From NCBI GenBank assembly GCA_965218095.1, contig OZ244587.1, positions 4,128,001 to 4,192,000 of the forward strand: 64,000 nucleotides of DNA, in the 5' to 3' direction. Numbering within the stretch: position 1 is the first letter of the stretch; every line of letters begins with the position of its first letter. This document shows, piece after piece, positions 1 to 64,000 of this stretch. The stretch comes from Candidatus Poribacteria bacterium (GTDB taxonomy: Bacteria; Poribacteria; WGA-4E; PCPOR2b). The notes below the pieces were generated by a model that had not been told where the DNA came from, searched no databases, and saw only the letters and a list, made by a program, of their open reading frames with translations. The position numbers and the translations under genes were made by a program.

Positions 1-2197
1 CGCAGATTTTTGAAAGATATTCATTAAGTGCCCTTCTTGAGGCAATCTCGGTCGGTTGTCCGTTATGATACCAGGTACAGGTCCCTTGCCAATGGGATGG
101 AAGATTGGAAGATTGGAAGGGCTGACCGGCAAAAAGGAGAGTCAATTGTTCGGATACCTCTCGTTCGACTTCTGCAAGCCGCATCCAAAGTTCACGACGT
201 GCCGTTGCATCGCCGGAAAGTTCGGGTGTGTTTTCCTCAACCCATCGCAAACGTGCGAGTTCAAGGACAGCATCTCGCAAAAAGCCGATTGATTGGGGAA
301 TCGCAATGAGTACCTCTTTTCGAGCCGCGACTGATGCTTCGGTCGCCTTTTCAATTAACTGTTCCGCTTCAAGTTCAGTTGCAGGCAGCGCGTAAAGCAC
401 GAGCCCGTCGCTGTCATCAAACTGCATTTTCAGATCGGTATCAAATCCCTCAACGTCAGTGTATCAGACAGCGAAGTATCGCAACGTGCCGCTCAAAAAG
501 AGGTGCCGACGGGCAATAAGGGATTGTGGTTGCATAAGTGTTGAGAGGGCAGCCGGCAATCGCAGATTCGGGTCGAGGTGTGCCCCCGCCTCACGTAGCC
601 GTGCTTCGATGTCAATGTCACTTCCCTCCCATAGAGCGTAGGCATCGTTGTAGCGGCGATAGATAGCAATCGAACGTTGCTCCAACATCGCCAACGCACG
701 CTCAAATTCGTCAGGGAACGTTTCCGTACCATCATCAAGCGCGTAACGGAGTAAAGACTTTGAGGCTTTCAGATTTCCGCTCACTTCTCCGATAACACCG
801 AGCAGGCCGATGGTTTTAATCAGTTTAACTGTCATCGGAGACGGGTTTGGTAGCCGCTCAATTGCGGACTCGATTTCCGCCCACTTCACCGCGTTGCTTG
901 ATGTATACAGACTTCTGCCTAAAGTGGTGTAGATGTAATCGTACAGGTCGGACAGCGTGAATGTTGGCAGGACGCGCCCATCATAGGTTTGGTTAGCAAG
1001 AAAATCTTGGAGTCCATGCGGTTCGCTGGAGTTGAGTAAGGCGAAAAGAGAGCGTTCGTTTTGAGCAAATCGGCGGAAAAGTGGACTGACAATAAGTGCG
1101 ACCATCGGATGGAGTGGCAAACAGTTTTCGAGAAGTTGAATAAATTCGTTTGTCTCAAGCCGACGCGGTTTCAGTTCTAGGTCAACTGCAACGGAGAGGA
1201 ATGGAAGAGTGGAAGAATGGAAGTCCCCCTCCTTCACTTGTGGTTGCCCATCCGTAGGGGTATCCGTTGTGGGTACCCTTTCAATCGCGTCCCCGACCAA
1301 GCGGAGCACCTGCTCGGTCGGTTCTACAAAGGCAACATCCTCAAAACGCCCCTGCACCTTTGCCCACTCCTCGCGTTGGGATTTTGCCAACCGTTGCGCG
1401 TATTGCTCAAAGGCTTGATGGAGAATTGTCAGCATCAGCAACGGCGTTTGTTCGCTCCTTGCGGCAAATTCGGCGAGGCTCTGTAGAACAAACAGGTCGC
1501 CGTGTGCCGGATTTTGTGAGGCGTATTCGAGAAACTTTCCGAGTTCATCAACCACGAGCAGTAGACCTGCGCCGCCGTTTGAACCGATTTCGTGTGTCGC
1601 GGATTCAAAAAGGTTAGTGATTTCAGAGGCATGGGGAAACACACCGTTCTCCGCGACTTTCAACCGTTTTTTGAGCTCCCCAAGTAGTTGACTTGACGGT
1701 GCTATATCGCGGAAAGCAGTGAGGGAATGCGCCAATCCACGCAGTAAGGCGAGCGTAATCGGTGCACGTTCTCCAGAGATGAGCACGGGACAAAATCCTT
1801 TGCCCGCCTTCTCAGCCAAGACGCTTTTTCTTTCTTCGATTCTTGGATTCATCCAATCCATTCTTCTGAGGGGAATAAATTGATTCCATAAGGATTCGTC
1901 TCCACGTTTTAGCAGATTCAGGGCGCCCTGCGTCGTTGGTGATTCGGAGTCACCGAGCAACTTCGCGGTGAAAAGTGCAAACGCCGATTTCCCCGAACCG
2001 TAGGGACCGGTAAGGGACCATGCCCTTGATGTCCCTCTATTTGTGAGTGCGTCGCTCAGGCGTTGCAAAGTCTCCCGCGCTGTGACCGTTACGACGTACC
2101 CCTCAAGGGCGTTCTCTGTATAAAAATCACGTTCAAGATGAACGGAGCGGCGAAAACGCCCCGTGACCTGAAATAACTCGGAGAGTGCTTTATTCAT
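1..2197 (-). pseudogene. SspC-like P-loop ATPase (partner of DUF4007), interrupted by an in-frame TGA at 464-466; runs off the window edge
   Basis: Walker A GPYGSGKS and Walker B LLVVDE; N-terminal RSVHLERD motif. The same frame stays open past the TGA (YFAV*YTDVEGF...LNEYLSKIC) for 154 more codons to the edge. Lies downstream of the DUF4007 gene. Confidence 0.75.
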
Positions 2198-2308
2198 AAT
2201 ACCTCTGTAAAAGAGAGATCTCTTAAAGGTTTTTACGGCGATAAACTTGCTTCAAGCCAGCGGTTTCATCGTATCTCAAACCATCGTTGGCGGCACGCGG
2301 GACGACAA

Positions 2309-2333
2309 GGGCGCCCACAAGGGATCCCCCAAC
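2309..2333 (-). repeat. GTAG-type REP-like palindrome (variant)
   Basis: Reverse complement GTTGGGGGATCCCTTGTGGGCGCCC resembles the copies at 9372, 10648 and 13236. Confidence 0.6.
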
Positions 2334-2390
2334 ATTGCGTCCTCGTCTAGCTTGAAACCCGATTAAATCTGATGAGGTTCATTTTCGATT

Positions 2391-2596
2391 TCAACGACCG
2401 AAAGCCGACACCCCCTGGTATTCTTCCAGTACAACTTCAAGATAGCCGATTGCCTCCTCGCGGTCAGAAAGTTCTTCCATCCGGTAATCGCGGTATTTTC
2501 TCATTTTTCTCATTTTTGAGACTCCTTGTATTCCCACCAATAGCCTGGACCAAACTGGAGACGGAGTTCAAATACACCGTAATTCCCGTTTTCCAC
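2391..2596 (-). pseudogene. Collapsed remnant of a HigB/RelE-HigA (HI1419/HI1420-type) toxin-antitoxin pair
   Basis: Toxin pieces VENGNYG/VFELRLQFGPGY/WWEYKESQK* overlap (ATGA at 2510-2513) the antitoxin start MRKMRKYRDYRMEELSDREEAIGYLEVVLEEYQ, which then truncates. Confidence 0.6.
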
Positions 2597-2638
2597 TGAG
2601 GGCACGGTTTGACTGTGGGAACATCGGCTTTACGGGTT

Positions 2639-3568
2639 TTATCCGTAATACCTACGAAGTAGTTCCATCGGATCAATCTTTCCGTCTCGGTAAACCTGTT
2701 TCACTCCCGCCGTTTCATCATAACGCAAGCCGCCATCGGTGAGACTTTCGAGTCTGTCGAGATGTTCAACGAGGGTGTCCTCGTCCAACCTAAAGGTTCG
2801 ACCGGGGCTTTTTGGCGAATAAGCGATGTCCCCAAATACGAGCGTGTTTTTCCCTGAAAAGTGGGTATCCCAAAATTCAGACAGGGCAGCGACGAAAATC
2901 TCAGTTGGCAGGGATCCCTTCGGACCGCGATGAAATCGGTAACTGTTTCCGTCGGATGAATCGGAGATCAGGTCCAATTCGACGAGCGGACAATCGAAGG
3001 TATCTTCCATAATCGTCGTCTTTGTCAGGCGAGAGGGGACATACGTGCGGAGAAAGCAATCAACATCACGTTTAATCGAATTTTCTGAGATTCGATTCCG
3101 CGTGGTTTTTTCAGTCCAATCGATCAGTTCAGAGATAAATTTGTCCTTTCTAAACTCATTCTGCCCGAAGATGCCAAACGCCCAAAACCATGTAGTCGCC
3201 CGGTTAGCGTTTGTTGCAAGCTGCCAATGAATGAGCCATAACGTCGCCGCATCCTCAATATACGGGTCGAACCCATCATCGTCGAAAATGATCTCGCCAA
3301 GTCGAGTTGGAATAAGCCGTCCGTGATTGTCGGAAGGGGTTCGATCGACTCGAATGAGTCCCGCAGCCAAGCACCAATGGCGGATGGAACGCACCATGTT
3401 CTTACCCACGCCAAGTACGATGGTCGCCCGGTCACTCGTGAAGACGGTTGGATTTTCTCTAACCGCATCAACCCCCTTCTTCAGCCACGTATAGCGAAAA
3501 GGGAAAGTTTCATGCCCTGAAAAGGAGGGATTGATTTTATCTGGGGACGTTGTGTGTGGTGTTCTCAA
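2639..3568 (-). CDS. DUF4007 family protein (SspB-like nickase)
   Basis: Family motifs FSGHETFPFRYTWLKKG, LGVGKNMVRSIRHW, DPYIED..TLWLIHWQL, DCPLVEL. Confidence 0.85.
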   Translation of the reverse strand: MRTPHTTSPDKINPSFSGHETFPFRYTWLKKGVDAVRENPTVFTSDRATIVLGVGKNMVRSIRHWCLAAGLIRVDRTPSDNHGRLIPTRLGEIIFDDDGFDPYIEDAATLWLIHWQLATNANRATTWFWAFGIFGQNEFRKDKFISELIDWTEKTTRNRISENSIKRDVDCFLRTYVPSRLTKTTIMEDTFDCPLVELDLISDSSDGNSYRFHRGPKGSLPTEIFVAALSEFWDTHFSGKNTLVFGDIAYSPKSPGRTFRLDEDTLVEHLDRLESLTDGGLRYDETAGVKQVYRDGKIDPMELLRRYYG

Positions 3569-3649
3569 CGGTTTCCTTTCAGGTTCAAAAATTGAGTTCT
3601 CTAACCTTCATAATACGAATCTACTCAAGTCTGGGGCTTCTCACCTTCT

Positions 3650-3706
3650 GCCTAACGCCTTGGTTTAGCGGCGGCGCCTTATGCCGCTGCTGACGGATTG
3701 TTAAGG
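3650..3706 (-). other. attC-like site (57 bp)
   Basis: Minus strand CCTTAAC...GCAGCGGC..GCCGCCGC...GTTAGGC is an imperfect palindrome ending in GTTRRRY. Confidence 0.5.
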
Positions 3707-3725
3707 GTTATTCGTAACTTATTAA

Positions 3726-3754
3726 ATTATAGCCCGTATGCGCCCAACTGTCAA
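3726..3754 (-). promoter_or_regulatory. Sigma70 consensus promoter upstream of the DUF4007/ATPase locus
   Basis: TTGACA-N17-TATAAT, exact consensus on the minus strand. Confidence 0.75.
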
Positions 3755-3768
3755 AATCGTCAAATCCG

Positions 3769-5430
3769 CTAGTCGAGGGCTCGAATTGCCCGCTCAATTA
3801 TGGCTTTGAGGCCCTCATCGCCGGCCCGTTCCGCGAGTCTCAATGCAGTTTGGAAATCCCGCTTCGCCTCCCAAGTGCGACCCAGCCCGTACTTCACCAA
3901 GCCCCGATTGTAGTAGGCTTTGGCATAATCGGGTTTGAGACGGATAGCGGTGTCATAGTCTGAGATGGCGGCGGCGTGTTGTCCTAGATTGTCCTTCGCA
4001 TTTCCCCGATTGTTGTAGGCTGCGGCATAATCGGGTTTGAGTCGTATAGCGGTGTCAAAGTCGGCGATGGCGGCGAAGTATTGTCCTAGATTGTCCTTCG
4101 CACCCCCCCGATTGTAGTAGGCATTGACATAATTGGGTTTGAGTCGTATAGCGGTGTCATAGTCTGCGATGGCGGCGACGTGTTGTCCTAAGTCCGCCTT
4201 CGTAATCCCCCGATTGTAGTAGGCATCGGCATCATCAGGTTTGAGTCGTATAGCGGTATCATAGTCAGCGATGGCGGCGAAGTATTGTCCTAAGTCCGCC
4301 TTCGCATTTCCCCGATTGTAGTAGGCATCGGCATCATCGGGTTTGAGTCGGATTGCTGTGTCATAGTCTGATATGGCAGCATCATATTGCTTCAGCTTGC
4401 CCTTCGCCAAGCCCTGATTGATGTAGGCATTGGCATCATCGGGTTTGAGGCGGATAACGGTGTCAAAGTCTGTGATGGCGGCAAAGTGTTGGCCTAATTT
4501 ACCCTTCGCCACACCCCGATTGCCGTAGGCATTGGCATAATCGGGTTTGAGGCGGATAGCGGTGTCAAAGTCGGCGATGGCGGCAAAGTGTTGGCCTAAT
4601 TTACCCTTCGCCACACCCCGATTATAGTAGGCGTTGGCATCATCGGGTTTGAGTCGGATAGCGGTGTCATAGTCGGCGATGGCAGATTGATATAGACCGA
4701 GTTCGTGCTTTGCATTGCCCCACCTGAAGTAGGTCTCGGCAGATATCGATTGTTTCCCTTTCGACAGCGGTTTCGCGGGCCCCAATCGAGCGAGCAGCCC
4801 CTTGAGATCGTTTGAAGGGATGGCAAAATTAAGATTCTGCCCCCCTTCAATCGTCATCACAGAAACGCCTATCACTTTGCCTATACTATTTAGCACAGGG
4901 CCTCCACTGCTCCCTGGAGAAATCGGCGCCGTCATCTGGAGCCGTTTGTTGGTCGAATCCCCTCGAACCCCACTGATAATGCCATCCGAGAATGTGCCCT
5001 CCAAGTATCCCTTCGGATTGCCCGCGACATAAACCGTCTCGCCAATCTCAACCGTGTCGCTGTCGCCGAGGGGAAGCGGCTGGACACCAGAAGCCGACAC
5101 CTGTAAAATCGCCAAATCGTGTTTTTCATCCATCGCGGTGAAGCCTTCAATGGTGTACTCCATTTTCTGACCCACGCGCTTTGCGGTACCTCGTGCTGCA
5201 CCTTCAATCACGTGGAAGTTGGTCGCGATCTGGTTGGTATGCACGAAGAATCCGCTCCCCAACCCAAGCGGCTGGCCGTTGGCATCTTCCATGACCAAGA
5301 GCACCGTAGCGTCTAACGCTTTTTTGGCAATCTGCTGGGGAGTTTGCGCATTTGCCACAGGCATTCCGCAGAGCAGGAGAAGCCTCAACACCATGAAACT
5401 CAGCAATAATTTTCTCTTATGTTCCATCAT
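3769..5430 (-). CDS. Exported trypsin-like serine protease with 9 C-terminal TPR repeats
   Basis: Signal peptide (ANA-Q); triad motifs TNFHV, HDLA, GSSGGP; 34-aa repeats AYYNRG..K..LGQ..AAIAD.DTAIRLKPD. Confidence 0.9.
   Translation of the reverse strand: MMEHKRKLLLSFMVLRLLLLCGMPVANAQTPQQIAKKALDATVLLVMEDANGQPLGLGSGFFVHTNQIATNFHVIEGAARGTAKRVGQKMEYTIEGFTAMDEKHDLAILQVSASGVQPLPLGDSDTVEIGETVYVAGNPKGYLEGTFSDGIISGVRGDSTNKRLQMTAPISPGSSGGPVLNSIGKVIGVSVMTIEGGQNLNFAIPSNDLKGLLARLGPAKPLSKGKQSISAETYFRWGNAKHELGLYQSAIADYDTAIRLKPDDANAYYNRGVAKGKLGQHFAAIADFDTAIRLKPDYANAYGNRGVAKGKLGQHFAAITDFDTVIRLKPDDANAYINQGLAKGKLKQYDAAISDYDTAIRLKPDDADAYYNRGNAKADLGQYFAAIADYDTAIRLKPDDADAYYNRGITKADLGQHVAAIADYDTAIRLKPNYVNAYYNRGGAKDNLGQYFAAIADFDTAIRLKPDYAAAYNNRGNAKDNLGQHAAAISDYDTAIRLKPDYAKAYYNRGLVKYGLGRTWEAKRDFQTALRLAERAGDEGLKAIIERAIRALD
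3830..4740 (-). repeat. 102-bp tandem TPR-coding repeats (9 units)
   Basis: Near-identical DNA units such as gggtttgagtcgtatagcggtgtcatagtc recur every 102 bp. Confidence 0.9.
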
Positions 5431-5613
5431 ATTGTCCTTACTGGATACGAGGCTTTGAGGTCAACCGACGCTATAGGCAAGGGTTCCTTTATTTACCTTG
5501 ACACACCCCTTTCATCTTATCCAGCCCATTGCCTCACGCAGGTGTTCCTTCGCTTCCGCCTTCTTTTACTTTTGAATTGTGGAATCCAGGAGAAATTGGA
5601 CATTCTCCCAGGG

Positions 5614-7998
5614 TCAGGGATTGGGTTTGAGTGTCAGCGTATGGCTCGTTGGGCCGGGCGAGAAGGGTAGAGGTTCTCCTTTCACCCAATAATTGTGCTG
5701 GTCCTTGTAGTTCTCTGATAAAGGGTGACCCGATTGGCCGCAAGGTATATGCAGAATCCCATCCGCATGGCGTCCCGGGGAAATGACCATGCGTTCAGAT
5801 GCACGTGGAGACCGAAGGCAGAGATCGCCTCCTGGAAGGGGATCCTGAGACATGTTCAGTATCCTGCCCAGTACAGGAATAAACCCTAGGGGATGTGAGA
5901 TTCGAGCTGTATGAATACTGCCCCAGGTCAATTGATCTAATGACTTAAAATTGTATTCGCTACGTAGTTGTTCGATGGATTCTTCCAGTTTCGAGAGGAT
6001 AAACACCTCCCAGTCTGGATAATGCGCAGGGTCTGGAAGGATTTCTGCAATCCTTTCTCTTAGCAGCATACGGAGTGGCGCTTCCATATTCCTCCAAGTA
6101 TATGAGAACCTTTCATCAGCTTCCTGACAAAGGGCTAAAAATGGTTCAAATACATCTTCAGCCAGAATTTGCCGGAAACGAACCAGAAGTCCGAAAGCTA
6201 CACTGGCGACCTCCGCTTTACCATTCCAGGCTTCTATGTGTTTATGCGCCTCTAATAAGAGTGGTTCATTTGCAATGACATTGTCGGTCAAAACGGACAG
6301 CGCTAACTGTTGGTAAAATTCATAGAAGTGGCTCGTCGTATCCAACTGGAGTTGGAACATATCCTGTTCTGTAATCTGATCCATTTCACGCAATCGCTCG
6401 CTGATTCGGTAAGCTCGATAGCTATTGGCGAAGTTATGGCCGATTACGTAGGGATAGTCTTTACCAAGCGTCCGATTATTCGCGGTCGCGAGAAAACCCT
6501 CTGGCGGAGCAATTACACGTGGCAATTCAGATGGCGGAATATAACCTTCCCAGCCAATGTGACCATCCGCCCAGGACTTGGTGGAAGATCCATCAAATCC
6601 CTTTCGAATGGGAATTTTCCCACAATATGTCCAAGCAATTCGTCCGGTGTCGTCAGCCACGATTACATTTAGCGGTGGTCCGCCAAAGTGATTCATGATG
6701 ATCAGTGCATCTTCAAGTATCATCGCTTTATCCATATCAAGTAGACCCATCCCAACCGCTTGGGGCTGCAGAGCTGTCCAATGAATGGCGACCGGTTGGC
6801 CCATCAGTGGGGTTTGACTGACAGGGCCCCAGATTGTGAGCTTGATAGGCTGGACAACGTGCTGTCCGCCTTTGATTTGGATCCGCTCGTTGGCGACCTC
6901 AAATCGTCTCCAGCCATTTGGCGTCTTGTATTCATCTGGATTTTCGGGATTAATCTCCAACTGGACCAGGTCAAGGAAATCCCCACCGATATTGGTGAAC
7001 CCCCAGGCAACATGTCCGTTGGATCCGACAATCACAATGGGAATACCCGGCAGGATAAGGCCTGAAATCTCAACGTTTCCATAGCGAAGATACGCCCGAT
7101 ACCACATATTCGGTACAGAAAGGCCTATGTGTATATCGTTGGCCACAATCGCCCGACCATCTGCAGTCTTGGATTGATCAACTGCCCAATTATTTGACCC
7201 CACGACGAGGGGCGTTGCGTGAACCAGTTTTGCTGTGCGTTCTCGGTTCTGCTTTGACACGCGGCGAATCGAAGCAAGCGCCTCGACAGGAATGGGCCGA
7301 ATTGGCCGGTGAGAGTCAGCGCCCCCCAAGAGAACCTGAGTATAGCTATCTGTATCAGGGGTCAGAAAAGCGACAACTTCTGGTGGGAGTGACTTTTCCA
7401 TGATAGTCATCATCCTTTCGTCGTCATCCCTGAAAGATAGTATCTGAAACATATTGAGGGCGACAAGGATGCTATCTTCCACTGTCCAGGGTTCTGGCCG
7501 ATAACCCAAGATGAGAAATTCAAAAGGGGCAGTGTCCATTTGGTGGATAAATGCATTCACCCCATCGGCGTAGGCAACAAAGATTTTTTTCTGTTCATTG
7601 GGGAGATTGGCAACAATCGCCTGGGTCACACGGTTGAATCCGATAACTCTTTGCTGCTTATCGGTTTCTATTGCAATTCTGCCGACGATTTCGGAAAGCC
7701 GCCCGGTGGCTCGGCGGCGCAGTAAATCCATCTGGAAGAGCCGATCGCGGGCGGTCACGTATCCCAACGCCAGCGCGGCATCCCTTCGCGTTTGGGCGAT
7801 AATCGTTGGAATCCCAAAGCGATCCGAAGTAATCGTAACCGGCAGGTCTAACCCCTTAATTTGTCGTTCACCATCACGGATTGGCAGAGAAGCACGAAGC
7901 TTGATGATGCTGAAAATTCCTCCACTTGCCAATACTAACAAAAGGATTAAAGGCAAGTAGAGCATGATTTTAAGAATTCGTTTTCTCTTACGAGTCAT
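5614..7998 (-). CDS. Penicillin acylase / acyl-homoserine-lactone acylase family Ntn hydrolase, N-terminal membrane anchor
   Basis: DRFGIPTI, ARDRLFQMDLLRR, catalytic GSNNW, ANDIH, TANN, GQSGHPLS. Start placed at MTRKRK. Confidence 0.9.
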   Translation of the reverse strand: MTRKRKRILKIMLYLPLILLLVLASGGIFSIIKLRASLPIRDGERQIKGLDLPVTITSDRFGIPTIIAQTRRDAALALGYVTARDRLFQMDLLRRRATGRLSEIVGRIAIETDKQQRVIGFNRVTQAIVANLPNEQKKIFVAYADGVNAFIHQMDTAPFEFLILGYRPEPWTVEDSILVALNMFQILSFRDDDERMMTIMEKSLPPEVVAFLTPDTDSYTQVLLGGADSHRPIRPIPVEALASIRRVSKQNRERTAKLVHATPLVVGSNNWAVDQSKTADGRAIVANDIHIGLSVPNMWYRAYLRYGNVEISGLILPGIPIVIVGSNGHVAWGFTNIGGDFLDLVQLEINPENPDEYKTPNGWRRFEVANERIQIKGGQHVVQPIKLTIWGPVSQTPLMGQPVAIHWTALQPQAVGMGLLDMDKAMILEDALIIMNHFGGPPLNVIVADDTGRIAWTYCGKIPIRKGFDGSSTKSWADGHIGWEGYIPPSELPRVIAPPEGFLATANNRTLGKDYPYVIGHNFANSYRAYRISERLREMDQITEQDMFQLQLDTTSHFYEFYQQLALSVLTDNVIANEPLLLEAHKHIEAWNGKAEVASVAFGLLVRFRQILAEDVFEPFLALCQEADERFSYTWRNMEAPLRMLLRERIAEILPDPAHYPDWEVFILSKLEESIEQLRSEYNFKSLDQLTWGSIHTARISHPLGFIPVLGRILNMSQDPLPGGDLCLRSPRASERMVISPGRHADGILHIPCGQSGHPLSENYKDQHNYWVKGEPLPFSPGPTSHTLTLKPNP

Positions 7999-8034
7999 AA
8001 TGATAGCTCTTTTCTGATGCTTGCTAAAGCGCAC

Positions 8035-8131
8035 TTACTTGCAAATCTCCAACTTGTTGATTTCGTGATCAGTTTTTTCGGGGCGACTCATTCACCAATG
8101 CTTCACGCTGGCAGTATTTTCCAAAATTCAT
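8035..8131 (-). pseudogene. Collapsed remnant of a ninth substrate-binding protein copy
   Basis: RBS GGAGG + ATG AAT TTT GGA AAA (MNFGK, cf. MNFGR of the copy starting at 17140) and a 3' end aagttggagatttgcaagtaa resembling KFEIFE*. Confidence 0.45.
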
Positions 8132-8155
8132 GCCCCTCCTTCGAGGTTAAGAGGA

Positions 8156-9322
8156 TTACTCGAAGATTTCAAATTTGCCGTTCTCGACAATCAGTACAAT
8201 CGGGTCGTAACCCGCGTCCCCAACGGCGTTAAAAGAGAACTTGCCCAGAACGGTGTCAAAATCTCTGATATTTGCTAACGCGTCCCGAATTGCGGTTGCA
8301 TCAGTGGATTGGGCATTCGCAATCGCTTCCGCCAGAATATAGAGAGTGGCATACGAATGCGCCGCCCAGGTGTTCGGTTCGATACCGTATGTCGCTCGGT
8401 AATTCTGGACGAAGGCTTGATTCCCTGGTGTAGAGGCGGTGCTAATCCAACTCGTAAAAGTAATCGCACCATCGGCGGCGGCACCCGCGGCTTGCACCTC
8501 GTCTCTGGTCAGATCGAGAACAATAAAGGGAACAGAGGTGGGGATACCGCGTTGGCGACCTTGAATCAGAATTTCAGTCATCTCTAGTGATAAAGCTGAG
8601 ATAAAGATAGCGTCAGGATTCAACGCCTTTATCCGAGTTAATTGGGCGGAAAAGTCGGTATCGCCGCTTTGGAAGGTCTCTGTGGTCAGCACCTCGACAC
8701 CGTTAGCAGTGAGGGCTTCCCTCAACACCTCGTCGCTATCCGTGGAGAATACATCGATTTCATCATATATCGTAGCCACCCTCTGGTAGCCGAGCTTCAC
8801 ATGAGTCGCCTTGATGCCGTTAGGAATCAGCACATCTGTGGTGAGACTGACGCGGAAGATAAAATCGCCAATCGCGCTCAAACCAGAGGCGGATGAGGTG
8901 GAGCTAAAAGCCACGACTTGGTTTTCTTGCGCGATGGGAAAAACCTCTTTGGCCTGAGTTGAGAGACCGGGACCTAAGATAGCGGGCACGTCATCTTGAC
9001 GAATCAGTTTATTGAAGGCTTCAACGGCGCCCTCTACGGTGCTCCGATCGTCCTCGGTGATGAACTTAATTCTTACATTGCCGAGTTGTGAGTTGTTAAT
9101 CTCGTTGAGAGCCAGGTCAAAGCCACGTTGCGTTGGTAGGTGGCCATAGGCGGAGACGAATCGCCCTGTCAGAGGTAAGACGACGCCGATGGGAATCTCT
9201 CCACTGAGCCCTTCCATCTGAGGCGTCGCGGGTTGCTGGTTCTGATCACAAGCGGAAAGTCCCACAATCAGCGCCGCAATCGCCAATACAAACGCGAATC
9301 TGGTGGGCCGTCTGATATTCAC
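8156..9322 (-). CDS. LivJ/LivK-like ABC substrate-binding lipoprotein, copy 8 of array (last transcribed)
   Basis: Lipobox LSAC, EIPIGVVLPLTG, EDDRS, GDFIFR, DTDFSAQL; GTG start after AGGAG. Confidence 0.9.
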   Translation of the reverse strand: MNIRRPTRFAFVLAIAALIVGLSACDQNQQPATPQMEGLSGEIPIGVVLPLTGRFVSAYGHLPTQRGFDLALNEINNSQLGNVRIKFITEDDRSTVEGAVEAFNKLIRQDDVPAILGPGLSTQAKEVFPIAQENQVVAFSSTSSASGLSAIGDFIFRVSLTTDVLIPNGIKATHVKLGYQRVATIYDEIDVFSTDSDEVLREALTANGVEVLTTETFQSGDTDFSAQLTRIKALNPDAIFISALSLEMTEILIQGRQRGIPTSVPFIVLDLTRDEVQAAGAAADGAITFTSWISTASTPGNQAFVQNYRATYGIEPNTWAAHSYATLYILAEAIANAQSTDATAIRDALANIRDFDTVLGKFSFNAVGDAGYDPIVLIVENGKFEIFE

Positions 9323-9371
9323 ATTGAATCTCCTTCTTTTCAAATTAAAAAAACGGCGTACTGCCCTAAGA

Positions 9372-9396
9372 GGGCACCCACAAGGGGTGCCCCTAC
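9372..9396 (-). repeat. GTAG-type REP palindrome
   Basis: GTAGGGGCACCCCTTGTGGGTGCCC on the minus strand. Confidence 0.75.
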
Positions 9397-9419
9397 AAAC
9401 CCTTCTGGCGTTTAGAGGC

Positions 9420-10604
9420 TTACTCAAAGATTTCAAATTTGCCGTTTTTGACAATCAGTACAATCGGGTCGTAACCCGCGTCCCCAACGGCGTTAAAAGA
9501 GAACTTACCCAAAATGGTGTCCAGATTTGTGATATTCGCTAGCGCGTCGCGAATCGCGGCTGAATCGGTGGATTGTGCATCCGAGATTGCTTTCGCCAAG
9601 ATGTAAACGGCGGCGTACGACTGCGCTGCCCAGATGCTAGGTTCCATACCGTATTTCGCGCTGTAATTCTGAACGAAGGCTTGATTTCCCGGTGTGTCAG
9701 CCGTACTGACCCAGCCGGTAAAAGTAATCGCCCCCTCGGCGGCATCACCCGCACTTTGTACGTCATCTACCGACAGAACTATACTAATAAAGGAAATCTC
9801 AGAAGGAATCCCAAGCTGGCGCGCTTGGGTGAGAATCCGAATCAACTCTATTTGTTGAGAGAAGACGAAGATGGCTTCTGGGTTTGAGTCCTTGATGCGA
9901 GTTAATTGCGCGGAAAAGTCGGTATCACCGGTTGCGAAAGTCTCTGAGGTCAGCACCTCAACCCCGCTGGCGAGTGTTTGTTTAAACACCATGTCGCTAT
10001 CCCGAGAAGCGAGATCGACCGTATCAGTTATCGTCGCGACCCGCTGGTAGCCGAGTTTCTCCTGAGTAACCTTGACGCCCCCAGGAATCAACACATCTGT
10101 GGGGTGACTTGCCCGGAAAATAAAATCGCCAATCGTGGTCAAGCCAGAGGCATTAACGACAGGGCTAAAAGCCACAACCTGATTTTCTTGTGCGATTGGG
10201 AAAACAGATTGGGCGACGTGTGAGGTCCAGACACCGAGGATCACAGAGACTTTGTCTTGATGGACCAGTTTATTGAAAGCCGCTATCGCACCTTCAACGG
10301 TGCTCTGGTCGTCCTCAATGATGAACTTAATTCTCACATCGCTGAGTTGTGAGTTGTTGATTTCTTCGAGAGCCATGTTAAAACCATTTTCCATCACTAA
10401 GGCGCCCGGCCCGAATTCACCGGGACCTAGATCCCCGGTCTGCGGCAAGACGACACCGATGGGAATCTCCCCACGGAGCCCTTCCATCTGAGGCGTCTCC
10501 CCACTCGACAGAATCGAAACCAACTCATCGCAGGCAGAAAGCCCCGCAATCAGCGCGGCAATCGCCAAGGCAGAAACGAATGTAGTGCATCTTCGGATTT
10601 TCAC
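9420..10604 (-). CDS. LivJ-like substrate-binding lipoprotein, copy 7
   Basis: Lipobox LSAC and the same paralog motifs. Confidence 0.9.
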   Translation of the reverse strand: MKIRRCTTFVSALAIAALIAGLSACDELVSILSSGETPQMEGLRGEIPIGVVLPQTGDLGPGEFGPGALVMENGFNMALEEINNSQLSDVRIKFIIEDDQSTVEGAIAAFNKLVHQDKVSVILGVWTSHVAQSVFPIAQENQVVAFSPVVNASGLTTIGDFIFRASHPTDVLIPGGVKVTQEKLGYQRVATITDTVDLASRDSDMVFKQTLASGVEVLTSETFATGDTDFSAQLTRIKDSNPEAIFVFSQQIELIRILTQARQLGIPSEISFISIVLSVDDVQSAGDAAEGAITFTGWVSTADTPGNQAFVQNYSAKYGMEPSIWAAQSYAAVYILAKAISDAQSTDSAAIRDALANITNLDTILGKFSFNAVGDAGYDPIVLIVKNGKFEIFE

Positions 10605-10697
10605 ATTGAACCTCCTTGTTTTTAAATAAAAAAACGCAACCCTAAGCGGGCAACCACAAGGGTTGCCCCTACTACGAACCTCTTTGGATTTAGAGAC
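10605..10697. repeat. Intergenic spacer near-identical to 13193-13285, containing a REP palindrome (10648-10672)
   Basis: Direct comparison: attgaacctccttgtttttaaataaaaaaacgca.ccctaagcgggcaaccacaagggttgcccctactacgaacc is shared. Confidence 0.9.
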
Positions 10698-11864
10698 TTA
10701 CTCAAAGACTTGGAATTGGCCGTTCTGGACAATCAGTACAATCGGGTCGTAAACTGCGTCCCCGACGGCGTCAAAAGAGAATTGACCTAAAACGGTGTCG
10801 AAATTTTTGGTATTTGCCAGTGCATCCTGAATCGCCGTTGGATCGGTGGATTGGGCTTCCGCAATCGCCGCGGCGATGATATAAACAGCAGCATACGACT
10901 GCGCGGTCCAAGCGTTCGGTTCACTCCCATACGTCGCTCGGTACTTCTGGACGAAGGCTTGATTTCCCGGTGTATCCGCCGTGCTAATCCAACCTGCAAA
11001 AGAGATTGCCCCCTCGGCGGCAGCCCCTGCGTTTTCCACATCGCTTATCAGGCTAGTAATATAGGGAACCTCAGTGGAAATCCCAAGCTGGCGGCCTTTA
11101 ACCTGAATTCTGATTAACTCCGGTTGTTGCGCTGCGATAAAGATGGCATCAGGATTTGCGTCCTTTATCCGAGCCAATTGTTCGGAAAAATCGGTATCAT
11201 CGCTTCGGAAGGTCTCTGTAATCAGAATCTTGACACCGATCTCAGTGAGCGTGTCCCTGAACTTTTCATAGCTATCCATAGAATAGGAATCAATTTCATC
11301 ATATATGATTGCTACCCTTTGATAGTCAAGTTTCGCCTGCGTTTTCCTGACGCCATCAGGAAGCAGCACATCTGTGGTGAGCCCGGCGCGGAAGATAAAA
11401 TCGTCAAATGCATTCAGACCAGCACGATTTGAGGAGGAACTAAAAGCCACAACTTCATTCTGTTCTGCGATTGGAAACGCCGCTTCGGCTTGATCTGAAG
11501 TTGTGGGACCGAAGATAATAGGCACACCATCTTGATAAACCAGTTTCTTATAGGCTTCGACGGCCCCCTCATCGGTGCCCTGGTCGTCCTCTATGATGAA
11601 CTTAAGTCTCACATCGCCAAGTTGTGAGTTGTTAATCTCTTCGAGAGCTAGCTCAAAGCCACGTTGTATAGGTAGCGCAAACGTGGCAAGACGTCCGGTG
11701 ATAGGATAGACAAGGCCAATGGGAATCTCCCCACGGAGCCCTTCCATCTGAGGCGTCTCGCCGTTAGATAAAATCGAAATGAACTCATCGCAGGCGGAAA
11801 GCCCCGCCATCAGCGCGGCAATCGCCAATACAAATGTGAATCTTGTGATTCTTCTAATGTTCAT
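10698..11864 (-). CDS. LivJ-like substrate-binding lipoprotein, copy 6
   Basis: MNIRR...LSAC; RBS AGGAGG. Confidence 0.9.
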   Translation of the reverse strand: MNIRRITRFTFVLAIAALMAGLSACDEFISILSNGETPQMEGLRGEIPIGLVYPITGRLATFALPIQRGFELALEEINNSQLGDVRLKFIIEDDQGTDEGAVEAYKKLVYQDGVPIIFGPTTSDQAEAAFPIAEQNEVVAFSSSSNRAGLNAFDDFIFRAGLTTDVLLPDGVRKTQAKLDYQRVAIIYDEIDSYSMDSYEKFRDTLTEIGVKILITETFRSDDTDFSEQLARIKDANPDAIFIAAQQPELIRIQVKGRQLGISTEVPYITSLISDVENAGAAAEGAISFAGWISTADTPGNQAFVQKYRATYGSEPNAWTAQSYAAVYIIAAAIAEAQSTDPTAIQDALANTKNFDTVLGQFSFDAVGDAVYDPIVLIVQNGQFQVFE

Positions 11865-12001
11865 GTTGAACCTCCTTGTTTTTAGTTGTTGATTGATAAG
11901 TTGCGACCTATCGTCAGAAAAACCGAGTCTTGTATCAAGTCTCCCTTGACGTCTAAAAAAAACGCTTTTTGGCAAAGTATTACCCTCTAGCGTTTGGAGG
12001 A

Positions 12002-13192
12002 TTACTCGAAGACTTCCAATTGGCCGTTCACCACAATCAGTACCTTCGGATCGTAAACGGCATCCCCGACAGCGTCAAAAGAGAATTTTCCGAAAACGGT
12101 ATCGAAATCTGTGATATTCGCCAACGCGTCTCGAATTACGGTTGAATTGGTGGATGGAGCGTTGGCAATTGCCTCAGCCAAAATATGGAGGGCGGCATAT
12201 GACTGCGCGGCGTAATTGTTCGGCTCCACCCCGTATTTCGCGCTATAATTCTGGACAAAGGCGTGATTTCCCGGTGTGTCAGCCGCGCTTGCCCAACCAA
12301 CAAAGGTAATCGCCCCCTCAGCGGCATCACCCGCAGCTTGCACATCGGCTATGGTCAACGTGCGAATAATAAACGGCACCGAGTCGGGGATGCCGAGTGC
12401 GCGCCCTTGAATCAGAATCCCGGGCTTTTCTGGGGGTAAAGCGGAGATAAAGATAACATCAGGATTTGCCTCCTTTATCCGGGTTAATTGAGCAGAAAAA
12501 TCGATATCACCGTCTTGGTCGGTATCACCGCCCTGGAATGTCTCTGTAATCAACACCTTGACGCCGTTCGCAGCGAGCACTTCCCTCACCGCCTCATCGC
12601 TATCCGTGGAGAAAACATCGCTTTCATCATACATCGTCGCCACCCGTTGATAGCCGAGCTTTGCATGAGTCGCCTTGATGCCGCTTGGAATCAGCACATC
12701 TGTGGTGAGAGCGACGCGAAAAACAAAATCACCAATCGCGCTGAGTCCGCGGGCGGCGGATGTCGGGCTAATCGCCACAACCTGATTCTGTTGCGCTACC
12801 GGAAACGCCTCTTTGGTCGCACTTGAGGTTGCGGGACCGAGGATAGCAGACACGCCCTCTTGCTGAATCAGTTTATTGTAGGCTTCAACGGCGCCCTCAA
12901 CGGTGCTCCGATCGTCCTTGATGATGAACTTGATGGTTGCATCGCCGAGCTGTGAGTTGTTAATATCTTCGAGAGCCAGGTCAAAGCCATGTTGCATTGG
13001 TCGGCCAAACGAAGAGGCGAGTCGCCCTGTCAGAGATAAGACGACGCCAATAGGAATCTCTCCACTGAGCCCTTCCATCTGAGGTGTTGCAGGGAGGAGA
13101 AGTTGCTGGATCTGGTCGCAGGCGGAAAGCCCCACAATCAGGAGGGCAATCGCCAAGACAAACGCAAATGGAGTGAATCTTCTGATATTCAC
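12002..13192 (-). CDS. LivJ-like substrate-binding lipoprotein, copy 5
   Basis: LSAC lipobox; carries the GGDTDQDGDIDF micro-duplication. Confidence 0.9.
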   Translation of the reverse strand: MNIRRFTPFAFVLAIALLIVGLSACDQIQQLLLPATPQMEGLSGEIPIGVVLSLTGRLASSFGRPMQHGFDLALEDINNSQLGDATIKFIIKDDRSTVEGAVEAYNKLIQQEGVSAILGPATSSATKEAFPVAQQNQVVAISPTSAARGLSAIGDFVFRVALTTDVLIPSGIKATHAKLGYQRVATMYDESDVFSTDSDEAVREVLAANGVKVLITETFQGGDTDQDGDIDFSAQLTRIKEANPDVIFISALPPEKPGILIQGRALGIPDSVPFIIRTLTIADVQAAGDAAEGAITFVGWASAADTPGNHAFVQNYSAKYGVEPNNYAAQSYAALHILAEAIANAPSTNSTVIRDALANITDFDTVFGKFSFDAVGDAVYDPKVLIVVNGQLEVFE

Positions 13193-13285
13193 ATTGAACC
13201 TCCTTGTTTTTAAATAAAAAAACGCAGCCCTAAGCGGGCAACCACAAGGGTTGCCCCTACTACGAACCGCTTTGGATTTAGAGGC

Positions 13286-14449
13286 TTACTCAAAGACTTG
13301 GAATTGGCCGTTCTGGACAATCAGCACAATCGGGTCGTAAACGGCATCCCCGACAGCGTTAAAAGAGAACTTGCCCAAAACGGTGTCGAAATCTCTGATA
13401 TTCGCCATCGCATCCCGAATCGCGGTTGAATCGGTGGATTGGGCGTTCGCAATCGCTTCCGCCAGAATATAGACAGCGGCATACGACTGTGCGGCGAAGG
13501 CGTTAGGTTCAATACCGTATGTCTCTCGATAATTCTGGACGAAAGCTTGATTTCTTGGTGTGTCAGCCGTGCTGGCCCAACCCGTAAAAGCAATCGTACC
13601 CTCGGCGGCATCACCCGCGGCTTCCACTCCGCCTCGGGTCAGCGTGGGAGCAATAAAGGGAACAGAGGAGGGGATACCGAGTCGGCGACCTTGAATCAGA
13701 ATCCCGGGCTTTTCTAGCGGCAGAGTTGAGATAAAGATAGCGTCAGGATTTGCCTCCTTTATCCGAGTTAATTGAGCGGAAAAATCGGTATCACCACCTT
13801 GGTCGGTATCACCACCTTGGAAAGTCTCTGTGATTAACACCTTGACGCCGTTCTCAGCAAGCGCTTCCCTCACTACCTCGTCGCTATCCGTGGAGAAGAG
13901 ATCGTTTTCATCATACATCGTAGCCACTCTTTGGTAGCCGAGCTTCTCCTGAGTCGCCTTGACGCCGTTAGGAATCAGCACACCTGTGGTAAGACCGGCG
14001 CGGAAGATAAAATCACCAATCGCGCTCAGGCCAGAGGCAGCGGATGTCGGGCTAAAAGCCACGATCTGATTCTGTTGCGCGATCGGAAAAGCCGCTTGAG
14101 CCTGACTTGAGGTCGCGGGACCGAGGATCGCAGGCACGCGATCTTGATGAATCAGTTTATTGAAGGCTTCAACAGCGCCCTCAACGGTGCTCCGACCATC
14201 CTCGATGATGAGTTTGATTTTTGCGCCGCCGAGCTGTGAGTTGTTAATCTCTTTGACAGCTAGTTTAAAGCTGTATTCCACCGGCAGGGCAATCGGTCCG
14301 AGTCGTCCTGTGATAGGATGGACGACACCGATGGGAATCTCTCCACTGAGCCCTTCCATCTGAGGCGTCTCACCGTTATCATCGCAGGTGGAAAGCCCCG
14401 CCATCAGCGCGGCAATCGCCAAGACAAACGTGATTCTTCTCATGTTCAT
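13286..14449 (-). CDS. LivJ-like substrate-binding lipoprotein, copy 4
   Basis: LSTC lipobox; GGDTDQGGDTDF micro-duplication. Confidence 0.9.
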   Translation of the reverse strand: MNMRRITFVLAIAALMAGLSTCDDNGETPQMEGLSGEIPIGVVHPITGRLGPIALPVEYSFKLAVKEINNSQLGGAKIKLIIEDGRSTVEGAVEAFNKLIHQDRVPAILGPATSSQAQAAFPIAQQNQIVAFSPTSAASGLSAIGDFIFRAGLTTGVLIPNGVKATQEKLGYQRVATMYDENDLFSTDSDEVVREALAENGVKVLITETFQGGDTDQGGDTDFSAQLTRIKEANPDAIFISTLPLEKPGILIQGRRLGIPSSVPFIAPTLTRGGVEAAGDAAEGTIAFTGWASTADTPRNQAFVQNYRETYGIEPNAFAAQSYAAVYILAEAIANAQSTDSTAIRDAMANIRDFDTVLGKFSFNAVGDAVYDPIVLIVQNGQFQVFE

Positions 14450-14627
14450 GTTGAACCTCCTTGTTTTCAAATAAAAAAAATCAGGCGGGGGACAATCGAG
14501 GAAACCTGCCCCCCAGACCTGATTGGTTGGGGATTGATATTCGGAAAATGGTTATTAAAACTGAAGTACCTGTTATCAGCAAGTGGCTGATGACGCGGTT
14601 ACGGTTATGCCCATCCGCCGTTGCGGA
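14450..14627. repeat. Structured intergenic spacer paralogous to 15792-15970
   Basis: Shared blocks (gatattcggaaaa...attaaaactgaag...gctgatgac...ggttatgcccatcc); hairpin + U-tract before the RBS on the minus strand. Confidence 0.8.
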
Positions 14628-15791
14628 TTACTCGAAAAGTACAAACTCGCCGTTTTCGACGGTAAGCACTATCGGATCATAGACCGCTTCCCCGTTGGGG
14701 TCAAAAGAGAACGCCCCCAAAACGGTGTCGAAATCCATGGTATTCGCCAGCGCGTCCCGAATTGCCATTGCATCGGCAGATTGCGCTTCCATAATCGCCG
14801 CAGCAAGAATATGGAGCGTCGCATACGACTGTGCCGCCCAAGCAGCCGGCTCCATCCCATATTTCTCGGTATAACTCTGGACGAAAGCTTGATTCATCGG
14901 CGTGTCAGTCGTGCTAAACCAACCTATAGCAGTAGTCGTTCCCTCGGTGGCATCACCCGCGACTGCCACCTCAATACTGGTCAGTTCGGGAACAACAAAG
15001 TGTACAGAAGGCATGAGCTGACGCGCTTGAATCATAATCTGAGGTATGTGGGATCCTAAAGCGGAGATAAAGAAGACATCAGGATTTAACGCCATTATCC
15101 GAGTTAATTGCGCCGAAAAATCGGTATCACCACCTTGGTAGGTCTCTGTGGCCACAACTTCGACGCTGTTTTCGACAAGCGCAGCCCTGAACTCTTCGTC
15201 GCTACGCGTGGCGTAGGTATCGCCATCGTGATATATCGTAGCCGCCTTTTGGTAACCGAATTTCTCATGAGTCGCTTTGACAGCAGCAGGGTTAAGCACA
15301 CCTGAATTGAGCCCTACACGGAAGATAAATTCGCCACGCGAACTCAGATCTGGGGCAGACGAGACTGAGCTAACAACGACAACCCCGTTTTCTTCCGCTA
15401 TTGGGATTACCTGTTCAAGCTGGGTTGAGATAGCGAAACCAACAATAGCAGATACCTCATCCTGATGAATCAGTTTATTGACGGCTTCAACGGCACTCAC
15501 GCTTTGATCATCCTCAACAATGAAGGTAATCTTTGCATCGCCGAGCTGTGAGTTGTTAATATGTTCGCGAGCAAGTTCAAAGCCATCTAGCATTGGTAGG
15601 CCATACGGGGCGGCGAATGGCCCTGTCTGTGCCAGAACGACACCGATGGGAATCTCTCCACTGAGACCTTCCATCTGAGGCGTCTCGCCGTTAGACAAAA
15701 TCGAAACTAGCTCATCGCAGGCAGAAAGCCCCGCAATCAGTGCGACAATCGCCAAGACATACGCGAATGTGGTGCTTCTTCTAATGTTCAT
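14628..15791 (-). CDS. LivJ-like substrate-binding lipoprotein, copy 3
   Basis: MNIRR...LSAC. Confidence 0.9.
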   Translation of the reverse strand: MNIRRSTTFAYVLAIVALIAGLSACDELVSILSNGETPQMEGLSGEIPIGVVLAQTGPFAAPYGLPMLDGFELAREHINNSQLGDAKITFIVEDDQSVSAVEAVNKLIHQDEVSAIVGFAISTQLEQVIPIAEENGVVVVSSVSSAPDLSSRGEFIFRVGLNSGVLNPAAVKATHEKFGYQKAATIYHDGDTYATRSDEEFRAALVENSVEVVATETYQGGDTDFSAQLTRIMALNPDVFFISALGSHIPQIMIQARQLMPSVHFVVPELTSIEVAVAGDATEGTTTAIGWFSTTDTPMNQAFVQSYTEKYGMEPAAWAAQSYATLHILAAAIMEAQSADAMAIRDALANTMDFDTVLGAFSFDPNGEAVYDPIVLTVENGEFVLFE

Positions 15792-15970
15792 GTTGAACCT
15801 CCTTCGTTTTGAAATTAAAAAAATAGGCGGGGCAGAATCGAGAAAATCTCCCCCCACCCAAGCCTGATTTGTTGTTGATTGATATTCGGAAAACATTATT
15901 AAAACTGAAGAGCCCGTCATCAGCGGGCGGCTGATGACAGAGTTAAGGTTATGCCCATCCATTGCTGGGC

Positions 15971-17140
15971 TTACTCGAAGACTTCAAATTGGCCGTTCTT
16001 GACCCTAAGTATCTGCGGGTCGTAAACCGCATCCCCGACCGCATCAAAAGAGAACTGGCCTAAAATGATGTCGAAATCTCTGGTATTCGCCATCGCATCC
16101 CGAATCGCGGTTGAATCGGTGGATTGCGCCTCCATAATCGCCGCGGCGAGAATTTGGAGCGTCGCATACGACTGCGCCGCCCAAGCGTTCGGCGCCATCC
16201 CGTATTTCTCGGTATAACTCTGGATGAAGGCTTCATTCCCTGGGGTAGCAACGAGGCTGGACCAACCTATAAAGGTAATCACACCCTCCGCGGCATCACC
16301 CGCGGGTCGCACCTGTTCTATTGACAGTTCGGGCAGAATAAAGGGAACCGAGTCAGGGATACCGAGCTCGCGACCTTGCGTCAGAATCAGAGGCATCTCC
16401 GGTGGTAAGGTTGAGATAAAGATGGCTTCAGGGTTCAACTCCATTATCCGAGTTAATTGCGCGGAAAAGTCCGTATCGCCACTTTGGAAGGTCTCCGTGG
16501 TCACAATCTCGACGCCGTTCTCAGCGAGAGCTGCTTGGAACCCCTCGTGACTGCTCGTTGAGTAGAGATCGCTTTCATCATATATGGTCGCCGCTTTTGT
16601 ATAGCCGAGTTTCTCCTGAGTGATCCTAACGCCGCTTGGATTCAGGATATCTATGGTGAGCCCCGCGCGGAAGATGAAATCGCCTATCGCGCTCAGACCG
16701 GAGGCGGAAGAGACTGAGCTAAAAGCTACAATCCCATTTTCTTGCGCTATCGGAAACGCATGTACGGCTTGAGATGAGATAGCGAGTCCGATGATAGCAG
16801 ACACACCATCTTGATGAATCAGTTTATTGAATGCTTCAACGGCACTCTCGCTCCGATCGTCCTCGGTGATGAAGGTAATTGTTGCACCGCCGAGCTGCCC
16901 TGAATTGTTAATCTCTGCACGAGCGAGTTCAAAGCCATTTTGCATCGGTATACCAATTTCGTCGGCGAATCGCCCTGTCAGAGCTACGACGAGGCCAATG
17001 GGAATCTCTCCACTGAGCCCATCCATCTGAGGTGGGGCAGGGAGGAGAAGTTGCTGAATCCGGTCACAGGCGGAAAGTCCCGCAATCAGCGCGACAATCG
17101 CCAGTACAAATGCGAATTTGGTGAATCTTCCGAAGTTCAT
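15971..17140 (-). CDS. LivJ-like substrate-binding lipoprotein, copy 2
   Basis: MNFGR...LSAC. Confidence 0.9.
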   Translation of the reverse strand: MNFGRFTKFAFVLAIVALIAGLSACDRIQQLLLPAPPQMDGLSGEIPIGLVVALTGRFADEIGIPMQNGFELARAEINNSGQLGGATITFITEDDRSESAVEAFNKLIHQDGVSAIIGLAISSQAVHAFPIAQENGIVAFSSVSSASGLSAIGDFIFRAGLTIDILNPSGVRITQEKLGYTKAATIYDESDLYSTSSHEGFQAALAENGVEIVTTETFQSGDTDFSAQLTRIMELNPEAIFISTLPPEMPLILTQGRELGIPDSVPFILPELSIEQVRPAGDAAEGVITFIGWSSLVATPGNEAFIQSYTEKYGMAPNAWAAQSYATLQILAAAIMEAQSTDSTAIRDAMANTRDFDIILGQFSFDAVGDAVYDPQILRVKNGQFEVFE

Positions 17141-17428
17141 TTTTAACCTCCATAGTTTCAAATGAAAAAGTTGAAACGGGGCAGCATCCAGAAAATCTAC
17201 CCCAAGCGGATTCGTTATTGATTGATGAGATTAGACTCAAGTTGCGATCTGTCATCAGAAAAAGCGGATTTTTGTATCAAGTTTTCCTTGATGCCTAAAA
17301 ACTCGCTTTTGGGCAAAGCCTTCCCCTTTGACATTTCGGCGTGAAAAACCTGACCTTTGCCTATTTTTCCATAGATTACAGTCGTTGTCAAACTAAAAAA
17401 CGGAGGGGTTTCTTAACGGAATAGGGAC

Positions 17429-18607
17429 CTACTCGAAGACCTGAAATTCGCCGTTCTCGACAATCAGTATGATTGGGTCGTAAACTGCATCCCCAACCGC
17501 GTCAAAAGAGAATCTACCCAAAATAGTGTCAAAATCCATGATATTTGCCATAGCATCCCGAATCGTGCTCGAATCTATTGATTGTGCCCTCTTCATAGCC
17601 GCCACCAATATATAGACGGAAGCATACGCCTGCGCTGCCCAGATGTTCGGTTCGACGCCGTATTTCGTACTGTAATTCTGAACGAAGGCTTGATTTCCCG
17701 GTGTGTCAGCCGTGCTGACCCAGCTGGTAAAAGTGATCGCCCCCTCGGCAGCATCGCCTAGGAATTGTATCTGATCCGAGGCAAGGGTAACAGTAACAAT
17801 AAAGGGAATGTCGGCGGGGATGCCAAGCTGACGACCTTGCATCAGAATCTTGGTCGTCTCTAGTGGCAATGCTGAAATAAAGATGGCGTCAGGATTTGAA
17901 TCCTTGATGCGAGTTAATTGGGCGGAAAAGTCAGTTTCGCCGGTTTCAAAGGTCTCTGTGGTCAAAATCTCGACACCGTTCGCATTGAGCGATTCTGTCA
18001 ACATTGCATCGCTACTCTGGGAAAAGAAATCAAGGCTATCGGCTATTTTAGCAACTCGCTGATACCCCAGTTTTTCATGGGTAATCTGGACACCGATAGG
18101 CACAAGTTTATCTACAGTGAGACTCGCCCGAAAGCCGAAATCGCTAAGCGCGCTGAGTCCACGGGCGGCGGATGTCGGACTAAACGCCACGACCTGATTC
18201 TTTTGTGCAATCGGAAAAGTCTTTTTAGTCGCACTTGAGGTCGCGGGACCGAGGATAGCAGGGACTTTGCCTTGAGCAATCAGTTTCTTGTAGGCTTCAA
18301 CTGCGCCCTCCACGGTGCTTCGATTGTCCTTGATAATGAACGTGATTCTCGCATCGCCGAGCTGCGCGTCGTTAATCTCTTCAAGAGCCAACTCAAAGCC
18401 TTGTCCCATTGGTTCGCCAAACGCATCGCCGAGCCGCCCTGTCAGAGGTAAGACGGCGCCGATGGGAATCTCTCCGCTGAGACCTTCCATCTGAGGCGTC
18501 TCGCCGTTAGACAAAATCGAAACGAACTCATCGCAGGCGGAAAGCCCTCCCATCAGAGTGGCAATTGCCAATACAAACGTGAATTTTGTGATTCTTCTAA
18601 TGCTTAT
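17429..18607 (-). CDS. LivJ-like substrate-binding lipoprotein, copy 1; start codon reads ATA
   Basis: aaggaggttcaacATAagc at the position where paralogs have aggaggttcaacATGaac; LSAC lipobox; rest of frame open. Confidence 0.8.
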   Translation of the reverse strand: MSIRRITKFTFVLAIATLMGGLSACDEFVSILSNGETPQMEGLSGEIPIGAVLPLTGRLGDAFGEPMGQGFELALEEINDAQLGDARITFIIKDNRSTVEGAVEAYKKLIAQGKVPAILGPATSSATKKTFPIAQKNQVVAFSPTSAARGLSALSDFGFRASLTVDKLVPIGVQITHEKLGYQRVAKIADSLDFFSQSSDAMLTESLNANGVEILTTETFETGETDFSAQLTRIKDSNPDAIFISALPLETTKILMQGRQLGIPADIPFIVTVTLASDQIQFLGDAAEGAITFTSWVSTADTPGNQAFVQNYSTKYGVEPNIWAAQAYASVYILVAAMKRAQSIDSSTIRDAMANIMDFDTILGRFSFDAVGDAVYDPIILIVENGEFQVFE

Positions 18608-18731
18608 GTTGAACCTCCTTCGTTTCCACAGAGAGTGGAGGACAGGGGAGCAGGCAAGCCCGCCCGCTCGGATGGTCCCCTGTACGCCTGCCCATCCGCT
18701 TTCAAACCTGTCCTTACTAGCATACAACCAT

Positions 18732-18760
18732 ATTATACCCCATTTTCCACAATGAGGCAA
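18732..18760 (-). promoter_or_regulatory. Candidate sigma70 promoter at the head of the lipoprotein array
   Basis: TTGCCT-N17-TATAAT. Confidence 0.55.
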
Positions 18761-18989
18761 AACCTTTTTGCCAATCAGCCAAGACTTCGGCGAGCTCAAT
18801 TGACCGCTCCATCAATCGGGTATGTGTAAAAAACGCGACCCATGTCTGCCCGCTCGAACTCTGTAGCGCCTCAAAGGGTAAATCGTAGACCGCCTCCAAC
18901 TGCTGCTGCGTAAAAACCGTCTCAGGTGTTCCAATGGTGACCGTTTCGCACGGTTTATCTCCACTCCCCGATCGGCGTCAGAGACATGC

Positions 18990-19018
18990 TTGATAGTCAT
19001 TACGCGATGTGTTATACT
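18990..19018 (+). promoter_or_regulatory. Candidate sigma70 promoter
   Basis: TTGATA-N17-TATACT. Confidence 0.45.
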
Positions 19019-19092
19019 TTCGGCCGAAAAGAGAAAATGATTCTCCTGAACAACTATCTTAAAAAGGGCTTATTCCGCTAATGGAGGGAATC

Positions 19093-19239
19093 ATGTCTCG
19101 CTGTACAATCCCACCTGACACTAGAGGAATACCTCGCTTTGGAACGCAAGGCGACGACCAAAAGCGAATACCTCAACGGTCAGACTTACGCGATGTCCGG
19201 TGCCAGTCGGGCGCATAATCTCCTCTCTGTTGACTGTTG
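19093..19239 (+). pseudogene. Uma2-family endonuclease 5' fragment
   Basis: HLTLEEYLALERKATTKSEYLNGQTYAMSGASRAHNLL, then truncation; frameshift near the start. Confidence 0.75.
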
Positions 19240-19418
19240 AGATCAAAAGGCTTTTCCGTATAAAACCGTTCTAAACCCCTTTCAAAATTGGGTCAAGAAG
19301 AAAACCCGGACTTTCTCGCCAACCCTTTACAAAAATAGCGGACTATGCTATTATTACGCCTACATTTACGCATTACAGAGTAACGTTGACCAACCATCTA
19401 AGCACATAGGGAGAAAAA

Positions 19419-20315
19419 ATGTTACAACCCAACGATTCATCACAAGCAAGCAACAGGGAAGCCGCCACAACGGCGCCGCTTCAACCGATGGGGTTCACGG
19501 ATATTCTGGACACAATATTCAGTCTCTATCGGAACCACTTCCGGCTGTTTTTAGGCATCTGCGCCGTTTATTTCGTTTTAACGTTAGGGTTGGACCTGCT
19601 CACAGGTATTTCAACGTTTTTCTTTGCCAGTTCCGGCCGATGGAGCATGATGATAGCAATAACCCTCGTTACTTCCTTGATTGCCATTGTGGTTGGTCTT
19701 TTCGTCATAGGTGGGGTTGTGTTCGCCGGTGCCCAAGCCTACTTAGGCAGGCACATCACAGCCCGCGCCGCATTCAGGCAAGCCAAACGCCGGTTTTGGC
19801 CCTACTTCGGAAGTGGTCTACTCTGGCTGTTAGTTGTTGGGGTATTGGCGATAACCATCATCGGTATCCCGGTCGCCATCTATTTTGGAACGCGTTGGAC
19901 TTTCTACACACAAGCTGTTTTAATTGAGGAGACCTCGGCGTGGAATGCGCTGAGACGCAGCCGTGAATTGGTCAAAGGCGCGTGGTGGCGCGTCTTTGGT
20001 ATCGTGTTAGCAATTTTTCTGCTTTTTTCCACGATTCAAATCATACTTCAATTCTCTTTATTATTCGTGTTCGGTATAACGCAAGCGATAGGTGATGAAG
20101 GGGATCTGGTGGAAATGTTTCGACGGTTATTCGTGCCGGAACTGACGACTCGGGACGGGTTGGTCACTTACGTGATTCAGAACTTCATCAACCACGTCGT
20201 CGCGAGCCTGACACTGCCGATTGGGATAATCGGTATCACGCTTCTCTACTTCGACCAGCGTATTCGGAAAGAGGGGTTTGATATTGAGATGCGTGTGACC
20301 AACGAGGCGATGTGA
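19419..20315 (+). CDS. Multi-pass membrane protein (glycerophosphodiesterase membrane-domain-like)
   Basis: PMGFTDILD, ALRRSRELVKGAWWR, LLYFDQRIRKEGFDIE; hydrophobic segments. Confidence 0.75.
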   Translation: MLQPNDSSQASNREAATTAPLQPMGFTDILDTIFSLYRNHFRLFLGICAVYFVLTLGLDLLTGISTFFFASSGRWSMMIAITLVTSLIAIVVGLFVIGGVVFAGAQAYLGRHITARAAFRQAKRRFWPYFGSGLLWLLVVGVLAITIIGIPVAIYFGTRWTFYTQAVLIEETSAWNALRRSRELVKGAWWRVFGIVLAIFLLFSTIQIILQFSLLFVFGITQAIGDEGDLVEMFRRLFVPELTTRDGLVTYVIQNFINHVVASLTLPIGIIGITLLYFDQRIRKEGFDIEMRVTNEAM

Positions 20316-20416
20316 CAGCATTGGGGAAGGCAATTGACACGCATTCCAATTCCTGTTTACGCGGTAGTTAAAAGATGTAGGTAATAGATAACCCCGTTTC
20401 ACGAGATGAAGAAACT

Positions 20417-21061
20417 TTGAACATGAGCCAAAACCTTAAAACGCCCATTTGTGCGATACTCCTTTTAGCAACTACCGCTATACTGTTTGCTGTAGAGACA
20501 GAGGAAGGACGATTTAGAGAAGAGGTGGAGGCGAACCGCACCGAGATGGACGTTTCTTTTGAGAAATACGAGGATATTTTATCCAAACTCCTCTCGCCCA
20601 ACACGCCCTGGGATATCAACCTCAAATACATGCTGTTCGGGCTTGGACTCCTCGTGCTGATCGGTGTGACCGTCTTTTTTATTCAACAAATCCGTAGGAA
20701 TCTGATTACTGAGGCGCGAGATAAGGTGGCTGAATCCTCAATGGATACTGTGGCGACAGAGCAGGCGGCGCTCACCCAATCTGAAGCGGCGTCGGCATCG
20801 CATAACTTTCGGGACGCGCTCCGCTTCCTCTATTTATCAGCAATTTTGCACCTCCGGGAGCGGGGCATACTCACCTACGATAAGAGCCTGACCAATCTCG
20901 AATATCTCCACACATTGCAGACGCACGCTGAATTACAAGACGCGCTGCGTCCTGCGATTCAGGTCTTTGATGATGTCTGGTACGGCTACAAACCGTGCAA
21001 CGCGGACACCATCGCAAATTACCGAGAACTGTTGCAAAAAGTGTATCTAACGAGCGGATGA
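20417..21061 (+). CDS. DUF4129 domain membrane protein
   Basis: FRDALRFLYL...TNLEYL...FDDVWYG. Confidence 0.75.
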   Translation: MNMSQNLKTPICAILLLATTAILFAVETEEGRFREEVEANRTEMDVSFEKYEDILSKLLSPNTPWDINLKYMLFGLGLLVLIGVTVFFIQQIRRNLITEARDKVAESSMDTVATEQAALTQSEAASASHNFRDALRFLYLSAILHLRERGILTYDKSLTNLEYLHTLQTHAELQDALRPAIQVFDDVWYGYKPCNADTIANYRELLQKVYLTSG

Positions 21062-21093
21062 GTACACGTCGGTAGAAATCATTGGGCGTTGAG

Positions 21094-21127
21094 AAGCAAC
21101 CGAGTTTTTGCCAATAACTCGGTTGCT
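21094..21127. repeat. Intergenic palindrome
   Basis: agcaaccgagtt...aactcggttgct. Confidence 0.6.
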
Positions 21128-21197
21128 AAATGGTAAGGAGCTTCCGCCATGCTGCAATGAGTTCTCCCGTCTCCCCTGACCAAGAGAGTGTCAACCG

Positions 21198-22325
21198 ATG
21201 AGAAACTCCAAAACTTGTCTCCTCAGCATTGCCCTGATTGTGCTCTCCTTTTTTGGGCTTTCGTGCGATCAGCTTTATCAAGGTAGCGCGCTCTACCGTG
21301 TCTTGCGGGCGTTGAAATTCCGCGTGACGAAAATCAAAGCGGAACAACCCGCCCGGCTGGATAGGTTGGACGTGCTATTTCTGCGGCAGCTACATGAAGC
21401 CTTAGACGAGGAGGAGATTGAGGAGATACACCACTTCGTCGAGGGCGGCGGCACCCTGATTGTCGCCGGAAACCACCGAGCGCTCGATTCCTTGTTATTC
21501 GATTACGGATTAGAGATGCGCAACGCATCAAAACCGTTGGAGACCTCGCGCCGAATCCCGATAGCCCCCATCTTTCCAAACCGTCCGGTCAACGAAATTT
21601 ACTCCAGAACCGACTTTGCCATCCGACCGATCGAACAGGATGTAGCACCGCTCTTCGGGCAAGAGACAGATTATTCGATTGTAACGTTCCGTGAAGGGGA
21701 CGGACGCGCCTTTTTCATGTCCTGCCCCTATATTTTCAACTATTTCGGTCTAGGAGATGATCGGAACGCAACGTTCCTCTACAACCTGATGGCGACGTTG
21801 CCCCGCCGGGCGCGTATCGGGCTGGCTGAATCGCGCTACTACGCCTTCGGCTCAACAGACGCCGTTAACCCGCTGATCTACCTGCTGTTCAAAACGCCGG
21901 GCGGTTTGGGCGTTGTTTATATCGGGCTGATCGTTTTCCTGTTTCTGATTCTCCGTGGGCGACGATTCGGCAAGCCTCTGGCGGTGGAGGAAACGCACAG
22001 GCGCGTCAGTTCAGAATACGTCCTCGCCATGACCGCCCTTTATCAAAAAGGGAACACCCGTCCGGCGATTTTGAAGCAGATACGCGATACATTCCGATCA
22101 GACCTCGCGGCACGATGGCAGATTAACCCCAATTTAGAGACCGTCACCTTCGTGGAAGAGATCGCCAAACGGAAACCGATTGATACCGACGAACTCCAAA
22201 GGCTTCTGACAGGACTGGAACCGCGTGGAGATATATCGGAGGCGCGTCTCCTTTCACTCGCCAAACAGGTTGAAGCCTATTGTGATGCGGCGAAAATTGG
22301 ACGCGCACGACCGATCCAGCGTTAA
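21198..22325 (+). CDS. DUF4350 domain protein
   Basis: FVEGGGTLIVA, GRRFGKP, SEYVLAMTALYQK; typical neighbour of DUF4129. Confidence 0.7.
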   Translation: MRNSKTCLLSIALIVLSFFGLSCDQLYQGSALYRVLRALKFRVTKIKAEQPARLDRLDVLFLRQLHEALDEEEIEEIHHFVEGGGTLIVAGNHRALDSLLFDYGLEMRNASKPLETSRRIPIAPIFPNRPVNEIYSRTDFAIRPIEQDVAPLFGQETDYSIVTFREGDGRAFFMSCPYIFNYFGLGDDRNATFLYNLMATLPRRARIGLAESRYYAFGSTDAVNPLIYLLFKTPGGLGVVYIGLIVFLFLILRGRRFGKPLAVEETHRRVSSEYVLAMTALYQKGNTRPAILKQIRDTFRSDLAARWQINPNLETVTFVEEIAKRKPIDTDELQRLLTGLEPRGDISEARLLSLAKQVEAYCDAAKIGRARPIQR

Positions 22326-22522
22326 ATGACTTCAATCCGGATGATCGGAAGTTTAGTCACACTCCATATTCACGAACTTTTGAGCCAACACAAGCCCTAA
22401 AAAAGTATGTTGTACAAACGGCTCCCAAAGTCATCCAACGCTGTCTCCTCATGTTCCCCTCCGCTTGCGGAGGGGTTAGGGGAGGTAGATCCAAGTTCCC
22501 CGCCGCCTCCAGAGAGGCTAGG

Positions 22523-22645
22523 GACGGTCAATCAAACGACAGAGGGGATAGGACGTGTGTGGGAGGAGATGTACGACCCCAAGCGTAAACTTCAAGACAT
22601 GGATCACGCTGGCATTGACATCGCGATCATCAGCACCAATATTCT
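22523..22645 (+). pseudogene. Amidohydrolase_2 gene fragment, preceded by a palindromic repeat (cccctccgcttgcggagggg, ~22455-22485)
   Basis: EMYDPKRKLQDMDHAGIDIAIIST. Confidence 0.45.
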
Positions 22646-22884
22646 TGGGCATTGTTTGACCTTGGGGAATGGAGGCAGGAAAAAGTGGAAAAGCATGTGG
22701 GGATGGTTCATTTTCTGTGGTATCACTAAATGCGTGGTGCGCTCCGTTCCATTTGGCGTATCAAGAAGACGACCCGGGATTTGAGTTCAAAGGTTCAAGA
22801 GTTCAATGAACCCATGAACTTTTACGAAGTTAATTTTCCAGTTCCGGCTCTCAAAATAAGGAGATTATAGAGCGGTGATGAATC

Positions 22885-24071
22885 ATGTTACAGAGTTATG
22901 AGTTATCCGAGTCAAACACGCCGCAGACGGCCATTCAGACAAACACAGCCGTGGTCGGTGCTGGCGCCGCGGAACTTGCCGTTGGCGCCTGTCTCCAACA
23001 CGTTGGAATTCCGTTCATGATGCTTGAGCAAGCTGATTAGGTGAGTTCAGTCTGGCGGCATCACTACGACCGGCTCCAATTACACACGGATAAGGGGCAT
23101 TCAGGACTACCCTATTTCCCATTTCCCAAACACCACGCCAAGTATCCATCGTGCTTACAGGTAATCGAATATCTGGAAGCGTACGCCCGGCATTTCCAAC
23201 TGGAGCCGAAGTTCGGTCAGCGGGTTGTCTCGTCACAATTCCGAAATGAGATTTGGGAGACCCGGACCCAGTACACACTTTACGTCCGCAGAATTTGGTG
23301 GTTGCCACCGGGAATGCCAGAACGCCATATACCCCCACCTGGCCGAATCAGGAGTCTTTTCAAGGCACGATGATTCATAGCTCCAAGCACAAGAATGGTA
23401 AGCTCTTTCAAAATCAGGGTGTTTTGGTTGTCAGATTTGGCAACTCAGGAGGTGAAATCGCCATCGACTTATCGGAGCATGGCGCCAAACTGAGCATTTC
23501 CGTCCGAAGTCCAGTCAATGTGATTCCACGCGATGTGTTGGGCATTCCAATTCTGGCGATGTCGATACCGTTGAATAAGATCCCTGCGCGACTAGCGGAC
23601 GCGCTGTCAGCTCCCCTTTTGCGATTATTGATTGGAGACCTGACCCACGTTGAACTTCACAAGCTGCCCTACGGTCCCATAACCCAAATCAAACGGGACC
23701 GCAAGGTGCCGCTGATCGATGTCGGTACGATAACACTCATTAAGCGAGGATATATTAAAGTGTATGCTGGAATCGAACGGTTCACCAGCGACGGCGTTGT
23801 GTTTGTTGATGGCGAGCAAAAGAAATTTGATTCGGTGATCCTTGCAACCGGGTATCGTGCACATGTTGATTCATTTCTGAAGGATGCATCCCTAGTAACA
23901 GATGCTGATGGCAATCCACTTTCCAGTGGACAGGAGACTTCCGTCCCTGGTTTATATTTCTACGGTTTCTATGTTGCGCCTACAGGCATGCTGCGAGAAA
24001 TCGCTATCGAAGCAAAACGCATCAGCAGAGATATAAAGCGGAATCATCAGAAGCAACGCAACGCGAAATAA
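22885..24071 (+). pseudogene. Flavin-containing monooxygenase (YUCCA-like), disrupted
   Basis: VVGAGAAE (G to E), in-frame TAG 23038-23040, WRHHYDRLQLH, frameshift near 23285, VVRFGNSG (G to R), ILATGY. Confidence 0.85.
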
Positions 24072-24256
24072 GTACACCGAAAATGAGGTAGAATCAGGCA
24101 ATAGCGGTTAGATGGGAGCGAGCCTAAATCAATCCGTGTGCTTTCAAATAAGTACTGTGTTTCTGCGGGACATACGGCGCCCTATAATTCAGATGGCTAT
24201 ATACGAAATCCGTTACTGAAACAACACCTCACCTTTTCCCCCGAAAAATCCAGAAA

Positions 24257-25435
24257 ATGCAAAGAGATCATTGGCTGAAAGTAGAATTAGACCAACTCAA
24301 TCAGACTGGACTTCGGCGATCGCTACGCTCCGTCATGACGGCGCCAACAGGACGCAGCGTGCTTGATGGACGCGAGGTCATCCTGCTCGGATCGAACAAC
24401 TATCTGGGTTTGAGCACACACCCGAAAGTGATTGAAGCCGCGGCTGAAGCCGTGCGGGAATACGGAGCGTGCGCAAGTGCATCCCGTCTGATGTCGGGCA
24501 ATTGTCAGCTTTACGCTGCGCTCGAAGTGAAGATCGCTGAAGTTAAGGAAACCGAAGCCGCCTTAGTTTTTAGTTCCGGGTATCTGGCGAATATCGGCGC
24601 AATTCCCGCGCTGGCAGGCGGTGGCGATCTCATTCTCAGCGATGTCCTCAACCACGCGAGCATTATCGATGGGTGCCGCCTGAGTAAAGCTGCAACACGA
24701 ATCTATCGGCATTGCGATGTCGAGCATTTGGAATCGCTGCTGGCGCAATCGGCGAAATTCAGACACCGGCTGATTGTGACCGATGGGGTTTTCAGCATGG
24801 ATGGCGATATTGCACCACTTTCTGAGATCTGCGATCTGGCAGAGGCATACGACGCAATGGTGATGATTGATGATGCTCACGGCTTTGGGGTTTTAGGGGA
24901 ACGGGGTGGGGGCACGGTTGAACATTTCGGGCTGGAAAATCGCGGCGTTATTCAGATGGGAACGTTGAGTAAAGCAATAGGTGGGTTGGGGGGATATGTT
25001 GCTGGCAGCCGCGTGTTAATCGATTTTCTGGTGAACAAGGCGCGAGGCTTCATCTTCACAACCGGACTTCCGCCAGCGACATTGGCGGGGGCTTTAGCTG
25101 CGATTGATGTGATGAAATCGACGCCCGAATTGCGCCGATGTCTGTCATCCAATGCCCGATGGCTAAAAGCCGCTTTACCTGAAGCAGGATTCCAACTCCT
25201 GCCCAGTGAAACCCCAATTGTTCCGCTGATCCTTGGGGCGGCGGATGTCGCTTCACGGTTTGCCGAAGCCCTGTTTGAACATGGGGTATACGCACCCGCC
25301 ATCCGTCCTCCCACTGTACTAGAAGGAACGAGCCGTTTGCGGATCTCTGTGATGGCGTCTCACACGACCGAAGATTTGGAGGCCGCGGTGTCCGGTTTTG
25401 TCAAGGTAAGATCGGCACTTCAGACCGCCTCGTAA
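24257..25435 (+). CDS. bioF: 8-amino-7-oxononanoate synthase
   Basis: GSNNYLGL, NHASIIDG, DGVFSMDGD, DDAHG, GTLSKA, AIRPPTV. Confidence 0.85.
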   Translation: MQRDHWLKVELDQLNQTGLRRSLRSVMTAPTGRSVLDGREVILLGSNNYLGLSTHPKVIEAAAEAVREYGACASASRLMSGNCQLYAALEVKIAEVKETEAALVFSSGYLANIGAIPALAGGGDLILSDVLNHASIIDGCRLSKAATRIYRHCDVEHLESLLAQSAKFRHRLIVTDGVFSMDGDIAPLSEICDLAEAYDAMVMIDDAHGFGVLGERGGGTVEHFGLENRGVIQMGTLSKAIGGLGGYVAGSRVLIDFLVNKARGFIFTTGLPPATLAGALAAIDVMKSTPELRRCLSSNARWLKAALPEAGFQLLPSETPIVPLILGAADVASRFAEALFEHGVYAPAIRPPTVLEGTSRLRISVMASHTTEDLEAAVSGFVKVRSALQTAS

Positions 25436-25465
25436 GCTACGAGCTTTAGTGGAATCAATATTGAC

Positions 25466-25494
25466 TTGACAATCTCATTCTTGTCCACTACAAT
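25466..25494 (+). promoter_or_regulatory. Sigma70 promoter of the XRE gene
   Basis: TTGACA-N17-TACAAT. Confidence 0.65.
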
Positions 25495-25620
25495 AAGCCA
25501 AGTTACTACTACGAATCTTGCAGATTTGCACGGATTTGACTGAAAATCAACCATGCAAATCGGCGCCATCTGTGGAACCTGCGTTCCATTTTAGAAAAGC
25601 AGATCCCAGGAGAAATGCAA

Positions 25621-25955
25621 ATGTCAAATAAGAAATTCTCTTCTCAATTACGTTCCGCCCGAAAGCAACGAAAGCTCAGTCAGACCCAATTAGCGGCGCG
25701 TGCGGGGTTACAGCCGTCAGAGATCTCCCATTTTGAAGCGGGACGACGTTCTCCCTCACTCCACAACCTCACCTAGCGGACGCGCTGGACGTGAAAGCGG
25801 ATTATCTGCTGGGACGTGCCGATGAACCTAGAGCCTCGGGGACGACGATAGTTCAGTTATTCCACCACGCGGAAGGGATGTCACAGGAAGACTTAGAATC
25901 ATTGGCCAGTTTTGCGGAAACCCTCACTGCAAAAAACCAGAAAGCGGAGTCTTAA
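25621..25955 (+). pseudogene. XRE-family HTH regulator, frameshifted
   Basis: LRSARKQRKLSQTQLAARAGLQPSEISHFEAGRRSPS, shift near 25770, then LADALDVKADYLLG. Confidence 0.8.
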
Positions 25956-26023
25956 GAGACTGATGGGCATCGATTTTTCTAGTAAATGGCGTAGGCTTTT
26001 ATACACACTGAGGCAGGAGATTT

Positions 26024-27175
26024 ATGTTCAACACGATTGGGATTGGGCACAACCATGACCGATTCACTACGCTTACCGATTTCCCTCCAGTTATTGAACA
26101 AATTGCTGTACACCTCCACGTTCCACCAGATCAAGTACGATCTACTGCGATCCGACACGGTACGCTTGAAAGAAACAATGTCTGGCAGCTAATGGCGATG
26201 GGGCGTTCCTTCCTTCTGAAGCAGCATCTGATAACCCACCCTGTTGGCGAGTCTGCCTTTACGCCATTTCAGGTCGAGTCTGCAGTTTTCTCGGCGCTGC
26301 GTCAGGCAGGCTGTCGCGTTCCCGAGATCTACTGGAAATCGGAATCGGCTCAGTGCTTACTGCTGGAATGGTGCGGGTATACAACCCTTGATAAGCTCGC
26401 CCAGGAGACGCCAATCGAAAATCTAAAACCAATCACACGAAACACCATCCGGGAGTTTTGCCGCCTGGAAGATAGGTTTGCCAAATGTGCTCACGCTCTC
26501 AACCTCTACATCTACCCATTGGATTATGCGGACTTTCTACACAATACAATGCGGGAATTATTAGATCGGGGCAGAAAAACGATGAACTATCTGGCGTGGC
26601 TGACAGGTCGACCGATGCGGCCCAATCAAGCAGCAGCGATCGACAAGATCTGGGCGCGTTTGTTCCATTGCTTGCACCATGTGGCGCCAACGTTAGGGAC
26701 TTTGGACTATAACGCGCGGAATATCGTCGTGGATGGAGGTGCCCCGACGTTCATCGATTTTGGGTGCATTGGCTGGGATTGGGGAACGCGGCGTCTGGTA
26801 CAATCACTCAATAGTTTGGGCGCGAACCGGTCGGGAGGGAACTTTGTGAGTTTGTTGGATGGAGAAATCGTCGAAGAATATGCCAATCAAATTGTAAAAT
26901 ATCGGGAGGGGTGTTCCGAAACTAATATTGCTGCACAGGTCGATTACCATCACCTGCTTTTTTATCTGTCAATTGTCTATCGACTATTACAAGCAACAGC
27001 GCAGCCAAAGGACGAGGAAAGCAAATCTCTGTTGCGAGCGTGGGGGGACCCAAAGGCAAGATTCGGGCGGGCGGTAGATCTCCTCGTGGATTCCCGCTTG
27101 AGCGAGGACTTGGATGCACGCCAAATCCGAGACTTTGTCGCGGGGTTTCGAGAGGCTTCGGGACAGAAAGGTTAG
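26024..27175 (+). CDS. APH/kinase-like phosphotransferase
   Basis: FLLKQ, VPEIYW, LDYNARNIVV, FIDFG. Confidence 0.65.
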   Translation: MFNTIGIGHNHDRFTTLTDFPPVIEQIAVHLHVPPDQVRSTAIRHGTLERNNVWQLMAMGRSFLLKQHLITHPVGESAFTPFQVESAVFSALRQAGCRVPEIYWKSESAQCLLLEWCGYTTLDKLAQETPIENLKPITRNTIREFCRLEDRFAKCAHALNLYIYPLDYADFLHNTMRELLDRGRKTMNYLAWLTGRPMRPNQAAAIDKIWARLFHCLHHVAPTLGTLDYNARNIVVDGGAPTFIDFGCIGWDWGTRRLVQSLNSLGANRSGGNFVSLLDGEIVEEYANQIVKYREGCSETNIAAQVDYHHLLFYLSIVYRLLQATAQPKDEESKSLLRAWGDPKARFGRAVDLLVDSRLSEDLDARQIRDFVAGFREASGQKG

Positions 27176-27250
27176 AAACGGGGCAACGCACGGAAGTCTC
27201 TACACGTTTCGACTACCTTCATTCAACGTAATGACCTTCTCTGCTTTGAG

Positions 27251-27841
27251 CTAATCGATGGCTTCGATAAATTCTCGGTTATCGATGGCATACGCTGGAA
27301 CATAAAAGGTGTCTGTGTCAACTGGCAGCAGGTACTTTCGCTCCCCATCAAAGTAGCCGTGTCCGCTAAAAAATATCAGGACGGTGTCGTCTTCTTTGAC
27401 TTCTCGAACTAACCACTTTCTCAAAGCGTGAAGGATGTTCGCTTCCGTTGGTCGTAACCGTCTGTCAGAAACATCGCTTGTTAGCAATCTCACTTTATCC
27501 GTTGAAAATTGACCTCTATCTGGATCTATCAGCAATTGATATAAGGCTTTCGCATCGGCGACGGCATACCTGAGGGGATTAATCTCATCGTTGTCATACT
27601 TGTCGATGCCAATGATTAAAGCCCATCGATTACTTTGTTTTTGCAGTTGAGCGTCCGCATCATCTAAGAGCGCCTCGATCTTGAAGTGTTTTGGTGTTTG
27701 TGCCACATTTGCCGACGCACACAAAAACAACATCACAAATGTGCTAATGAATCGAAGAAGTTCTCTGGATATTTGAATTTCCTTCTTTCTCGACTGAGCC
27801 GTTTGTGAACCATAGAAGTTGAGAAAATATGTAATGGTCAA
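27251..27841 (-). pseudogene. Caspase (peptidase C14) domain protein, truncated
   Basis: ALIIGIDKY, LRYAVADA, FFSGHG; TAG then LKAEKVITL in frame; catalytic Cys motif absent. Confidence 0.8.
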
Positions 27842-27885
27842 TAGGATGATCTACACTTTTGCTCGCCAAATCCAAGCCGCAAATT

Positions 27886-27945
27886 GTAGGGTGGGCACCG
27901 CCCACCACTGCCTACGCGGGCTTTGGTGGGCGGTGCCCACCCTAC
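27886..27945. repeat. Inverted REP doublet (REPIN-like)
   Basis: GTAGGGTGGGCACCGCCCACCA...TGGTGGGCGGTGCCCACCCTAC. Confidence 0.8.
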
Positions 27946-28047
27946 GGGAGATAATGTCTACCATCTTCCTGACCAATACAGAAGTTGAGAAAATAACTCG
28001 GTTATCAACCTTGAAAAGGTCCTGAACCTTTTCAAGGTTAAGCCGCA

Positions 28048-28473
28048 TCATTCAAAGGCTTGCTTGTCCTCGGATAAGATCGTGGACTCCAAATGGTTCA
28101 AAAATTCAATGACCTCTCCTGTTGACGGCTTTGTTTTCTGAAATTTGGATTGGTATTCCCTCAGCACCCCCTCAAGCTGTATCAGATCCGTCTGGCGATC
28201 AGCGTTTACCTCTCGGACCTTCTTAAACCGGGAGTGGATTTCCGCTTCGGAGACGCCATCCGGTTTGCGCATCCAATTGCCATCCGGCGCCTTCTTTAAC
28301 AAATGCGCTTCGACGCCGTTCAGGGCACGTTCCGCCATCCAATGTCGCGCCCCTTCAAATCCACCGAGTTTTTGATACAGAAAAATCCCAACGACAAAAA
28401 TAACCGTAGCAGCAACCAACAAGGATATCAGAACACGCTGATAACAGCCTTGTAGCCTATCCATCCGCGCCAT
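28048..28473 (-). CDS. Hypothetical membrane-anchored protein
   Basis: 141 aa with an N-terminal TM helix; 3 bp after the amidohydrolase stop. Confidence 0.65.
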   Translation of the reverse strand: MARMDRLQGCYQRVLISLLVAATVIFVVGIFLYQKLGGFEGARHWMAERALNGVEAHLLKKAPDGNWMRKPDGVSEAEIHSRFKKVREVNADRQTDLIQLEGVLREYQSKFQKTKPSTGEVIEFLNHLESTILSEDKQAFE

Positions 28474-28476
28474 ATA

Positions 28477-29592
28477 TCACAGTTTCCCCTCACGGATTGT
28501 TAAATCAGCTTTCAGTTTCCGTTTGCCGATGACCATTGTGCCGTGCGCGTCGAAGAACTCGAATTCGCCCTCAATGAGATCAAAAACAGCGCTGTCGGCG
28601 ACCGTTCCGATTTTGAGATGCCCAAGCTCATCTTCGCGCCGAATCGCTTTTGCAGCAGTAATGGTTGATTTCTCAACCACCTCCTCAAGGGAGAGTCCAA
28701 GGTCTAAGAATTTTGATAACGTTGTTGGGAAGTCGTAGACGGGACCGTTGATATTGCTGCTGTGCAGGTCGGTGCTGATCACATCAGAGATAAACCCCTG
28801 CTCCATTGCGCGTTGGGCGACCTCGTAATTAAAACTTCCTGCTCCATGGCCGACATCGAAGATAACCCCGTTTTCGCGGGCTGCCCACGCATCAGGAATA
28901 ATCCGTCCCTTGTCATCAACGATGCTATCACCGCGCCCTTGAAAACAGTGGGTAATCACATCGCCGGGTCGCATCAATTTTAGCACATCGGGGAGTGGAA
29001 CACCGGCGCCGATGTGACACATGACGGACGTGTCTGCAAGTTCAGCGGCTTTGATTGCAAGTTTCAGGGGTTCAACGCCGTTATCGCCGACCTGGGATTT
29101 GCCCTGGCGCACCTTGACGCCGATTGTGATGTCCCGATTGCGAATCAGCGTATCGGCAACCTGGCTGGGGTCGGCATATTCAAGTTCATGCATTTCGCCA
29201 ACGGGACCATAAACCAGGCCGATTCCAGAGATATGGATGTAGGTCAATATTTGCGTTCGAGCCGGCTGCGCAATAAATTCGCGAAAGCCGGGGAAAGTCG
29301 CCCAACCTGGACTGCCGGCGTCGACGATTGTCGTGACGCCTGTCGTTGTGCAGATCGGATCGGCTTTAATCCCCCATGTCGTGACTCCCACGTAAACGTG
29401 GGCATGGATGTCCACCAGGCCGGGGGTCACATATTTTCCGTCAACGAAAACGGTTTGCTTTGCCTCTTTTGCGGGAATATCGCCCTCAATTGCTGCAATC
29501 TTTCCATCGACAATCGCGACGTCCCGCTGGTGATGTAGTTTTTGTGCGGGATCGATAACGGTCCCGCCTTTAAGGAGTATGTCGTATTTCAC
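28477..29592 (-). CDS. Amidohydrolase/deacetylase (dihydroorotase-like metallohydrolase)
   Basis: PGLVDIHAH, GVTTIVDAGS, GVKVR, THCF, FDVGHG, ISTDLH. Confidence 0.9.
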   Translation of the reverse strand: MKYDILLKGGTVIDPAQKLHHQRDVAIVDGKIAAIEGDIPAKEAKQTVFVDGKYVTPGLVDIHAHVYVGVTTWGIKADPICTTTGVTTIVDAGSPGWATFPGFREFIAQPARTQILTYIHISGIGLVYGPVGEMHELEYADPSQVADTLIRNRDITIGVKVRQGKSQVGDNGVEPLKLAIKAAELADTSVMCHIGAGVPLPDVLKLMRPGDVITHCFQGRGDSIVDDKGRIIPDAWAARENGVIFDVGHGAGSFNYEVAQRAMEQGFISDVISTDLHSSNINGPVYDFPTTLSKFLDLGLSLEEVVEKSTITAAKAIRREDELGHLKIGTVADSAVFDLIEGEFEFFDAHGTMVIGKRKLKADLTIREGKL

Positions 29593-29628
29593 TAAAGATT
29601 TCCTTCCTCATTTTTTCTACGACTGAGG

Positions 29629-29890
29629 CTACGGCGGACCACCAGGCAAGTCAGTCGGTATCATATTCCGATTTCCAGATTGAATTATATCACCTGTAAC
29701 GTCGTCAACCACGATCCAGTCTCCTGTTTGGGGGTTGACGTATCTTGTTGCAGGATTACCATTTTTGAAATTTGAGGTGCTAAATTTCTGTCCACTGTCA
29801 AAAGCCCTATTGATTTTGTCCTGAGTCCATGGACCTCCACGCTTAGCATCCATCATTTGGACGAGGTTTCGGATTCTTTATAACCTTCAC
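29629..29890 (-). CDS. Stand-alone colicin E5-related ribonuclease domain (75-aa ORF from 29856; probable GTG start at 29890 is offset by one base)
   Basis: K..QM...RG..WT..I, GNPATRY, IVVDDVTGDIIQ match the colicin E5 RNase pattern as recalled; RBS AGAGGA before the GTG at 29890. Confidence 0.65.
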
Positions 29891-29942
29891 ATTATCCTCT
29901 GGTTTTTTGGCCTCGGATGGTCTATCTACAGTTCTTAAGTTC

Positions 29943-30623
29943 TTACACGCCCCGTCGATTTCCCCAAATATCAACGTGAACTCGCGGCGAATAGCGATAG
30001 CCATGCTTCTTGCAGATTTCCACAAGCCATTCCTGTTTGGGCACCAATTCTTCAGGAGTCATGCCCTGGGGCATCAGTACGATTGTTTCCGGTGGGATGG
30101 GGATTTCAGCCTGTAGCATTTTGATTTCCTCAAGGTCTTCCGGCTGATCGACGACAAACTTGACCTGGCACTCGCATTGATCGAGGAATTGTCGGATAAC
30201 GTCGGCGCGGATACGCCCGCGCTCATGCATCCGAAAGTAGCGATTATCGCCGGGCGGGTTGGAGTTTCGCAGTTTGGGACTCATGGAAATCAGGTGTGCT
30301 GCCACAGGCGCAAATATCGTCGCGTTCGTTTCGATGGTGATGTGATGTCTCCGCCGATCGAGTTCTTGACATAATTCGGTCAAATCTTTTATCTGGACAA
30401 ATGGTTCGCCTCCCGTAATCACGACATGCTTGCAGCCGTATTGGGCGATTGCCTCAACAGCCTCCGCGACGGTCATATCTTTGTTTTCTGGACTCCAGGA
30501 TGTATAAGGGGTATCACACCAGACACACCTCAGATTGCAGTAGCTCGTCCGAAAGAAGACGGAGGGCACGCCAATCAGTTTTCCTTCTCCCTGAATTGTA
30601 TGGAAAAATTCACTGTATTTCAT
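29943..30623 (-). CDS. queE: 7-carboxy-7-deazaguanine synthase (radical SAM)
   Basis: SEFFHTIQGEG, CNLRCVWCDTPY, VITGGEP, IETN, SPKL, KFVV, SPRVH. Start placed at MKYSE. Confidence 0.9.
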   Translation of the reverse strand: MKYSEFFHTIQGEGKLIGVPSVFFRTSYCNLRCVWCDTPYTSWSPENKDMTVAEAVEAIAQYGCKHVVITGGEPFVQIKDLTELCQELDRRRHHITIETNATIFAPVAAHLISMSPKLRNSNPPGDNRYFRMHERGRIRADVIRQFLDQCECQVKFVVDQPEDLEEIKMLQAEIPIPPETIVLMPQGMTPEELVPKQEWLVEICKKHGYRYSPRVHVDIWGNRRGV

Positions 30624-30625
30624 AT

Positions 30626-31237
30626 TTAGAAAGGCAACTCCAATTCCAGTTGCTTCGGGGGCGTCGGGTGTCCAATGTGATAGCCCTTCTGGATCTTGTC
30701 GTGGTGTAGTCGATTCCACTCCCTCTCGGCTTCCTCAAGGCGGTAATCAAACACCTTTTCTGTCTGCTGAAGGCTTTTTTTGCCTCGACGACCGTAGCGA
30801 CTGATGACGGAATAGAAATCGACTGTTAACGCTTGGGCAAGATAGAGGTGATAAACCTTGTCTGATGTTTCCTCCTGATAGTAGAGGTGTGCAACTCGCT
30901 TTGCAAGCAACTTTTCATCAAAAGGGAGGAAAATCGCATCCTTTGCAGGGAAATAGAGAGAAACATTCCAGCCTCCCTCCACACGAGATTGATAGTTTTC
31001 ATACACAAAGGTGCATAGCCCACCTTCATCCGTTGCGTGAAACTCGATTCGCTGGTCAGGCGTTGCGCAGAGTTCATCTAAGACGACGGGCAGTTTTTCT
31101 TGAAGCGTTTCTGGCGTTTCCTGAATCGGGGATTCTATCACCTTTATCCCTTCTGCTTGAACCGATACTACAATACTTGCCACCCAATTTGATAGGCTCG
31201 CCTGAGAGACACTAGCGGTGTACAACTCTAATCTCAT
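30626..31237 (-). CDS. WGR-domain protein
   Basis: LYYQEETSDKVY...YGRRG...A..EWNRL..DKIQKGY in the C-terminal half; ends QLELELPF. Confidence 0.75.
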   Translation of the reverse strand: MRLELYTASVSQASLSNWVASIVVSVQAEGIKVIESPIQETPETLQEKLPVVLDELCATPDQRIEFHATDEGGLCTFVYENYQSRVEGGWNVSLYFPAKDAIFLPFDEKLLAKRVAHLYYQEETSDKVYHLYLAQALTVDFYSVISRYGRRGKKSLQQTEKVFDYRLEEAEREWNRLHHDKIQKGYHIGHPTPPKQLELELPF

Positions 31238-31349
31238 CTAGAGGCTCCCTTCCGTCGTATGACCATAACGTATGACCATAAAGAGAAACCTGATAGACCT
31301 TATAAAATCTTCAAGTTTGTATCTTGACGTTGTTACATTCGCCTCCCGA

Positions 31350-31499
31350 CCCCAATTCTGCTTACTTTTACCCAAATTTTTTCGCTCGGTGATGAAATCG
31401 TCGCGCTGCAGAAATCGGTTCCACAAGTCTCTAGCGGAGCGAGATCCTGCGTAGTGGGGCCGTTAAAAACTTGTGGGTAGAAGTAAGACAGCATTGGGG
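31350..31499 (+). ncRNA. Candidate structured RNA or MITE: ~150-nt imperfect hairpin
   Basis: 31350-31382 pairs with 31465-31499; additional inner stems; extended -10 (TGtTACATT) just upstream. Confidence 0.3.
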
Positions 31500-31635
31500 A
31501 ACTGGGGACAGCAAGTTGAAAACTCTCAGTCGGAGACCGGAGCCACCAGTGGATCTGCCGATGAACTCTTTTAATCTTACGAGTTTTTCACTTATACCTG
31601 TTTGGGTTTGAAATGATGGATTGAGACGCTGAGAC

Positions 31636-31711
31636 GGAAGGAAGGGAAGAAAGGAAGGAGGGAGGAAAAGGCGATTTTTCCCTTTCTTCCATCCTTCCTT
31701 TCCTTCCAACC
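31636..31711. repeat. Purine/pyrimidine inverted repeat (ggaag/cttcc units)
   Basis: ggaaggaagggaagaaaggaagg...tttcttccatccttcctttccttcc. Confidence 0.65.
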
Positions 31712-31741
31712 CGCCCTAACTGAAAAAATCGTATTAATCTA

Positions 31742-32669
31742 ACCCAAGTTGCTAGTAATTGAAAATCCATGGGTTTTCCGTTAAAGTAGAGGTAATCCAA
31801 ACCATAATACCTCAAAGGAGAAACCAAAGGAGAAACCCATGGACATCCAAATTGTAACCATTTTCTATCTCTGTGACAAGCTCTTAGAAGCACTCAACTC
31901 AAAACCACACCCACAAACGCAGATGTCTGATGCCGAAGTCATGACCACCGGCATCGTCGCTGCGTTGTTCTTCGGGGCAAACTTGCAAACCACTTGTGAC
32001 TTTCTAAAGACTCATGGCTATATACCCAAGATGCTTTCAAAAAGTCGATTCAACCGACGACTTCATCGAATTAAACCGATGTTCACCACATTGTTCAAAA
32101 TCTTGGGACGAAGCTATGTGCAACTTAATCAACAGAAAATCTATGCACTGGATACCATACCAATTGCTGTTTGTTCCGCATTCGTCGGTCAAAAATCTAT
32201 ACCGATAAGGCATATCGAGGCTATCAAGCGTCCAAACGTCGGTATTTCTATGGCTTGAAAGTTCATCTGCTAGTGACTGCGAGTCGACACCCTGTTGAAT
32301 TTTTTGTGACCCCAGCCAGTACAGGGGACGTTGAAGGGTTACAGTGGTTTGACTTCGACTTGCCACCGGGCTATGGTGACAAAGCATACAATAATTATGA
32401 GATAGAAGATATTGTTACATCAGTCGTTAAAGCCAGTACGCAAGAAGAATTCCAAGCGGCTGTATCCACCATGGGAGACCTACTTGGCTAATTACCATCG
32501 TAAGTCTGTTGAGACGGCTGGCAGTTTGATTAACAAACTGCTTCCACGTTCAATCCATGCAGTAACGCAACACGGATTTGAATTGAAAGTGGTCTTGTTT
32601 GTATTGGCTAGCAGTATCAATCAGCTCTGAGTTCACTCACATATTCGATGAATAGGTCGCAACTTGGGT
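31742..32669 (+). mobile_element. IS982-family element with frameshifted transposase
   Basis: Terminal IR ACCCAAGTTGC/GCAACTTGGGT; 7-bp TSD taatcta; motifs MSDAEV, SRFNRR, YFYGLKVH split over three frames. Confidence 0.9.
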
Positions 32670-32691
32670 TAATCTAACAAAGTCAAGGTAT

Positions 32692-33066
32692 TTAGGAAGC
32701 CTGGATGAGTTCAATCTCCACGTTATCAGGTCCCTTAATGAAAGCAATTGGCAATCCAGACGGTTTAACGTCTTCAATTTCAGCCCCCTTCGCTTCCAAC
32801 TCCTCCAGAGTGGCATCAAGGTCTTCCACTGTAAGCGCAAGTTGGTAGACACCCCAGCGTGGATTCCCGCTGGTTGGTTCAACTTCCATATCGCCCAATT
32901 TAGGGGAGAGGAAGAATCTTTGTCCGCCGACCTCCATCCGAACAATTGGCAAGCCGCGGAGTTCTACCCGTTCCGTAACTTTGCCATCGAGCATCTTTTC
33001 GTAATAAGCGACAGCAGCTTCAAGGTCTTCACAACGAAAATGGATGTGATGAAATGTGTATGTCAT
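32692..33066 (-). CDS. VOC/glyoxalase family protein
   Basis: FHHIHFRCEDLEAA..YY, LALTVEDL, FIKGPDNVEIELIQ. Confidence 0.9.
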   Translation of the reverse strand: MTYTFHHIHFRCEDLEAAVAYYEKMLDGKVTERVELRGLPIVRMEVGGQRFFLSPKLGDMEVEPTSGNPRWGVYQLALTVEDLDATLEELEAKGAEIEDVKPSGLPIAFIKGPDNVEIELIQAS

Positions 33067-33214
33067 TGTTATATTCTCCTGTCTGTAAAAAATGGGATTA
33101 TCATCAAGATTCATTTCTCGACTTCGTACGAGGATTATTATAGACCAAAAGCAGGGTGGATGTAAATAGAATTCTCTTGATATTCAGAAATTCTTTCTTA
33201 TTCCGGGGTTCAAG

Positions 33215-34228
33215 CTAAAATGCGACAGTTTCATCAATCTGTTGCAGGTAGCCTTGAATCCAGGGGCGTGTCCGCTCGTTCATCCCGGCAAAATAGTACA
33301 AATCCAGCCAGAGTGTTACTCCTCGCAGGAAGGCGAGCCGCAGGTGGGTGGGCAGCATCTCCCTGTCTGCTTCAGACAGGGGACAACTGCTTTCGTAGGC
33401 GTGCAGAAATACGGAATGTTGGTTAGCCGTCAGGGGGATGTCTTGATAAACGGCAGGAAAGAAAACCAGCGTGTATGCCAGATCGTACAAGCGATTCGCG
33501 GGGCGGGCGGTATCCAAATCTAAAATTGCGCGAATCTGATTCCCATCAAACTTGAGATTCTGGGCGCGGTAGTCACCGTGTATAATCCATTCCATCGCGT
33601 ATCGCGTATTGCGTATTGCGTAAACTGAATTTCTGAACCCCTCCGCTTTGTCGAGCCATTGCTTGATCTGGGATGGTGACACCGGGTCTGTTTTGCCCTT
33701 CCCCACAACGGACTGGAGACGAGATAATCGATCTTGCAGTTGCGCAAAGATTTCGGTTTCTATGGGTTGCCAAGCAGGTTGGATGCGGGGGTAAAACTTA
33801 CGAAGCTGCTGATGTAAAAGTCCTAGCATTTCCCCTGAAGCACGTAACTGCCCTGGATTTCCAACCTCATAATCGTGTCCTTCGATAAACTCAAAGAGCG
33901 CATAGATCTGCCTTGTTTTTGAGAAACTGTCGCAGAGGCTGAATGTTTCTCCCTTGTTGTTCGACAGCAGGCGAGGAACAGGCAAACCGCCCTGATACAA
34001 AAAATTCTGGAGGGCATGTGTGAAGGCGATTCGTTGGTGGTTGGGTTCACGTGCTATTTTCTGATTGTCTACTGACTTATAGATCTTCAGGAACAGTGGC
34101 CCCTGGTTAGTCACAAGCTTCATTGTTGTGCTCATCGCACCTGTACCGATTGGCGTTGTTGATGTGATACTGAAGTCGTAGTTTTGAAGGATGGATCTTT
34201 CAAGGTGAATCGAGAGGTGAGGGGACAT
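33215..34228 (-). CDS. Type II homoserine kinase / APH-family phosphotransferase
   Basis: LFLKIY, LPVPRLL, IIHGDYRAQN, ILDLD, LYDLA. Confidence 0.85.
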   Translation of the reverse strand: MSPHLSIHLERSILQNYDFSITSTTPIGTGAMSTTMKLVTNQGPLFLKIYKSVDNQKIAREPNHQRIAFTHALQNFLYQGGLPVPRLLSNNKGETFSLCDSFSKTRQIYALFEFIEGHDYEVGNPGQLRASGEMLGLLHQQLRKFYPRIQPAWQPIETEIFAQLQDRLSRLQSVVGKGKTDPVSPSQIKQWLDKAEGFRNSVYAIRNTRYAMEWIIHGDYRAQNLKFDGNQIRAILDLDTARPANRLYDLAYTLVFFPAVYQDIPLTANQHSVFLHAYESSCPLSEADREMLPTHLRLAFLRGVTLWLDLYYFAGMNERTRPWIQGYLQQIDETVAF

Positions 34229-34477
34229 GGCAATATAGCCTCATTTATCAGAGTTGACTGCTGCCGGGAGTCTGTTATCAAGCAGATCATCGAATGGTAT
34301 ATTTATGGAATCACTTATAAGCGGGATGTTCATGCGCAACATCTTCCCAGGTTTGGGTGGTGTATATCCTTTGTATTCATAGATGCCCAACGCAACATCC
34401 TGCAGCCTTCTGCTGTTTGAGTGTATTGGTATCCTTTTGCGCAGGATAAATCTGTCCTTCATTTACCCCCAGTTTTT

Positions 34478-35745
34478 CAAGGGGTGAGAGTTGACGGGGT
34501 TTGAGACGTTAGCTGTGTGAGAAACCTTGCCATCAAGCACCTTGAAGCGTATCTCCCCGACACAGGGGAAGCGTGAAAAATGGAGAGAGACACCAACCCA
34601 ACCACGCCTGAGATACAACACGCTTTATCACCGTAATCAGCGAATAAGTCTTTGTCGTCGGATTGAATGATTTGACCCATTGATAGCCGGACTTCTCATA
34701 GGTGATAAAGAGCAAGCCGTAAGTGAGACACCCTAACAACCATAACAGATTGATGCGAGATTTTGTCGGTCGTTTGAGGACGAGACTGCCAAACCCAAAG
34801 CCACTCTTTATGTCTCTAAACCCGTGGTCAATCTGCATGCGTCGCTTATAGCAACTATATATTTCCAATCCGCTGAGGTGGTTTGAAATCAGACACATCG
34901 ACTCAGAAAACCCCTCATCGATAACCACATAGAGGTTGAGTCGAATCTGCTCGGTTCGGTGGTAGAGAATCTGTGGGTAAAACCCGGTTGAATCGAGTTG
35001 TTTCAGCGTTTTGACAACCTCATTGACCTCGAATCCAACGTTGCGACGAACGCGCATCACAAACGGAATCTCTCGGGCTTTGAGAAACTTTATCACATAT
35101 CTCGCCCGGGCAAACCCCCGGTCGAATATCAACACCGGCTCACACTTTGGGGGTAAAACGGCTTTTGTCCGGCGATAGACAGTGACGCAAAAGCGTTGGA
35201 TAATTTCGTTATGGTTTTTTATATTTTAGTGTCCGAATCTCGGCGTCACTATAAATATGCCAGTAGATAGGTATCGCCCAGTGTCGAAACGGCACCGCGG
35301 CAACCATCGCTTTGCCCCCCCCAATCAACTGGGTTTCATCGACCAAAATCAAGGTACGAGCTTTGCGGTTTTGACAGACGGTTGTCAGGACGAAAACCAG
35401 CCAACAGCGCATCACCGCACCGATTGGAAAGACCGAATCAATGAATCTGAGAAGTCGTTTCTGTTTCGTCTTTTGGGGCTTAACCGCCACCGGCAATCGG
35501 GAGGTGATTTCGTTGAGACGAAAGGTCTTAGCCAATGCAATAGCGATGGTTGTGGGTATGAGGGTTTTCAACGCTGGTTTTTTCAAAACGGGGTTGAAAA
35601 TCTGGGTGATAGTGGTTATCATTGTTGTGGGATTCACCCGCTTTTGGATGTGTTTTCCTTTCATAATACCTCCTTGCTTCAAACAGTGAGTGTTTTGGGT
35701 AAGGAGGTATTTTACCATATCTGAGAAGACTTTCTCACACCTATG
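34478..35745 (-). mobile_element. IS4-family element, transposase frameshifted (ends approximate)
   Basis: Fragments 35209-35718 (ILVDET) and 34533-35135 (IFDRGF, YKRRMQIDHGFRDIKS, YREK-like); weak IR core AGG.GTGAGA. Confidence 0.75.
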
Positions 35746-36708
35746 GCTGACAAAACCACTAATGATACCCGCTCACAAAAAACTGGGGGTAAATGAAAAA
35801 TCTGTCCGGCTTGACTATTTCTCGTAACCATTTTAATGGGCGTGACTCATAGTTCTTCTCCTCGATTACGACGTAACCTGTCCCAAAATCCTGAAGCGTC
35901 TCATAAATCTCCTCTCGATCCGTAATCCGCTCTTCGACAATCCGGCGCATTCGGGAAGTCGCCAACAGTTTGTCGGCTTGCGTGTCACCCCAAAGGCGTT
36001 TTTGTTGCTACCATGTGTTTGACGAGGATCCGTTATGATCCTTCCTTCGGCCCAGGCTTTCTCTGCAGGGAGTTACTGATCTAACCGCCCGCCGCGAAAT
36101 CGTCGGGCTAATGGCGGAAAAGCCCCGTAAACGAGGCTAATAGCGAATTTGCACGCCTAACTCTGGGGCTTTGAAAAGTGTCAACTTAATTCTGGCGGAA
36201 AATGAACCATGCCGATTTTTTTTATTAAAGTCGTTTTCAGTTTTAATTTCTACATCATCGATCGAAATTGTTGCTTCTTCTTTTGATCTCTCCTGATCGC
36301 TGTGCACAATACGAACGCCATTGTCACGCCAATTCGACGTAATTTCAGGTGCCATCTTCTTACTCCGGGTTATACAAAAAACGCCGTATCAACGGTGTCA
36401 TGCGGAAATTTCTCTGCATGATTGGAGTTGAAGCCTGCTTCTAAATCTGGTAAAATAAACATATAGTGTAATGGCCAATAGGATGATCGACACTTTTGCT
36501 CGGTAAATCCAAGCCACAAATTGTAGGAGATAATGTCTGCCATTTTCCTGACCAATACATAAAATAAACAATAGACTGTGGGTTGAAACGAAGAAAAACT
36601 TCAGAACGATGCTATCCTGCTCAACCGCTTTTCCTTTTCAAACCTCCGAAATCTGACTATCGTAGTATGACAAGTCGGGCAAAGTCAACAATATAATTCT
36701 ATTCATCC

Positions 36709-37596
36709 GTGCCATGCACCAGACATCAAACTCCCTCCACCATCTCTTCTCAGCTCCGGTTCCTCATCCACCTCCGCTTGAAATTTGTTGCAATCCTGGC
36801 CCCGATTTTCCTGTGGGGAGCGTTTGTCTCCGAAGGGCGGCTCAACACATCGTTCTGGCTGGGGTTCATTTTATTTCATCTGTGCCTATATGGTGGCGTA
36901 AACACGCTGAATTCATACTACGATCGAGATGAAGGACCGATCGGTGGGCTCAAACATCCGCCGACAGTCGATCGCTTTTTTATCTGGCGTGGGGTATTCA
37001 GGTCATCGGTTTCGTACCGGGGTTTGCTTTGCCCCTTGGTTTTCGTTTAATCTATCTGGGGGCGATGGTCATGTCCGTTGCTTACTCTCACCCATCGATC
37101 CGCCTCAAGGGACGTCCACTTGGAAGCGTTTTTATTGTTGCCATCGGACAAGGGTGGCTGACGTATTGGGCGGGATGGATTGTGTGCCGCGCTGAAGCGA
37201 TTTCGATTTTCACTCGCAAAGGGATTCTGGGTGGGCTTGCGATAACGATTATCACCGTCGGGCTATATTCGCTCACCCAGATCTATCAAATCGACAGCGA
37301 TCGGGCAAAGAGCAATCGTACACTTGCCATTTGGAAAATCCTTCCTATTTTCGCTGATATGTATCCCACTTGCGGGAGTCTGCATGGCTTCCTTGTTTTG
37401 GTTCTATTTTCGTCGTCCCGAAGGACTTGTTCTGTTGGGTTATTTTGTCGGACTGTGGGCGATCGTCTATCGGTGGGAACGCAACTATCAATCGATGAAC
37501 CAGATGGATAACTACAACATGGTCATACGAATGAACCTGGTCAATTCCTCATGCTTTGCCGCTTATCTCGCACTGCATTTTCTTCATATCTTGTAA
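36709..37596 (+). pseudogene. UbiA-family prenyltransferase, two frameshifts
   Basis: NSYYDRDEGP, YSHPSIRLK, TQIYQIDSDRAKSNRTLA spread over three frames. Confidence 0.8.
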
Positions 37597-37696
37597 CTGA
37601 ACCATCCCATGATCTGCCAATTGCTGAACGGCGATTTGAGAATCAGCGAATCAACGAATGGACGAATCACACATCACGTTTCACATTTCACCTCCC

Positions 37697-38815
37697 ATGC
37701 CACACACAGCGATCCGGACAGTTGGGACAGCCGTCCCCAAATATCAGCACCGCCAATCAGACATCGCACAGTTTATGAAAAGCGCACTGCGTGCGGATGT
37801 GCCACTTTCCCGGCAGATTGATTATCTCTACCATCGGTCGCAGATTAATACGCGCTATAGCTGCATTCCAGATTACAGCCGCCTTGATCCAACCCAATTT
37901 GAATTCTACCCGCCCAACTGGGATTTCTCCCCTTTCCCGACTACTCAGCAACGGTTAGCAAAATATCAGGCGGAAGCTCTCCCGTTGTGCAAAGCGGCCA
38001 TCGTAGACGCGCTGAATCAGCCGCATGCCCCTGATTTGGCGGAAATCACTCACCTGATCGTCGTCAGTTGCACGGGGTTTTATGCGCCGGGATTGGACAT
38101 CCACCTTATCAGAGTGCTTGGACTTTCGCCGAAAGTTCAGCGCACGCTGATCGGGTTTATGGGGTGTTATGCCGCCTTTAACGGAATTCGCCTAGCGGAT
38201 GCATGCCGATCCGACCACAGTGCAACGGTTTTGCTGGTTTGCGTTGAGCCCTGCACGCTACATTTCCAACACAGCATTGCGCGGCATCACCTGATTGCCA
38301 ACTGCATTTTTGCTGACGGCGCTGCTGCCGTTTTTTTTCAGCGCCAGTCACGATCCAATCCGACATCGAATGTCCTGATCGCCAAGCACAGTATGGGTTG
38401 GATAGATGATGATTCATCGGAAGATATGACGTGGACAATCGGAGACACGGGCTTTGAGATGTACATCTCGCCGACGATTGCCAGGGTTCTGGATGTCAAC
38501 TTGACAGATTTTATTCAACGACTTCTCAAGCCGAGCGGTTTGGGCAAAGCGGACATTGACTTCTGGGCAATCCACTCCGGTGGGCGATCTATTCTGGATA
38601 CCGTCCAGCAGCGGCTAGATCTTCCCGCACACAAGGTAGCGGATTCACATGCCGTGCTGCATAAGTACGGGAATATGTCCTCACCATCGGTGCTGTTTGT
38701 CCTCAAGCGGCTATTTCAGCATTTGCAGCGTAGAGAGGACTTCCGGTACTGCGTCGCGATGGCTTTCGGCTCCGGCTTGACGCTGGAAGGGTGCTTGCTT
38801 GAGGTGGTCAGATAA
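37697..38815 (+). CDS. Type III polyketide synthase (chalcone synthase-like)
   Basis: Cys-His-Asn triad: FMGCYAA, WAIHSGG, YGNMSS; VSCTGF, FADGAAA. Confidence 0.9.
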   Translation: MPHTAIRTVGTAVPKYQHRQSDIAQFMKSALRADVPLSRQIDYLYHRSQINTRYSCIPDYSRLDPTQFEFYPPNWDFSPFPTTQQRLAKYQAEALPLCKAAIVDALNQPHAPDLAEITHLIVVSCTGFYAPGLDIHLIRVLGLSPKVQRTLIGFMGCYAAFNGIRLADACRSDHSATVLLVCVEPCTLHFQHSIARHHLIANCIFADGAAAVFFQRQSRSNPTSNVLIAKHSMGWIDDDSSEDMTWTIGDTGFEMYISPTIARVLDVNLTDFIQRLLKPSGLGKADIDFWAIHSGGRSILDTVQQRLDLPAHKVADSHAVLHKYGNMSSPSVLFVLKRLFQHLQRREDFRYCVAMAFGSGLTLEGCLLEVVR

Positions 38816-38850
38816 GAGCAGTCTTTGTTGAGAGGAAAGAGATCTACTGA

Positions 38851-38879
38851 TTGATTGTGTCCTAAATCTCTGTTATAAT
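38851..38879 (+). promoter_or_regulatory. Sigma70 promoter with extended -10
   Basis: TTGATT-N17-TATAAT with TG upstream of the -10. Confidence 0.6.
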
Positions 38880-38949
38880 TACTGCTAAGTTATACCGGTG
38901 TCGAGCAGATCTCGGAGAAAGGAAATTAGCGAGTTGTGAGGAGGAATAA

Positions 38950-40455
38950 ATGAGCGTTTTAGGGATTGATGTCGGCACAACGAGCTGCAAGGTGATTGCC
39001 TTTAACATGGAAGGAGAAATCCTTGCGCAGGCTTACGGCGAATATCCGCTGATCCATCCGCAGCCCGGTTGGTCGGAGTTGGACTCGAACCTCGTTTGGG
39101 AAAAGGTGTCAAATGGGGTTCGGCAGGTAGCTGCGCAGACGAAGCGCGATCCGATTGAAGCCCTCAGCGTTGCGTGCCAGGGGGAAGCTGTGACGCCGAT
39201 TTCAAAGTCCGGCGAAATCCTCGCACATGCGATCACCTCCTTCGATTTTCGCGCATCGGGTATCGCTGATGAAATCAACCAGAGTCTCAGCAAGCTGGAA
39301 GTCATGCAGATCACAGGGATGCCTCTGAGTGCCATTCCCACTCTGGTGAAGCTAATCTGGATGCAGCGGAATCAGCCGGAGATCTATCGAAGGACGTGGA
39401 AATTTCTCGGTTTCGAGGATTTCGTGTACTACAAACTCGGTATGACGCCGGTCGTCGATTACTCGTTGGCGGCGCGGACGATGGCGTTTGACATCATACA
39501 GAAGGATTGGCCGACGAAGATGCTCGATCTCGCGACTGTAGACCGTGATCTGTTTCCCGATGTGGCGCCGTTGGGCACAATCATCGGCGAGGTTGCCCCC
39601 AAAGTTGCCGAAGCACTCAGTCTCCCCAGAGGCGTGGTCGGTATCACAGGCGGACATGATCAACCCTATGGCGCGTTAGGCGCAGGCATCATCCACGAAG
39701 GCGATGTCATGGACGCGACTGGGATGGTCGAGTGTATCGCACCAGCGTTTCATGAACCTGTGATTAATGAACAAATGGTCAACGGCAATTTCGCCTGTTA
39801 TCCACACGTCGTTGATGGCATGTATCTGACCCTCGGATTCGTGTCGAGCGGCGGTGTGGTGCTGCGATGGTTCCGCGATACTTTTGCGCAAGTAGAGGTC
39901 GCCGAAGCCGAAGCTGCGGGGCGAGATGTCTACGATCTACTGATGGCGGAGATGCCGGATACGCCGTCGCCGGTGATGCTGCTACCGCACTTCACCGGTT
40001 CTGGCACGCCTCAACTCGATCTCGAGTCAAAGGGAGCAATCCTTAGCTTAACGCTTTCGACGAACAAAGGCGATTTAATCAAAGCCATCCTCGAAGGCAT
40101 CAGCTACGAGATTAAGCACAACTTCTCACTGCTTCAGGAGGCGGGCGTTGCCATCAACGAAATCCGCGCAATTAGCGGCGGGGCAAAGTCTGAGAAATGG
40201 TTGCAACTCAAAGCGGATATGTTCGGCAAAAAAGTGGTTGCCCTCGACGTATCCGAAGGCGTCTGCTTGGGTGCGGCGATTTTGGCAGGAGCAGCGATCG
40301 GAAAGTATGCTTCTATCGCATCGGCCATTGAGCAGCTTGTCAAGCCCCGCAAAACCTATTATCCGCGTGAGGAAGTCAGGAAGTTGTAGGATGAGAAGCT
40401 GAAGCTGTATACGCAGATCTATCCCTCGATTCGGGGGATTAACCGACAGCTTTGA
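38950..40455 (+). pseudogene. FGGY carbohydrate kinase (xylulokinase-like); in-frame TAG at 40387-40389 near the C-terminus
   Basis: GIDVGTTSCK, GGHDQ, LPHFTGSG, AILEG; frame continues RKL*DEKLKLYTQIYP to TGA at 40455. Confidence 0.8.
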
Positions 40456-40504
40456 AAATAGCGAAGGAGAGCGGGGTGCCAGCCCGTTCACAACTTCCCG
40501 AAGA

Positions 40505-41010
40505 ATGACGACTGGGCAAGAGATCTACTCCGGCAAGAGATGTGTGTACTTGAACTTCTTAACGACAGGGTGACACTCGATTTGTTGCCCCACATGATGC
40601 CACACTCGGGACACTGGGTGGAGGCGCACTTTGAGCCGTTGCTCAAAGATAAGCACTTCATGGATTACAACCCCGTCCTGACGAACGGAGATCTGGCGTG
40701 CTATCACCTTCTGTGGAACAAGACAGAGGCTTTCCTCACGGGAGTGATCGACTTTGGCACGGCGGGCATCGGTGATCCTGCATCCGACTACGCTTGTGTA
40801 ATCTACAACTATGGCGAAACATTCTTAGCATGGATGGCGCGGTACGAGAAAGCCATTTTCGATGCTGTCAATCGGGCAAGGTTCTAGGCAGGGACGCTTG
40901 AACTTCAGTGGGCACTTACAGGCCTTCGGCGGAAGTTGCCCGACTGGCACACAGCACATGTGGGAAACGCAAAGGATATGTCTCCAATTGGAGTCCCATT
41001 CGGGGACTGA
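40505..41010 (+). pseudogene. APH-family phosphotransferase remnant
   Basis: NGDLACYHLL, GVIDFGTAGIGDPASD; N-lobe deleted; in-frame TAG at 40885. Confidence 0.75.
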
Positions 41011-41099
41011 CGATGGCGCCAGCACGTTGGGTCAAGGAACGAAACTCAACGAGCAACTTTATACTCAAGAGTTAGAGCACTCAAAATAAAGAAGATAAC

Positions 41100-42143
41100 A
41101 TGTCCGAATCTGATAGGCTTTCATACGCCAAAGTGGGTGTCGATATCGATGCGACAGACGCCGCCAAGCAGGAAATGGCTCAAAGCATTAATCGCGGTGA
41201 CGCTCGTGTTTTGAACCGATTGGGCGCATTCGCAAGTCTCGTTGAAGGCCACTTTAATGGCTATCGCCATCCCGTCCTCGCCCTGAAAACCGATGAACCC
41301 GGCTCCAAGCAAAAGTTGGCCTTTGAGTTGGGCAAAGTGACATCGCTCTGCTATGATCTAATCCATCACCTCATCAATGATGTCATCGTAATGGGCGCGG
41401 AGCCTCTATATGTCCAAGATTGTATTGTCTGTGGCCACCTCGATTCAAAGATTGTGTCAACTTTGGTTTTGGGTATGGCAGCGGCGTGTCAGGCTCAAGG
41501 CTGCGTGTTGGTTGGTGGTGAAACATCCGTGCAACCTGGGGTTGTCGTTGAAGGTGTGTATGTCCTGAGTGCCAGTGCCGTGGGCGTAGTGGAAAAAGAA
41601 TACATCATTGATGGGGCGAGAATCACTGAAGATGACGTTGTGTTAGCAGTGGCGTCCAACGGGCTGCATACGAACGGCTACACATTAGTTCGGAAACTCT
41701 TGGAACTCCATTGTGACTTGCGAGATCAATCGATTGAAGAGGAGTCATTCATCGATGTTATCATGCGTCCTCATACCTGTTACTATCATGCGGTGCGTGA
41801 TCTTTTCAGGTCGCCTGGCTTGAGGGGACTTGCTCATATTACCGGAGGTGGGATCCAAGACAACCTAAATCGAATTCTACCTTCATCATTAGACGCTGGC
41901 ATCGAATTAAGCTGTCTTGATGTACCTGTTGTATTCAAGGTAATCCGTGATACAGGTCATGTGTCGGATGCTGATATGCTAAGGACCTTCAACATGGGAG
42001 TTGGCTTGACATTAGTCTGTGCGCCTGAGATGGTTGACGCATTTTCGAAACATTTAGCAGATCACGATTGTTGCTCATACCCGATAGGTCGTATCGTGAA
42101 GGGTTCCAAGCGCGTCACTTATAGTGGAGCAATTTCATGGTGA
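41100..42143 (+). CDS. purM: Phosphoribosylformylglycinamidine cyclo-ligase (divergent TDEPGSK type)
   Basis: SYAKVGVDID, LVGGET, SNGLHTNGY, AHITGGG, TFNMGVG. Confidence 0.85.
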   Translation: MSESDRLSYAKVGVDIDATDAAKQEMAQSINRGDARVLNRLGAFASLVEGHFNGYRHPVLALKTDEPGSKQKLAFELGKVTSLCYDLIHHLINDVIVMGAEPLYVQDCIVCGHLDSKIVSTLVLGMAAACQAQGCVLVGGETSVQPGVVVEGVYVLSASAVGVVEKEYIIDGARITEDDVVLAVASNGLHTNGYTLVRKLLELHCDLRDQSIEEESFIDVIMRPHTCYYHAVRDLFRSPGLRGLAHITGGGIQDNLNRILPSSLDAGIELSCLDVPVVFKVIRDTGHVSDADMLRTFNMGVGLTLVCAPEMVDAFSKHLADHDCCSYPIGRIVKGSKRVTYSGAISW

Positions 42144-42185
42144 GCAACCCACGCCCTAACAAGGCGTTGGTGGAGGTAAAATCAA

Positions 42186-42491
42186 ATGCTTCAACAACCC
42201 TACGGTGATGTCTATTGCTGGACAGAGCACCACGGCAAACCAGAAACAACCTATTACTGGTACAATCTTGCAATTTACATCAATCAGGCTGGCATCTTCG
42301 CGTTAATCGATCCGTTGCCGATGTCCGATGAGCAAATTCCGGTGCTGTTCTACACCGATGGACGGGAGTGGAATGAACCGCTTGCAATCACGACTCTGAT
42401 GGACACCCCCGAAGATCTGGAAGCGTTTATTCCACAACACTCAGTGAAAGATAGACGAATTCACGAATCGACACCTCAACAGATCATCTGA
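42186..42491 (+). pseudogene. Probable fused gene fragments, unknown function
   Basis: RBS GGAGG + ATG; the start resembles an MBL-fold N-terminus (ALIDPLP) but the ORF is too short. Confidence 0.3.
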
Positions 42492-42519
42492 CGCATTACG
42501 TCTTTTCTGGAGTAACAAG

Positions 42520-43485
42520 ATGAATTCACACGTCGTCGGTATTGACATCGGCGGGACAAAACTTGCTACTGTCGTTGCGGATAGAGACGGAAACATCCTG
42601 CAAAAAGTCCGCAAACCAACGGAGACGGGAAAGGGCCCTCAACACACTGTGCAGCTTCTACTCGAAATGGTTGATGCGGTTATCTGTTTGGCAAATTTGA
42701 AGCGCGAAGAAATCTCAGGAATCGGCGTGAGTTGTGATGGCCCCTTGGACACGAAAACGGGTGTTGTCTACTCCCCGCCGAACCTGCCGGGTTGGGATGC
42801 GCTGCCGTTGAAGGAAATGATTGAGGCGGAATTTCATATTCCGACGGTCATCGAAAACGATGCAAATGCGGGGGCGCTTGCGGAGTGGCGATTTGGCGGC
42901 GGACGCAGCCACGATTATGTCCTCTACATGACGATGAGCACCGGCATCGTCGTCAACGGGCAGATCTATCACGGCGCGAATGACAGCGCCGGAGAGGTCG
43001 GGCATCAGATTCTGCTGCCCAATGGCCCCCTTTGTGGTTGTGGCAAACGTGGGTGTCTGGAGGCGTTGTGCTCAGGACCTTCGATTGCACGTCGCACACA
43101 AGCGGCAATTAAAGATCAACCGAATACGAAGATTTTAGCACTTGCAGACGGACAGCTTGATCACGTCAGGTCAGAGCATGTGCTTGAAGCCGCACGAAAC
43201 GGTGATGCGCTGGCAATCTCCTTAATGGAGGGAACCGCCTACTACATGGGCTGGGGAATTGCGAACCTCGTCAATATTTTGAACCCCCAAATCGTTCTCA
43301 TCGGAACAATCGCGATTGCCGCCGGCGAGCTGCTGTTAAATCCAATCCGACGAACCGTCGCGCAGATGGCAATGCAGCGTCCCGCGGAGGCAGTCAAGAT
43401 TATGCCCGCGCAACTAGGAAAATTAGTAGGGGACCTCGCCGCAATCTCATTGGTTATTGGAGATAAATTGCCTCAACCAAACTAA
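42520..43485 (+). CDS. ROK-family sugar kinase (possibly defective)
   Basis: GIDIGGTK, ENDANA, AGEVGH, CGCGKRGCLE; the STGIGGG motif is shortened to STGIVV. Confidence 0.85.
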   Translation: MNSHVVGIDIGGTKLATVVADRDGNILQKVRKPTETGKGPQHTVQLLLEMVDAVICLANLKREEISGIGVSCDGPLDTKTGVVYSPPNLPGWDALPLKEMIEAEFHIPTVIENDANAGALAEWRFGGGRSHDYVLYMTMSTGIVVNGQIYHGANDSAGEVGHQILLPNGPLCGCGKRGCLEALCSGPSIARRTQAAIKDQPNTKILALADGQLDHVRSEHVLEAARNGDALAISLMEGTAYYMGWGIANLVNILNPQIVLIGTIAIAAGELLLNPIRRTVAQMAMQRPAEAVKIMPAQLGKLVGDLAAISLVIGDKLPQPN

Positions 43486-43554
43486 GAAAATGAGTTCAGT
43501 GGTTCAGCAGTTCAAGCGAAATTTTGAACCAATGAATTTAAGGAGATTGAAATC

Positions 43555-44241
43555 ATGCCAGTTATTATCGAGGCACGAGAGGAATACCTGTTTCCAGGTA
43601 AAAACGGTCTGGAAACCTGTATTGTGCTCTCCGAAGAGTACGCAAGCATGTTTCCAAAGGGAAAACTTATGGAACGCGACAAAATCAAAGAGATTCTTCG
43701 ACAACTGAATGATGCAAGCATACCGTATGCAGTCATTAGTGGGATTGCGTATGCACACTATTGCCTGCCTTGTACGACACAGGATTTAGATCTCATTGTG
43801 TTGGCGGAAGATGCGGGAAAAGTACGTCGGATTTTTAGTTCTTACTACCAACGTGGGACAGCGATTGTTGGTGTTTACGATTACTAGGGGACACAGTTCG
43901 ATGTGCTGCCCGCATCACGGCGTTTGCAACGGTCTGTCGTAAGCAACGCAATCGATAACCAAATCGATGAACTGCTAGTAAAGGTCGCTCGCCTGCAAGA
44001 TTTGATTCTGCTCAAACTTATAGCTGCCCCGGTCCGTCATGAGATAGGGAAACGGAGGCAGGATCAGACAGATGTTGTCAGGCTCATTGAGTACAACCAC
44101 GAGCGAATTTCAGCAGAGGACATCGCTCGCATTTGTCAGACCTTACTTCAGCAGGTATACACACTCGAAGATCAAAATAAAATGCGTCAGATCATCCAAT
44201 GGCTCAATGAAACCTGGATGAACTCGAACTGTCAGATTTGA
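43555..44241 (+). pseudogene. Nucleotidyltransferase-fold protein with in-frame TAG at 43885-43887
   Basis: YAVISGIA...TQDLDL, LILLKL, QDQTDV; the two ORFs are in the same frame. Confidence 0.7.
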
Positions 44242-44277
44242 AATATCCGCTGTCCGATTAAAATGAGGAGATGATTC

Positions 44278-44838
44278 ATGGAACGCATTCAGAGATACAT
44301 TTCGCATCTACAAGGCGCCTTAGAACGCCTATCCCTAGCTGATGTTCGCAAATCAATTGACCTCGTGATGGAAGCCTATCAGGCGGATCGGCAAATTTTC
44401 GTCATCGGCAACGGCGGCAGTGCGTCTACCGCGTCGCATATCGCCAATGATCTGGGCAAGGGGACAAGCCTCCCCGGCAGAAAACGATTTCGCGTCATTA
44501 GCTTAACTGATAATATCTCAACAATGACTGCGTGGTCGAACGATGTCTGTTACCAGGATGTCTTTGTCGAGCAACTCAAAAACCTTGTCAATCCCGGCGA
44601 TCTTGTGATTGGCATCAGTGCCAGCGGTGCCTCCGAAAACGTGCTTCGAGCGATTCGGCATGCCAAAGCCATCGGGTGCAAAACCATCGGCTGGACGGGG
44701 TTCGGTGGCGGCAAGCTCGCTCGCTTAGCGGATGCCAGCGTCGTGGTAGACAGCCAGGAATACGGTCCTGTTGAAGATGTTCATCTTATCCTAAATCATG
44801 TTCTGTACGCGTGGATTTGGGAGGAGTTTGCGTCTTAG
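44278..44838 (+). CDS. SIS-domain phosphosugar isomerase (GmhA-like)
   Basis: GNGGSAS.ASH, TAWSND, ISASG.SEN, VEDVH. Confidence 0.9.
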   Translation: MERIQRYISHLQGALERLSLADVRKSIDLVMEAYQADRQIFVIGNGGSASTASHIANDLGKGTSLPGRKRFRVISLTDNISTMTAWSNDVCYQDVFVEQLKNLVNPGDLVIGISASGASENVLRAIRHAKAIGCKTIGWTGFGGGKLARLADASVVVDSQEYGPVEDVHLILNHVLYAWIWEEFAS

Positions 44839-44886
44839 TTTTTAACCCCAATCGAAGATCGGGAGGCATTGCAGAAGGAGAAATTC

Positions 44887-46161
44887 ATGGAAATTCGTGG
44901 TATCCGCGAATCAGAATTAGAGGAGATGATCAATCTCCAATGCCTGGTGTTTCGACCGGACGGGCATGAACGGTACCGGCAATATGTGCGCAGAGATTCA
45001 AGTTATCGATATGACCAATCCCGCGTTGTGGTGGTGGACGGACGAATTGTTGCGACGCTCCGTGTATGGGAGCGCAGAATGCGTATCGGCTCTTGCATCG
45101 TGCGCATGGGTGGGATTGGGGGTGTAGGTACCCATCCGGACTATCGAGGCGTCGGTTATGCAACCGCGTTGATGAAGGACACGATTGCCTACATGCGGAC
45201 AGTGGGTTATGAGCTCGGCGTGCTGTTTTCGGCAATTCCGTGCGAATTTTATCGCAAGCTAGGGTGGGCGAGTGTGCCATTGGAAGGCTTTCGGGTGACG
45301 CGAAGACGGACAATCGAGCTGGGAGAAACCGCCTCCGATTCCCGCGATTTCGCGCAGTTTATCCTGATCCTTGGATCGGGGCTCAACTGGCAGGTTAAGC
45401 CTTTCGACGAAGGGCGAGATCTGGAGCAGGTCATCGCGCTTTACGACGCATGCAACGCCCAGCAGAGCGGATCGCTTGTGCGCACCCAATCTTACTGGGA
45501 CAGTGGTCCCGCCCGGATACGAAATATCCTGCCGACGGTGGTCGCCCGTCGGCAGGATACGCTGGGTGGGTATCTCAACTTTCAGATCGAAGGAAAAATC
45601 GCAAACGTCCTCGAAGTTGCAACTAATCAAGCAGATCCGGGGAGCTTAGTGGCGTTGGCTAACCAACTGCTTCAAGTGTGTGAAGGAGAAGGGGTCGAGG
45701 AGATCCACGGGGAGATTCCGCACCGTCACCCGCTGGTTGATCTGCTTGTCGAAGGCGGCGCAGGAGATCTCTTCTTAACAGGGAACTCATCCATGATGCT
45801 GTACGCCGTGAAGCTTCCGGCCCTGTTCCAACTGGTTTTGCCCGAGCTGCAATCGCGGCTCGATGCGTCCAATCAGAAATTCGCGCCCATTTCGATTTGC
45901 TTTGAGATCAACAATCAAGAAGCTGTGCTGCGCCTGCACGATGATGGCACGCTTCAGATCTTCAACACGGATGAGAACGCGATTCGTTTGACGCTGCCGG
46001 GTCCGTTTTTCTGGCAGGCATTACTCAGCGAGTCCAGTTGGCGCCAGCTTGAACCAACCTTACATGCACGAGGTATTTCCGTGACACCGGAGATTTCTAC
46101 ACTCCTGTCAATCTTGTTTCCACAGCAAGAGGTAATCTTCTGGAGTCCAGATCATTATTGA
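44887..46161 (+). CDS. Eis-like GNAT acetyltransferase
   Basis: GGIGGVGTHPDYRGVGYA, FYRKLGW. Confidence 0.85.
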   Translation: MEIRGIRESELEEMINLQCLVFRPDGHERYRQYVRRDSSYRYDQSRVVVVDGRIVATLRVWERRMRIGSCIVRMGGIGGVGTHPDYRGVGYATALMKDTIAYMRTVGYELGVLFSAIPCEFYRKLGWASVPLEGFRVTRRRTIELGETASDSRDFAQFILILGSGLNWQVKPFDEGRDLEQVIALYDACNAQQSGSLVRTQSYWDSGPARIRNILPTVVARRQDTLGGYLNFQIEGKIANVLEVATNQADPGSLVALANQLLQVCEGEGVEEIHGEIPHRHPLVDLLVEGGAGDLFLTGNSSMMLYAVKLPALFQLVLPELQSRLDASNQKFAPISICFEINNQEAVLRLHDDGTLQIFNTDENAIRLTLPGPFFWQALLSESSWRQLEPTLHARGISVTPEISTLLSILFPQQEVIFWSPDHY

Positions 46162-46208
46162 TTCTCATTTTTGGGGGATAACATACGAAATTCACATGAG
46201 AGGAAAAC

Positions 46209-47000
46209 ATGAAAATTGGTGTTACGCAAATCATTCTCTCAAATATGTCACTCGACGATACACTTGGGTTGTGTCAAGAGGCAGGCTATGAGGCAGTCGA
46301 ATTGACCTTCAGAGACGGAAAAGATCTGAATGCGGACATGAGCACATCGGAAATCCAGGGCGTGGGTGGGAAGTGTGCGGCGGCGGGGATTGAAATCGGC
46401 AGTGTCATCGCCAGCTACGCCGATCGCGGAAACCTGCTCAGTCCAGACGCAGCGGAACGGGAGAGAGGCGTCAAATCCCTTGTCCATAACCTCGAAATCG
46501 CCGGCATACTCGGCGTGGGTGAAATCCTTTTGCATCCGGGACAGCTTACCGTTGACGGTACATATCAATCGGTTTGGGATAATCTCGTCGGTATCCTGAA
46601 GGAAGTTGCTCCGGTTGCTGCGTCTAACAAAGCCGCAATTGGCATCGAAAATGTCTGGAACAAATTTCTACTCAGCCCGAAAGAAATGCGCGAATTTGTC
46701 GATGCGGTTGGGAGCGAATGGGTTGGCGTCTACCTCGACACCGCCAATATGATGGCTTATGGATATCCTGAACATTGGATTCGTGAATTGGACAGCCGGA
46801 TTAAGCGCGTTCATTTTAAGGACTTCAATCGGCGGGAGCATCGGTTTGTCAATCTGCTCGATGGCGATACCGATTGGCCCACTGTCATGCGTGAACTCAG
46901 AGCCATCGGATATGACGGGCCTGTGATTCACGAAGTCGGCGGAGATCGCGCAACTCAAATTGATATTGCTGAACGGATGCGGAAGATTGTTGCCATGTGA
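46209..47000 (+). CDS. Sugar phosphate isomerase/epimerase (TIM barrel)
   Basis: IENVWNKFLLSP, YLDTAN, VHFKD, IHE. Confidence 0.9.
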   Translation: MKIGVTQIILSNMSLDDTLGLCQEAGYEAVELTFRDGKDLNADMSTSEIQGVGGKCAAAGIEIGSVIASYADRGNLLSPDAAERERGVKSLVHNLEIAGILGVGEILLHPGQLTVDGTYQSVWDNLVGILKEVAPVAASNKAAIGIENVWNKFLLSPKEMREFVDAVGSEWVGVYLDTANMMAYGYPEHWIRELDSRIKRVHFKDFNRREHRFVNLLDGDTDWPTVMRELRAIGYDGPVIHEVGGDRATQIDIAERMRKIVAM

Positions 47001-47058
47001 AACATGATGCGTAATACCAATTCTGATCCTTCCGAAGGTTTCGCATAAAAGAGGACAA

Positions 47059-48882
47059 TCAGTGAAATGTCACATAAACCGCTGTAATATTATCCAGTCC
47101 ACCTGCCTCATTCGCCAGGTTAATTAGGGCGCTGATCTTCTCCGTGTGTTCTAAGTTTTCGTCGCTAACACCCCGAAGAAGTTGGTCATCGTTGACCATG
47201 CCGTGCAGCCCATCACTACAGATCAACAAAGCGTGATCGGTTGACAACAAACGCATGAGACAATCTGGTTCCAACTCCCGCTCGATACCCAGCGTTTTAT
47301 AAATGATATGCCGCTGTGGGTGATTTGCTGCCTCCTCTGGTGTGAGTTCCCCCATCCGAACCAAATGGGCGACCAACGAGTGATCATCTGTCAGTTGTTC
47401 AATTTCCTCCCCATCGATCAGATAGGCACGTGAATCCCCAATATGTGCAACGTACGCTCGCTGATTGACCACCAAACAGAGCGTTGCTGTTGAGCCCATC
47501 TCATCCCCGCCAGCAGCATTAATAATTGCCGCATTTGCTTTTGTCAAAACATCGCAGACCCAACTTAGCCACTCCGAATCGGTTTTTCGATAAAAATCCG
47601 TGTCGCAAAGCATCTCGCCCCAACTTTTTTGGCAGGTTTCCACAACGATTCTGCTGGCAAGATCGCCCGCCTTCCCACCCCCCATGCCGTCAGCGACCAG
47701 GTAAAGTCCTGCAGGATTTTGTTCGGATTGCGTATAAACCACGGCTGACTGGGCAAAATACGCATCCTGGTTTTGCGCACGCAGTTGTCCAACATCACTC
47801 CCTGCACCCCATCGGTGGTGCTGCACAGCAAGTAGGGAGATTACTTCACTTTTGAAGGCTTCTACTGAATCCAAGCGGTGGGTCGGATCGGGATGCAGAC
47901 ATGTTAATAAAACGCGGTATAGCGTGGGCGGGAACGATACGATTGCACTACCCTCATTTGAGGGCGAGGTGTCATCCAGGGTGGGCGGGGCATAAGGCTT
48001 ACCAAACAGCAGTTGATAGCAGAGCGCGGCAAGCGCGTAAAGGTCCGACGAAACGCCAATCTCAGTCAGCCAATTTCGCTGCACCTCTGGGGCAGCGAAA
48101 TTTGCATCTGCCCACACCGCTTCGGCGTTGTCCGCTTCATCACGCTGTTCAGGTATCAGCGTTTCCATCGAATGTGCCAATTCGTAAACAAAGACGCGCC
48201 CTTCATCCGCATTCCATTGGACAGCGGAAAAATCGTTGAGCAGTATATGCACATCGTGCAGTTTCTGCAGGGTTTGGCACAGAGAGAGAATTGCGCGAAC
48301 AACTTCCCGCCAACTCGCAAAATGGATTACATACAAGGGCGCCATCGAACGTGGGGCAGTGCAGATAAAATAATACTGATTCTCCTGTTCAACCCGTTCA
48401 ACGAACGTTGTTACGGTAGGATAAGCTGTCCGTTTGAGTTTTGCTATTTCTGTCTCAAAAGTGTTTTGATCTCCCGCCCCTTCTTTGACAATAAATGTAT
48501 CGTCTTTAGATGAAGCAAGATAGACGTTGCAATCCCCCTGCGTGAGTAACTCTTCAACTCGATAGCGCTCATTAATCAGTGAACCGACCGGCAGCGGAGG
48601 CAGGCTACGTAGTGCTGCTTCATGCTCCGTCAACATGGCGCCGCATTCATCACAATACGCTGCCACCGACAGGTTCGATGACCCACAGGTGGGACAGGTC
48701 TGCTTTGTCCGAATTCTTCGGATGAGCACGGACTCTCGGAACGCAGTCGCCTGTTCTTCCGCGGGTTCTATCAAATCCTGAGTGTAGGTGTCTGTCCCTG
48801 GCAGTTCAATTACATCGCTTTTGTTGATGGCCGATTCTGCCTGCGCTTCATCTTCAGTTGTCGGAGAAATTGTTATGTTCAT
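47059..48882 (-). CDS. Zinc ribbon + degenerate Ser/Thr kinase + PP2C phosphatase fusion
   Basis: CPTC..CDEC; FAAPEV, SDLYAL; VADGMGG, HIGDSRAY, CSDGL, DNIT. Confidence 0.85.
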   Translation of the reverse strand: MNITISPTTEDEAQAESAINKSDVIELPGTDTYTQDLIEPAEEQATAFRESVLIRRIRTKQTCPTCGSSNLSVAAYCDECGAMLTEHEAALRSLPPLPVGSLINERYRVEELLTQGDCNVYLASSKDDTFIVKEGAGDQNTFETEIAKLKRTAYPTVTTFVERVEQENQYYFICTAPRSMAPLYVIHFASWREVVRAILSLCQTLQKLHDVHILLNDFSAVQWNADEGRVFVYELAHSMETLIPEQRDEADNAEAVWADANFAAPEVQRNWLTEIGVSSDLYALAALCYQLLFGKPYAPPTLDDTSPSNEGSAIVSFPPTLYRVLLTCLHPDPTHRLDSVEAFKSEVISLLAVQHHRWGAGSDVGQLRAQNQDAYFAQSAVVYTQSEQNPAGLYLVADGMGGGKAGDLASRIVVETCQKSWGEMLCDTDFYRKTDSEWLSWVCDVLTKANAAIINAAGGDEMGSTATLCLVVNQRAYVAHIGDSRAYLIDGEEIEQLTDDHSLVAHLVRMGELTPEEAANHPQRHIIYKTLGIERELEPDCLMRLLSTDHALLICSDGLHGMVNDDQLLRGVSDENLEHTEKISALINLANEAGGLDNITAVYVTFH

Positions 48883-49044
48883 GAGGTTATTTCACGAAGG
48901 CATTGGGAAACCCATCCATAGCTCCCAAAGCGTAATCAATATTCCCGGTGGTCTCAAAGCTTTTGACGCCCTTCATTCCTTCATATCTCCTACGATTATA
49001 TCCAACATTTTACCATTTACACAAGGGTAAATCAATTTTTTCGG

Positions 49045-49932
49045 TTAATATCCCCACTGCTCATGCGCAACTTTTCGCTTCCGCAGGTTGAGCGAGACAT
49101 CATCGGAATATATTCCTGGGTCTGAATCCAATCCAGTCTCTCGATCCAGAAACAGGGGAAAATCCTCCTTCGGCGGCTTGGTGCGATCGTAGCCGTAGGA
49201 GTAGCTTCGCATGATTATCCGCTGTTCCCGGTTCAACGTTTTTAGCCATTCCGGATCTGACCCAATCCGATCCGCCTCACAGATCCAAGACGGGCAGTAG
49301 GCGAGGAAGATATTCTTCCGCACGACATCACTTTCGTTGGGTTCGACGCGGTGCCAAGTCCCACAATGTGCAATCGTTATCGTACCTTTGGGTAAGCAGA
49401 AGATCCTTTCCCCTGGTACACTTGTATGCTTCGTGTACGCTTCACAATATTGGGTTCGGTGACTCCCCGGCATGACGACGAGATTTCCCATTTTTTCATG
49501 CGGCAGATCGGTCAGCCAGTAGCCGATCTTGATTTGCATCGGCAGTTTTGGCGAAAACACACCGTAAGGCAACGCACGCGCACCATCGGGGTGCCACGCG
49601 TTGTGTGAACTGTCGTGTGGTCGGATGAAGAACTGAGAGATGTGGAGTTTGAGCAATTCACTGTAGATATCGTAGGCATAACCGACATGGCGTGGGTGGT
49701 CAATTAGTTCCGTAAAAACAGGATGTTTTTCTGCAATATTGCCCGGACCGTAGTATTTTCCTTCCGTGTAATTCGGATCCGCGGCAATACATTCATTAAT
49801 CGCGTTCAAGTAGCGATCGATTTCCTTCTGCGTTAAAGCGTTCTCAATGACGAGATATCCTTCCCGGTTGAACTGTTCCCACTGCGCTTTGGTGAAGCCT
49901 GGTGGGGCTTTTCGATAGGTTGGTGTTGACAT
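49045..49932 (-). CDS. Phytanoyl-CoA dioxygenase (PhyH) family protein
   Basis: FNREGYLVIEN, WHPD, VMPGSH, TWH. Confidence 0.9.
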   Translation of the reverse strand: MSTPTYRKAPPGFTKAQWEQFNREGYLVIENALTQKEIDRYLNAINECIAADPNYTEGKYYGPGNIAEKHPVFTELIDHPRHVGYAYDIYSELLKLHISQFFIRPHDSSHNAWHPDGARALPYGVFSPKLPMQIKIGYWLTDLPHEKMGNLVVMPGSHRTQYCEAYTKHTSVPGERIFCLPKGTITIAHCGTWHRVEPNESDVVRKNIFLAYCPSWICEADRIGSDPEWLKTLNREQRIIMRSYSYGYDRTKPPKEDFPLFLDRETGLDSDPGIYSDDVSLNLRKRKVAHEQWGY

Positions 49933-50145
49933 GATATACTCCTTTCGCAATTAAGCCATCACATTAATTTTGACGATTTTATCAGTGAATCGTTATAGAA
50001 TAGTTTAGAGTCACTATCAATTTCCAGTAGTGAGAAAGCAGAGCACAAAACGCCTTTGACATGGAGAAAATGGTGTAAAAAAGGCTCTGAGCGAAGCAAG
50101 GTTCGCAATCCAAGGACATTAACATTGTCAAGCTAATTTTCTTTC

Positions 50146-50174
50146 TTGACGCAAAAAGTAAACTCTGATATGCT
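50146..50174 (+). promoter_or_regulatory. Candidate sigma70 promoter
   Basis: TTGACG-N17-TATGCT. Confidence 0.45.
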
Positions 50175-50234
50175 AGTCTAGTTAAGAGCCTATCTAAAAA
50201 GCACCTCAGCTAACTTGTGGAAGGCAATCAAAAA

Positions 50235-50372
50235 ATGTCGAATAACACAAACTACCCAGTAGTACTTGCTGCAGGAATCGCCCGGTTTGATTTTTTAACC
50301 GCTTCCCTCTTCAGTCGGCTGAATTTTTTTCTCGCCGATTTTAGTTTTGCCTATGATAGATTTCACTATTAA
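50235..50372 (+). pseudogene. 5' fragment of a lipase-like alpha/beta hydrolase
   Basis: TNYPVVLAAGIARFD...DRFHY* resembles the YPIVLAHG start of lipases. Confidence 0.45.
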
Positions 50373-50502
50373 CCTTTGGTGCTAGTTGGTGAGGAGGTAG
50401 TTTCCACAAGGGGAGGTAGTTTCCACAAGGGTTGTAGAATTTACATATTCGACCTCGCAAAGAATAGATCGTTGCTATGACTGGATCTTTGGTTTCAAAC
50501 TA

Positions 50503-51338
50503 GGTTCTGTTGACATTTCAAGGGAGCCATATAAGAGTGGCGACAAAGCTGAGAAATCCAAAATAACGGACAGCTAGCTTCTCAAACCGAGAGAAGATAC
50601 GACGATACCATTTTATCTTGTTGATGAAACATTCAACCCGATGTCTCTCTTTGTATAAGCGTTTGTCATACGTTCTTTGGTCAACACGATGACTTTTTGG
50701 CGGTATCACCGCAATCGCTCCATTCGCCTCAATAACCGCGATAAAAGCGTCCGAATCGTACCCCTTGTCTCCAATCACATATTCACTATTGTATCCGATT
50801 ATCAACCCTTCCGCCTCAGTTATGTCATGTCTCTGACCGGGGATCAGATGAATTCTTAGCGGATTGCCTAGTCCGTTAACTGTGATGTGATTTTTTGTAC
50901 TGAAACCGCCCCGAGACCGACCTAATGCTTGGTTTTCAGTGCCACCGTTTTTTTTAAGGCGCCAGCTTTTTAAGGCGCCCGCCGCAGACGGGTGAGCGCG
51001 GCAGATGGTACTGTCCACAATAAGCGACTCGATATCGGGGTCAGAGGCGAAGTGGTGGTGCATCTGTGTGAAGATACCTTTGTCGCACCATCGAGCAAAC
51101 CGCTTGTAGCGGGTGTTCGATTTGCCATAGGTGTCTGGTAGAAGTCTCCATTGAGCCCCGCTACGAGTCACCCACAGGACAGCTTCGACGAAGCAGCGTG
51201 TAGCAGCTTCGTCGCCAACATAGATGGTGGGACAGCTTAGAAGAAACCGGTATATCTTATTCCATTGTTCATCGGGTAAGGTTATTGGCATCATTCTTCT
51301 ATTATGCCACAACCTTATACTCAAATGTCAACAGAACC
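50503..51338 (-). mobile_element. IS5-family element (IS427-like) with single-frame transposase 50518-51324
   Basis: 16-bp IR GGTTCTGTTGACATTT; TA duplication in a CTAG target; VDST, GRSRGG.STK, GDKGYDS, YKERHRVE. Confidence 0.9.
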
Positions 51339-51385
51339 TAGCACCATTAATTATAATCCTAACTATCCAAAAGAGGGAATGAACG

Positions 51386-52333
51386 ATGGGTATATTGCGA
51401 TCCACCCGAGATGAAGATCTCACCCAATTAAGCGAGTCTGCTACGCGAGACTGCAAGCACCTGCTTGATGATGTCTTCCGCCGCAGTCGTGGCGTGACCG
51501 ACCAGCATATCTTCACGGACTTTCCACTGGTGTTTGCGCCCGCGAATCACCGCAACTGTCGCATCATGGTCGAAGATGGGATGGTTGTTAGCCACGCAGC
51601 ACTATGGGAGCGCGAGTTGGTGGTAGACGATGCGCGGCTGAAAGTCGGCGAGATTGTCGTCGTTGCCACGCACCCCGATTACCGCCTGCGCGGCTATGCC
51701 GCTTCGTTGATGCGCGACTTGCAGGCGACAATGCACGATGAGAATTACGACATGGGCATCCTGTGGACGGGCGTGCCTGATTTCTACCGTAAACAGGACT
51801 AGGAAGTTGTCACACCGCGCGGGTGGGTTGTCGAAATGGATGGCGTCCAATTGCCGAGGGGGGAAGATGTTATCAGCCGTTATGACGAGGTGTGGCACTT
51901 AGATGGGGTCATTGCTCTCCACGAGCAAGAGCCGGTCAGATTTTCACGAAGTCAAGACGAAGCCGTGGCGCTACTTGCTTTGCCAAAGATAGACGTTTGG
52001 GTGACTACCCACAACGGAGAAATTGTCGCGTATCTGGTTCGTGGTGAAGCGGTGAACAAACGCGGCATCATCGAGTATAGCGGCGAGGTAAACAGCATCC
52101 TCGCACTCATTGCCCACGTTCTCAAACAGCAACCATCAACCGCCAATACACGTCTCCTCGCTTATCACATCCGCCCAGATCTCATTGCGCGACTCCGTGC
52201 GTTAGGCGCAAGAATGCGACCGCTCGCAGGCTCAAAGGGTGATGGCAGCGAGATGATTTACGTTGTCAATCCCTCGCGGGTGACACCGCACGTGCGTGAG
52301 CAATTATTTGTCTGGGGATTAGACCACGCCTAG
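51386..52333 (+). pseudogene. GNAT acetyltransferase with in-frame TAG at 51800-51802
   Basis: VATHPDYRLRGYA, FYRKQD*EV (W expected); both ORFs share a frame. Confidence 0.8.
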
Positions 52334-52486
52334 AATTCATTTCGATTGTAAAACAGGACTTGACACTAACACACTTGTACGGCAAAATGGCAAATCAAAA
52401 AACGTAAAGCCGTAAAACGTTTCAACCCAATTCGATAAAAGCCACCGTTGCCTTCATGTTTGGCAATAGATACAGGAGTCCATAGA

Positions 52487-53344
52487 ATGAAGAGTTTTCA
52501 AGAGTTCAAAATTGGTAATGGGAGTATAATCAAGGGAGATTGTCTTTCGGTAATGAGGGCATTGCCTGACAATCACTTCATACTTGGATTTACGTCCCCA
52601 CCTTACCTGAATGCAATCAACTACGATGAACATATTGAAAAACTTCAAGGCGCAAGAGATCGATGGGAAAGGGAAGATATCTCTTACGATGAATATAGGA
52701 TTTTCCTCGTCGAGCGGTTCGAAGAGCTATTAAGAATCACCAGGCCAGGGGGGCACAACGTGGTGAATATTGCACCTGTCTCTTGGAATGGTAGGCGGAC
52801 AGCACTTCCGTTTCATTTTGTGGCTTGGCTCGAGCAGATTGGCTGGAAATTTAAGGAAGATATTATCTGGGAAAAGCCAATTGCGAGGGATAGGCGGTCA
52901 GGCGTTTTATTGCAGCACCCTTACCCCGGCTACTACTACCCAAGCTTGGTTGCTGAGTATATTTTTGTTTTCCAAAAGCCTGCGGATAAGAAAAGTCAAA
53001 ATAACATTTATTGGAGCAGAAGTGAAGCGGAAAAAGAAAATAACAGAATTGATATATCGGACTATCAGGGTGAAAAAAGTAAAAACGTCTGGAGAATTCG
53101 TCCGTTAGCCCCTCAAGAGAATCAGCATCCGTGTCCATTTCCCGTGGAGCTCGCTGAGAGGGTTATTCAGTTTTACTCTTATGAGGGTGATTATGTCATT
53201 GATGTATTTACAGGTAGTGGGCAGACAAATTGTGCCGCAGAAAGGCTTGGCAGGAAACACTTGGGAATTGAAACGCAACAGAAATATGTTGATTGTTCAA
53301 TTGACCAACTTAACCAGATTGTCGCACAATATCAACTGTTTTAA
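52487..53344 (+). CDS. Beta-class N4/N6 DNA methyltransferase
   Basis: FTSPPY precedes HPCPFP and DVFTGSG; RBS AGGAG. Confidence 0.9.
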   Translation: MKSFQEFKIGNGSIIKGDCLSVMRALPDNHFILGFTSPPYLNAINYDEHIEKLQGARDRWEREDISYDEYRIFLVERFEELLRITRPGGHNVVNIAPVSWNGRRTALPFHFVAWLEQIGWKFKEDIIWEKPIARDRRSGVLLQHPYPGYYYPSLVAEYIFVFQKPADKKSQNNIYWSRSEAEKENNRIDISDYQGEKSKNVWRIRPLAPQENQHPCPFPVELAERVIQFYSYEGDYVIDVFTGSGQTNCAAERLGRKHLGIETQQKYVDCSIDQLNQIVAQYQLF

Positions 53345-53371
53345 TTTGTGATAGACGTGAAAGGTGATTCG

Positions 53372-54434
53372 ATGGATATTTTTGCAGACATTATAAGGGG
53401 TCAAATACACCCCGCTTTTATGCAAAAGCCTCGATATTTTTAACGCCGACGAGATTGATAAAGCACTTTCAACAAAGGCAACTTTCATACTAAAAGTCAG
53501 TCCAGAACATCAAATCGCTGTGAGTTGGTGGGTTTCTCCGAAAAGAACAAGATCCTACCCCTACACAAGGGTTTATGATACCCTTAACTTTTCCGGGAAG
53601 AAAATCATGATAATACCCATTTTGAAGGACGAAGGTAAAGAAGGAGATAGAGATTTCCTACAGTGGGATACTATCTCTTTAATGAGCTTATTGGGAGGCT
53701 ATGTGATTATCACGTATTACGCTGATGCCTCAAAGAGTACGAGATACAAGCATAAAATAACCAATCAAAGGTTTGATCCGGAGGAGATAAAAAGTAGGAT
53801 TGAGGAACTTTTGTCTTATCAGTCTGATGCTCTGCATTGGAACTTATCTGAGGTAAAGCATGTCGGCGAAATTGGTCAGAGAGCGTTGAGGGCTTATACA
53901 TATATTTCAGAAAAGCTGAATGTTGAGATGCACTCATGGAAATCCGCTGAAAAAAGAATCAATCTCCTTCTTGGCGACAAAGCCGAATTTATAATCCTAT
54001 CAAGGAATTTAGCCCAGGAGGCACAGAAAAGAGAGCGACTTACGACTCAACCGAAAGAGCATCTAACTGGAATTAAGGGTACGCTTACTATCAAGAACTA
54101 TCTTGGTGGTTATTACTACTTGACTTGTGATGAGATTGAAATTCATGGAGATGAAATATATCTCATAGAAGGAAAACATACGAGAACAAGCAAACTGCCA
54201 TCTCTTACAGATATAAAAGATGGATTACTGAGAATGATACTCTTTACAAATCTGGAGAACCTGAGAGTTGACGAGGTAAATTACAATCCCGTGCCAATTC
54301 TGAAACTGACAACAGGTGATGGCTTCAATATCAAATCGCTCAACCGTTCTCAGGAACGCCTTCTTACGGATTTAAAGAAAGAAGCAGAAACCAATGGATT
54401 TCGGGTGATGATCAATGATGCGTTTTATATATAA
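53372..54434 (+). pseudogene. Putative type II restriction endonuclease with a 5' frameshift (open frame from 53520)
   Basis: Follows the MTase; CDE...IEGK PD-(D/E)xK-like motif; ATG 53372 is out of frame with GVKYTPLL...WWVSPKRTRSYPY by one base near 53392. Confidence 0.65.
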
Positions 54435-54457
54435 TCGTAACCCAAGTTGCTAGTAAT

Positions 54458-55568
54458 TGAGGGGTGTGCATAAATATAGTTGACATAATCAAGCCAAAAG
54501 GGTTTCCTATTGTTATCATAGCAAAAGGAGCCCCAATATGGTACAAAGACCAATGTTGGCTGATTATGTCACTCTTATTATGCAACTCTTTGAGCAGTTT
54601 ATGCAACACCGTATTGACAAACCAGGTGTCACACACGCAAAACCATTGACATATTCAACCACCTCGTTTATCATTTTCTTCATGTTGATGCAGTTTCACG
54701 GCATCTATGGCTTCAAAACGCAATGGCGGTGGCTAATCAATCACCCAGAAGTGTTACAAATGCTGGGGTGGCAACAGCCCCCTCATCGAACCACGATTGC
54801 ACGTCGCTATAAGGCATTATATGAAGTGATAGAGGCATTTGTATTGTTTATCGGTCAGTATGCCACTGACTTGTCCCAACAATTCAACTTGGCTCATCTG
54901 GTAGCCGACAAAAGTTTATTTAAGGCACGAGGACCCGTCTGGCATCAAACTGACCGCAAAGCAGGAAAAGCACCTAAACATCTACGCAACCTCGACACCG
55001 ATGCCACGTGGAGCAAGAGTGGTTATCATGGCTGGGTCTATGGCTACGGACTTCACATTATCTGCACACAAGGTGCGTTCCCAACACTGATAACTGTGCA
55101 CCGTGCGTCGGTCTCCGAAAGTTGGGCGATAGATGCTAAAGCGTCTGAGATTCTGACACAACTTTCACCGCAGACACTCACTGCCGATGATGCCTATACC
55201 CAAGCAGACCGTATCCGTCGTTGGGCGAAGGCACAAGTCGCTTTGATTACCCCGGCACTTAGATGGACAAAGGGACGGTTTGCCAAGGCGTATCATCGAT
55301 TTATCAACCAACCCAAGCAGCGTCTCTGTTTAAGCAAACGTCGCAGTTCGGTTGAACCGTTGTTTGACTTGATTGCTAAAGTGATAGGCACCACTCCTCA
55401 ACAGAAGCAGTTACCGGTCAAGGGGTTTTTCAATGTACGCTGTTGTTTAGCTATCGGGGTGTTATCAGTGCAAGTGGCTATGATTGCCAATGCCATATGG
55501 AAGTTACCTGCTCGCAATATCTCTCATATGGCGGCTGTTTTCCAATGAACTACTATGCACACCCCTCA
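54458..55568 (+). mobile_element. DDE insertion sequence with intact transposase 54538-55548, inserted in an IS982-type end
   Basis: 15-bp IR TGAGGGGTGTGCATA; 6-bp TSD agtaat; motifs VADKS, WVYGYGLH, ADDAY, RRSSVE. Confidence 0.85.
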
Positions 55569-55656
55569 AGTAATTACGCAATAAGTAGTTTTGGACTTGG
55601 GAAAAGTTTTGGAAGTTTATCAGAGAACCTATACGATTCTAATTGGAGGGTAGGCA

Positions 55657-58600
55657 ATGAGAACAAAATTTTCCGATGAAGAACGTCTTTGTTTCTATAA
55701 TGCTATCGTTTATCTTGATGACAAGGGTGAGTTTGTAACCGTTGATAAAAGTAATGATACTTTGACTTACAATGAAGGAAAAATAGAGAGTGCAGAAAAA
55801 ATATCGGGCATCCCTAATGATGAAGAACTGACCCGATGCTTGATATTGCTTAACCTCATAAAGAACTATAACCACAAGCCTGAAAGAATTAAGATTGAAG
55901 ATCGCTTCAAAATTGGCGGGAGAGACTCGAATTGGGCAAAAGCCGTAGAAACTGATATTATCATCAAGAATGAACAGGGCGAAATTGATATAGTTTGTGA
56001 GGTAAAGCGCGTCCACAACTATAAAGGTGTGGACGATACTTCTATCGAAAAACAGTTATTTGACCCATATAATGGCGTTGTAAAATACAATTCAGCGAAG
56101 TATCTCTTCTTTTTGTCTGTTGATGTTCCCCTTAGTAAAGACCAGTTTCCATTAAATTGTATCGGGATTGATACTAGCATATCAAATACCTATGCCAAGT
56201 GGACAAAGCAAGGCAGAACACCGCATCTTGTTGATATTGTTCGACCTGATGAGAAACCAGTTATTCAGGATGTTTTCGTCAAGCTTTCTGGCGATAAGGA
56301 AAATTTACAGGAGAACTACAAAGACTAAAGTGGACCCATTGTCGAGGCCAAAATACAGGAAAAATAAGTAAGATATTTGAGATAAACTGACACTGCTTTA
56401 GCTCAGATAGACCTCAGCCGGGGTAGCATAATTTAGACTCTGGTGAGGTCGCTGTTGATTATAGAAACGGATATATTGAGTTAATCCATCAAACAGGGCT
56501 TGCCCTGTTTGGTAAAGTTTGTGATAAACATCTTCATACTTGACGCTTCGCCAAAACCGCTCAATGTAAATGTTGTCAATGGCTCTCCCCACGCTGTCCA
56601 TACTCATAGCAATACCATCGGCTTCGACCGTATCGGTGAAAGCATTGGCTGTAAACTGGACACCTTGGTCAGTATTGAAGATGATGGGGGTTGCCCCAGA
56701 TAATGCGTGATGCAAAGCGTCGAGACAGAACTGCCCTGATAGACTATTGGATAACTCCCAAGTGATGACGTAACGACTATACCAGTCGAGTATCGCCACC
56801 AGATACATAAACCCTTTATCCATCGGGATATAGGTAATGTCAGCCGACCAGACCTCATTGGCAGCGGTCACCTCATAGTCCCGTAATAGGTATGGGTAAA
56901 TCCGATGCTCGCTGTTGATGGCTGAGGGTTTGGGATAAATCGCTTCTATACCCATCAAACGCATCAGTCGCTGGATGCGTTTGCGGTTCACACGGTAGCC
57001 AAGCCGCTTAAGATGTTGTGTCATTCGACGACTCCCATAGAAAGGGGTTTGCAGATAGTGCTCATCTATTTGTCTCATCAGATGCAGATTGTCTGCTGAC
57101 TCTGTAGCCGGTTGACAGTAGAGGGTTGACCGGGAAAAACCGAGTAATTCACACTGACGACGGATACTCAGTTTCAGGTGGTCGGGTTCAACGAGTGCCC
57201 GTCTCTGTTCAGCGGCTTGAGGCAGCTTTTTTTTTCAACCAGTCGAGTTCCATATTCAACCGCCCCATTTGCTCATACAGGCTCGACTCCCTGTCATTTT
57301 GCTCACGCTGTCGCTGGGTCGGGTTGGTAGCGAAAATATCGCTACCTTGTTCAAGCAACTGTTTCTTCCATTGGCTGATTTGGCTTGGGTGCAACTGATG
57401 CTCGCTTGCCAATTGGTTGATAGTTTTATCGGGCTTGATGGCTTCAACGGCTATTTGAAACTTGAATTTGGCAGTATGCCGAATCCGTTTGGTTGACATA
57501 TTCAGACCTCCATTGGTGGACGGGAGTTAGACGTTATTTCTTACTTAACTCCTGGCCCGAATATTGGGGACCATTATAGACTTAGACGATAATTTCGGGA
57601 TAGATATTCTTAGACGCACTTGGAGTAATCTTTGGGATTATATTTGGGGTGGAACGCTTGAAGATAACAAGAAATTTGAGAATTTTAACAAGGTTTTGCT
57701 TGCTAAAATTTATGATGAGCGAAAAACCAAGAGAGGTACAGCCTATCAGTTTCAACGAAAATTTAAAGGGGATGTTCCACAAACTGACGTAGAGCTCGCT
57801 AATGATGTTGACCTACTGTATCGACGAGCATTTCTAGAATATTTGTCGAAGGACAAGAATATAGAGCTAAAAGATGCAAAGGGCATCGACTTTAAGGAAT
57901 TTTCTCCTCACTTGGTTAGCAAATGCGTAGAATATTTATGTTCCCTTTCGTTTCAGAAGAGTCGATACCGAAACGTAGATGTATTAGGCGAGTTTTACGA
58001 GATGGTCATTAGGGAAGCATTTAAGCAGACAAAGGGGCTTTTCCTAACCCACCCGAATATCGTTTTGTTTATTCTCGCAGTGCTTGAAGTTGAAAAACTG
58101 GTCAGCGAGAAATTGGCAAATCCTGATGAAGACATTCGGTATAGGCTACCCTTTGTGGTAGACCCTAGTTGCGGTACTGGCACTTTCCTTGTGCATTATA
58201 TGAGGTATGTCCAGAAGTATGTAAATGAGAATCACAGAGCAATTTCGGCAGGGGATGACGATATAGCAGAATTTATCAAAAGCAATATGTCAGAGAGCAA
58301 TGCTTACAAGTGGGTAATAGATTATGTTTACGGAATTGACGATGAGCAAGTATTAGCTACGGCTTGTCAAATCAATATGATTCTTCATGGTGATGGTAGC
58401 ACTAATATCTATGGTACAGATGGGTTGGATAGTTTTGAGAATTATTCAAGACTGGAGGTTACGGGAGCGAATAATATCGTATCCTCAAACCCAAAAACTA
58501 GCAGAACATATTACCCGAAAAGCACTATTGACAAGTTTGATTTAGTCATTTCAAATCCACCGTTCAACGTTAACATTAACAGAGCTTCTATCCAGCAAAA

Positions 58601-59390
58601 CTTTAAGATTAGAGGAAAATCGGAGGCATATTTTCTCGAACGTTGGTATCAACTACTAAAACCTGGCGGAAGAATCGGAGTCGTTCTACCTGAAAGTTTC
58701 TTTTCTGTAGAGGACGATATTGACGGGAGGTTGTTTCTCTATAGGCATTTCAACATTAAAGCTATAGTATCCCTTCCGAATCATGCTTTTTCCCCTCACA
58801 CAACGACATCTACGAGCCTCTTATTTGCGAAAAAAAAGACCCAAGAGGAGGAGGAACAGTTTCAAGAATTGTGGGAAGAGTTTTCAACCTTATTTGATGA
58901 AAAATACAGCCATTTTGGCGGCATTCTGTCATCCCCAAGAAGCAGTATAAGTTTTGAACAGGCAGACATCGCACAGTCCGAAAGTATCAAGGATTTCTTA
59001 AGAAAAGCCGAAACATTCCTAGACGAGGAATTTGGGGAAAAGTTTGTAATTTTGCCGTACTTTTCGGATTCTTTCTTGTTTGATGCTACTAATTTTAGTC
59101 AGCTAAAGAAAAAGATAAAAGATACAGTCTCAGGTGTTAGAGAGAGATGGGTTTTATGGCACGTTGCCAAGAAAATTAAGAGCGAGTTTTACAATCTCTC
59201 TATTTCTGAAATCGGCTATAAAGCAGGTAAGAAAGGCTCAAAGGATAAACCTAACGAACTTATGGAAATACGGGACGACAACGCCGGGCAAATTTACAAC
59301 CTAAAGTATGCACACTCTTGGCGTAGAATTAATGCGCTAAATGAGAGCACGGCTCTAGGACAACTCAAGAGGTTAAAGCTATGGCAATAA
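55657..59390 (+). pseudogene. Type IIG/I-like fused endonuclease-N6 methyltransferase split by IS3
   Basis: N part with ETDIII...CEVK; C part with DPSCGTG and SNPPF; removing the IS and one GAC restores ENYKD-LDDNFG in frame. Confidence 0.85.
56326..57578 (-). mobile_element. IS3-family element (orfA 57209-57499, orfB to 56398)
   Basis: A9G slippery site at 57226-57235; WSADITY, NTDQG, DN..IERFW; imperfect IRs; 3-bp TSD GAC. Confidence 0.92.
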
Positions 59391-60124
59391 TAATAGAGCA
59401 GAATTCACTTGACCATCTAGCTAGGTTCTCACCAGTCAGGTGTGACACACACTTCAAGCACAATATTAAGCAAGCCGCGAGTTTTTTTTCTGACACCAGA
59501 ATTACTTGGTCTACTCTCGGTTCAGTCTTGGAAGAAGTACGAAATGGCATGAATGTTAAGACCGATTACTACTCTATGGAGGAAACTAGCACGCTCTATC
59601 TGTCGGTCTCCCAAATCAAAGAATATGGTCTGATAGATAAAAATCAAAACTATTTGACCGATGAAGTCAAAGACCTAAAAAGTTACTTTGAACTAGAACC
59701 GAACATGCTTCTAGTCACAAGGTCAGGTACTATTGGCGTGGCACTATCCACAAATCATCCGTCCTTTAACTTTGACGAATACACCTATGTTGCCTCTGGT
59801 TTCGTAATAACCGCCAAAGTTAAGGAAGGGTTCTCAGCAAACACAATAGCAGGCTATATTAACTTGTTTGATATTCAGAAATACCTCACGGCTATGGCGG
59901 CGGGTGCATGCCAAAAGAACATCGCACAACCCATTGTAAATAATCTACCAATTCCAGAGCACCTATTGAACGGCGCAACTGAAGTAGAACAGTGTTTCAC
60001 GGAGTACGAAGATAAAAGCCGAGAGATACTTGAGTCTATAGCCTTACTAGAGAAAAAACTCTCTGAATTGAAGTCTGAGGTATCAAACTCGGTAAAAAGT
60101 AGGATAACTAACTTTTATAAGTAA
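59381..60124 (+). CDS. HsdS-like specificity subunit (single TRD)
   Basis: Overlaps the MTase stop; LLVTRSGTIG, GACQKNI...LPIP, C-terminal coiled helix. Confidence 0.75.
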   Translation: MAIIIEQNSLDHLARFSPVRCDTHFKHNIKQAASFFSDTRITWSTLGSVLEEVRNGMNVKTDYYSMEETSTLYLSVSQIKEYGLIDKNQNYLTDEVKDLKSYFELEPNMLLVTRSGTIGVALSTNHPSFNFDEYTYVASGFVITAKVKEGFSANTIAGYINLFDIQKYLTAMAAGACQKNIAQPIVNNLPIPEHLLNGATEVEQCFTEYEDKSREILESIALLEKKLSELKSEVSNSVKSRITNFYK

Positions 60125-60216
60125 AAGAAAAACTTTCATGTCGTGTTCTTTATTAAGTCCAAAAGTACTTATTGCGATTAATTATTACCAAAACTGTTGA
60201 ATCAAGGAGTGGAAGC

Positions 60217-61065
60217 ATGTCAGCATCAGTCCAACGCGGAACTGAGTTCACGATCAACGTTCGCTATTACTGTCGTCAAACGGTATTTCCCAAAGATCCC
60301 GTCCCTGCCCGGGGGTTTCGGGGACATGTCGAGAAACCCCTCCTCCTGAGAGCTGACGATACTGTAATTGCTTGCATGCATGTGCTGAATGTCGGCTTCC
60401 CGGGAGGAATCGACTGGTCCGAGGGTTCACCCGCATGGCAAACCTACAGCGCGGTTGAGAGTGTACCCCGCATGAAGGAAATTGTGGAAGAGCACCTCGC
60501 GCCCTTGATTGAAGCGGCACACCGTGTGGGCATACGCGTGATTCATTTGCTGTCCGGCGTGGAGTCCTCGAAAAATTACCCGCAGTGGCGAGAAATCGCA
60601 TCCCGAGTCGAAGAGGATGAAAAACCCGCATTACCGGTCGGCCCAAACAGAGATTGGCGTCAAGAGTTCTTAACGGACGTGTTCGGGCCAGGCTTTGCAC
60701 ATGGCTCAAATGAACTGGAGTCGCTCCTGGATGTGGTGCCCCCGGTGAAACCCACACCAGAAGATTGGGTCGTCACAACGACTCAGCAGGCAACGACCCT
60801 CTTAAGCGAAAACGGAATCGGCAATATCCTTTATACCGGGTTTGACACCGGCGGCTGTCTGATGATATCTCCGGGCGGCTTGCGGCCAATGGCCGGACCG
60901 TTGAAATACCGGACTATCGTCCTGCGTGACTGTACGACGAACGGGGAAACCGCCGAAACCGTAGAGAACCTGGAAATTACGAAGGCGTCGTTGTACCAGA
61001 TCGAAATGTTCCGAGGCTACACCGCCCTCGGAGCTCATGTGCGTGAGGTCTTGAACCGTTTGTGA
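60217..61065 (+). CDS. Isochorismatase-like cysteine hydrolase
   Basis: ILYTGFDTGGCL, IVLRDCT; RBS AAGGAG. Confidence 0.7.
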   Translation: MSASVQRGTEFTINVRYYCRQTVFPKDPVPARGFRGHVEKPLLLRADDTVIACMHVLNVGFPGGIDWSEGSPAWQTYSAVESVPRMKEIVEEHLAPLIEAAHRVGIRVIHLLSGVESSKNYPQWREIASRVEEDEKPALPVGPNRDWRQEFLTDVFGPGFAHGSNELESLLDVVPPVKPTPEDWVVTTTQQATTLLSENGIGNILYTGFDTGGCLMISPGGLRPMAGPLKYRTIVLRDCTTNGETAETVENLEITKASLYQIEMFRGYTALGAHVREVLNRL

Positions 61066-61083
61066 AAGGAGGTGCCCTAAGCC

Positions 61084-62508
61084 ATGACAAAGAGCAAAAT
61101 CAATGACACATACGAGTACGTCACCGAGCAGCGTCGAACGCCGGTGGCGCGCGAGGTGGACGTTCTGGTCGCAGGCGGCGGCATTGCGGGCTGCTTCGCA
61201 GCGATCACCGCGGCACGGATGGGGGCCCGAACCATGGTGGTTGACCGTTTCGGACAGCTCGGTGGAAACATGGGCCCAGGGCTCATCGCCGGAGGAACCC
61301 TGGCGTACTTCGGTTCCATCGTCGGCGGGCCGCCGGCGCTGACAAAGGAGTTCCTCCGGCGCGTGGCCGGTCTGCGCGGCCACAGCCGTGGCAACGTGCA
61401 CAAAGCGAGCGCCGCCTCCTATGTCGCCACGAAAATGCTCGTTGACGCCGACGCAGAGATCACGCTCTCGACCTTCCTTTGCGATCCCATAGTCTCCGAT
61501 GGCACGGTGAAAGGCGCATTCATCGAGAACAAGTCGGGCCGGCAGGCAATCCTGTCGAAAACGGTGCTGGAGGCCTCCGGGGAGGCCGACGTAGCCGCCC
61601 GGGCCGGCGCACCCATGTTTCGCGCGCCCGACGTCGTCTCCCAGGACATCCTCGACGCGATGGAGAAGCTCAAACCTCAATTTCCAAAATGGAGTGGAGC
61701 TGAACTGTCGCGCTTCTGTGGGCTTCCATCCCTGGGCTGTGGCTATCAGGTCGCCGGTATAGAGGGGGCACGCGCCAGGGAGTTTCTTGACAGCGGCGAA
61801 AATGATCTCGGGGCCGATCCGTTCCAACAGGAACGGGAAATTGACGGCCTCGGGGTGGTCTACTTCAGCCCCTCCCCCAGCCAAATCGCCGCGGGATGCG
61901 GCGCCGAGAGCAAACTCCTGCAGGGGAGACTGGAGGTCAAGAATGAGACGGAGGTCGGAAAGGTGAAGATAGACACCGGAAACGGCGACCACATCTCCAA
62001 GCTTGAGCTGCACGCTCGCCTCTACATGTTCGAGGTGGTGGAACAGCTTCGTACCTCGGTTCCGGGATTTGAAAAAGCGTACCTGGCACAGCTTGGACCG
62101 TACCTGCACTGCCGGGGCGGCACGTGCATTGATGGCGAGCATTTCGTCACAGCCATCGACATGCTCAATCGCAGCCACTTCGACGACGTTATTTTCGTCC
62201 CAGCGCTGGTTGATGACCATGGCAGGCAGATCGGGCCGAATTGCGACGCGCCGTATCGTTCGATGGTCCCGAAGGGATTGGACGGGCTTCTGGCGATAGG
62301 CCGAAGCGCCTCGCACCGCCGGTTACTGCGGACAAGACCCAACGCCATGTTGTATGGAATTGCCGCAGGCGCAGCAGCAGCAATAGCGGCGCAGGACGAC
62401 ACGACAGCCAGGACCGTGGACATGAAGACGCTGCAAAGGTATTTGCTCGACGCCAGAGTGTTTCTCGGCGACGCTTCACGACTGGAGGCACTTGGCCTCA
62501 CCTCGTAG
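61084..62508 (+). CDS. FAD-dependent oxidoreductase
   Basis: DVLVAGGGIAG, LGGN, EASGEADVA, PYRSMVPK..DGLL..GR. Confidence 0.9.
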   Translation: MTKSKINDTYEYVTEQRRTPVAREVDVLVAGGGIAGCFAAITAARMGARTMVVDRFGQLGGNMGPGLIAGGTLAYFGSIVGGPPALTKEFLRRVAGLRGHSRGNVHKASAASYVATKMLVDADAEITLSTFLCDPIVSDGTVKGAFIENKSGRQAILSKTVLEASGEADVAARAGAPMFRAPDVVSQDILDAMEKLKPQFPKWSGAELSRFCGLPSLGCGYQVAGIEGARAREFLDSGENDLGADPFQQEREIDGLGVVYFSPSPSQIAAGCGAESKLLQGRLEVKNETEVGKVKIDTGNGDHISKLELHARLYMFEVVEQLRTSVPGFEKAYLAQLGPYLHCRGGTCIDGEHFVTAIDMLNRSHFDDVIFVPALVDDHGRQIGPNCDAPYRSMVPKGLDGLLAIGRSASHRRLLRTRPNAMLYGIAAGAAAAIAAQDDTTARTVDMKTLQRYLLDARVFLGDASRLEALGLTS

Positions 62509-62618
62509 CCGAAGTCGTCAGAATAGCGTTGATCCGACCGGTTTTAGGTGTCACGACTTGGGGCGATAGGTGACCGAAGAATCGCGTTTCCAGGTTCATC
62601 ACACCCTTCTCAATGAGA

Positions 62619-62965
62619 TATGACTCGAACAAATCTGTCAATACCACAGAGGGGTGGCAAACGGCGAAACCTTCGGGGAGTTCTCTGCTCGGGTTGCGGC
62701 TTTCTGCGATAAGATTGTCCAGAGTCACCTCAGCGATCGTATCGTGGTTATCGCTCATGCCGGGACGATCGATGCAGCCATTCGCTGGTCTGTCGGCCTT
62801 ACGCCGGCAAGCCCGTGGCAACACGAGTTTGATCTTGCTAACGGCTCAATCACAGAGCTGGAGTTTTGGCCTCAAGGTCATGTCCCGGGTGGGGCGCCTC
62901 GCTACGCTGTCCTGCGTTGTGTCGGCGACGTGGCGCACTTGGGCGATTTAATCAGCGATCTTTAG
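62619..62965 (+). pseudogene. Histidine phosphatase C-terminal remnant
   Basis: GETFGEFSARV...VVIAHAGTI...NGSIT; the N-terminal RHG motif is missing. Confidence 0.7.
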
Positions 62966-62979
62966 TGTCAGTCTAGTTC

Positions 62980-63010
62980 GTAGATTGGGCTGAGGAACGA
63001 AACCCAATAC
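62980..63010 (+). repeat. GTAG-type REP-like palindrome
   Basis: GTAGATTGGGCTGAGGAACGAAACCCAAT. Confidence 0.55.
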
Positions 63011-63147
63011 CCAGCTTTCACCTAACAAGCCGTTGCAGTTCACGTCTGAGCAAGCCAAGAATAAGAAGATTGAGGTCAAAAAGGAACTTTTCCGGGAGGC
63101 GGCTCTAACAGAGGCACTACCACAATCAGAAGAATCAGGAGGGCAAG

Positions 63148-64000
63148 ATGGTCAAGCAAAAGGTACAAGTGTCGTTGGATCGCCTGGTCGCGGAATACGT
63201 AGCCAACAATCCATGTTCGCGGGAAATGTTCGAGCGGGCGCGAAAGTCACTGCCAGGTGGGAACACCCGTACTGGCGTGTATATGGCCCCCTTTCCGCTT
63301 TATGCGGATCGCGGCGAAGGCGTCTATTTAATTGACTTAGATGGTCACCGCCTGTTGGACTTCGTCAACAACAACACGGCGTTGATCTTAGGCCACGCCC
63401 ATCCGGTGGTCGTTAAGGCGCTTCAGGCTCAGCTGGTCAAGGGTACAGGCTTCTCCCGCCCGACACCCCTTGAAGTCGAGATGGCCGAGCTGCTGCGGGA
63501 ACGGGTGCCCTCCCTGGAACGGATTCGCCTCTGTAGTTCAGGAACTGAGGCGGTGTTGAATGCGCTGAGAGCCGCCAGGGCCTTCACAGGCAAGCGTAAG
63601 ATTGCCAGATTTGAAGGGGCTTACCATGGTGTGGGTGAATACGCGCTGATTAGCTACGTGCCGCCGCTGGGGCCGGACCTGGGGCCAGCGAACCATCCTC
63701 GGTCAATTCCCTCCACAGCGGGACTCTCGCCGGCGGTTGTAGAGGAGGTGCTGGTTCTACCGTTTAACGATGCTGCGGCCTGCGAGGAGATCATCAATGA
63801 GAATGCCGACGAGTTGGCAGCCGTCATCGTGGACCCGCTGGCAACCGGCGCCGGTATGACCCTCCCGGTCGATGGCTTCCTGACCCGCTTGAGAGAGATC
63901 ACAGCGCGGGTGGATGCCCTGCTGATTTTCGATGAAATTATTAGTTTCAGGGCCTCCCGAGGCGGCGCGCAGGAGCTCTACGGGGTAAGGCCTGACCTGA
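63148..64000 (+). CDS. Class III aminotransferase (glutamate-1-semialdehyde aminomutase-like), partial; absent from the ORF track
   Basis: Own translation: LPGGNTR...LGHAHP...SSGTEA...FEGAYHG...LIFDEIISFR...GVRPDL; RBS AGGAGG. Confidence 0.9.
   Translation, partial: MVKQKVQVSLDRLVAEYVANNPCSREMFERARKSLPGGNTRTGVYMAPFPLYADRGEGVYLIDLDGHRLLDFVNNNTALILGHAHPVVVKALQAQLVKGTGFSRPTPLEVEMAELLRERVPSLERIRLCSSGTEAVLNALRAARAFTGKRKIARFEGAYHGVGEYALISYVPPLGPDLGPANHPRSIPSTAGLSPAVVEEVLVLPFNDAAACEEIINENADELAAVIVDPLATGAGMTLPVDGFLTRLREITARVDALLIFDEIISFRASRGGAQELYGVRPDL

Follow-up and report, generated by a model that had tools for sequence, protein, structure and literature searches.

The window, i.e. the whole stretch of 64,000 nucleotides analysed here, carries an array of eight head-to-tail minus-strand genes coding for solute-binding lipoproteins (8156-18607). 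PF13458 (Peripla_BP_6) matches these eight same-strand ORFs with E values of 7e-55 to 4e-62, and their pairwise identity, 56-76% in amino acids and 66-82% in nucleotides, bears out the eight paralogues of the first-pass annotation. On the minus strand the array opens with g8 (17429-18607, orthogroup f, a chimera), followed by g7 (15971-17140, orthogroup a, with a Q-type linker), g6 (14628-15791, orthogroup e), g5 (13286-14449, orthogroup g), g4 (12002-13192, orthogroup b, the copy modelled with AlphaFold2), g3 (10698-11864, orthogroup c), g2 (9420-10604, orthogroup d, with Trp at the LivJ-77 pocket position) and finally g1 (8156-9322), another chimera. Gene starts were set 7 nt after the AAGGAGG of the ribosome-binding site. 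All eight genes are complete and have their own ribosome-binding site; seven start with ATG or GTG, and the codon aligned with these starts in g8 is ATA, so that g8 may be poorly translated.

In every copy the lipobox is followed by Asp (LSAC, but LSTC in g5). The alignment shows the near-constant 5' block (from the lipobox up to EIPIG), the near-constant 3' block (FSF.AVGDA.YDP) and the variability after IPIG and after ILGP, all as had been described. The alternation claimed for the N-terminal types holds in part: two types are interleaved, but not in strict alternation, the linkers from g8 to g1 being E, Q, E, short, Q, E, E and short Q-like. The DTDQ insertion is indeed shared by g4 and g5, and by these only among the 143 copies examined; in g5 it consists of two identical 18-nt units in tandem (13785-13820).

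The minus-strand spacers recur at non-adjacent places, also as described: for none of the three pairs did any of 200 shuffles come close to the alignment score. The spacer g5>g4 (13193-13285, 93 nt), which holds a long GC-rich hairpin plus U7, terminator-like, immediately 5' of the next ribosome-binding site, shares 90/93 positions with its 93-nt twin g3>g2 (10605-10697), whose high-identity tract extends into the last ~70 nt of the upstream gene. A diverged form of this hairpin spacer (81/101 columns) separates g2 from g1 (9323-9419, 97 nt). The spacer g7>g6 (15792-15970, 179 nt) is homologous to g6>g5 (14450-14627, 178 nt; 145/182 columns shared), and g8>g7 (17141-17428, 288 nt) is partly homologous to g4>g3 (11865-12001, 137 nt), with 94/128 columns shared between 11880-12000 and 17215-17340. 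Promoter-like sites occur on the minus strand upstream of g8 (18732-18760: TTGCCT, a 17-nt gap and TATAAT, by consensus match only) and inside the g8>g7 spacer (17391-17363, 10/12 matches, TG present).

The proposed deleted ninth copy persists as a degenerate 3' relic with a broken frame (8038-8128, minus strand), colinear with the last 90 nt of the family genes and ending at a TAA. It scores 6, whereas 300 shuffles reached at most 2 and 300 random 91-mers of the window at most 1; an unanchored local alignment of this region gave no significant match to the family. The segment GAAGGAGGGGCATG, a possible first reading of the start of this copy, shows a better alignment to the beginning of the usual spacer.

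The array proteins are LivJ/LivK/NatB-type lipoproteins of the HAAT family of ABC importers. Among solved sequences the nearest is that of the HAAT amino acid/amide binding protein 4nqr (E 5.5e-36). The AlphaFold2 model of g4 (mean pLDDT 90.1, below 50 at residues 26-40) comes closest in structure to the Anabaena binding protein that holds a keto acid or valine (Z scores 47.9 and 47.7; 343 residues superposed at 1.9 A rmsd), followed by Thermotoga LivK (Z 47.2) and a Streptococcus LivJ (Z 44.5); the amide sensor AmiC is also among the structural matches (Z 41.6). The genome encodes Lgt, LspA and a LolA-like protein, and the Asp at +2 of the lipobox suggests that g1-g8 probably sit at the inner membrane, on its periplasmic side; the retention rule was derived from E. 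coli, and Poribacteria may not follow it. Pieces of g2-g7 are matched with 0-3 differences in contigs of three sponge metatranscriptome runs of one study, a hint of expression; such RNA-library contigs tell neither strand nor level and may derive from DNA.

Orthology, selection and recombination

Matches at E<=1e-40 were found in 23 of the 31 genomes searched (G000 included). Tandem arrays of 5-9 copies occur at 18 fetched loci, and 56 of the 60 fetched loci are titled Poribacteria, i.e. sponge symbionts. Array copies sort into orthogroups, each represented about once per genome, and the orthogroup clades receive SH-like supports of 97-100 in a tree of 141 rows and 99-100 in a 44-row IQ-TREE; in the latter, the hypothesis that the eight copies of the window form one clade is rejected (delta lnL 999.9, p-AU 1.9e-93). 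Copy number and membership vary between genera. The array is thus old and vertically inherited.

Tree-like divergence, a fixed gene order and conserved pocket residues had been named by the first-pass annotation as what would speak against a shuffling repertoire, and this is largely what we find. Gene cores are tree-like, being 85-97% identical in nucleotides to orthologues of other genera and 65-80% to paralogues of the same genome. The a-b-c backbone of the gene order is kept in most of the 19 arrays listed. As for the pocket, 22 of the 350 domain columns are constant within orthogroups and different between them, and nine of these lie at most one residue from the 11 pocket residues of LivJ (24 columns; hypergeometric p 2e-6). 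The dN/dS ratio is 0.11-0.25 for orthologues and 0.24-0.40 for paralogues, with a dS of 0.45-1.2 between paralogues, about twice that of orthologues (0.32-0.78). Every copy belongs to a separate lineage of orthologues, and purifying selection maintains a distinct pocket signature in each. Ser79 is invariant in the pocket comparison. The paralogues diverge most at pocket-lining positions, which makes the ligand-range diversification put forward earlier plausible. At the position of LivJ Tyr202 the array copies have Leu, Gln or Thr, and the position of Glu226 is a gap in all window copies but g8, which has Val, so that the way LivJ holds the alpha-amino group of its ligand is not conserved.

Recombination between copies, also suspected from the start, is real but ordinary. 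Our own implementation of the PHI test gave z values of -5 to -7, with none of 2000 permutations reaching the observed value, and MaxChi was exceeded in none of 300 permutations for each of 11 triplets. Gene conversion homogenises the leader and linker on one side, the 3' end and spacer on the other: a lineage-specific linker is common to four non-orthologous copies, and in g6 the linker (nt 72-129) comes from a paralogue, with 17 informative sites for this and 0 against. In half of the copies the core is purely orthologous, as in g3 (nt 126-1072, 221 informative sites to 54); g1, g4, g5 and g8 are chimeras. In g8, nt 460-895 are orthologous and the remainder is g4-like, which joins a g4-like N-lobe to the middle part of orthogroup f (126 informative sites to 15). 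The 5' third of g1 is g4-like and the rest g5-like, tracts having been exchanged inside the domain among g1, g4 and g5. Nevertheless the orthogroup-i pocket residues (Gly77, Leu78, Asp227) are retained in g1, and every C-lobe specificity position listed for g8 carries the signature of orthogroup f.

Transporter partner and role of the array

That the window holds neither permease nor ATPase was correctly noticed: ABC permease and ATPase families match none of its 36 other ORFs of at least 150 aa at E<=1e-12, nor any of the three array-flanking ORFs scanned, and none of the genome's six BPD_transp_2 matches falls within it. A search of the genome for livHMGF-like genes, as had been advised, finds the transporter parts dispersed: a permease pair at 2.84 Mb without adjacent binding protein or ATPase, and an ATPase pair standing alone at 0.86 Mb. 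The 2.84 Mb pair is most likely the partner of the array. Its orthologue, 68-74% identical, is found at a distance of 5-6 kb from the array in three genomes of the deeper-branching genus g11; since PF02653 covers sugar permeases too, it is from this linkage that the 2.84 Mb pair takes its class. A permease orthologue of at least 59% identity, a threshold picked after seeing the list, is present in 17 of 22 array-bearing relatives vs 2 of 8 relatives without arrays, these related genomes not being independent. It is absent from four complete array-bearing genomes of genus g5, whose best matches are paralogues of 36-37% identity. The other permease pair, at 1.217 Mb, is likewise missing there, hence no single partner suits all lineages.

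We consider it rather probable that this old inherited array of a Candidatus Poribacteria genome consists of separate receptors with different pockets, feeding one dispersed HAAT-type ABC importer. Each protein would be exported and acylated at the lipobox Cys, then probably retained by its Asp +2 on the periplasmic side of the inner membrane, to which a disordered tether of ~15 residues would link it. Each copy would capture a different small solute, possibly amino acids or related acids, and all would hand their solutes to one LivH/LivM-type permease whose genes lie outside the array, most likely the 2.84 Mb pair, import being powered by the LivG/LivF-like ATPase pair at 0.86 Mb. Conversion between neighbours homogenises signal peptide and linker, 3' end and spacer, and has yielded a few chimeric copies; unequal crossing-over would alter the copy number and leave relics like that of the ninth copy.

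The first-pass annotation rather saw a repertoire of surface-receptor cassettes for antigenic or phase variation, with frequent new mosaics and a switching of expression between copies. The significant PHI and MaxChi signals fit such a repertoire, the recurring spacers and gene ends could act as recombination substrates, copy number and membership vary by genus with one copy collapsed, and the organism inhabits an animal host (Poribacteria titles, sponge metagenome label). However, the gene cores have stable cross-genus orthologues under purifying selection, the eight genes are all full, with their own ribosome-binding sites and no silent cassettes, and contigs of RNA libraries cover six or more of the copies together. 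There is no recombinase gene within ~32 kb of the array, no invertase is adjacent, and neither flanking inverted repeats nor hypermutable repeats were found at the array. Lastly, Asp +2, by the E. coli rule, and LolA-type sorting favour the inner membrane over the surface. We regard antigenic variation as very improbable; recombination, a plausible diversification of ligands and the lack of an adjacent permease are what stands of the earlier interpretation. Conversion could still be an adaptive engine, repeatedly building new two-lobe pockets faster than point mutation: g8 with its composite lobes, the exchanges within the domain among g1, g4 and g5, and a paralogue dS just ~2x that of orthologues go in this direction. 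On the other hand pocket signatures follow the orthogroup even in the chimeras g1 and g8, half of the copies have purely orthologous cores, and the genomes searched include no second one of the genus by which conversion events could be timed; such an engine seems unlikely to us.

We give a similarly small chance to the array proteins being mainly extracytoplasmic sensors for a sensor kinase or chemoreceptor, instead of or besides transport. Some binding proteins form a known class that stimulates signalling proteins (PMC8050422). In the three g11 genomes a hybrid sensor kinase (receiver, PAS, HATPase) adjoins the permease pair near the array, and AmiC is a structural match. But the Pfam output for this kinase shows no obvious domain for docking in the periplasm, and it is found neither beside the window array nor beside the six other arrays with scanned flanks. 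Moreover, the nearest matches in sequence and structure are transport binding proteins, and the genome has a permease pair without its own binding protein. The array probably broadens the range of solutes imported, rather than shuffling surface variants.

Comparison with known systems

LivJ/LivK and LivHMGF of E. coli (HAAT, TC 3.A.1.4) belong to the same Pfam family, with the same two-lobe fold, and associate several binding proteins of different pockets with one permease, as we propose for the array. The position that separates LivJ from LivK (Tyr18 and Trp18 respectively) is the most variable pocket position of the array. By contrast the array has 8-9 copies and not two, lipid-anchored and not soluble, lies ~1.3 Mb from its candidate permease, and does not conserve Tyr202 and Glu226. 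The closest solved relative is the HAAT binding protein of Anabaena variabilis (4nqr, 4nv3, 4obb; E 5.5e-36, Z 47.9), whose entry titles name valine and a keto acid as ligands in the crystals. This being a single protein of 26% identity, its ligands are not transferable to eight differing pockets. In the cyanobacterial Nat (N-I) amino-acid importer, the HAAT-type genes for binding protein, permease and ATPase are scattered round the chromosome as here, but there is one binding protein (NatB) instead of an array.

We know of no analysis of concerted evolution for OppA1-5 of Borrelia burgdorferi. These lipoprotein paralogues, some encoded apart from the permease, serve one importer (OppBCDF) in a host-associated bacterium (PMC7822543), like the proposed role of the array; the Borrelia family is of the peptide type (cluster C) and has fewer copies than the array. 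Orphan binding-protein genes, for their part, are described as common in bacteria (PMC3223731), which goes against an undescribed kind of system. As in the multi-receptor importers of 'Homes for the orphans' (Thomas 2010, as cited there), the receptors are encoded apart from the transporter genes and several would serve one translocator; what differs is their gathering in one long tandem array conserved across genera, and the permease pair and ATPase pair of this genome also standing each alone. The array is probably of an already known type, the dispersed multi-receptor ABC importer.

A tandem array of eight binding-protein genes

The eight genes of the array, g8 to g1 in transcription order, lie head to tail on the minus strand at 8156-18607 of the window, within a 6.35-Mb Candidatus Poribacteria genome (G000) contained in a single contig. 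All of them match Pfam Peripla_BP_6 (E 7e-55 to 4e-62), which places them with the HAAT-family (LivJ/LivK-type) solute-binding proteins of ABC importers; the family model gives 187-212 bits for the eight copies against a curated cut-off of 31.7, and their pairwise identity is 56-76% in protein and 66-82% in DNA. When the upstream regions are aligned on the lipobox Cys, every copy displays its own AAGGAGG-type ribosome-binding site 7 nt ahead of the start codon, which is ATG or GTG in seven of the eight copies and ATA at the aligned position in g8. A short hydrophobic leader and a lipobox follow in each, LSAC or, in g5, LSTC, with Asp at +2 in all eight. An export signal (leader and lipobox, with Lgt and LspA genes in the genome) is thus predicted for the eight copies. 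The ATA of g8, at 18605-18607, stands behind a good ribosome-binding site, and no in-frame ATG, GTG or TTG yields a leader of normal length; g8 may be weakly translated or beginning to decay.

For g4, an AlphaFold2 model computed from an alignment of 50 rows reaches a mean pLDDT of 90.1, residues 26-40 (the linker) falling below 50. Its best match is 4obb (Z 47.9, rmsd 1.9 A over 343/364 residues), and the model predicts the two-lobe fold of type I periplasmic binding proteins. The best solved matches are an Anabaena binding protein with keto acid or valine (Z 47.9 and 47.7); Thermotoga LivK (47.2), Streptococcus LivJ (44.5) and SAR11_0655 with pyroglutamate (44.2) also match, and binders of aromatic acids, urea and amides score 41-42. 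Among solved chains, 4nqr is the closest in sequence (E 5.5e-36).

The first-pass annotation had noticed the remains of a ninth copy, and this observation holds: the segment 8038-8128, between g1 and a penicillin-amidase family gene located downstream of the array (5614-8034), aligns end to end with the final 90 nt of family genes and ends at TAA. Its alignment score of 6 exceeds every control, the highest being 2 among 300 shuffles and 1 among 300 random 91-mers of the window. This significance belongs to the alignment anchored at the stop codon: when the 121-nt g1-amidase spacer is aligned locally, without this anchor, to the starts and ends of the genes, the best scores (13 and 17) are not significant, the shuffle maximum being 19. 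Judged from its sequence, 8038-8128 is the decayed 3' end of a ninth copy. In one genus of relatives (genus g4, a label unrelated to the gene), the last array position belongs to orthogroup m, one of the orthologue lineages a to m of the array copies. The lipobox Cys is missing in all six of its members (L012_p7, L013_p8, L014_p7, L016_p8, L026_p7 and L030_p5), replaced for example by FSTYAQ or VPPWDQ, so that this receptor probably has no lipid anchor. Orthogroup m has no member in the window, where the relic occupies that position.

Orthologous cores and homogenised ends

Of a set of 31 genomes, made up of G000 and the 30 nearest to it, 23 contain matches at E<=1e-40, frequently with 7-16 per genome and for the most part in tandem; 18 fetched loci carry 5-9 tandem copies. 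The array is therefore a feature of the lineage and not peculiar to G000. As to its spread beyond Poribacteria, this is estimated from a pattern-based scan only (one genome per species), in which 56 of the 60 loci bear Candidatus or uncultured Poribacteria in their titles, three are labelled Gemmatimonadota and the last one "uncultured bacterium". In a 141-row tree, which leaves out two short rows, the orthogroups contain about one copy per genome, located at corresponding array positions, with SH-like supports of 97-100. A 44-row IQ-TREE analysis gives support of 99-100 to the groups containing g2, g3, g4, g6, g7 and g8, and rejects a single clade of the eight window copies (delta lnL 999.9, p-AU 1.9e-93). 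Written in orthogroup letters, the order is f a e g b c d h in the window, a b c (i) j k l m in most genus g4 genomes and g e d a b c k in one genome of another genus of relatives (genus g5); an a-b-c backbone is thus retained, with a membership shifting by gain and loss. Sliding windows agree with the trees: the cores of g7, g6, g3 and g2 are 85-97% identical to copies of other genera versus only 65-80% to their in-genome paralogues. The dN/dS ratio is 0.11-0.25 for orthologues and 0.24-0.40 for paralogues, the relatives available all belonging to other genera than G000.

The three Gemmatimonadota loci come from sponge-associated bins and carry one family copy each (L025:9899-11158, L018:4475-5659 and L019:171-1439), nested inside a Poribacteria orthogroup. 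At 50.6% GC the copy departs from the 58-64% of its contig; it displays the linker type of the window and is followed by an M19 dipeptidase gene; M17 and M32 peptidase genes are also close by in L025. This looks like a cross-phylum transfer between sponge symbionts.

Recombination is readily detected within the array. PHI, in our own implementation, is significant (z -5.3 to -7.1; 0/2000 permutations), and in each of 11 triplets the observed MaxChi value was reached by 0/300 permutations. The exchanges are concentrated at the ends in g3, g2 and g7, where the first ~130 nt and the last ~100 nt follow the in-genome paralogues and the core (~nt 130-1075) follows the orthologues, by 221 informative sites to 54, 205 to 55 and 192 to 32 respectively. 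The linker type CDE..S[IV]LS.GETPQ found after the Cys is carried by seven of 143 copies; four of these seven are window copies, from four different orthogroups, and their orthologues elsewhere carry the common linker CDQIxQLL (111/143). Identity of 90-97% also marks a second tract, which comprises the last ~70 nt of g5 and g3 together with the whole spacer that follows each. Other copies are more widely mosaic: g8 is orthologous solely at nt 460-895 (126 informative sites to 15) and g4-like elsewhere, and in g1 the 5' third resembles g4 and the remainder g5. The DTDQ insertion common to two copies, also reported in the first-pass annotation, is confirmed in g4 and g5 only, 2 of the 143 family copies examined; it forms a perfect 18-nt x 2 repeat in g5 and is absent from 16 other members of orthogroup b, to which g4 belongs. 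Even so the chimeras still hold orthogroup-specific pocket residues, g1 retaining Gly77, Leu78 and Asp227 of orthogroup i. From these comparisons we consider the leader and linker to be under concerted evolution, of which the linker is the clearest case, and the recombination in the array to be real but ordinary. The array thereby offers a clean natural example in which gene ends evolve in concert and ligand-binding cores stay distinct.

Outside the window, the orthogroup-c copy of L012, L020, L023 and L026 (copies p2, p3) has the linker ..EDVSVEI.. of the neighbouring orthogroup b, where orthogroup c of other genomes has ..MEGLSGEI..; the homogenisation of ends between neighbours is therefore not confined to the genome of the window. 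Joints of metagenome contigs on the array were discarded as evidence of rearrangement: their flanks are short (20-75 nt) with 90% likeness, and joints of this sort often stem from repeats or other organisms.

The same facts decide on the initial interpretation of the array as a recombining cassette repertoire of surface receptors, devoted to ligand-range diversification or to antigenic/phase variation. Pocket diversification and gene conversion, on which it drew, are both real; the shuffling repertoire and the new kind of system it proposed are not upheld. An expression site fed by silent cassettes disagrees with eight full-length ORFs out of eight, each equipped with a ribosome-binding site, a start codon, a leader and a lipobox, the sole truncated copy being the decayed 90-nt relic. 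A dedicated recombinase is not at hand, the nearest transposase and integrase genes being at 50.5 and 56.4 kb of the window. Around the array we found only four weak pairs of inverted repeats (76-80% complementarity), and there are no hypermutable repeats, the only tandem ones being three short two-copy repeats. A rapid turnover that leaves no stable orthologues is at odds with orthogroups spanning genera and with their between-genus dN/dS. Surface exposure is also doubtful. Lgt, LspA and LolA-like genes are present in the genome, therefore a diderm lipoprotein pathway exists; in E. coli, Asp at +2 of a lipoprotein leads to inner-membrane retention, and by analogy the Asp+2 of the eight copies suggests such a retention, against surface exposure, although this rule may differ in Poribacteria. 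As far as the sequence can tell, the array shows none of the hallmarks of cassette and phase-variation systems that we tested, and does not constitute a shuffling repertoire.

The segment 50500-60100 of the window, where GC drops to 40-44% versus ~50%, contains an IS4/5-type transposase gene, an rve-type integrase gene and two DNA methylase genes, and is probably a mobile restriction-modification island.

Spacers and expression

The recurrence of spacers along the array, noticed at first reading, is genuine: the three pairs have 90/93, 145/182 and 94/128 columns in common, and 0/200 shuffles came near. The 93-nt spacers contain a long GC-rich hairpin followed by U7, ending ~12 nt ahead of the next ribosome-binding site. 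The fold of 13193-13285 has -36.2 kcal/mol (z -3.8) and those of two sister spacers are weaker (z -1.9 and -1.3); the reading of the 93-nt spacers as terminators rests on these z-scores, a generic scan finding 12 terminators versus 13.2 expected from shuffles. Promoters are hardly better marked: the scan found 14 versus 10.2 expected, barely above shuffles, and the promoter-like sites upstream of g8 and in the g8-g7 spacer are consensus matches hardly commoner than in shuffled sequence. An Rfam scan of 7900-19500 gave no match at E<=0.1.

The 25-nt core of the spacer hairpin (13230-13254, 10642-10666 and 9366-9390) occurs at 21 places genome-wide in G000 with at most four substitutions. Several variants carry compensating changes in both arms, and clusters are found near 0.25 Mb and 5.14 Mb. 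The hairpin behaves like a REP-type palindromic element rather than an array-specific one. Besides, a CCUC-type motif opens five of the nine spacers listed (four of the array and the g1-amidase spacer), within the first 6 nt after the stop codon, for example at 13280-13285, 10692-10697, 9414-9419 and 11996-12001. In the best fold of 13193-13285 it pairs with the GGAGG of the next gene; the fold of a sister spacer does not form this pairing. Such an arrangement may act as an anti-Shine-Dalgarno that couples the translation of neighbours.

Contigs of three sponge metatranscriptome runs, from one study, match pieces of g2, g3, g4, g5, g6 and g7 with 0-3 differences, a hint of transcription from several copies in the population, although the contigs give neither strand nor level and may include DNA carry-over; array parts that they leave uncovered are not indicated to be silent.

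Ligand pockets, importer and related systems

To place the differences between copies, livJ and livK of the E. coli K-12 record were aligned with the family. We take the LivJ pocket to consist of Tyr/Trp18, Leu77, Cys78, Ser79, Ala/Gly100, Ala101, Thr102, Tyr150, Tyr202, Glu226 and Phe/Tyr276, and these 11 residues show the expected identities in the E. coli livJ/livK sequences. Over the nine orthogroups of at least five members, we called specificity columns those with a mean within-group conservation of at least 0.85 and at least four different residues between groups; they amount to 22 of the 350 domain columns, and nine of the 22 fall on or directly beside a residue of the pocket list, a neighbourhood of 24 columns (hypergeometric p 2e-6). 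The copies thus diverge at the positions that read the ligand, each difference being old and conserved. Ser79, Thr102, Tyr202 and Glu226 hold the alpha-amino and alpha-carboxylate groups in LivJ. Ser79 does not vary in the family, and eight different consensus residues occur at position 18. Position 102 is occupied by Ser, Ala, Asn, Ile or Gly, and neither Tyr202 nor Glu226 is kept: position 202 is Leu, Gln or Thr, and position 226 is a gap in seven of the eight window copies and Val in g8. Pocket differences that are old and conserved fit a fixed panel of specificities; they do not establish branched-chain amino acids as the ligands.

That the window lacks a permease or ATPase gene, as remarked in the first-pass annotation, is borne out: none of its 36 other ORFs of 150 aa or more yielded one at E<=1e-12, nor did a scan of the three array-flanking ORFs find an ABC permease or ATPase. 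The six BPD_transp_2 matches of the genome all lie outside the window. A LivH/LivM-type pair at 1.217 Mb has its own binding protein, a permease pair at 2.84 Mb has no adjoining binding protein or ATPase, and single permease genes are found at 3.97 and 4.83 Mb. A lone pair of LivG/LivF-like ATPases with the BCA_ABC_TP_C signature lies at about 0.859 Mb; it adjoins a phage-type integrase gene, and parts of branched-chain-type importers are scattered over G000.

The pair at 1.217 Mb is a poor candidate partner: its own binding protein is only 29% identical to g5, and its permease, present in two array-less genomes, was not found at E<=1e-30 in four array-bearing genus g5 genomes. The pair at 2.84 Mb fares better. 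In three genomes of a further genus of relatives (genus g11), its orthologue (68-74% identity) is found at 5-6 kb from an array of five copies, with two further Peripla_BP_6 genes between; and an orthologue of at least 59% identity occurs in 17 of 22 array-bearing relatives versus 2 of 8 without arrays, a threshold picked after viewing the list and a count over related, non-independent genomes. The four complete genus g5 genomes have arrays and are missing both the 2.84 Mb pair and the 1.217 Mb type, therefore the partner cannot be identical in all lineages. We conclude that the genome encodes LivH/LivM-type permeases and LivG/LivF-type ATPases that suit the array, the pair at 2.84 Mb being the probable partner. 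The neighbours do not qualify as functional partners, the penicillin-amidase gene not being conserved beside the arrays of six other loci and the flanks differing by genus. In genus g11, a hybrid sensor kinase gene (receiver, PAS, HATPase) stands beside the permease pair (L077:1553-3655, L078:13087-15144, L079:14952-17000), and two of these three loci, L077 and L079, also have a cytochrome P460-family gene flanked by binding-protein genes.

As Poribacteria are uncultured, the array constitutes a concrete, testable receptor panel for the host-derived solutes taken up. Its value lies in this defined panel for the nutrition of an uncultured sponge symbiont, and in a concerted evolution limited to gene ends. 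A broader scenario, which we put forward tentatively and hold to be rather doubtful, would be a nutrient interface specific to symbiosis: a fixed panel of at least eight receptors, each tuned in its own way to amino acids and related acids from the sponge, would feed one dispersed importer, gene conversion would keep tether and leader uniform because all must reach and dock at the same site, and the worth of the receptors in the sponge habitat would be such that a co-resident Gemmatimonadota lineage acquired one of them, now located among peptidase genes.

In the limited literature collection searched, we found no paper describing this Poribacteria array. Orphan binding-protein genes have been described as frequent (PMC3223731), and LivK-type binding proteins, with 82 proteins, rank second by frequency among bacterial functions in an Aplysina sponge metaproteome (PMC6081418). 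The array belongs to a known kind of system, and nothing indicates a new kind of molecular system. By analogy, it may be likened to LivJ/LivK with LivHMGF, where one importer is served by several receptors; Borrelia, with its multiple OppA lipoproteins (PMC7822543), similarly combines several receptors with one importer, as we propose for the array.
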